Part shown: positions 1 through 32,000 of the stretch, in pieces | Numbering within the stretch: the stretch's first letter is position 1 | Layout: the number at the start of each line of letters is the position of its first letter | Origin: Corynebacterium glutamicum ATCC 13032 | Lineage (GTDB): Bacteria > Actinomycetota > Actinomycetes > Mycobacteriales > Mycobacteriaceae | NCBI RefSeq assembly: GCF_000011325.1 | Contig: NC_003450.3 | Location: 3,030,001-3,062,000 of the forward strand | DNA: 32,000 nt | Reading direction: 5' to 3' | The notes under the pieces: model-generated | Told to the model about the DNA's origin: nothing | What the model saw: only the letters and a program-made list of their open reading frames with translations | Database searches by the model: none | Translations under genes and position numbers: made by a program

Positions 1-392
1 CCGATGATGTTACCGCCACCGGTTGAGTAGTTTTCGGGGTTGTGGGCTTCACATACGGACATGTAATAGGAGAAGGAAATGAAATCGACGGTGTTTTTTT
101 AAGATCTCACGGTCTTCATCTGTGATGTCGATGGTGATACCCTTTCGCGGAATTTGTGCAGCAAGTAGCCTGGGTATTCGCCACGGACGTGAATATTGCC
201 GAAGGCATAGTCCTCGTGGGACTTTTGCTGGGCGGTAAGTTGATCGCGTGGGTCCGGGGTAATGCCATAACGAGGAACGGCAATAATCATGCAACCGATC
301 TGGTTTTGTGGGTCGATCTCATGAGCAATCTTAGTTGCCAAAGCACTTGCTACTCAATCATGGTAAACAGCCTGGTCGCAGTCCTTCACGAT
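1..392 (-). pseudogene. 6-phospho-beta-glucosidase (GH1, AscB/BglA-like) remnant. It is 5'-truncated and frameshifted, and runs off the left edge of the window.
   Basis: The minus strand gives GH1-typical strings in three different frames. These are VASALATKIAHEIDPQNQIGCMI...HVRGEYPGYL (ORF 99..341), GITIDITDEDREILKK (ORF 49..294) and VDFISFSYYMSVCEAHNPENYSTGGGNII (bases 1..89). The frame changes near 146-152 and at the T7 run 94-100. There is an in-frame TGA at 354-356. About 200 N-terminal residues are missing. Confidence 0.75.
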
Positions 393-539
393 TCAAACTT
401 TGCCTTCCGCTACGCCTTCCACCTGATCATCATAGAAGACGGTGAAGTAACAGCAGCCGGAGATCCCACAGAGATCGTCACTGCGGGACTGATCGAAGAA
501 GTCTACAACGTCAAAGCCTGTGCATCCCAGACCCCGTGA
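372..539 (+). pseudogene. C-terminal fragment of an iron-siderophore-type ABC transporter ATPase (FhuC/FepC-like). The Walker A/B part is missing.
   Basis: The tail of ORF 156..539 reads VAVLHDSNFAFRYAFHLIIIEDGEVTAAGDPTEIVTAGLIEEVYNVKA. This matches the H-loop (VLHDLN) and C-terminal region of FhuC-type ATPases. The upstream part of that ORF is only the antisense of the GH1 remnant. Confidence 0.65.
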
Positions 540-669
540 ACAGCAAACCGATGATCGTGCCACTGGAAAGATCTTAGGCAGCCGTGGGATTACACCCTTT
601 TAGAGCTAGAACAGTAAAAATTCACCCAATAGCTTTCAACTACGCACACAAAGTGGCAACATTGAGCGG

Positions 670-1983
670 GTGACTACAGACAAGCGCAAAACCTCTAAGA
701 CCACCGACACCGCCAACAAGGCTGTGGGCGCGGATCAGGCAGCGCGTCCCACTCGGCGAACAACTCGCCGCATCTTCGATCAGTCGGAGAAGATGAAGGA
801 CGTGCTGTACGAGATCCGTGGCCCGGTGGCCGCGGAGGCGGAACGCATGGAGCTTGATGGGCATAACATCTTAAAGCTCAACACGGGAAATCCAGCCGTG
901 TTCGGATTCGATGCCCCCGACGTGATTATGCGTGACATGATCGCCAACCTTCCAACTTCCCAAGGGTATTCCACCTCCAAAGGCATTATTCCGGCCCGGC
1001 GAGCAGTGGTCACCCGCTACGAAGTTGTGCCCGGATTCCCCCACTTCGATGTTGATGATGTGTTCTTAGGCAACGGTGTCTCAGAACTAATCACCATGAC
1101 CACCCAAGCACTCCTCAACGACGGCGATGAAGTTCTTATCCCCGCACCGGACTACCCACTGTGGACTGCCGCAACCTCCCTGGCTGGTGGTAAGCCTGTG
1201 CACTACCTCTGTGATGAGGAAGATGACTGGAACCCATCCATCGAAGACATCAAGTCCAAAATCTCAGAGAAAACCAAAGCTATTGTGGTGATCAACCCCA
1301 ACAACCCCACGGGAGCTGTCTACCCGCGCCGGGTGTTGGAACAAATCGTCGAGATTGCACGCGAGCATGACCTGCTGATTTTGGCCGATGAAATCTACGA
1401 CCGCATTCTCTACGATGATGCCGAGCACATCAGCCTGGCAACCCTTGCACCAGATCTCCTTTGCATCACATACAACGGTCTATCCAAGGCATACCGCGTC
1501 GCAGGATACCGAGCTGGCTGGATGGTATTGACTGGACCAAAGCAATACGCACGTGGATTTATTGAGGGCCTCGAACTCCTCGCAGGCACTCGACTCTGCC
1601 CAAATGTCCCAGCTCAGCACGCTATTCAGGTAGCTCTCGGTGGACGCCAGTCCATCTACGACCTCACTGGCGAACACGGCCGACTCCTGGAACAGCGCAA
1701 CATGGCATGGACGAAACTCAACGAAATCCCAGGTGTCAGCTGTGTGAAACCAATGGGAGCTCTATACGCGTTCCCCAAGCTCGACCCCAACGTGTACGAA
1801 ATCCACGACGACACCCAACTCATGCTGGATCTTCTCCGTGCCGAGAAAATCCTCATGGTTCAGGGCACTGGCTTCAACTGGCCACATCACGATCACTTCC
1901 GAGTGGTCACCCTGCCATGGGCATCCCAGTTGGAAAACGCAATTGAGCGCCTGGGTAACTTCCTGTCCACTTACAAGCAGTAG
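670..1983 (+). CDS. alaT: Alanine/glutamate-pyruvate aminotransferase (PLP-dependent, class I)
   Basis: 437-aa ORF starting at GTG 670. Class I aminotransferase motifs are present: NPNNPTGAVY and SKAYRVAGYRAGW with the PLP lysine. Length and sequence are as I recall for C. glutamicum AlaT. A terminator hairpin follows. Confidence 0.9.
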   Translation: MTTDKRKTSKTTDTANKAVGADQAARPTRRTTRRIFDQSEKMKDVLYEIRGPVAAEAERMELDGHNILKLNTGNPAVFGFDAPDVIMRDMIANLPTSQGYSTSKGIIPARRAVVTRYEVVPGFPHFDVDDVFLGNGVSELITMTTQALLNDGDEVLIPAPDYPLWTAATSLAGGKPVHYLCDEEDDWNPSIEDIKSKISEKTKAIVVINPNNPTGAVYPRRVLEQIVEIAREHDLLILADEIYDRILYDDAEHISLATLAPDLLCITYNGLSKAYRVAGYRAGWMVLTGPKQYARGFIEGLELLAGTRLCPNVPAQHAIQVALGGRQSIYDLTGEHGRLLEQRNMAWTKLNEIPGVSCVKPMGALYAFPKLDPNVYEIHDDTQLMLDLLRAEKILMVQGTGFNWPHHDHFRVVTLPWASQLENAIERLGNFLSTYKQ

Positions 1984-1994
1984 TAGTTGTTAGG

Positions 1995-2040
1995 ATTCAC
2001 CACGAATCTCAGGATTTTTGAGATTCGTGGTGAATTTTTG
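1995..2040 (+). terminator. Rho-independent terminator of alaT
   Basis: Perfect 16-bp stem: attcaccacgaatctc (1995-2010) pairs with gagattcgtggtgaat (2020-2035). A T-run follows. Confidence 0.85.
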
Positions 2041-2095
2041 CGTTTTCCAGTCAGGCTCCTGCAACTTTCGGACCGATTTCAGAGGGGCGGAGCTG

Positions 2096-2185
2096 GTTTG
2101 TGGTGGATCCTTGAAATGGAACCTCGCAGGAAGCTTTCAGGAAGACCAAGTTGGGCCTAGGGGTGGCGGGATTGCAAAAATCCGT
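2096..2185 (+). repeat. Copy A, left part, of the same non-coding repeat. It lies upstream of the IS insertion point.
   Basis: gtttgtggtggatccttga lies at 2096-2114 and tgcaaaaatccgt at 2173-2185. Both recur reverse-complemented in 15897-15988. Confidence 0.6.
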
Positions 2186-2238
2186 CCCCGGTTCGCCATG
2201 AAATGCTGATTTTGATCGAATCTTTGCGCTAACTGTAG

Positions 2239-2264
2239 GGCGGGTTCAGGGGGTGAATGCACCA
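2239..2264 (+). repeat. Left terminal inverted repeat of the IS
   Basis: See the alignment with 3849-3874. The ATG of the long transposase ORF (2257) lies inside this repeat. Confidence 0.8.
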
Positions 2265-3867
2265 CGAGCAACCCGAAGGGTGCGAAGTGGGCATTCGTAG
2301 AACAATCCCAGAGGAAAGCCGTACGGCTTTCCTCGACATGATCAATCAAGGTATGTCAGGTCTTGCTGCGTCTACAGCGGTCGGGGTCAGTGAATTCACC
2401 GGGCGAAAGTGGGCGAAGGCCGCCGGGGTGAAACTGACCCGCGGCCCGCGAGGTGGCAATGCTTTTGACACCGCCGAGAAACTTGAGATTGCAGCCAGCA
2501 TGCTAGAGAAAGGATGCCTACCCCGAGAAATCGGCGAGTATGTCGGCATGACTCGGGCCAATATATCCCTATGGCGCAAACAAGGCCCAGACAAGCTTCG
2601 CCAACGCGCAGCCACCTTGCGCACCGGCAAGCGAGCAGCTGAATTCATCCACGCCCCGGTGATGGGCCCTTATTATGGGCCACGCACACTCCATCAAGTG
2701 TTGCGTGAGGACTACACAACACTGTTTGACGAGTTATCTGCGTTGGGGTTGCCAGCACAGGTGTGTGGGGCCTTACTTCATCTTGCTCCACCACCATCAT
2801 TACGCTTTTCTTATATGTCGTGTGTAGTGCCGTTATTTGCTGATGAAATCAAAGTCGTAGGACAAGGCACACGATTATCGTTAGAAGAGAAAATGATGAT
2901 CCAACGTTTCCATGACACCGGGGTCAGTGCAGCAGAAATCGGTCGACGCCTGGGTCGGTGTCGGCAAACAATTTCCAGGGAACTTCGACGTGGTCAAGAT
3001 GATGATGGACGTTATCGTGCACGCGACTCCTATGAAGGTGCGATCAGGAAACTAGCGCGTCCGAAAACACCGAAACTTGATGCCAATCGTAGGCTTCGGG
3101 CTGTGGTGGTCGAGGCGTTGAATAATAAATTATCTCCGGAGCAGATTTCTGGTCTTTTAGCCACCGAGCATGCTAACGATAGCTCTATGCAGATTAGTCA
3201 TGAAACTATTTACCAGGCGTTATATGTTCAAGGTAAAGGGGCGTTGCGTGATGAATTGAAGGTGGAGAAATTTCTTCGTACCGGTCGGAAGGGACGTAAA
3301 CCGCAGTCGAAGTTGCCATCGAGAGGTAAGCCGTGGGTGGAGGGTGCGTTGATTAGTCAACGCCCAGCAGAAGTTGCTGATCGTGCTGTGCCTGGGCACT
3401 GGGAGGGCGATTTAGTAATTGGTGGTGAAAACCAAGCGACAGCGTTGGTGACGTTGGTGGAGCGCACGAGCCGGTTGACGTTGATTAAGCGGTTGGGGGT
3501 TAATCATGAGGCGTCGACTGTGACGGATGCGTTGGTGGAGATGATGGGTGATTTGCCGCAGGCGTTGCGTCGGAGTTTGACGTGGGATCAGGGTGTGGAG
3601 ATGGCAGAGCATGCGCGGTTTAGCGTGGTGACCAAGTGTCCGGTGTTTTTCTGTGATCCTCATTCGCCGTGGCAGCGTGGGTCGAATGAGAATACGAATG
3701 GATTGGTCAGGGATTTTTTCCCGAAGGGCACTAATTTTGCTAAAGTAAGTGACGAAGAAGTTCAGCGGGCACAGGATCTGCTGAATTACCGGCCGCGGAA
3801 AATGCATGGTTTTAAAAGCGCGACGCAGGTATATGAAAAAATCGTAGTTGGTGCATCCACCGATTGA
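2257..3867 (+). CDS. tnp: IS30-family transposase (DDE). The ORF is open for 536 codons. An alternative start at ATG 2662 gives 401 aa.
   Basis: An IS30-type HTH is present (LSLEEKMMIQRFHDTGVSAAEIGRRLGRCRQTISRELRRG). The DDE core is present (HWEGDLV ... TWDQGVEMAEH ... PWQRGSNENTNGLVR). The frame has no stop codon from 2257 onward. Confidence 0.9.
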   Translation: MHHEQPEGCEVGIRRTIPEESRTAFLDMINQGMSGLAASTAVGVSEFTGRKWAKAAGVKLTRGPRGGNAFDTAEKLEIAASMLEKGCLPREIGEYVGMTRANISLWRKQGPDKLRQRAATLRTGKRAAEFIHAPVMGPYYGPRTLHQVLREDYTTLFDELSALGLPAQVCGALLHLAPPPSLRFSYMSCVVPLFADEIKVVGQGTRLSLEEKMMIQRFHDTGVSAAEIGRRLGRCRQTISRELRRGQDDDGRYRARDSYEGAIRKLARPKTPKLDANRRLRAVVVEALNNKLSPEQISGLLATEHANDSSMQISHETIYQALYVQGKGALRDELKVEKFLRTGRKGRKPQSKLPSRGKPWVEGALISQRPAEVADRAVPGHWEGDLVIGGENQATALVTLVERTSRLTLIKRLGVNHEASTVTDALVEMMGDLPQALRRSLTWDQGVEMAEHARFSVVTKCPVFFCDPHSPWQRGSNENTNGLVRDFFPKGTNFAKVSDEEVQRAQDLLNYRPRKMHGFKSATQVYEKIVVGASTD

Positions 3868-3874
3868 ATTCGCC
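3849..3874 (-). repeat. Right terminal inverted repeat of the IS
   Basis: 20/26 match to IR-L when reverse-complemented. The transposase stop codon (3865-3867) lies inside it. Confidence 0.8.
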
Positions 3875-3964
3875 TAGGAGATTGTACGAAAATTCGTTCG
3901 GCTTTCGGATTTCCTGGCGATCTGAGACGAGAAGTTGAACAGCTAACCTGCAGAAACCTTGCAA

Positions 3965-3985
3965 GAATCACAACAGCCCCAATGG
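3965..3985 (+). repeat. Copy A, right part, of the same non-coding repeat. It lies downstream of the IS.
   Basis: gaatcacaacagccccaatgg matches the reverse complement of 15861-15881 at 19/21 positions. Confidence 0.55.
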
Positions 3986-4181
3986 CCTCAAAAGTCACGC
4001 CCTCAGAATCGCTGCCAGGCGTCTAAATCCCCTAAAACGGGACAATAGGTCACTGGGCGATCCCAAGCCCTTAAAACGTGATCCTTAAATACCCACTGTC
4101 CTCTATTCTGGGTTAGGCTTCACTGGGTAAAAGTGCCTGCCTATGCCTGAAACTTGAGCATGGCAACAGCAAGGAGACACC

Positions 4182-5441
4182 GTGGGAAAACATGCAGCTG
4201 AAACATCGGAACCGAAGAAAAATTCACCGTGGCGCATTGGTTTGTTGACGTTTTTGATTTCTTCAGTTGTCGTGACGCTGGTGGGCATGGTGATGCTGTG
4301 GCCGGATTCTGATGATGTGGTGTTGGCGGATAACTTTTCGCAGACGTTTGCGGGAAATCATGAGCAGGTGGATGGAACGATCACGCTCGTTGATAATTCT
4401 GCGTGTAATTCGCCAGACACCGGCCGAGTTTTTGCGGAAAGCCCCACGATTTCTGCGGAGCCGGCAACGTTGGAGTGCGTGCGTGCACTCGTAGACATCA
4501 CATCGGGTGCCAATGAGGGGCAGAAAACTCAGCTGATCACTTACGCGCAACCTGGTGATCCGGAGTTTTCCGAGGGCGACAAGATCCGCATGGTGGAAAC
4601 ACCGGATACAAATGGCGAGATCATCTACACCTTTGCTGATTACCAGCGCGGACCGGCGTTGATCATTTGGGGTGTGGTTCTCATTGTGGCGATGGGAGCT
4701 TTCGCGGCGTGGCGAGGTGTGCGTGCGCTGGTTGGTTTGGTCGTCACCTTGGGAATTGTTGGTATTTTCTTGCTGCCAGGATTGGCCAGCGGGCACGATG
4801 CGATGTGGTTGGCGCTGGTGTGTGGCGCGGCGATCTTGTTGATTGTGGTGCCGATGGTTCACGGAATCAACTGGAAATCGGCAGCTGCGTTGGCGGGCAC
4901 GCTGGTGGCATTGTTGTTGTCGGCGGTGTTGTCGTGGGCGTCGATCGTCACCACGAATTTGCGCGGACTGGGCGATGAGAATCATCTGAAGATCATCAAC
5001 TATTTGCCGGAGGTGTCGATCTCTGGGTTGCTGTTGGCATCGTTCATCATTGGTACCTTGGGTGTGCTCAACGATGTGACGATCTCACAGGCGTCGACCA
5101 TCAATGAGCTCGCGGAAATCGATGAAGATGCCACACCGTGGAGGCTGTTTACCGGCGCGATGTCGGTTGGTCGCGACCACATTTCCTCAATGATTTACAC
5201 CCTGGTGTTGGGCTACACCGGCGCAGCTTTGCCACTGTTGCTGCTGCTTTCCTTGGCAGAGCGTCCGCTGATTCAGACTCTGAGCAGCGATGTTATGGCC
5301 GGCGAGCTGCTGCGTTCAGGTGTCGGTGCGCTGACGTTGACACTGGCGGTGCCGATCACGACGCTGATCGCCGCATGGACGGTACCCGGCGATGAGCCTG
5401 CCCCAGATGATGGCAAGCCCCGCCTGATCCACCGCCACTAA
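4182..5441 (+). CDS. YibE/F-family integral membrane protein
   Basis: GTG start 6 nt after the AAGGAG SD. One N-terminal TM segment is followed by an extracytoplasmic domain and about 7 TM segments. The motif GRDHISSMIYTLVLGYTGAALPLLLL is typical of YibE/F proteins. Confidence 0.6.
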   Translation: MGKHAAETSEPKKNSPWRIGLLTFLISSVVVTLVGMVMLWPDSDDVVLADNFSQTFAGNHEQVDGTITLVDNSACNSPDTGRVFAESPTISAEPATLECVRALVDITSGANEGQKTQLITYAQPGDPEFSEGDKIRMVETPDTNGEIIYTFADYQRGPALIIWGVVLIVAMGAFAAWRGVRALVGLVVTLGIVGIFLLPGLASGHDAMWLALVCGAAILLIVVPMVHGINWKSAAALAGTLVALLLSAVLSWASIVTTNLRGLGDENHLKIINYLPEVSISGLLLASFIIGTLGVLNDVTISQASTINELAEIDEDATPWRLFTGAMSVGRDHISSMIYTLVLGYTGAALPLLLLLSLAERPLIQTLSSDVMAGELLRSGVGALTLTLAVPITTLIAAWTVPGDEPAPDDGKPRLIHRH

Positions 5442-6757
5442 AGGTTGCGGCCGAGCGCTTCCATTTCCCAACCGGCGGCCTTCCATTTGGCAACATCGAG
5501 GACGTTTCGGCCATCAATAATAGCGCGCTTCTCGACGACCCCTCCCGCCACTTCGGGGTCAAGGTCGCGGAATTCTTGCCATTCAGTGGCAAGAACGACG
5601 AGGTGGGCGTCGATAAGCGCCTCTTTAGTGCTGGACGCATAGCTGAGCGTCGGGAAGACGCGTCGAGCGTTGTCCATAGCTTCCGGGTCGTAGACCGAGA
5701 CCGCCGCACCCTGGAGCGACAGCGAACCCGCGACCGACAGCGCCGGAGAATCGCGGACATCGTCCGAGTTGGGTTTGAATGCGGCGCCGAGCACTGTAAC
5801 CCGCTTGCCCAGCAGCGAACCGCCACACATCTCTTTGGCCAGCTGCACCACACGGTCGCGACGACGCATATTGATGGAATCGACCTCACGCAAGAACGTT
5901 AATGCCTGGTCAGCACCCAATTCGCCCGCGCGTGCCATGAAAGCGCGGATGTCTTTAGGCAAACAACCGCCACCGAATCCCAGGCCCGCGCCTAAGAACT
6001 TTCGGCCGATACGATCGTCGTGACCGATGGCATCCGCAAGCGCAACCACATCGGCGCCGGTCTGCTCACAAATCTCAGCGACCGCATTGATGAAGGAAAT
6101 CTTGGTGGCCAAGAACGCATTCGCGGAAACTTTCACCAGCTCAGCGGTAGCAAGATCAGTCACCAAAAATGGGGTATCGGCAGCAATCGCGGTGGCGTAA
6201 ACCTCGCGAGCGATCGCCTCTGCTGTCGCCCCCTCACGCACACCCACCACGATGCGGTCCGGAGTGATGGTGTCTTTGACCGCGTAGCCCTCACGCAAGA
6301 ACTCCGGATTCCACGCGATCTCCACGTGCGAACCAGGCTTGACCAGAGAATCAGCAAGCTCCTGCAACTGCTCAGCAGTACCAACCGGAACCGTAGACTT
6401 GCCGAAAATAATGTGCTCGCCCTCAAGCAGCGGCACCAAATCCTCAACAACCTGACGAACATACGTCAGATCCGCCGCATAAGTACCCTTCTGCTGAGGA
6501 GTACCCACGCCCAAGAAATGCACCTGCGCGAAAGCCGCAGCCTCCGCATAATCAGTAGTGAAGTTCAGGCGACCATTTTCCAGATTGCGCTCCAAAACCT
6601 CAGGCAAACCCGGCTCAAAAAATGGGACCTTGCTGTCCTTCAACGACGCAATCTTTGCCTCATCGACATCAACACCAAGAACCTCATGGCTAAGCTCAGC
6701 CATGCAGGCCGCGTGCGTAGCGCCAAGGTAACCCGTACCAATCACTGTCATCCGCAT
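5438..6757 (-). CDS. udgA2: UDP-glucose 6-dehydrogenase
   Basis: N-terminal Rossmann motif VIGTGYLG and catalytic-Cys motif GFGGGCLPKD. Length is 439 aa. An SD-like AAAGGA lies upstream of ATG 6757. Confidence 0.9.
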   Translation of the reverse strand: MRMTVIGTGYLGATHAACMAELSHEVLGVDVDEAKIASLKDSKVPFFEPGLPEVLERNLENGRLNFTTDYAEAAAFAQVHFLGVGTPQQKGTYAADLTYVRQVVEDLVPLLEGEHIIFGKSTVPVGTAEQLQELADSLVKPGSHVEIAWNPEFLREGYAVKDTITPDRIVVGVREGATAEAIAREVYATAIAADTPFLVTDLATAELVKVSANAFLATKISFINAVAEICEQTGADVVALADAIGHDDRIGRKFLGAGLGFGGGCLPKDIRAFMARAGELGADQALTFLREVDSINMRRRDRVVQLAKEMCGGSLLGKRVTVLGAAFKPNSDDVRDSPALSVAGSLSLQGAAVSVYDPEAMDNARRVFPTLSYASSTKEALIDAHLVVLATEWQEFRDLDPEVAGGVVEKRAIIDGRNVLDVAKWKAAGWEMEALGRNL

Positions 6758-6842
6758 GTAGGGTGATTCCTTTCAATGAAGAGTGGACTGGAGATTATCT
6801 CAACACGTTTTGATACAGCCCGCGACCGGAACACATGATTGC

Positions 6843-7412
6843 TTACTTGTTGGGGAAATTCAGGTACGCCTTCGAAGGAGTAGGACCACGCTGCCCCTGA
6901 TACTTCGAACCAAGCTTGCCGGAACCATACGGAGTCTCCGCAGGGGAACTCATCTGGAACAAAGCCAACTGCCCCACCTTCATACCCGGCCACAACGTGA
7001 TCGGCAGATTAGCCACATTGGACAACTCCAACGTGATGTAACCACTAAAACCAGGATCAATGAAACCAGCAGTAGAGTGCGTCAACAAGCCAAGACGACC
7101 AAGAGACGACTTACCCTCCAAACGACCAGCCAGATGCGCAGGCAAAGTGAACTTTTCCAGCGTGGACGCCAGCACAAACTCACCCGGATGCAGCACAAAG
7201 CCCTCGCCGTCCTCAACCTCAACAAGGCTGGTCAGCTCATCCTGATTCAACTTAGGGTCAATGTGGGTGTACTTAGAGTTATTGAAAACCCGGAAGTAGC
7301 GGTCCATGCGGACATCGACACTCGACGGCTGAATCAGCTCAGCGTCGAAAGGTTCAATTCCCAAGTCGCCTGCGTCAATTGATTTACGAATGTCACGATC
7401 TGAAAGAAGCAC
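6843..7412 (-). CDS. dcd: dCTP deaminase
   Basis: 189 aa beginning MLLSDRDI...GIEPFD, ending [13 protein letters not shown]. This is the typical Dcd family sequence and length. Confidence 0.9.
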
Positions 7413-7551
7413 GTCAACCAGTGTAGCGTTCAGCGTTCAGGGTTGGGCCACGGGTTGCTGCGATGAGGTTCCTGGGGCGCGTGGTGCTGGCGCTGATTTT
7501 TATCGTGCTAGCCTTATTCTCGGCCCTTAATTAAGCGCCACCTTTTACACT

Positions 7552-7625
7552 GCCGGTGTAGTTCAATGGTAGAACTCCTGCTTCCCAAGCAGGCGGCGCG
7601 GGTTCGATTCCCGTCACCGGCTCCA
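7552..7625 (+). tRNA. tRNA-Gly (anticodon CCC), with encoded CCA
   Basis: A manual cloverleaf fits. Acceptor gccggtg pairs with caccggc, and the D arm is gttc/gaac. The anticodon stem is cctgc/gcagg with loop ttCCCaa, anticodon at 7584-7586. The T arm is gcggg-ttcgatt-cccgt. Total length is 74 nt. Confidence 0.93.
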
Positions 7626-7628
7626 AAT

Positions 7629-7669
7629 AAGCCCCTGACCTCTCAATACGCAATGAAGGTCAAGGGCTT
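7629..7669 (+). terminator. Hairpin downstream of tRNA-Gly (possible terminator)
   Basis: aagcccctgacct (7629-7641) pairs with aggtcaagggctt (7657-7669). This is 13 bp with one mismatch. There is no clear U-tail. Confidence 0.45.
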
Positions 7670-8056
7670 AATTCTATGGAAACTACAAAAAGCACCCACT
7701 TAAATACACGCTTTAAATCCCCTCACGGTGCGATCATCAGCCCTTTTACATTTTTAGAAAAAGCTTTGCAGTTTTCCATCGCAGCCGAAAACCGCTCCAG
7801 TGCGAAATTGCGCACTACATCACACCGAACACTCGACGACATCTTTAATTTTCAACATATCCCCACCCCCAGAAATTATTCACCACTTACACTTCACATA
7901 CTCACCAATGCATAACCCAAAAAGCGTTAGATGAAACTTCCCACCCGAATCCACAAGAACTCGGGTGCCCTCAATTTCACATACCCCTAAGCGCAACACT
8001 GTGCGAGCTTTCCGCCAGTAGGCCAAGCACCCTTTCGATTGACCCCGACAAACTTT

Positions 8057-8090
8057 TAAGGCAAGCCTAAATTAGGTAAACCTTAAACAG
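8057..8090. promoter_or_regulatory. Two overlapping candidate DtxR (iron repressor) boxes upstream of the HtaA-domain gene
   Basis: taaggcaagcctaaattag (8057-8075) matches the recalled 19-bp consensus TTAGGTTAGCCTAACCTAA at 13/19 positions. ttaggtaaaccttaaacag (8072-8090) matches at 12/19. The boxes lie about 85-115 bp upstream of the ATG at 8173. Confidence 0.45.
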
Positions 8091-8172
8091 TCGCCATTGA
8101 AGAATTTTAAAAACAAACAACCTTCAACGCGCTAACAAGCATCTTCCCACTCTCGTTACCGGAGTTTCTCAC

Positions 8173-8946
8173 ATGTCTCACAAGTTTTCCCGCCGTGCTT
8201 TCGCAGTACTGACCGCTGCCGCAATTTCCACTTCCGCTTTCGCAACCACTGCTCCGTCTGCGATTGCAGAGCCAGTTTCTAATGTCGCCACTGCAGACGA
8301 TTCCAGCGTCGCAACTTCAGAAAACTCCCTCGACTGGGGCTTCAAGGCTTCCTGGCGCACCTATGTCACCGGACCTTGGACTGGTGGAACCGTTGACGCA
8401 ACTGGCGGTGCAACTGTCAACGAAGATGGAACCTACAACTTCACCCTCGGAACTGGCTCCAATTACGACGTCGACACCGAGAAGGGCCAGCTGAACTACG
8501 AAGGAACTGTTGCCTTCGCCAGTGACGCTCACGGCTTCAACATCACCTTGTCCAACCCGCAGATCACCGTCGAGGGCGACACTGCAACTTTGAGCGCCGA
8601 GCTGTCTGACAATGCCGCTCCCGAAGAGACCTCCACTACTCGCGTTGATGTTGCTGAGTTCGAACTGACCGCTCCTGAGGTTTCAGAAACCGATGCGGAC
8701 ATTACCTACACCTGGACCGATGCTTCCGGCACTTTCTTGGAGACCCTGCAGCCTGAAGAATTGAGCCGTTACGCAGGCCAGGAAGCGGATGCGCTGAGCT
8801 TCTCCATCACCGTGGACAAGGCTTCAGAGAACCCTTCCGATGATGTTGCTACCGGATCTTCCTCCAGCTTCCTCTCCACCATCTTGAACTTCCTTCAGCA
8901 GCTGGCGAGCCCACTGCTCAAGCTCTTCGGTTCGCTTTCTTCCTAA
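8173..8946 (+). CDS. htaD: Secreted HtaA-domain (haem-binding/haem transport-associated) protein
   Basis: A signal peptide is present (MSHKFSRRAFAVLTAAAISTSAFATTAPSAIA). An HtaA/CR-domain signature is present (LDWGFKASWRTYV...GTVAFASDAHGFNITLSNPQI). Length is 257 aa. The position matches cg3156 as I recall. Confidence 0.8.
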   Translation: MSHKFSRRAFAVLTAAAISTSAFATTAPSAIAEPVSNVATADDSSVATSENSLDWGFKASWRTYVTGPWTGGTVDATGGATVNEDGTYNFTLGTGSNYDVDTEKGQLNYEGTVAFASDAHGFNITLSNPQITVEGDTATLSAELSDNAAPEETSTTRVDVAEFELTAPEVSETDADITYTWTDASGTFLETLQPEELSRYAGQEADALSFSITVDKASENPSDDVATGSSSSFLSTILNFLQQLASPLLKLFGSLSS

Positions 8947-8955
8947 ATAATCAGT

Positions 8956-8992
8956 AATGCCCCACCAGATATCTGGTGGGGCATTTTGTTTT
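8956..8992. terminator. Bidirectional terminator between convergent genes
   Basis: aatgccccaccag (8956-8968) pairs with ctggtggggcatt (8973-8985). It is flanked by an A-rich stretch upstream and ttgtttt downstream. Confidence 0.85.
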
Positions 8993-10682
8993 AGGAGCAG
9001 ACCACGTTTGGTGAAGGATCGTAAACCGTGGTGACGGTTTCTCTGGTGATTTCGTTGCCAGAAAGATCGCTGATGATTCGGGTGTCTGAGGTGGTAAATC
9101 CTGGTGCACCGGTTGATGGCACACAATCTGAACCCGATACTCGAACTGTGTTGGGCTGGGTGGTGGACCAACGTCCGTTGTTGATGGATTCCACGGAGGT
9201 GGTGTCCACACCCATGATGCGCACGGTCACGTTTGAGGCGTCGGCAGAGGTGCTGATCATGACGGGGTATGGGGAGTTGTTGCGGAATTGGAGGTCGATG
9301 GCGCCATCGAAAATCGTAGCTTCACGTCCGGCTGGGTAGCGGGAAATGTAGTAGCTGTGCGGGGTGTGCGTGATGTCTTCCAGACCTGCGAAGTAGTACG
9401 CGTTGTACAAGGTGGTGGCGAACTGACTGATGCCACCGCCGACTGCGGTGTCGGAACGACCATTCAAAATGATGCCGGAATCAACAAAGCCTTGGGCTGC
9501 GCCACGTGGGCCGGTGTAGTTGTTGAGGGAGAATGTATCGCCAGGTGAAACGACTGCGCCGTCGACCATTTGCGCGGTGAGGCGGATGTTTGTTCCGGAG
9601 GCAGCAGAGAAGCCGCCGGTGGTGAACTCGCCCATGACCTCATTGAAGGTAGCGTTTTGGGCGTCGGTGGCGGTGAATGTTGCTGGGGTGTCCTCGTAGA
9701 TTGCGTCGATGGTGCGGGGGCCATCGCCGGTGAGGTTGTTGGGCAGATCGGCCAGGGTTTCTTCCCAGTTGATTCCGTGTCCGGTGACTTCTGGGGTGAC
9801 TACGCGGGAGCCTGAGGAGAAACTGATTTGAGCGTTGGTGGGCTCGATCTCTGTTTCTTTGAGACCTTCGGCCAGCATTGCTGTTGCTGCTTCTGCATTG
9901 ATGTCGACGCGGATGGTGCCGTTTTCTTCTGGGAAACTCACCACTTCACCCATGCGCTCGACGGGGATGGTGCCTTCAATTCCGTCATCGCCTCGGACGA
10001 CGAAAGGGCTAGATACTGCTTTAGCTCCGGCGCCTTCTGCAAGTTTATCGATGGTGTCTTGGCTGATCGCAGCGGGAACAACGTATGGCTCGGCTTTTAC
10101 GCCCTCTGGGTTGAGCCAGTTTTCTGTGACTGCTTGTTCCAAAATGGTGCGGTCTACGGCTTGTCCGTCGATGGTGTCGTTGACCACGAGGGTGCCGGCG
10201 TCGATATGCAGGTTTCCGGAAATGGGATCTCGATAGAGTTCGCCGACCATGCGATCAAGGGTCGGGCCGAAGGCTGCGGGATCGACGGTGCTCACGATGG
10301 GAGATTCGGATTCTTTGAACAGCGCCACGAAGCGGGTAATGGGGTTCCAAGACTGCTCGCCGGTGCCTTCGATGGTTGCGTCCCAATCGATGCCGACGCC
10401 GGAGGCAACTGGATCAAAAGTGGTGCTCTGCTCCCCTGCCGTCACGGTGACGGGCTGCACCACATCATTGGCCAGTTCGGTTTCCAACTTTGTGCGGGCT
10501 TCTTGTGCACTGAGGTTGGAAATACTGACGCCACCGACGGTTGTTCCACGAGGGATGTTGTCCTTGTTGAGGAAAACATCGACCGCATAGATGCCTGCAA
10601 AAATGGCAATCAGACCAACGAGAACCCCGATTAGGATCCCTTTGGTCCGATTCTTTGCCGAATTTTTCCCAGAGTTCTTCAC
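8991..10682 (-). CDS. VanW-domain secreted/membrane-anchored protein (YoaR-like)
   Basis: N-terminal TM anchor (GILIGVLVGLIAIFAGIYAV). The C-terminal VanW-type region reads GGGISQFATTLYNAYYFAGLEDITHTPHSYYISRYPAGREATIF. Length is 563 aa. Confidence 0.75.
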   Translation of the reverse strand: MKNSGKNSAKNRTKGILIGVLVGLIAIFAGIYAVDVFLNKDNIPRGTTVGGVSISNLSAQEARTKLETELANDVVQPVTVTAGEQSTTFDPVASGVGIDWDATIEGTGEQSWNPITRFVALFKESESPIVSTVDPAAFGPTLDRMVGELYRDPISGNLHIDAGTLVVNDTIDGQAVDRTILEQAVTENWLNPEGVKAEPYVVPAAISQDTIDKLAEGAGAKAVSSPFVVRGDDGIEGTIPVERMGEVVSFPEENGTIRVDINAEAATAMLAEGLKETEIEPTNAQISFSSGSRVVTPEVTGHGINWEETLADLPNNLTGDGPRTIDAIYEDTPATFTATDAQNATFNEVMGEFTTGGFSAASGTNIRLTAQMVDGAVVSPGDTFSLNNYTGPRGAAQGFVDSGIILNGRSDTAVGGGISQFATTLYNAYYFAGLEDITHTPHSYYISRYPAGREATIFDGAIDLQFRNNSPYPVMISTSADASNVTVRIMGVDTTSVESINNGRWSTTQPNTVRVSGSDCVPSTGAPGFTTSDTRIISDLSGNEITRETVTTVYDPSPNVVCS

Positions 10683-10745
10683 ACCTGAAAGGCTAGTTGC
10701 ACTGATGCGAAATTCCTACTCAGAAGGGGTTACGGACTGGTAACT

Positions 10746-11933
10746 TCACTTTTGTTCGAGACGTGTGATGTAGAGCAATTGGACTCTTAACGCAGATGCC
10801 AGCATTTGTTCTTGAGGGTATTCACCGCTGCTAACGGCAGCATCAACGCGATCAATCGCGGAGCCCAACGACCCATAGTCGATCCATAGTGCTTGGTCTG
10901 CGCCTGCTTTGAGGGAGGCAAGCACTGCTTCTGCGGGTGAATGGGTGGCGGAAATGGCACTCATTCCAGAGAGATCGTCGGTGTAGATCACGCCATCGAA
11001 AGGCACGCCACCTGGGTAATCGCCACTGCGGAGCAGTTGATAGGTGGCGGGGTCGATAGAGGATGGAACTCCGTCGGTGCCAAGACCTGGAACAATCATG
11101 TGGCCCACCATGACGGCTCCGTCAGTTTCAGAAAGTGCTTGACCATAAGGGATGAGGTCGTAAGTTTTAAGCTCATCAAGTGCGGGGGTCACCACATCTT
11201 GGGTGTGCGAATCGCCACTTGCACGACCGTGACCTGGGAAATGTTTGAATACTGGGGTAATTCCTACTTTGCTTAAGCCCTTTGCAAAAGCTGTGGCATA
11301 AGTAGCTGCTACGGCTGGGTCGTTGGAAAAGGAACGATCGCCAACGACGGGGAGACCCCAAGCATCTACATCTACAACAGGTGCAAAGTTAACTGTCACA
11401 CCATGTGCAGCTAAACCAGTGCCTAGGATTTCTGCGAGATCTTCTACTTGTTCCGGCGTCATGGTTTGCGCCATCACGCGCGGTGAGGGGAAATCACCAA
11501 GAATATTGGTGGCACGCTGGACGCGGCCGCCTTCGAAGTCGATGCTGACGGAGAAATCCCTGCCGACGGCTTCGCGGAGCGCCTCAATATTACGGCCAGG
11601 TTCCGTGAGCAGATTTTCATCTGTCCAGGAACCAATAAAGATGCCACCCACCCCCTGATTGAGCGCATCCAATGCCTGATCATAATTCGCAACTCCAACC
11701 ATCATCAGCGACGCGACTTGGTCGCGTTGCTGTTCAGGGATTTGCGCGCGCGCCAAATCCTCCGCGGTCGGTGCGGGAGGGGTGGAGGGGGACGTCGATA
11801 AGCGGCTTATTGCTTTTTGCTGTTCCGGCTCTTCTGCGCAGCCCGCAAGGAGCACACCGGCTACCGCGACGGCTGCTGCGAGGGGTTTCAATCGCTTCCA
11901 CACGGCTCTAACTATAGGAAAAGACGGCAGCAA
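10746..11933 (-). CDS. nagA2: GH3 beta-N-acetylglucosaminidase lipoprotein
   Basis: Lipobox LLAGC after a signal sequence. GH3 signature KHFPGHGRASGDSH. Length is 395 aa. Confidence 0.8.
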   Translation of the reverse strand: MLPSFPIVRAVWKRLKPLAAAVAVAGVLLAGCAEEPEQQKAISRLSTSPSTPPAPTAEDLARAQIPEQQRDQVASLMMVGVANYDQALDALNQGVGGIFIGSWTDENLLTEPGRNIEALREAVGRDFSVSIDFEGGRVQRATNILGDFPSPRVMAQTMTPEQVEDLAEILGTGLAAHGVTVNFAPVVDVDAWGLPVVGDRSFSNDPAVAATYATAFAKGLSKVGITPVFKHFPGHGRASGDSHTQDVVTPALDELKTYDLIPYGQALSETDGAVMVGHMIVPGLGTDGVPSSIDPATYQLLRSGDYPGGVPFDGVIYTDDLSGMSAISATHSPAEAVLASLKAGADQALWIDYGSLGSAIDRVDAAVSSGEYPQEQMLASALRVQLLYITRLEQK

Positions 11934-11994
11934 AGCATTAATCGTCGGTAGGCTGAAGTGAAGTACTTTCCGAAAGATTCACAGGGAGCATGCA

Positions 11995-12441
11995 ATGACG
12001 AACAAAACCATGCTGGTTGCTTTTGATGGCTCACCGGAATCCCGGCGCGCTTTGGAATATGCGGCGAAATTGTTGCAGCCGCGCACCGTGGAAATTTTAA
12101 CTGCGTGGGAGCCATTGCATCGGCAAGCTGCGCGCTCGGTTTCGTTGATCACCTTGGGGGTGGAACCCGAAGACCCCGCCCATTCCGCTGCACTAAAAAC
12201 CTGCCAGGAAGGCGTAGAGCTAGCCCAATCTCTAGGTCTGGAAGCGCGAGCCCACATGGTGGAATCCGCAACGGCCGTGTGGAGCGCCATCGTTGATGCT
12301 GCTGACGAGCTCCGCCCCGACGTGATTGTCACCGGCACCCGCGGGATCTCCGGATGGAAATCCCTGTGGCAATCCTCCACCTCAGACAGCGTGCTCCACC
12401 ACGCCGACGTACCAGTTTTTGTCGTTCCACCCCTGGACTAA
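11995..12441 (+). CDS. Universal stress protein (UspA family)
   Basis: 148 aa. The C-terminal Usp ATP-binding motif GTRGISGWKSLWQSSTSDSVLHHADVPVFVV is present. SD GGGAG lies upstream. Confidence 0.85.
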   Translation: MTNKTMLVAFDGSPESRRALEYAAKLLQPRTVEILTAWEPLHRQAARSVSLITLGVEPEDPAHSAALKTCQEGVELAQSLGLEARAHMVESATAVWSAIVDAADELRPDVIVTGTRGISGWKSLWQSSTSDSVLHHADVPVFVVPPLD

Positions 12442-12503
12442 AACCGAGACGAGAACCAAGAAGATGAAACCAAGGGGTAAAAACTGGTAGTCTCTTCCAC
12501 GTC

Positions 12504-12707
12504 ATGGCATACGAAACTGATTCCCTCAACCGACGCACCCTCGGGCCCGCGATTGCAAGCGCAGTCGTGGGAATCGCCGTCGGCGCAGTCGCAGTAGTTG
12601 GGGTTTCAATGATCTCAGGGCAGGACACTGTTCCCACTGGTAACGCCGTAACTGCAGACGATGCCCTGCTCGGTGGCCCTGAGTATGGTTCACGCGAAGC
12701 AGACTAA
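12504..12707 (+). CDS. Small membrane/secreted protein (DUF2613-like, as found upstream of aftD in mycobacteria)
   Basis: 67 aa with one hydrophobic segment (GPAIASAVVGIAVGAVAVVGVSMI) and a C-terminal GGPEYGSR. It lies directly in front of the aftD-like gene and overlaps it. Confidence 0.5.
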   Translation: MAYETDSLNRRTLGPAIASAVVGIAVGAVAVVGVSMISGQDTVPTGNAVTADDALLGGPEYGSREAD

Positions 12708-15700
12708 GAAGCCACTTCCCCGTTTTCTTCACTCGGCGCATTTCTATGTCTGGATTGTGCTGGGTTTTGTGGTGTTTGCGCAACCTTATGGTCAGGTTGC
12801 TGCCGATACTAAACTAGATTTGCTGCTCAACCCCGCAGGATTTTTAACCGGTGCGCTTCATGCGTGGACTGACACGTTCACCTTGGGTCAGTTGCAAAAC
12901 CAAGCTTATGGCTATCTGTTTCCCCAAGGGTTTTTCTTCCTCATAACTGATTTCCTCCCTGACTGGATTGCGCAGCGACTGTGGTGGTGGCTTGTTCTTG
13001 GCCTGGGATTTTCTGGATTCTACGCACTGGTAGCCCGGCTGGGGATTGGCAATCCTGCATTCAGGGTGATCGCCGCGCTGCTGTTTGCTCTGTCCCCGCG
13101 CACGCTCACCACCCTCACTGCAATCTCCTCCGAAACTTGGCCTATCATGCTCGCGCCATGGGTATGTCTGCCTCTGCTTTCGCGAAATGTGGATGCACGG
13201 GCCATCGCGTTGTCCTTACTTCCCGCGGCATGCATGGGTGCAGTTAATGCCACCGCCACGATGGCAGCACTCATCCCGGCAGCGCTGATCTTGCTGTATA
13301 GAGGGCTCTTCTTAAGGCTGCTTCTGTGGGGAATGGGCGTTCTCGCTGTTAATTCATGGTGGATCGGACCTTTGTTGGTGCTTGGCAAATACGCCCCGCC
13401 CTTCACCGAATTCATCGAAAGTTCCTCCGTCACCACTTCCTGGCTCAACCCAGTAGAAATACTCCGCGGAACCACCAGTTGGACACCCTTCGTAGACACT
13501 GAACGACAAGCCGGATATCTCCTGGTCAACGATGCTCTCTTTGTCACCCTCAGCGTTCTCGTCGCAGCCCTCGGCTTGATCGGCCTCACCTTGATGAAAC
13601 ACCGTGGACTGTGGGCATTCATGCTGGCCATCGGACTCCTCATCCTCGGCAGCGCCCACCTAACGGCTGTTCAAGAATTCCTCGACGGCCCAGGCGCAGC
13701 ACTTCGAAACATCCACAAATTTGATCTATTAGTCCGCATGCCGTTGATGGTGGGCGTTGCCGCATTGGGGTCGCATATCAGTCTGCCCTTGCTTGGGACG
13801 ACTGCATTGACCAGCGGACAAGGCAAACACCACACCATCCCGCTGCCTCTCCAAAAACGCCAAGCCGCAGGACTCCTCGTGGTGATCATCGCTGTCGGTG
13901 CTCTTGCTCCCGCATGGTCGGCACGGCTGCTACCTCAGGGAACGTGGGATGAAGTGCCTGACTACTGGTACGAAGCCACAGAATTCCTCAACCAAAACGC
14001 CACAGGCACCCGCACGTTGATTTGGCCTAGCTCGCCGTTTGCCCGCCAGGACTGGGGATGGACTCGGGATGAACCAGCTCAACCACTTCTTGATGTTCCG
14101 TGGGCTGTCCGCGATGCCATTCCTTTGGTTCCCCCGGAGGCGATTCGCGGATTAGATGGTCTCGACGACCTAGGCACTCTAGGCACCGGTCTAAACGACG
14201 AGGCTTTAAAACGTCTAGGCATCGGCGCAGTACTGGTGAGGCATGATCTGGAAGCCGACCCAGATATTGAGGTGGATCTGCCTGGGGAAAAGCACACTTT
14301 TGGCTCCCAAGGCCAAGTAGACGTCTACCTCACCGACCCCGACCGCAATATGTGGATCACTTCCGGCACATCCAAGCAGCTGCCCACCGTCGCTGGCGGC
14401 GGCGAAATCCTCTCGCTCCTAGACACCATCAACGGCTATTCCCCGAGGACTTTGGTGAGTGAGAATGCCCAGATCGTCACCGATACCCCTCAGCTAGTCG
14501 GCACAAATTACGGCGATGGCACCAGTTCCGCAGCATTGGCCAGCCTTGATGAGACTGAGGTGAAAAACCGCATCGTGGATTATCCTTCCGCGGGGCCAAT
14601 GACGCAGGTGGTGCAGGAAGGTTCCATCACGGCGTCTTCGTCTGGTTCCGATGCCACTTCTTTCGGCGGCGCGGATCCTGATCGTTCCCTTAATTCACTT
14701 CTTGATCATCGTTACAACACCGCCTGGTACCCGACACCTGGCGATACGTCTCCGTGGCTCGAAGTCTCCGGTACCGGCACCACATTATCGATCTCCCCCC
14801 GCAGCACCGTCACCGCCACCATCACCTCCGGCGATTCCGTGATGGTCCGCGAGTTCGAAAAAGGCCGCACCACCACAGTTACGTTGGCGGAGCCTGAAGC
14901 TCGCATTGAATTCGATGGTTTCGTAGGAATTTCCGAGCTGTCCCTAGAGGGTCTCAGCCGCACCATCACTGTGCCGGAGACCTCTCCTGACGTGCAGCAA
15001 TTCGTTTTCCAACGCCTCACAGTGCCCACCTCGTTCCTCGACCGCACTTTCACAGTCCCCCGCCACATGTCCGTCACCGTGGAGGCCCAATCCTGCGTCA
15101 CATTGGAACTCGACGGCGATCGCATCGACTGTGGCCCCCTCGAACTCACCCCCGGAACCCACACGCTGCGCACCCAATCGGAATGGGTCACCCTCACCGA
15201 ATCCGCTCCGCTCGCCGCTGTTCAGCCAGCAACAAACATCGAGGCAGCACCCACCGACCGCGTGCTCGTCACCACGCGCGCTTTCAATTCAGGTACCAGC
15301 GCGCTTATCGACGCCACCCCCCTTTCCCCAATCCAACTCGACGCCTCCTCCCAAGGTTTCATCATCCCCGCGAACGCCTCCGGCGAGTTGAGCTTCGCTT
15401 TCGACGGCGAAAAACCCTACAAACTGTCCCTTTTCGGTGGCGCAACCATCGCATTAATCGTGGTGTTGGGTTGTGTTGTTGTGGGGAGGCGTCGAGAAGC
15501 AATAAACCCCGTGTGGCAGGACACCCGCAACGCGCAATGGGCGGTGGTGGCATTGATCCCGATGTTGGGGTGGTGGTTCGTGCCGGCGGTGGCGTCGTGG
15601 CTAGTTCTGCGATTCACCCTCATCCCGAAATGGGTGCTGGCAGGGCTCCCGTTGGCTATCTGCGGATTGTGGCTCGCCCAAGCTCCCTGGCCGGCTGCCG

Positions 15701-15792
15701 CATACCCAGGAGATTCCCCCGCATTGGCCCTGCTAGCGGGCATTTCCGTGGCTGCGCTATTTGCTGGCGATTTAAGGCCTCCAAAGCGCTAA
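12661..15792 (+). CDS. aftD: GT-C family alpha-arabinofuranosyltransferase (AftD-like, DUF3367). The alternative start at ATG 12685 is more likely.
   Basis: 1043-aa polytopic protein. The N-terminus FAQPYGQVAADTKLDL...LGQLQNQAYGYLFPQG matches the conserved AftD N-terminal motif as I recall it. There is a large soluble middle region and C-terminal TM segments. Confidence 0.8.
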   Translation: MPCSVALSMVHAKQTKKPLPRFLHSAHFYVWIVLGFVVFAQPYGQVAADTKLDLLLNPAGFLTGALHAWTDTFTLGQLQNQAYGYLFPQGFFFLITDFLPDWIAQRLWWWLVLGLGFSGFYALVARLGIGNPAFRVIAALLFALSPRTLTTLTAISSETWPIMLAPWVCLPLLSRNVDARAIALSLLPAACMGAVNATATMAALIPAALILLYRGLFLRLLLWGMGVLAVNSWWIGPLLVLGKYAPPFTEFIESSSVTTSWLNPVEILRGTTSWTPFVDTERQAGYLLVNDALFVTLSVLVAALGLIGLTLMKHRGLWAFMLAIGLLILGSAHLTAVQEFLDGPGAALRNIHKFDLLVRMPLMVGVAALGSHISLPLLGTTALTSGQGKHHTIPLPLQKRQAAGLLVVIIAVGALAPAWSARLLPQGTWDEVPDYWYEATEFLNQNATGTRTLIWPSSPFARQDWGWTRDEPAQPLLDVPWAVRDAIPLVPPEAIRGLDGLDDLGTLGTGLNDEALKRLGIGAVLVRHDLEADPDIEVDLPGEKHTFGSQGQVDVYLTDPDRNMWITSGTSKQLPTVAGGGEILSLLDTINGYSPRTLVSENAQIVTDTPQLVGTNYGDGTSSAALASLDETEVKNRIVDYPSAGPMTQVVQEGSITASSSGSDATSFGGADPDRSLNSLLDHRYNTAWYPTPGDTSPWLEVSGTGTTLSISPRSTVTATITSGDSVMVREFEKGRTTTVTLAEPEARIEFDGFVGISELSLEGLSRTITVPETSPDVQQFVFQRLTVPTSFLDRTFTVPRHMSVTVEAQSCVTLELDGDRIDCGPLELTPGTHTLRTQSEWVTLTESAPLAAVQPATNIEAAPTDRVLVTTRAFNSGTSALIDATPLSPIQLDASSQGFIIPANASGELSFAFDGEKPYKLSLFGGATIALIVVLGCVVVGRRREAINPVWQDTRNAQWAVVALIPMLGWWFVPAVASWLVLRFTLIPKWVLAGLPLAICGLWLAQAPWPAAAYPGDSPALALLAGISVAALFAGDLRPPKR

Positions 15793-15860
15793 ATGGGTGT
15801 CAGTTCATTCTGACGATTCTAGGCCCTTGGAGGCGATTGTAGAGAGGGTAGAATTTGTGA

Positions 15861-15988
15861 CCATTGGGGCTCCTGTGATTCCTGTCAGCTTGTTGATCAA
15901 GGATCCACCACAATCCTGTGGCCAGACCTTCAAATCGAACGGATTTTTGCATAAAACCGCCGGCGAGTTGCAAAAATCCACCACAAAC
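15861..15988 (-). repeat. Copy B of a patchy non-coding repeat, in inverted orientation relative to the copy split by the IS
   Basis: Four collinear blocks are shared with 2096-2185 and 3965-3985. The blocks are 15976-15988 (rc gtttgtggtggat), 15939-15951 (rc tgcaaaaatccgt), 15897-15913 (rc ttgtggtggatccttga, a 17/17 match) and 15861-15881 (rc gaatcacaggagccccaatgg, a 19/21 match). Confidence 0.6.
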
Positions 15989-16119
15989 GGCTGAAAATCC
16001 GGATCCTGTGGTGAGTATTAGCAAATTAGTTCCCTTACCGGCTTGCCATGCCCCGTCCCCGTCTTGACGTGGTGCCAATTCATCATTTTCCAGACCTACC
16101 CCCAGAAAAATGGTGAATC

Positions 16120-17190
16120 CTAACGACCCCCAGCCTGAATGGCGCGCCGGGTCCACCGCATGATGGGCTCTTCGATGAAGGTGTAGCTGATGGCGGCAAC
16201 TGGGATCGTCAACAAGACCGTCACGATGAACACCAACAGGAAATTTCCACTAAATAAAGGCAACCCGAGCAGTGGGAACACAATCGTCAGCACGGGAAGG
16301 TGCCAGAGGAAGATGGAATACGACCAGGTGCCGAGCGTTTTCATCCAACTGGAATCAAGAAGCCGAGAGGGCGTACCCAGCGCGTAGGGAACCACCAGAA
16401 ATACAGCGAAAAGTGTGCCCGCGAGGACTCTTAAGTTGAATTCCCAGGGGCTGGGGTGCACTAAACCTAGTGGTCCGAACCATTCTTGGCCCGCGATCCA
16501 AGCGACCACTAAAGCTAAACCCACCCACACAAAGCTCGGAACCCGTGGGAATCGAACTCCTTCAATTTCTGCGGCGATCATGCCGACTGCAAACCAGCAA
16601 GCGTAAGCGGGTGGCCAGATCTGCATGTTCGCCCACCCCTCGTCCAACGCATGCTCCACAAGGGGAATCCACGGCCACGCCAGACTCAACACTGCCCCAC
16701 CAACAATCAACAGGATGCGCACCGGCCGACCAAACCTATCCAACACCCACGCGAGAAGCGGCATCACCAGGTAAAACGCCACTTCCACGCACAGGGACCA
16801 AAGGTGGGTGAGGCCTGTCATGAGGCCGTCTGGCCAGTAGATTTGGGTCATCGTCAGGTTGGCTAACCAGGGGCCGGTGGGAATAAACAGCAGGACTGCA
16901 ATGACCGTTGCCCAGTATGCGGGCATGATGCGGGCTAGGCGTTTGAGGTAGTACAGTCCCACTGGTTGCCCGGCGCGGCGTCGCCAAAGAACGAAGGCGG
17001 AGAGGGCGAAGAAGACGGCGACGAAAAAGTCGAAACGCGCGAGTACTGCACCGATGTTGCTGGCGGGGTCGACGGAGGTTTGGAATGCAACGTGGGTCGC
17101 CAAGACTCCCAGGGAGGCGATTGCGCGTAGTCCCTCGAGTGAGCTGATGAATCCGCGATGGCGGATGGGTGCATATGATTGGGTAGACAT
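16120..17190 (-). CDS. tmaT: Membrane acyltransferase (acyltransferase_3 family), TmaT-like trehalose-mycolate acetyltransferase
   Basis: Polytopic protein with the acyltransferase-3 N-terminal motif LEGLRAIASLGVLATHVAF. The likely start is ATG 17190 (MSTQSYAPIRHRGF). The ORF is open up to 17295, but that part overlaps the divergent gene. Position corresponds to NCgl2759/Rv0228 as I recall. Confidence 0.75.
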   Translation of the reverse strand: MSTQSYAPIRHRGFISSLEGLRAIASLGVLATHVAFQTSVDPASNIGAVLARFDFFVAVFFALSAFVLWRRRAGQPVGLYYLKRLARIMPAYWATVIAVLLFIPTGPWLANLTMTQIYWPDGLMTGLTHLWSLCVEVAFYLVMPLLAWVLDRFGRPVRILLIVGGAVLSLAWPWIPLVEHALDEGWANMQIWPPAYACWFAVGMIAAEIEGVRFPRVPSFVWVGLALVVAWIAGQEWFGPLGLVHPSPWEFNLRVLAGTLFAVFLVVPYALGTPSRLLDSSWMKTLGTWSYSIFLWHLPVLTIVFPLLGLPLFSGNFLLVFIVTVLLTIPVAAISYTFIEEPIMRWTRRAIQAGGR

Positions 17191-17233
17191 TATTTCAACA
17201 TGCGAGTTTAGCGGAAAGGTGTGGGCTGTTTTT

Positions 17234-18052
17234 ATGAAGCGATCTGCAACGGTCCTCATTATTGCGGGCGTGCTGTTCCTCATTTTTGCCTTCACGGTAC
17301 CGCCGTATGTGACTGGTCAGGCGCGGACGATTCCGAAGGATTTGGATCTGACGTTGGTGAGCGAAAGTCCGCAGGGGTTTGTGCGCACTGAACATATTGT
17401 GACTGCTCCGACGGAAAAGGTCGATGAGATCGCGACGCATGTGGATCAGACAGTTACGGATGTGCAGGGGAAAACTGTTGCGGAAATTTCGGATGATGTG
17501 GTGTTGATTGGACACTCTCGTTATCCGGTGATTAAGCCGACTGCCACCATTTCGGGTTCGCCGGCGGATAGTAGCAATGTGGTGCGGGAGGGGTTGCATT
17601 ACTTCTTCCCGGCTAATACGTTGCGGAATTCTTATCCCTATTATGACATCGTATTGGGTGAGGATTCCCCGGTGGATTATGTCTCGCGCGAGGGCAATAC
17701 TTATACCTTCTACCAGCATCTTCGTTATGTTCCATTGGATGATTCTCACACCTATTCGGTGGAGCGGACCCTGAAAGTGGATCGTTTTTCCGGCATCATT
17801 GTGGCTAAAGATGAGGCGATGACGTTTCATGGCCCAGACGGCGATGACACAGTAGAATTCACTTATACTGCGGATACGTTGAAGCTTCTGCAGGATCATG
17901 CGCATGATATTGATCAGCGGTTGTCGTGGGCTAAGGGGTTTGATTTCTTTTCTAAATTCTTAGGCCTGTCGTTGCTTGCGATTGGTGTGTTCCTCACGGG
18001 AATTTTCAAGCGCGGCCAGCTGATGAGCACTGTGAATAAACTCAGGAGTTAA
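17234..18052 (+). CDS. Membrane-anchored protein (DUF3068/PorA-family-like), NCgl2760/Rv0227c-like and implicated in lipomannan/LAM maturation
   Basis: The likely start is ATG 17234 (MKRSATVLIIAGVLFLIFAF). It has N- and C-terminal TM segments around a soluble domain. The function call rests on gene order and recalled literature. Confidence 0.6.
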   Translation: MKRSATVLIIAGVLFLIFAFTVPPYVTGQARTIPKDLDLTLVSESPQGFVRTEHIVTAPTEKVDEIATHVDQTVTDVQGKTVAEISDDVVLIGHSRYPVIKPTATISGSPADSSNVVREGLHYFFPANTLRNSYPYYDIVLGEDSPVDYVSREGNTYTFYQHLRYVPLDDSHTYSVERTLKVDRFSGIIVAKDEAMTFHGPDGDDTVEFTYTADTLKLLQDHAHDIDQRLSWAKGFDFFSKFLGLSLLAIGVFLTGIFKRGQLMSTVNKLRS

Positions 18053-18058
18053 ATCCTT

Positions 18059-19483
18059 ATGACCCCGACCCGCCGTATCCTGCTGTGGGCATGGACGACT
18101 GTGCTTTTGGGTTCTTTGCTGTGGCCGTTGGCTGCGCCTGGCGAGTTGTTGTTGCGGGATATGTCGGTGGTGGACCATCCTGCGTTGTCGTTGAATGCGT
18201 TGGGTTTTGGTGATTTGCCGTCGCGGAACGCCCCGCAGGATGGTGTGCTGGCGTTGCTTGGCTTTTTGCCGGTGAGTTGGATCGTTCGAACCATGCTGCT
18301 TGTGGCGGGTTTCGCGGGCGCGTGGGGTGCGATGCGCCTTGGGCCTTCCAAGTTTTTGGCCGTTACCGTGGCGATTTACAATCCCTTCGTGGTGGAGCGT
18401 CTGCTGCAGGGCCATTGGTCGTTGGTGATGGCGGTGTGGCTGTTGCCGCTGGTTGTGGCGCTGCGCAGGCATCCGCGTTGGCAGGTTGTGGCGATCTGGG
18501 CGGCGTCGTTGACGCCCACGGGTGCGGTGGTTGCGGCGGTCACGGGCGTGGCGAGTTCTAAAAGAAAACGCTTTACGACGCTATGTTCCTTCCTTTCGTG
18601 GCTTCCTTGGCTAATACCTGCGCTTCTTGCCACCCCCACTTCGGGAGGTGCGCTGACCTTCGCCATTCGTTCTGAAACATATGCAGGAACGTTGGGAACT
18701 GCGCTGGGCCTGGGTGGAATTTGGAACGCGGGGGCCGTGCCGGCCTCACGCGAACTGGGTTTCGCGGTTGCTGGAATTTTGTTATTTGCGATTCTGCTGG
18801 CGGGTTTCAAAAACTGTCCGTGGGTTCTCGCACTGCTGGCGGTCGTAGGTTTTATGGGGGCGATCGGTCCGTGGCTGATGCCGAATCTGTTCACGTGGAC
18901 CATCGCATATGTTCCAGGCGCCGCGCTGTTTAGGGATTCTCAAAAACTCCTCATGCTGGCTATCCCTGCCTATGTGTGTTTGGCCGCCGGGGTGAAAAGC
19001 CCACTGTCGTGGGTGGCTACCGGTTTGGCGTTGCTCCAGATTCCTGATGCACCACGTGAGGTTTCCGTGATACGCCCAAGTTCAGCGCATGTGGAATCAG
19101 TGGAAGCACTGGCAGAAATCGCTGATGGCCGCGACATCTTAATCATCGGCCAAGGCCCCTTGGTGACCCGCGAGGATGGGATCCCGGTTGTCGATCCCAA
19201 AACCAAAGCCCTCTCCGTGGTGGAATCCGGCGAACTGCGTGTGGACGGAATCATCACCGACGCGCCCTCACAGCGGTGGACCGAAGCAACGCAGGCATGG
19301 GCGGCCGGGGATATCGAGCGCCTTGAAGAACTTGGCGTTGGTGTCGTGGTGGATGGAGATACGATCACAGAAACTGGCGCACCACCGCAGCATGGCTGGA
19401 AATACTACCTCGGTGTGGGCCTGACCGTGCTGTGGATGGCGTTGCCGCTGGGACTACTTTTTCGACGCAAGACCAAGAAGTAG
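18059..19483 (+). CDS. Polytopic integral membrane protein of unknown function (Rv0226c/NCgl2761-like)
   Basis: 474 aa with at least 10 hydrophobic segments, followed by a soluble C-terminal domain and a final TM segment. The ATG lies 6 nt after the upstream stop, with AGGAG 11 nt upstream. Confidence 0.6.
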   Translation: MTPTRRILLWAWTTVLLGSLLWPLAAPGELLLRDMSVVDHPALSLNALGFGDLPSRNAPQDGVLALLGFLPVSWIVRTMLLVAGFAGAWGAMRLGPSKFLAVTVAIYNPFVVERLLQGHWSLVMAVWLLPLVVALRRHPRWQVVAIWAASLTPTGAVVAAVTGVASSKRKRFTTLCSFLSWLPWLIPALLATPTSGGALTFAIRSETYAGTLGTALGLGGIWNAGAVPASRELGFAVAGILLFAILLAGFKNCPWVLALLAVVGFMGAIGPWLMPNLFTWTIAYVPGAALFRDSQKLLMLAIPAYVCLAAGVKSPLSWVATGLALLQIPDAPREVSVIRPSSAHVESVEALAEIADGRDILIIGQGPLVTREDGIPVVDPKTKALSVVESGELRVDGIITDAPSQRWTEATQAWAAGDIERLEELGVGVVVDGDTITETGAPPQHGWKYYLGVGLTVLWMALPLGLLFRRKTKK

Positions 19484-20557
19484 TTCCTCGAACTGCGCTC
19501 CCGCGGTGTCCCACTTGTAGTTTTCGGCGCGCTGCTTCGCGCTGGCGCCGAGCTTGGAGCGGAGGGAGGCGTCGATAAGCAGGGTTTTGGTGGCTGAAAT
19601 AAGCTCGGCCTTGGAGTCGACAAGCAGGCCGGTTTCGCCGTCGACGACGGAATCGCGCAGGCCGCCTGAGCTTCGGTAACCGATCGTCGGAACGCCGTGC
19701 TGCGCCGCCTCCGTGACCGCCAGGCCCCAGCCTTCCTTGCGCGAAGGCATGAGATGAATCGTGGCGCGCTCCAGCAGGGCGTGCTTGTGATCCTCGGCGA
19801 CCTGGCCGTGGAAAACCACGCGATCGCTCACACCCAGCGTGCGGGCATAATCGACCAGTTCCTCCTGCCACCAACCGCTTCCGACTACATCCAGCACCAC
19901 GCCGTCGAGCGCCGCGACGACATCCATCGCATGCTCAATCTGCTTGTGCGGAACCAGGCGCGACAACGTCACCGCATGCTGGCCATCGCGATCCAGCTTC
20001 GGCGTGTGCAGCGGCACGGGATCCACGCCATTGCGCACGATATGAATCCGCTGCTGATCCACACCCAACGCAATGAGCTCCTCAGCGCTCGGCTCTGAAA
20101 CAGTCACATACGGCGCAGTTTTGTAAGCGCGCGGCGCGATCTGGCTCTCAATCAGCCAACCAACCTTCGCCAGCACCCGACCCACCACCGGCCACTGCTC
20201 CTTATGGCAATGATGCGTGAGCAACACAGTCGGCTTACCGGAGAAAAACTTTCCAAAAAACGGAATGCCATTCTGCGTATCCACCACCACATCAACCTTG
20301 GAAAACGTGCCAATCCCCACACGACCCAACATCATGGCCACCCACGCCTTGGGATACACACTAAACTTCCCACCGCTCCTGGAATACCTCACACCATCGC
20401 GGAAAGAACGCCGTGGCGCATCCGTGTGCCCAGCAGTACGAAACACCACCTCATGGCCCTGATCCGCCAAAAACTCACCCACCCGCTCCAGATAGCGTTC
20501 ACTTCCGCCACCTTGAGGATGAGTGGTATCACGCCAGCACAACAAAAGGATCTTCAT
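19454..20557 (-). CDS. GT4-family glycosyltransferase (Rv0225-like)
   Basis: The likely start is ATG 20557 (MKILLLCWRDTTHPQGGGSERY). The GT4 E-x7-E region EGWGLAVTEAAQHGVPTIG is present. The ORF-track extension to 20821 has no homology-like sequence. Confidence 0.85.
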   Translation of the reverse strand: MKILLLCWRDTTHPQGGGSERYLERVGEFLADQGHEVVFRTAGHTDAPRRSFRDGVRYSRSGGKFSVYPKAWVAMMLGRVGIGTFSKVDVVVDTQNGIPFFGKFFSGKPTVLLTHHCHKEQWPVVGRVLAKVGWLIESQIAPRAYKTAPYVTVSEPSAEELIALGVDQQRIHIVRNGVDPVPLHTPKLDRDGQHAVTLSRLVPHKQIEHAMDVVAALDGVVLDVVGSGWWQEELVDYARTLGVSDRVVFHGQVAEDHKHALLERATIHLMPSRKEGWGLAVTEAAQHGVPTIGYRSSGGLRDSVVDGETGLLVDSKAELISATKTLLIDASLRSKLGASAKQRAENYKWDTAGAQFEELLLGLASKK

Positions 20558-20603
20558 AGGGTTATTCAGTCTAGCTGCTTTTAAACAAGCCATAATGGAA
20601 GCC

Positions 20604-21194
20604 ATGGCCACAACGATCACCGTTTTCTCTCCCACCCACTCCCCCGCACAAATCCGCGAAACCATCCTCAGCGCCGCGAAAGAAGACGACGTGGACTTCC
20701 TCGGAGTCCCCTTTACCCACCCCAGAAACGTCACCATCGAAGTCGACGACGAACTGATCAACGACTGCTTAGGCTGGCTCGACGACGTGGCACTCGCCTC
20801 CGGCCTGGGCATCCAATACAACGACGAAGTGCTCCGCTACGGCGACGAAGACATTTCCTTTACCGTCCAAACCAAAAATGACGATGACGCCCGCATCGGC
20901 GCCTCCCGCCTTGGACTCGAGCACCAGTTGAACGTCATTGCCGGGGGCTCTGGAGATTCCGGGGATTCCGGGGATTATTTGAAGATTGCACACTTCGACC
21001 TAGACAACCCCGCCGACGAGTCCTCCTACATCTCCGCGCGCAGCCTCGCAGAAGTAGACGGCTGGACCCTAGAATTCGGCGTCGCAGGAGTAAAAAACAC
21101 CACCATTGTTTCCTCCATCGACGATGCCATCACCACCATTTTGCGATGGATGAACGGCGAAGACATCCGCGACCTCAACTGGACCCGCGCATAA
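20604..21194 (+). CDS. Acidic cytoplasmic hypothetical protein. The start is ATG 20604 or 20595.
   Basis: About 196 aa with no TM segment, rich in Asp and Glu. It contains GDSGDSGD, encoded by a 9-bp tandem repeat at 20952-20976. Its TAA stop is immediately followed by the ATG of the next gene. Confidence 0.6.
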   Translation: MATTITVFSPTHSPAQIRETILSAAKEDDVDFLGVPFTHPRNVTIEVDDELINDCLGWLDDVALASGLGIQYNDEVLRYGDEDISFTVQTKNDDDARIGASRLGLEHQLNVIAGGSGDSGDSGDYLKIAHFDLDNPADESSYISARSLAEVDGWTLEFGVAGVKNTTIVSSIDDAITTILRWMNGEDIRDLNWTRA

Positions 21195-21968
21195 ATGGCC
21201 TCATTTCCGGAGCTTCCGGCTCTTCGTCGCTTGGCTACCTTGGGCAGGTCGTGGGGTTTACTGTCTGATTTCAAATACGAACAAACCCGACCTGACATCT
21301 TTTACGGAAACCTGGCCCTCGATACCTCGAGTCTGGTGGCGGCTTTGTCTGAAGATATTTCTGGCGCCGGATTAAATGACCTGAAAGTTCTCGACGTCGG
21401 CGGCGGACCCGGATACTTCGCCGAAGCCTTTGAGACACTGGGCGCCACCTACTTCTCCGTCGAACCCGACGTTGGCGAAATGTCCGCAGCTGGCATCGAC
21501 GTCCACGGATCAGTCCGCGGATCCGGCCTCGACCTGCCGTTTCTTCCCGATTCCTTTGACGTGGTGTACTCCTCCAACGTTGCAGAACATGTCTCCGCAC
21601 CGTGGGAATTGGGAGAAGAAATGCTCCGCGTCACCCGCAGCGGCGGCCTGGCAATCCTGAGCTACACCATTTGGTTAGGGCCCTTCGGCGGCCATGAAAC
21701 CGGACTGTGGGAACACTACGTTGGCGGAGAATTTGCCCGCGATCGCTACACGAAGAAACACGGGCACCCGCCTAAGAACGTTTTCGGGGAGTCACTGTTT
21801 AATGTGTCCTGCCGGGAGGGGCTGGAATGGGGAGCCTCCGTGGGCAATGCGGAATTGGTTGCCGCTTTTCCCCGCTACCACCCGTATTGGGTCTGGTGGA
21901 TGGTTAAAGTCCCAGTGCTCCGAGAATTCGCGGTAAGTAACTTGGTGTTGGTGTTTAAAAAGCACTGA
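21195..21968 (+). CDS. mtrP: Class I SAM-dependent methyltransferase (MtrP/Rv0224c-like)
   Basis: SAM motif I VLDVGGGPGYF and post-I/II motifs are present. Length is 257 aa. Position corresponds to NCgl2764 as I recall. Confidence 0.8.
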   Translation: MASFPELPALRRLATLGRSWGLLSDFKYEQTRPDIFYGNLALDTSSLVAALSEDISGAGLNDLKVLDVGGGPGYFAEAFETLGATYFSVEPDVGEMSAAGIDVHGSVRGSGLDLPFLPDSFDVVYSSNVAEHVSAPWELGEEMLRVTRSGGLAILSYTIWLGPFGGHETGLWEHYVGGEFARDRYTKKHGHPPKNVFGESLFNVSCREGLEWGASVGNAELVAAFPRYHPYWVWWMVKVPVLREFAVSNLVLVFKKH

Positions 21969-21996
21969 GGTTTTGAGGAATTCATCGCTTAACGAC

Positions 21997-22031
21997 AAGA
22001 AAGGCTCCCACTTTCGGTGGGAGCCTTTCTT
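21997..22031. terminator. Bidirectional terminator between mtrP-like gene and pck
   Basis: Perfect 15-bp stem: aagaaaggctcccac (21997-22011) pairs with gtgggagcctttctt (22017-22031). The loop is tttcg. Confidence 0.9.
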
Positions 22032-22059
22032 GTTATTTAGCAGTTCTTAAGCGTGAACT

Positions 22060-23892
22060 TTAAGCGTGAGCTGCTGAAATGCGGGCCTTCAGAGCATCGA
22101 ACTGGCTGTGAACCTCTGCAGGAACACGTGGTCCGAGGAAAGTGAGGTACTCGGCGTTGTCTTCAACGTCGTTTGCCCACTGCTCTGCAGGAGCGGTCAG
22201 TGCTTCCTTGACATCCTCAATTGGGGTGTCGAGGCCGTCGAGGTCGAGGTCTTCGGCCTTAGCGGTGTGTCCAACAACGGTCTCGTCTGCGCCAACGTGG
22301 CCTTCGATGCGGTCGATGACCCACTTCAGAACGCGAGAGTTGTCGCCGAAGCCAGGCCACAGGAAGCGTCCATCTTCGCCACGGCGGAACCAGTTGACCA
22401 GGAAGATGGATGGCATCTTGTCGCCACCCTTGTTACCCATGTCAATCCAGTTCTGCAGGTATTCACCAGCGTTGTAGCCAATGAATGGGAGCATTGCCAT
22501 TGGGTCGTGGCGGAGTGTGCCGACCTTTGCTTCTGCGGAAGCTGCGGTCTGACCGGATGCGAGCAGTGCACCAACCATGGTGCCGTGCTCCCAGTCGTAG
22601 GTCTGGGTAACCAGTGGGACGGTGTCTGCGCGACGTCCACCGAAGAGGATTGCGTCGATCTTGACGCCTTCCCAGTCGTTGAACTCAGGTGCTGCTGCTG
22701 GGGACTGGTCGATTGCTACGCAGTAACGGGAGTTAGGGTGAGCAGCGTTTTCGTCGGACTCTGGGGTCCAGTCGTTGCCCATCCAGTCAATGAGGTGAGC
22801 TGGGGCGTCGCCGTCCATGCCTTCCCACCAGATGTCGCCGTCGTCGGTGAGTGCCACGTTGGTGAACAGGGTGTTGCCTGGTTCCATGGTCTTCATCGCG
22901 ATTGGGTTGGATGCGTAGTTGGTGCCTGGAGCAACACCGAAGAAACCATTTTCTGGGTTAACTGCGTAGAGGCCGTCCTCGCGCAGCTTCAGCCAAGCGA
23001 TGTCGTCGCCAACAACCTGAGCGGTCCAGCCTGGGATGGTTGGAGTGATCATGGCGAGGTTGGTCTTGCCACAAGCAGATGGGAATGCTGCTGCGATGTG
23101 GTACGCCTTGCCCTCTGGGTTGATCAGCTTCAGGATGAGCATGTGCTCAGCCATCCATCCTTCTTCGCGAGCCATGACAGATGCGATACGCAGTGCGTAG
23201 CACTTCTTTGCCAGGATTGCGTTTCCGCCGTAGCCGGAACCGTAGGACCAAATTTCCTTGGTCTCTGGGAACTGGGTGATGTACTTGGTGTCGTTGCAAG
23301 GCCATGCAACGTCTTCCTGGCCTGGCTCCAAAGGAGCACCAACGGAGTGGAGGCACCTGACGAAGCTGCCGTTCGCGCCGATCTTGTCCAGCGCTTCAAT
23401 ACCCATGCGGGTCATGATGCGCATGGACATGACAACGTACTCGGAGTCAGTGAGCTGCACACCAAGCTTAGGGTCCGGATCGCTGATTGGACCCATGCAG
23501 AAAGGCACGACGTACATGGTGCGCCCCTTCATGGAACCAGCGTAATGCTTGGACATTTCGTCCTTCATTGCCTGTGGTGGAGCCCAGTTGTTGGTTGGGC
23601 CAGCATCTTCTTCCTTCTCGGAGCAGATGAAGGTGCGGGACTCAACGCGCGCAACGTCAGATGGGTTGGAACGAGCTAGGTAGCTGTTCGGACGCTTTTC
23701 CTCGTTGAGCTTGATGAGGGTACCGGCTTCAACAAGATCCTCCGCCATGCGATCCCACTCAGCCTGGGATCCATCAACGAACACAACAGCCTCAGGCTGG
23801 AAGAGCTCGACGGCGTCTGCGATCCAGTTCAGCAGTTCCTTATTCTTGGTCGGCGCCTCGCCCTGAAGGCCCCTGATTGCAGCAGTAGTCAT
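22060..23892 (-). CDS. pck: Phosphoenolpyruvate carboxykinase (GTP)
   Basis: 610 aa with GTP-PEPCK signatures: [12 protein letters not shown] kinase-1a P-loop, WLKLREDG and NWFR. SD GGAGAA lies upstream of ATG 23892. Confidence 0.97.
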
Positions 23893-24753
23893 TACTTCTC
23901 CAGATTTTGTGTCATTCGACAGAGTTCTCGCCCCCTAGCGTAGCTTTCAGATACAGAACTAGTTAAAACTTTAGGTGAGACAACGGACACATTTGTCATT
24001 ACCAGTGGACCTACCCCCTGCCCACACGCATCTACACACTTTCTTTAATATGAGAGCACCCGTTTAAATAGCCTATTTTGGGGGTGGTTTCAAGAATTAA
24101 CCTCAACCGTTCTCCGACAGTTCATTCCCCGTCCATGGCCATTGGGTTCAGATTTGGGCAATTCTCACACATTCCAGGGGACAACTTTCCCAGTTTTCCC
24201 ACCATTAACACTTAACATTCGGACAATAGGCAACAAAACGCCAAGAACAGCGGTAATGGTAATCCCTTTCCCTTACCCTGCCATCACAATCCAAGCACTC
24301 CGCTAGTGGCCGACCAGCACAAACCGGCCCACTGTCAGTACACACCTTTTTAAAACAACATTTACACTCACATGCATGCCCGCACTGTCACCACCCGCCC
24401 TCAACTACCGAACTAAAGATATGTACTTGAAGCCAAATTTTTACCCTAGATCCCCCTTTTAAATACTTTGAAAATTACTCACACACATCCCCACGTTACC
24501 CCAAAGGTTATATCCAGTTAGTCGTATCAAAAAGTGCTCTGATCTTAACTTTGCCCTACCTAAATACATGACCCCACCACGACGGCCAGTACTAACGACA
24601 GAATCCACTAGCGAACCCATTTATTAACAAACATTGCAAACAAGTGTTGAAGTATTCGCGAAATTGCAACTTTTGGAGCCCAAAGGTCTAGACCAGTGAT
24701 CGAGCGCACAACGCTCCCATTTAGCGGTTTCACTGCCCCAAAGGCTTAAAGTA

Positions 24754-25773
24754 ATGGGCATGCCCACTCCTTCTTCGACCAAAAGCTACGCTGCGGTCTT
24801 ACCTCCACCTGGCCCCTCGTGGGCTGGTTCCCTCATGGGCATCTCATTGTTGTCATCACTGTTGAAAATCCATGGTTTTCCAGTCGTCGCAGATTTCTTC
24901 TTCGCGTTAGCTGTTGTGGTGGCAATTGTCATTATTGGCGGTTGGCTAATCTACCGCTCTCCTTCATTCAAAACTGAAGTCATGCCGGCATGGGCAATGC
25001 TGTCCATGGGTTTGATCGCATTGGGAACTGCAAGCCCCGTAGTTTTGGGTGATGATCTGTGGGGATTTATGTTTGTGTGCTGGTCTATTGGCACAGCCGT
25101 GGGACTTGTTGCCTATTCCTTATATATAACGGCCATTTTGCGATCTAAGGCGGGCACACCAACTTTTGCGTGGGGTCTTCCTCTTGTCACGCCGATGGTT
25201 GCTTCCACCTCGGCAGCACAACTCCATGAGCACTTTGAACTTCCGGCGATGCTGTGGGTTTCTTTCGGGCTCTTCCTTTTAACTTTGGCGTCTGCACCAG
25301 CAGTTTTTACCCGAGTGTATTTCTACTATTTCGGCCCCAAGGCGCAGGGCATCCCACTGATGGCAACACCAACATCATGGATTCCTTTGGGTATGGTGGG
25401 CCAATCCACTGCAGCAGCTCAGCTCATCGGTGCGTCCTTTGGATCCAAGACAGCAATCACAATGGGCATTATTTACGGCATCATCATGGGAATTTTTACG
25501 ATTCCTCTGGGAGCCATCGCTCACTTTGTGTTCTACAGAGCTGTTTTCAAAGGGGCGACATACAGCCCCACATGGTGGGCCAGTACCTTCCCAGTTGGCA
25601 CTTTGAGTTTGGGTGCGCATTTTTTATCACAGAGCACCGGAGTGGAGTGGTTTAACTACTTCAGCCTGTACTTGATTGCTTTAATGCTCTTTCATGTCAT
25701 CGTGTCCACCATCGCCGGTACGATTGCAGTAATGAGAAGAATCGTCGGAAAGCTTAAATCTCAACTGGCCTAA
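24754..25773 (+). CDS. TDT-family transporter (TehA/Mae1/SLAC1-like; tellurite resistance/dicarboxylate transporter family)
   Basis: 339 aa with about 10 TM segments. The sequence pattern is typical of the TehA family (PSWAGSLMG ... WWASTFPVGTLSLG). Confidence 0.7.
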   Translation: MGMPTPSSTKSYAAVLPPPGPSWAGSLMGISLLSSLLKIHGFPVVADFFFALAVVVAIVIIGGWLIYRSPSFKTEVMPAWAMLSMGLIALGTASPVVLGDDLWGFMFVCWSIGTAVGLVAYSLYITAILRSKAGTPTFAWGLPLVTPMVASTSAAQLHEHFELPAMLWVSFGLFLLTLASAPAVFTRVYFYYFGPKAQGIPLMATPTSWIPLGMVGQSTAAAQLIGASFGSKTAITMGIIYGIIMGIFTIPLGAIAHFVFYRAVFKGATYSPTWWASTFPVGTLSLGAHFLSQSTGVEWFNYFSLYLIALMLFHVIVSTIAGTIAVMRRIVGKLKSQLA

Positions 25774-25867
25774 ATTGCAGCGAGAGGTCTAAAAGGTAGT
25801 GCTCTAGGGATTCATCCAAACTCACGAATATTGAAGTTTTAAAGTTGAACAGGAAAAATAACAAATA

Positions 25868-26635
25868 ATGTCTATTTCTGATAATTCCCGCGATCAATTA
25901 GGAGAACTGCCAGCTGGTCGGCCTCTCCAATCCGATTTTGATAATGACCTCGACTACCCACGTCTAGGCAGTGTCACGTTTAGGCGTGGCACCCTCACTG
26001 AAAACCAGCAAACCATGTGGGATGAAAAGTGGCCTGAACTGGGTCGCGTCCTCGAAGATGAGCTGATTGATGTTGATGCGTGGTTCGGGCGCGAAGGCGC
26101 AAAAACCATCGTAGAGATCGGCTCTGGCACTGGAACTTCGACTGCTGCCATGGCTCCACTTGAGGCTGATACCAACATTGTCGCCGTCGAACTATACAAG
26201 CCGGGCTTGGCCAAGTTGATGGGCTCTGTTGTCCGTGGAGAGATCGACAACGTGCGCATGGTCCGCGGAGACGGCATCGAGGTGCTCAACCGCATGTTTG
26301 CCGATGGGTCCCTGGACGGCATCCGCGTATACTTCCCGGACCCTTGGCCAAAGGCGCGCCACAACAAGCGCCGCATCATCCAGTCTGGTCCGCTGAACCT
26401 GTTTGCAAAGAAGCTCAAGCCAGGTGGAGTTCTGCACGTTGCTACCGACCACGCTGATTACGCAGAGTGGATCAATGAGCTAGTTGAGGTCGAACCACTG
26501 CTTGAGTACAAAGGCTGGCCATGGGAGGAATGCCCTCAGCTGACTGACCGTCAGGTCATCACCAAGTTTGAAGGCAAAGGCTTGGAAAAAGATCACGTGA
26601 TCAATGAGTACTTGTGGCAGAAGGTGCAAAACTAA
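25868..26635 (+). CDS. trmB: tRNA (guanine46-N7)-methyltransferase
   Basis: TrmB motifs are present: [11 protein letters not shown] (SAM binding), [15 protein letters not shown] and FEGKG. Length is 255 aa. Confidence 0.9.
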
Positions 26636-27321
26636 TGTCTGATGTGCATGAGGTCATTCATAGCTACAATCCCACTGACAAAGAAGGCCCTGAAAGTGTC
26701 CTTCTAGTGTGGGACGCTCCCAACCTAGATATGGGTTTGGGCGCTATTTTGGGTGGTCGCCCAACCGCTGCGTACCGACCTCGCTTTGATGCCATCGGTC
26801 GGTGGTTGCTTGCTCGCGCAGGTCGCAGGGCACATGAGTTGGGCCGCCACATTGAGCCTGAGGCAACGGTGTTTGCCAACATCACCCCAGGTGGCTCTGA
26901 TGTTGTTCGACCTTGGGTGGAAGCGCTGCGTAACGTTGGTTTCGCGGTCTTCGCTAAGCCTAAGATCGGCGAGGATTCCGATGTCGATCCGGACATGATT
27001 GATCACATTCGCAGGCGCTATGAAGAAGGCGTGCTGCGGGGTGTCATCGTGGCCAGTGCAGATGGTCAGAACTTCCGTGAGACTCTCGAGGAGCTCGTTG
27101 CAGAGGGCATTCCTGCCACGGTCATTGGTTTCCACGAGCACGCGTCATGGGCTGTAGCTCATGACACCATCGAGTTTGTTGATCTGGAGGAAATCCCCGG
27201 CGTCTTCCGTGAGCCGCTTCCTCGCGTCAGCCTGGATAACCTGCCAGACGGTGGCGCATGGCTGCAGCCGTTCCGCCCTCTGACTGCCTTGTTATCCAAC
27301 CGCCACAATTCCCAGGAGTAA
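26635..27321 (+). CDS. NYN-domain (PIN-like, LabA-type) protein, Rv0207c-like
   Basis: The start ATG overlaps the trmB stop (TAATG at 26633-26637). The NYN-like pattern is VLLVWDAPNLD ... DSDVDPDMIDHI ... VIVASADGQNF ... GIPATVIGF. Confidence 0.6.
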   Translation: MSDVHEVIHSYNPTDKEGPESVLLVWDAPNLDMGLGAILGGRPTAAYRPRFDAIGRWLLARAGRRAHELGRHIEPEATVFANITPGGSDVVRPWVEALRNVGFAVFAKPKIGEDSDVDPDMIDHIRRRYEEGVLRGVIVASADGQNFRETLEELVAEGIPATVIGFHEHASWAVAHDTIEFVDLEEIPGVFREPLPRVSLDNLPDGGAWLQPFRPLTALLSNRHNSQE

Positions 27322-27328
27322 TCCACCC

Positions 27329-29647
27329 GTGTTTTCTAAATGGGGCCACTTTGCTTACAGATTTAGGCGCATTGTTCCGTTAGTCGTCATCGCCGCGATT
27401 TTGGCTTTGTTTGTCATTTTCGGCACCAAGCTGGGCGACCGCATGAGCCAGGAAGGATGGGATGATCCTGGTTCTTCCTCGACCGCTGCGGCGCGCATCG
27501 AGTTGGAGACCTTTGGGCGTGACAATGACGGCGATGTCGTGTTGCTGTTTACTGCGCCTGAAGGCACTTCTTTCGATGATGCAGAGGTGTTCTCCAGCAT
27601 CTCTGGCTACTTAGATGGGCTAATCGAGAACAACCCTGATGAAGTCAGCCACATCAACAGCTACTTTGACACTCGTAATCAAAATCTCCTCAGCAAAGAC
27701 GGCACCCAAACCTTTGCAGCTCTCGGGCTCAAAGGTGACGGCGAGCAAACGCTGAAGGACTTCCGGGAGATTGAAGATCAGCTCCATCCGGACAACCTTG
27801 CCGGTGGCGTCACCACTGAGGTCGCGGGTGCCACCGCTGTAGCCGACGCACTCGATGAGGGCATGGCTGGCGATATTTCACGCGCCGAAGTTTTTGCGCT
27901 GCCTTTCGTGGCTATCTTGCTGCTCATCGTGTTTGGCTCAGTTGTTGCCGCGGCGATGCCATTGATCGTGGGCATTTTGTCCATCTTGGGTTCGCTGGGC
28001 ATCTTGGCAATTTTGGCTGGATTCTTCCAGGTCAACGTATTTGCACAATCTGTTGTGACCCTTCTGGGCTTGGGTCTTGCCATTGACTATGGCTTATTCA
28101 TGGTCTCTCGTTTCCGTGAGGAAATGGATAAGGGCACCCCGGTTGAACAGGCTGTTGCCACCACTACGGCGACCGCGGGTAAGACTGTGGTGTTCTCTGC
28201 AGCGATGGTGGCTGTGGCGCTGTCCGGGTTGTTTGTTTTCCCACAGGCTTTCTTGAAGTCGGTGGCATTCGGTGCGATTTCCGCGGTTGGCCTTGCTGCT
28301 TTGATGTCGGTGACGGTGTTGCCGTCGCTGTTCAGCATGTTGGGTAAGAATATCGATAAGTGGAGTTTGCGTCGCACTGCTCGAACAGCGCGCCGTTTGG
28401 AAGACACCATTTGGTACCGCGTGCCGGCATGGGCAATGCGCCATGCCAAGGCAGTGACCGTGGGCGTCGTATTGCTCTTGCTTGCTCTTACAGTGCCGTT
28501 GACGGGCGTGAAATTCGGCGGCATCAATGAAACGTATCTGCCACCAGCTAACGACACCCGCGTCGCCCAAGAGCGTTTCGACGAGGCGTTTCCCGCCTTC
28601 CGCACCGAGCCGGTCAAGCTTGTGGTCACCGGGGCGGACAACAACCAGCTGATCGATATCTATGTTCAGGCCAACGAAGTTGAGGGACTGACAGATCGTT
28701 TCACCGCAGGTGCGACTACCGATGATGGCACCACGGTGTTGTCTACTGGTATTCAGGATCGTTCCCTCAATGAGCAGGTAGTGGAGCAGCTTCGCGCTAT
28801 TTCCGTCCCTGAGGGCGTTGAGGTGCAGATCGGTGGCACTCCAGCCATGGAGATCGAATCCATTGAGGCGCTCTTTGAAAAGCTCCTCTGGATGGCTCTC
28901 TACATTGTGCTGGCCACTTTCATCCTCATGGCATTGGTATTTGGTTCGGTGATTTTGCCGGCGAAGGCCATCATCATGACCATTCTGGGTATGGGTGCCA
29001 CCTTGGGTATTCTCACCTTGATGTTCGTCGATGGCGTGGGTGCCAGCGCATTGAACTTCTCCCCTGGCCCACTGATGAGTCCAGTGCTGGTGCTGATCAT
29101 GGCTATTATTTACGGACTTTCCACCGACTATGAGGTGTTCCTGGTATCTCGCATGGTGGAGGCCCGCGATAAAGGCGAATCCACCGACGACGCCATCAGA
29201 TACGGCACTGCACACACCGGATCTATCATCACCGCGGCCGCACTGATCATGATTGTGGTCTGTGGAGCGTTTGGTTTCTCTGAGATCGTCATGATGAAGT
29301 ACATCGCGTTCGGCATGATCGCAGCGCTGATTCTGGATGCCACCATCATCCGCATGCTGCTTGTCCCCGCCGTGATGCACCTGCTTCGCGACGACAACTG
29401 GTGGGCACCCGGCTTCGTTAAAAAGGCCTACACCGTCATGGGTCACGGCTCTGAGGTGGAGGAAGCACCTCGCCCAACCACCCGTCGCCTCAACGACGAT
29501 GAGGAAGTCACCGTGCATGAAGCAGTTGTCGCTGGCGATACCGTGGCATCTCGCGGTGGTTTGAGCACGCAGGAAAACCGTGATCTGGTGTCCTTCGTGG
29601 AACTTAAGGCTCGTTTGGAAAAGCGCAGGCTTGAGGATCTAGATTAA
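27329..29647 (+). CDS. cmpL1: MMPL-family (RND) trehalose-monomycolate transporter, MmpL3 orthologue
   Basis: 772 aa starting at GTG 27329, 9 nt after AGGAG. There are two 6-TM bundles with MMPL motifs (GLAIDYGLFMVSRFREE, GLSTDYEVFLVSRM) and two periplasmic domains. Confidence 0.88.
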   Translation: MFSKWGHFAYRFRRIVPLVVIAAILALFVIFGTKLGDRMSQEGWDDPGSSSTAAARIELETFGRDNDGDVVLLFTAPEGTSFDDAEVFSSISGYLDGLIENNPDEVSHINSYFDTRNQNLLSKDGTQTFAALGLKGDGEQTLKDFREIEDQLHPDNLAGGVTTEVAGATAVADALDEGMAGDISRAEVFALPFVAILLLIVFGSVVAAAMPLIVGILSILGSLGILAILAGFFQVNVFAQSVVTLLGLGLAIDYGLFMVSRFREEMDKGTPVEQAVATTTATAGKTVVFSAAMVAVALSGLFVFPQAFLKSVAFGAISAVGLAALMSVTVLPSLFSMLGKNIDKWSLRRTARTARRLEDTIWYRVPAWAMRHAKAVTVGVVLLLLALTVPLTGVKFGGINETYLPPANDTRVAQERFDEAFPAFRTEPVKLVVTGADNNQLIDIYVQANEVEGLTDRFTAGATTDDGTTVLSTGIQDRSLNEQVVEQLRAISVPEGVEVQIGGTPAMEIESIEALFEKLLWMALYIVLATFILMALVFGSVILPAKAIIMTILGMGATLGILTLMFVDGVGASALNFSPGPLMSPVLVLIMAIIYGLSTDYEVFLVSRMVEARDKGESTDDAIRYGTAHTGSIITAAALIMIVVCGAFGFSEIVMMKYIAFGMIAALILDATIIRMLLVPAVMHLLRDDNWWAPGFVKKAYTVMGHGSEVEEAPRPTTRRLNDDEEVTVHEAVVAGDTVASRGGLSTQENRDLVSFVELKARLEKRRLEDLD

Positions 29648-29651
29648 ATCT

Positions 29652-30737
29652 ATGCGAGGATTTTTCAGCAACCCCTGGATTCGTTGGGCTTTGTCCCTGG
29701 CGTTTCTAGGGGTGATCCTATTTTTCCTGAGGGATCAGCTGGATTTCCTCAAAATGGGCATCCAACAAATCCGCCACGTCAGCCCCGTAGGCGTTGCCCT
29801 CACCATGGTGGCGTTGGTGTTGTCATTCGTTGCGATGGCCAGAGTCATGCAGATCATGTTGAAAGCCGGAGGTAGTCCTGCGACTCTCAAAGCCACCACG
29901 GCTTTAACTTTTGCGGCTAACTCCTGGTCCGCGACCCTTCCTGGCGGCCCGGCGTTTTCCGCGATTCTCACCTATAAAGTGCAGCGCAGCTGGGGTGCCA
30001 GCGCCGTGCTGTGTTCGTGGTTTTTCCTGCTCTCCAGTGCCCTATCGACCGTCTGGTTGGTTGCTCTCGGTGTCATCGCCGTGTTTTATATGGGCGCATC
30101 GCTGAACTTATGGTCACTGATCGCCACATTCATCGCCATGGTCGGGCTGTCTGGCGCCGTTTATTGGGCAGCCAACAACCCCGACTCCTTGGCTCGGTGG
30201 GTGCGAAAATTGACGAAAAACAGGGAGTGGGGCTTCGTCGAAAAGCTTCTTGGAAGCATTGAGCAGCTGCGCTCGGTCTCGCTCACCGGGCCGCAATTCG
30301 CGGCCAGCACCGCGTGGTCTTTAGGCAATAGGCTTTTCGACGCCATCTCCCTCTGGATTTGCATCTGGGCGGTCACCGGCACTGCCCCGATGTTTGAACC
30401 AGAACCCAACAACACCACCATCGCAGGCGTACTGTTGGCGTACACCACCGCAAAAATCGCAGGCTCAATCCAAGCCACCCCAGGCGGAATCGGCCCCATC
30501 GAAGCCGCCTACATCGCAGCCCTCGTAGCCACCGGTATGACCGCAGTGGAAGCCGCCGGAGCTGTCATAATCTACCGTTTATGCTCATTTATCATCATGG
30601 CGATTGTCGGATGGGTCATCTATTTTATCTATTTCACCCCCCAGGGACTCAAGGCCAATGAATCCCTGGATGTGGAACAGGATACGATTAACTCAGACTC
30701 TAACCGACAGTCCGCAATTGAAAGGCCAGATACGTGA
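29652..30737 (+). CDS. UPF0104 / lysyl-phosphatidylglycerol-synthase-TM-region-like (flippase-like) membrane protein
   Basis: 361 aa, polytopic. The family motif TPGGIGPIEAAYIAAL is present. It starts 4 nt after the cmpL1 stop. Confidence 0.65.
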   Translation: MRGFFSNPWIRWALSLAFLGVILFFLRDQLDFLKMGIQQIRHVSPVGVALTMVALVLSFVAMARVMQIMLKAGGSPATLKATTALTFAANSWSATLPGGPAFSAILTYKVQRSWGASAVLCSWFFLLSSALSTVWLVALGVIAVFYMGASLNLWSLIATFIAMVGLSGAVYWAANNPDSLARWVRKLTKNREWGFVEKLLGSIEQLRSVSLTGPQFAASTAWSLGNRLFDAISLWICIWAVTGTAPMFEPEPNNTTIAGVLLAYTTAKIAGSIQATPGGIGPIEAAYIAALVATGMTAVEAAGAVIIYRLCSFIIMAIVGWVIYFIYFTPQGLKANESLDVEQDTINSDSNRQSAIERPDT

Positions 30738-31099
30738 ACCGCTGGATGTCCTTGCTGTGTGATTCCATCGCCATCGGTCTCTTCGCACTCTTCGCCCGCG
30801 TCGCCCACCAAAGCGCCGACATGCCACTAAATGTGCAGGGCTGGTTTTTCACATGGCTGCCATTCCTCGCAGGTGTGTTCATCGCCTACCTGGTGGCAAT
30901 CCTCCCTGCGAAGCTTCCCAGCGAACGCATCCGCCCCGCTGGCCTGACCGTGTGGATACTCGCGGTAATTGTGGGACTTGTGATTTGGGGCTTCAACAAT
31001 GGTGGGGTTCCACACTGGTCCTTCATGATTGTCGCAACGACCGCCTCCGCCATTTTGGTTCTCGGCTGGCGAGCGTTGTTTAAGGTGACAATGCGCTAA
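30734..31099 (+). CDS. Small 4-TM membrane protein (DUF3054-like)
   Basis: 121 aa. The GTG start overlaps the upstream TGA (GTGA at 30734-30737). There are four hydrophobic segments. Confidence 0.5.
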   Translation: MNRWMSLLCDSIAIGLFALFARVAHQSADMPLNVQGWFFTWLPFLAGVFIAYLVAILPAKLPSERIRPAGLTVWILAVIVGLVIWGFNNGGVPHWSFMIVATTASAILVLGWRALFKVTMR

Positions 31100-31107
31100 G
31101 TGCTTTT

Positions 31108-31148
31108 AAAAAATGGGAGCTTCTAGATTTCTAGAGGCTCCTTTTTTC
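31108..31148. terminator. Bidirectional intrinsic terminator
   Basis: ggagcttctag (31116-31126) pairs with ctagaggctcc (31131-31141). This is 11 bp including one G-U pair. It is preceded by an A6 run and followed by a T6 run. Confidence 0.8.
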
Positions 31149-31183
31149 ACAACTCATCGACCCGTACTGCTTGTCTAAGACGC

Positions 31184-31227
31184 GAAAGAGGGGACCTTCT
31201 AAAGCGTTCTAGAAGGTCCCCTCTTTC
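31184..31227 (-). terminator. Very strong hairpin ending the accD3 transcription unit
   Basis: Perfect 17-bp stem: gaaagaggggaccttct (31184-31200) pairs with agaaggtcccctctttc (31211-31227). It lies 10 nt downstream of the mini-ORF stop. There is no clear U-tail on the minus strand. Confidence 0.65.
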
Positions 31228-31236
31228 TTGAAAGGC

Positions 31237-31320
31237 TTAGTAGCTCAAGAATCCTTGCAGGTAAGACAGGCTTACGCTGAGGAAGTCAATACCCGACAGA
31301 ACTGCGAAGATGGTTGCCAT
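31237..31320 (-). CDS. Candidate 27-aa mini-protein MATIFAVLSGIDFLSVSLSYLQGFLSY. It is below the ORF-track size cut-off.
   Basis: ATG at 31318-31320 is preceded by GAGGAG with a 6-nt spacer. The codons are mostly the C/G-ending ones common in the flanking genes. The TAA stop at 31237-31239 is followed 10 nt later by the 17-bp hairpin. The ORF lies 57 nt downstream of the accD3 stop with no intervening terminator. Confidence 0.4.
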   Translation of the reverse strand: MATIFAVLSGIDFLSVSLSYLQGFLSY

Positions 31321-31377
31321 TGCGGTCTCCTCTGGTGAATTAGTTACAGGATTTCTATCTGGATAATTCTTTGGACG

Positions 31378-32000
31378 TTACATCGGCATGATCGTGTGCT
31401 TCTTGTCGAGGTCTCGCACAGCCTTGGTTTCCAGCTGGCGGACTGCTCGGCGAAGCACCAAACGGGTCTCTGCAGGTTCGATCATGGCGTCGATGTAACC
31501 ACGCTCGGCGGCCACATATGGGCTGGTCATGTTCTCATCGTAGAAGTCCATGAACAGTTTCTTCATGTATTCACGCTGCTCAGGTGGGGCGGCTTCGAGC
31601 TGCTTGCCCTGGATCATCACGACAGCTGCGGCTGCGCCCATCACGGCGATCTGTGCGGTTGGCCATGCGAAGTTGAGGTCACCGGTGAGGTTCTTGGAAC
31701 CCATCACGGCATATGCTCCGCCGTAGGCCTTGCGCACGATCAAGGAAATCTTAGGGACGGTCGATTCCACCACTGCGAAGGCTAGCTTTGCGCCACGGTG
31801 AATCAAACCGACCTTCTCTTGGTCCACGCCAGGCAGGTAGCCAGGGGTGTCCACGACGAAGATGATCGGGATGTTGTAGGCGTCGCAGATACGGATGAAG
31901 CGGGCGCCCTTGTCGGCGGCGTCAGCGTCGATGCAGCCTGCCTTATCCATTGGTTGGTTGGCCACCACACCGACTGCCTTGCCATCAACGCGGGCGAAGG
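31378..32000 (-). CDS. accD3: Acyl-CoA carboxylase carboxyltransferase beta subunit (3' part; the gene continues past the right edge)
   Basis: The C-terminal carboxyltransferase domain is present (FVVDTPGYLPG...RKAYGGAYAVMG...AWPTAQIAVMG). The frame is open to base 32000. The neighbourhood fits the mycolate-condensation accD3 as I recall. Confidence 0.8.
   Translation of the reverse strand, partial: FARVDGKAVGVVANQPMDKAGCIDADAADKGARFIRICDAYNIPIIFVVDTPGYLPGVDQEKVGLIHRGAKLAFAVVESTVPKISLIVRKAYGGAYAVMGSKNLTGDLNFAWPTAQIAVMGAAAAVVMIQGKQLEAAPPEQREYMKKLFMDFYDENMTSPYVAAERGYIDAMIEPAETRLVLRRAVRQLETKAVRDLDKKHTIMPM

Follow-up and report, generated by a model that had tools for sequence, protein, structure and literature searches.

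A predicted micro-gene directly behind accD3 of Corynebacterium glutamicum and the possible envelope role of its 27-residue product

The accD3 end of the mycolate condensation operon

The window, i.e. the whole 32-kb stretch of Corynebacterium glutamicum ATCC 13032 DNA that was analysed, ends inside accD3 (AccD3 orthologues show 77-92% identity across Corynebacterium). Behind this gene, on the same strand, lies a mini-ORF that is preceded by a Shine-Dalgarno sequence and followed by a hairpin (Table 1). Its product, MATIFAVLSGIDFLSVSLSYLQGFLSY, contains five Ser and neither Lys nor Arg. The spacer that separates it from accD3 is without a strong hairpin, the best local fold having only -4.3 kcal/mol. 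The hairpin on the other side begins 9 nt past the mini-ORF stop, folds with -40.5 kcal/mol in an 81-nt context (z = -6.5 versus shuffles) and is the strongest 50-nt local fold of the window on either strand (-35.6 kcal/mol, sliding fold). MMPL, LPG_synthase_TM and DUF3054 genes converge on the mini-ORF from the opposite side; the adjoining one is the DUF3054 gene, cg3176. The plus-strand terminator in Table 1 is given as context and lies outside the mini-gene; the terminator of cg3176 has been catalogued at 3034421-3034446.

Table 1. Features at the accD3 end of the operon, in window coordinates.
Feature	Position	Strand	Remarks
accD3 (cg3177, = pccB), 3' part	31378..32000	-	Pfam Carboxyl_trans, E = 4.8e-60; mycolate-synthesis carboxyltransferase; stop TAA 31380-31378; continues past window end
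accD3-mini-ORF spacer, 57 nt	31321..31377	-	holds AATTAT hexamer 31368-31363
Shine-Dalgarno GAGGAG	31327..31332	-	6 nt 5' of ATG; read directly
mini-ORF	31237..31320	-	ATG 31320-31318 (window 31320 = about 3034625 in ATCC 13032), 27 sense codons, TAA 31239-31237
hairpin	31184..31227	-	perfect 20-bp stem, 4-nt loop; predicted terminator of accD3 + mini-ORF transcript
separate intrinsic terminator of convergent cmpL1-cg3175-cg3176 operon	31115..31142	+	12-bp stem + TTTTTT; terminator scan

All sequence elements named in a preliminary description of this locus, i.e. the Shine-Dalgarno sequence, the 6-nt spacer, the ATG, the 27 codons, the TAA, the accD3 stop and the hairpin as the strongest of the window, were found as described. 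The description also placed a translatable unit at the end of the fadD-pks-accD3 condensation operon, and this agrees both with the window neighbours of the mini-ORF, as confirmed by Pfam, and with C. auris, where the order fadD32 > pks13 > accD3 > mini-ORF was confirmed. The unit had been called unannotated-looking, which holds in so far as the mini-ORF carries no cg number in ATCC 13032, but C. glutamicum R (BAF55777.1), SCgG1/2 and Z188 have entries for the identical peptide as a hypothetical protein, as found by exact-sequence look-up.

The mini-ORF closes the transcription unit for mycolate condensation, pks13-accD3 (cg3178-cg3177), as its last cistron; it has a strong ribosome-binding site of its own and is directly followed by the terminator hairpin of the operon. 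An RNA-seq study of ATCC 13032 lists cg3177-cg3178 as a primary operon and places the terminator of cg3177 at 3034486-3034535, which is the hairpin described here, with the score 'no significant termination' (PMC3890552). The supplement of the same study contains a 518-nt minus-strand transcript that spans the Shine-Dalgarno sequence, the ORF and the hairpin, and is catalogued solely as 'antisense to cg3176'; it starts at about 31354 with 'no TSS detected', the AATTAT hexamer being noted as a possible -10 element (PMC3890552 supplement). The hairpin is leaky in these data, and the 518-nt transcript reads through it. No sigma-70-like promoter for the mini-ORF was detected in the window or in two related loci (L025, L048) with a consensus that is not tuned to Corynebacterium. 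Across the genus, a terminator-like hairpin stands directly 3' of the mini-ORF in 51 out of 56 loci, and inside the spacer in only 12 out of 56; in C. gallinarum such a hairpin is found between accD3 and the mini-ORF.

Coding signature and distribution of the mini-ORF

Six species-level lineages within the C. glutamicum clade carry an orthologue of the mini-ORF, and the divergence of these orthologues follows the pattern of a reading frame. Mismatch at the three codon positions is 0.39, 0.125 and 0.62, respectively, and synonymous sites are far more diverged (pS 0.5-0.94) than nonsynonymous ones (pN 0.17-0.34), with dN/dS of 0.12-0.22 where dS is computable. Nucleotide identity is 62% within the ORF as opposed to 32% upstream and 20% downstream, i.e. 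the conservation ends at the borders of the ORF, and the antisense frame is interrupted by stops in 3 out of 6 species. The preliminary description had spoken of locally typical codon usage, and the in-frame codon log-odds of 0.27 per codon indeed lie next to those of the window genes (0.28 +/- 0.19), while the other five frames score -0.07 to -1.04; the real codons also score higher than randomly chosen synonymous codons for this peptide (p = 0.004). The ATG start is kept in 54 and the Shine-Dalgarno core in 53 out of 56 orthologous or positional mini-ORFs. A locus labelled 'Streptomyces sp. NA13 plasmid' (96% match) was left out of these comparisons, since it is C. glutamicum DNA that carries indel errors in homopolymers.

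Taken together, the sequence comparisons point to a genuine protein-coding micro-gene, and we consider it very likely that it is translated. The ORF and its start codon have been retained in relatives, with substitutions biased towards synonymous sites, as the checks put forward in the preliminary description required, and the alternative of a spurious ORF in a 3'UTR, which had been put forward alongside the gene, is rejected on the three-base periodicity and on the confinement of the conservation to the ORF. No family model matches the peptide, and we found no paper that describes it.

On the AccD3 tree the C. glutamicum-type peptides form a single exclusive clade. The peptide arose once, in the ancestor of the lineage of C. 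glutamicum, C. callunae, C. pacaense and C. gallinarum, and has been under purifying selection since. The slot downstream of accD3 has a wider history. In most other Corynebacterium species it is occupied by an uncharacterised family of 28-41 aa with the consensus MLSSxLDxxG[DE]xINY... (MLSS-type), and 23 out of 80 Corynebacterium species have accD3 but no mini-ORF behind it. The slot is fast-evolving, and its sequence was replaced, re-invented or radically changed in one clade. Outside Corynebacterium no mini-ORF was found in this slot as far as searched, and neither the window nor the related loci compared contain a further copy.

The window peptide gives no HMM match to the MLSS-type profile at E < 10 (shuffle-calibrated p = 0.23), nor was it retrieved by exhaustive search. 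Homology of the two types through an in-register L8-S9-G10 was considered and rejected (permutation p = 0.44; HMM p = 0.08-0.77).

Properties of the peptide and its possible role

The window peptide has 27 residues, a pI of 4.05 and a GRAVY of 1.30, and it is leaderless. Lys and Arg are absent and the net charge is negative in all six orthologues. On a simple, position-independent insertion scale the best 19-residue segments of the six orthologues have energies of +2.1 to +4.1 kcal/mol, the window peptide standing at +4.1, and the peptide, which is free of Lys and Arg, acidic and rich in Ser, is predicted to be more polar than a classical transmembrane helix would allow.

The preliminary description had pointed to a VLSG motif shared with PorA and had given its PorA context. 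The context itself was verified, since the published S15V mutagenic primer translates to L-D-V-L-(S15>V)-G-S-G, and S15 in LDVLSGSG is the mycoloylated residue of PorA (PMC5310785). The resemblance did not survive. In the comparison of PorA with the C. glutamicum-clade profile hhalign aligns only four residues (P = 0.026), a permutation test gives p = 0.2, and Pfam-A, which includes the PorA family, has no match to the peptide at E <= 10. In C. callunae and C. pacaense (2 out of 6 orthologues) the Ser of VLSG (S9) is replaced by Phe, so it is not a conserved modification site. The tetrapeptide is a chance similarity, and the peptide is apparently not homologous to PorA, PorH or ProtX. That it is a PorA paralogue, O-mycoloylated on the Ser of V-L-S9-G as PorA is on that of L-D-V-L-S15-G-S-G, is hardly credible, given also that its locus is other than the porH-porA operon.

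Mycoloylation occurs on Ser and less often on Thr, amid small or hydrophobic residues and without a strict motif (PMC11066868). By a loose published motif the candidate sites of the window peptide are T3, VLS9G, LS15VS17LS19Y and LS26Y, a motif too loose to discriminate between them. No Ser is invariant over the six orthologues (S26 is found in five, S9 in four) and only Thr or Ser at position 3 is universal. The penultimate residue is Ser in 4 out of 6 orthologues and the C-terminal one in a single case, and one lineage (L090) has neither.

We speculate that the 26-27 residue product would be a leaderless, acidic, Lys/Arg-free and Ser/Thr-rich hydrophobic helix that acts in the cell envelope, likeliest as a mycomembrane-associated micro-protein in the physico-chemical class of ProtX, PorA and PorH. 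Its synthesis would coincide with that of mycolate when the operon, which may be under sigma-D control, is switched on, and one of its Ser or Thr residues may receive an O-mycoloyl group from Cmt1/MytC. The calculated average mass of the full-length peptide is 2943.4 ([M+Na]+ 2966.4), and that of the form lacking Met, whose removal is likely with Ala as residue 2, is 2812.2 ([M+Na]+ 2835.2); a mycoloyl group (C32:0 / C34:1 / C36:2) would add 478/504/530 Da, giving predicted [M+Na]+ values of 3444.9 / 3470.9 / 3496.9 and 3313.7 / 3339.7 / 3365.7, respectively. The sigma-D regulon reportedly holds fadD2, pks and pccB together with porA, porH and mycoloyltransferases (PMC11175481). What remains of the earlier proposal is the new small envelope peptide, still the best functional guess, but not mycoloylation at a conserved VLSG Ser.

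This assignment to the ProtX/PorA/PorH class is our tentative preference and somewhat short of an even chance. It is favoured over an accessory factor of mycolate synthesis because the peptide is Lys/Arg-free, acidic, Ser-rich and too polar, and because the slot is fast-evolving, often lost and confined to the genus; with one replacement and loss in 23 of 80 species, a surface component fits better than a subunit of a conserved machinery. Several points count against it. Homology to PorA, PorH, ProtX or the MLSS-type family was not detected, and the known mycomembrane micro-proteins have loci of their own and are not found inside a biosynthetic operon. The C. glutamicum-type peptide is nearly non-amphipathic (hydrophobic moment 0.11 versus 0.33 for PorH), and the lack of an invariant Ser counts here as well. 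When solvent extracts were analysed by MALDI, no small mycoloylated species other than PorA, PorH and ProtX was named (PMC5310785). Note that small proteins escape bottom-up proteomics (PMC11066868).

The strongest competitor, which we find possible though rather doubtful, is a cytoplasmic-membrane accessory factor that binds or tethers AccD3/AccBC, Pks13/FadD32 or the transporter CmpL1 of the neighbouring operon in mycolate synthesis or export. The partner of a bacterial micro-protein is usually encoded together with it, and in Streptomyces pccE/accE lie directly after pccB/accB. The place of the mini-ORF as last cistron before the operon terminator, the convergence of the MMPL, LPG_synthase_TM and DUF3054 genes on it, and the hydrophobicity of the peptide with its low hydrophobic moment would all suit such a factor. 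However, the machinery is conserved in all mycolate producers while the mini-ORF is restricted to one genus as far as searched, species without it keep accD3, one clade has a replaced or radically changed version, and the C. gallinarum hairpin parts the mini-ORF from accD3. Basic flanks are lacking, the predicted insertion (+2 to +4 kcal/mol) is unfavourable, and no Pfam family, ACC_epsilon included, matches the peptide.

The two readings that remain are weaker still. In one of them the mini-ORF is untranslated or without peptide function, the region serving only as a terminator leader, as the 3'UTR of accD3 or as the 5' portion of an RNA antisense to cg3176. The sole published description of the region, the 518-nt 'antisense transcript to cg3176' reading through the hairpin, speaks for it, and lone 27-codon ORFs are common by chance; the periodicity (synonymous sites are saturated, replacements few), the conserved Shine-Dalgarno sequence and ATG, the sharp borders of conservation and the adapted codon usage speak against it. 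Rfam returned nothing above threshold, only sub-threshold matches of eukaryotic miRNA type on the hairpin. We regard this reading as very unlikely. Constraint at the RNA level would not keep one frame with its third positions free. The other makes the peptide a type I toxin-like hydrophobic peptide or another selfish element in a convergent intergenic region. Its size and hydrophobicity resemble those of some toxins, and sense and antisense transcription overlap here, but unlike the patchy multi-copy toxin loci it has a stable syntenic place behind accD3 throughout the genus and no other copies in the loci compared, its Shine-Dalgarno sequence is strong and unoccluded, and it encodes an acidic, not a basic, peptide. 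We consider this origin extremely improbable.

The envelope reading can be taken further, to a version which we think improbable as a whole. The slot would encode a new class of corynebacterial envelope micro-proteins that couple mycolate synthesis to mycomembrane assembly; these would be made in stoichiometric amounts with mycolate, exported without a signal peptide and then mycoloylated, or would represent the sigma-D regulon factor that the surface assembly of porins such as PorH requires, and the version of the C. glutamicum clade would have evolved independently.

In mycolate-producing bacteria few loci have been studied, or targeted by drugs, as much as fadD32-pks13-accD4. In the Corynebacterium model locus a conserved extra cistron has been overlooked, having no cg number and a transcript that was filed as antisense RNA. 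Deletions or insertions at the 3' end of accD3, as well as studies of the cg3176 "antisense RNA", may disrupt the mini-gene unawares. If the product is an envelope peptide, it joins PorA, PorH and ProtX, the very few leaderless micro-proteins listed for the mycomembrane, offers natural variants for probing Cmt1 recognition, and bears on how such proteins are exported and selected by Cmt1. If it is an accessory factor, it would be a new handle on the membrane organisation of the condensation.

Comparison with known small proteins

The closest comparison by position is the MLSS-type family, whose members also follow accD3 directly and in the same orientation, with a Shine-Dalgarno sequence before and a terminator after them, and are of similar size, acidic and poor in or free of basic residues. 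They are amphipathic, however (hydrophobic moment 0.38 versus 0.11-0.14 for the C. glutamicum-type peptides), and their invariant M1, S3 and D7 are not common to the C. glutamicum type, the window peptide having T3 and V7. A kinship of the MLSS-type family with ProtX was also considered; an ungapped register gave p = 0.002, which was not confirmed by hhalign (P = 0.015), shuffle-calibrated HMMER (p = 0.05-0.08) or exhaustive search, and it was rejected.

An accessory role would have its parallels in AcrZ-AcrB, KdpF-KdpABC and CydX-CydAB, and in the epsilon subunits downstream of actinomycete carboxyltransferase genes. AcrZ, KdpF and CydX are single hydrophobic helices that are encoded with, or act on, a membrane complex. 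On the same simple insertion scale these E. coli proteins reach -0.7 to -2.9 kcal/mol as opposed to +4.1 for the window peptide, which has an Asp in mid-helix and five Ser; with this value and no Lys or Arg at its flanks, a classical single-pass inner-membrane micro-protein was rejected. The AccE/PccE epsilon subunits are small, too, and encoded directly 3' of the gene for the carboxyltransferase beta subunit, but they are soluble proteins of at least about 60 aa. This candidate was rejected for a strongly hydrophobic peptide of 27 aa without a Pfam ACC_epsilon match.

PorA (45 aa) and PorH (57 aa), the alpha-helical subunits of a mycomembrane porin, resemble the window peptide in being small, leaderless and acidic, and they are O-mycoloylated on Ser. 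They differ from it in that they are amphipathic, whereas the C. glutamicum-type peptide is almost uniformly hydrophobic, and they are encoded in their own porH-porA operon while the mini-ORF follows accD3. ProtX (cg2875) is a 38-aa O-mycoloylated mycomembrane protein of C. glutamicum, the receptor of phage Cog, and is modified on its penultimate Ser (PMC5310785). Comparisons with it used 30 out of 38 residues, reconstructed from published primers; in these it is, like the window peptide, tiny, leaderless, acidic, rich in Ser and free of Lys and Arg. At the profile level its fragments align with the C. glutamicum type in one column only (hhalign, P = 0.075), and its gene lies at a different locus. 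Its insertion energy (+3.4 kcal/mol for the fragments) falls in the range of +2 to +4 kcal/mol of the C. glutamicum-type peptides, and the penultimate Ser that carries its modification recurs in four of the six, though it is not universal in the clade.

Layout and transcription of the mini-ORF

All the translation signals described earlier (GAGGAG, a 6-nt spacer, ATG, 27 sense codons and TAA) are present behind accD3 (cg3177, also pccB), and the mini-ORF translates to MATIFAVLSGIDFLSVSLSYLQGFLSY. The hairpin that follows it (-40.5 kcal/mol in context, z = -6.5) was found by a fold scan of both strands to be the strongest 50-nt fold of the entire window, as had been supposed.

Features of the accD3 3' region (window coordinates)
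Feature	Position or length	Strand	Remark
accD3 stop TAA	31380-31378	-	read in sequence
Spacer, accD3 to mini-ORF ATG	57 nt	-	read in sequence
Shine-Dalgarno (SD) GAGGAG	31332-31327	-	6-nt spacer to ATG
Mini-ORF start ATG	31320-31318	-	followed by 27 sense codons
Mini-ORF stop TAA	31239-31237	-	read in sequence
Perfect hairpin, 20-bp stem, 4-nt loop	31184-31227	-	begins 9 nt past mini-ORF stop
Second, separate terminator of convergent operon	31115-31142	+	terminator scan
Equivalent of published 518-nt transcript	31354 to about 30837	-	

The convergent intergenic region has two distinct terminator hairpins about 40 nt apart, i.e. one per incoming operon, and no single shared bidirectional terminator. 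By Pfam, AccD3 is a Carboxyl_trans protein and the convergent genes encode MMPL (CmpL1, cg3174), LPG_synthase_TM (cg3175) and DUF3054 (cg3176) proteins, the names of the convergent genes being those of PMC7775120.

The earlier impression of an unannotated gene holds in part: no cg number was assigned to the mini-ORF (cg3176 is the DUF3054 gene), but entries for C. glutamicum R (BAF55777.1), SCgG1/SCgG2 and Z188 contain the exact peptide as a 'hypothetical protein'. Since it is deposited in a few strains, has no cg number and no Pfam or NCBIfam model, and was not found printed in the literature searched, the mini-ORF is sporadically called, but unnamed and unstudied.

RNA-seq, suggested in the preliminary description as a check, is available for this locus. 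Pfeifer-Sancar et al. (2013, supplement file 8, PMC3890552) list a 518-nt minus-strand transcript of ATCC 13032 (3034659>3034142), catalogued as 'antisense transcript to cg3176, no TSS detected', whose mini-ORF DNA is identical to ours. As printed, it begins 25 nt past the accD3 stop, includes the SD, the complete mini-ORF and the hairpin, and runs on antisense into cg3176. The mini-ORF is thus present on RNA, and its translation is predicted. The same authors give cg3177-cg3178 as a primary operon and score the predicted cg3177 terminator (3034486-3034535), which is the window hairpin, as 'no significant termination'. Most simply, the pks-accD3 message extends past a leaky terminator and the mini-ORF RNA is its 3' part; the 'antisense to cg3176' is probably accD3/mini-ORF mRNA that has read through this hairpin, not a dedicated antisense RNA.

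Conservation and coding character

Relatives' loci (L-numbers) were anchored on the AccD3 C-terminus, giving 80 species-representative Corynebacterium and 80 metagenome loci. The best AccD3 match in the species-representative set is C. callunae (92%); no 100% C. glutamicum match is found there. Peptides of the window kind (a-type) lie directly after accD3 in the nearest relatives, namely C. callunae (L002, MSIISVLFGLEIFGTILPYFQGLLSY), C. pacaense (L003, MTIIAILFGLDIFSTVLSYIQGLFSY), a MAG (L020, MTILAILSGIDVLSASLAYAQGFLSF), C. gallinarum (L025 and L101, MTILAVLSGIDILTTFVAYIQGLFS) and a metagenome contig (L090, MTVLAILSGIDILSSALSYFMGLFW). On a neighbour-joining tree of AccD3 the seven tips with an a-type peptide group together in a single clade that holds no others. 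The a-type peptide arose once and was then kept.

The preliminary description had proposed to look for conservation and synonymous bias, and both are found. Pairwise differences at codon positions 1/2/3 are 0.39/0.125/0.62, pN is 0.17-0.34 as compared to a pS of 0.51-0.94 (synonymous sites are near saturation), and the four pairs with computable dS give a dN/dS of 0.12-0.22, noisy estimates (26 codons) of unambiguous direction. Mean nucleotide identity is 62% in the mini-ORF versus 32% in the 45 nt upstream and 20% in the 60 nt downstream, and stops interrupt the overlapping antisense frame in 3 of 6 species. Codon usage is locally typical, as had been claimed: the in-frame log-odds are 0.27 per codon versus 0.28 +/- 0.19 for the window's real genes, the other five frames range from -0.07 to -1.04, and the actual codons outscore random synonymous recodings of the identical peptide (p = 0.004). 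Given this codon-position bias, conservation island and codon usage, the non-coding or spurious 3'UTR ORF offered earlier as an alternative is unlikely. These data show a conserved coding micro-gene that is transcribed together with accD3 or immediately behind it and is limited by the operon terminator.

The slot behind accD3 in other corynebacteria

Most other Corynebacterium species have a different micro-protein of 28-41 aa in the same slot (b-type, consensus MLSSxLDxxG[DE]xINYxxM...; M1, S3 and D7 are invariant). Its HMM matches 53 of the 80 species loci, always immediately 3' of accD3 and on the accD3 strand; across about 680 kb read in six frames there is no significant match elsewhere. 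A mini-ORF is present in 58 of 81 loci (five a-type loci included); among the 23 without one are the C. diphtheriae and C. pseudodiphtheriticum groups. Of 56 ORFs with clean limits, 54 have ATG as start codon and 53 an SD core, the net charge is mostly -1 or -2, and a strong hairpin lies within 90 nt past the ORF in 51, and in the spacer in only 12. The core 24 codons show mismatches of 0.47/0.30/0.47, the 60 nt ahead of the ORF about 0.71. The proposed place at the end of the mycolate condensation operon is confirmed in C. auris, where fadD32 > pks13 > accD3 > mini-ORF converge on DUF3054 / LPG_synthase_TM / MMPL.

A b-type profile search of 5.8 billion proteins gave 81 matches, all tiny and devoid of Pfam domains, those with a name being called 'hypothetical'; when 1.84 billion representatives were scanned exhaustively with HMMER, 57 clusters (50% identity) came out, all clearly of this family, which no Pfam or NCBIfam model covers. 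Because hhalign (probability 10%), register permutation (p = 0.44) and shuffle-calibrated HMM scores (p = 0.08-0.77) all detect no relation between the two types, the a-type, as judged from sequence, would either be an orthologue too diverged to be recognised or have taken the slot over from the b-type. Neither this genus-wide slot nor the fact that the operon ends in a conserved, transcribed cistron under selection appears to have been described in the literature searched; the latter is a concrete, cheaply testable finding within a heavily studied locus.

The b-type ORFs are located about 20-220 nt past the accD3 stop (L004-L081, L084-L163; e.g. 4655-4747 in L055, 8001-8117 in L082), and many end in Gly/Ser-rich tails (...GDPLYNLGSSF or ...ALSSK, for example). 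In two loci the b-type copy is decayed or altered: that of L043 (about 4665-4815; MLSTAEALAGAGAGAGAWAWAW...) spans a GGGGCC-type repeat expansion, and that of L031 (about 4717-4927) is extended to 69 aa by loss of the stop codon. A 51-aa non-hydrophobic ORF (MSRSTIWESPKTVGQYSNPYRNSGVSTATPSAVWEVGIFTPPANSSTVVAS) is found at +147 to +170 past the accD3 stop in L023, L027 and some 20 metagenome loci (L093-L112); these contigs are a near-identical Corynebacterium group without a mini-ORF, and the recurrence may simply reflect their low divergence. L001 (NZ_CP113104.1, 'Streptomyces sp. NA13 plasmid pNA13', 178345-186131) is C. glutamicum chromosomal DNA, 96% identical to the window and differing by homopolymer indels; contamination or misassembly of long reads seems to lie behind this 186-kb entry.

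In some species accD3 and the mini-ORF are separated by a strong terminator-like hairpin, and the mini-ORF, 140-220 nt downstream, has its own SD. L037, L044 and L048 are such loci with spacers of 209-222 nt. In C. gallinarum (L025) the hairpin (4626-4672) is followed by CTTTTCT, and the mini-ORF has its own SD and an upstream TATCAT (4722-4727). This suggests independent transcription in such lineages.

Possible function and comparison with known envelope peptides

The peptide has 27 aa (probably 26 once Met is removed before Ala), a pI of 4.05, a GRAVY of 1.30 and a hydrophobic moment of 0.11. Lys and Arg are absent from all six a-type orthologues; I4, L8, G10, D/E12, Y20, Q22, G23 and S26 are conserved among five aligned sequences, L090 deviating at Q22 and S26. 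Hydroxyl residues recur at positions 3 (T/S, 6/6), 26 (S, 5/6), 15 (S or T, 5/6) and 9 (S, 4/6). We infer that the product belongs with the small leaderless corynebacterial membrane or envelope micro-proteins, without membership in a family.

Tentatively, we favour a role in the envelope, where the product would be mycomembrane-associated and might be mycoloylated by the mycoloyltransferase Cmt1. This reading is favoured because the physico-chemical class matches ProtX, PorA and PorH, because fadD2, pks and pccB are placed in the sigma-D regulon together with porA, porH and mycoloyltransferases (PMC11175481), and because mycoloylation has loose needs (a Ser or Thr with small or hydrophobic neighbours) and bottom-up proteomics misses small proteins (PMC11066868). 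Moreover, the slot is restricted to the genus, evolves fast, has often been lost and was replaced once, as fits a surface component (ProtX, for one, serves as a phage receptor), whereas the machinery beside it is universal among mycolate producers. The C. gallinarum arrangement also suggests an autonomous gene, not one tied to the operon. The main rival, which we consider somewhat less likely, is that the peptide serves the AccD3/Pks13/CmpL1 machinery as a membrane-associated accessory factor; operon membership speaks for it, and it is consistent with the absence of the peptide from the published MALDI series, which names only PorA, PorH and ProtX (PMC5310785). A toxin-like peptide is unlikely, and so is a strict PorA paralogue. 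The VLSG context given for PorA (L-D-V-L-S15-G-S-G) was verified from a published primer (PMC5310785), but the argument built on it is wrong: by hhalign only VLSG is common to both peptides, permutation gives p = 0.2, and the Ser matching S15 is Phe in two a-type orthologues.

ProtX, rebuilt from published primers as MTSVFDIIQSIF-5-LVGSIFA-3-GVFDSIVTASS, is mycoloylated at the penultimate Ser37 (PMC5310785) and is encoded at a different locus (cg2875). Its similarity to the b-type N-terminus reached p = 0.002 in one test but was unconfirmed by hhalign, exhaustive search and shuffle-calibrated HMM, and homology is not claimed. On a simple Hessa-type scale (best 19-residue window) the insertion energies are +2.1 to +4.1 kcal/mol for the a-type clade, +3.4 for the ProtX fragments, +6.2 for the b-type family (median), +7.1 for PorA and +9.1 for PorH, versus -0.7 to -2.9 for E. 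coli AcrZ, KdpF and CydX. On these values the mini-ORF peptide looks unlike a classical Sec/YidC-inserted helix and groups with the leaderless corynebacterial envelope peptides.
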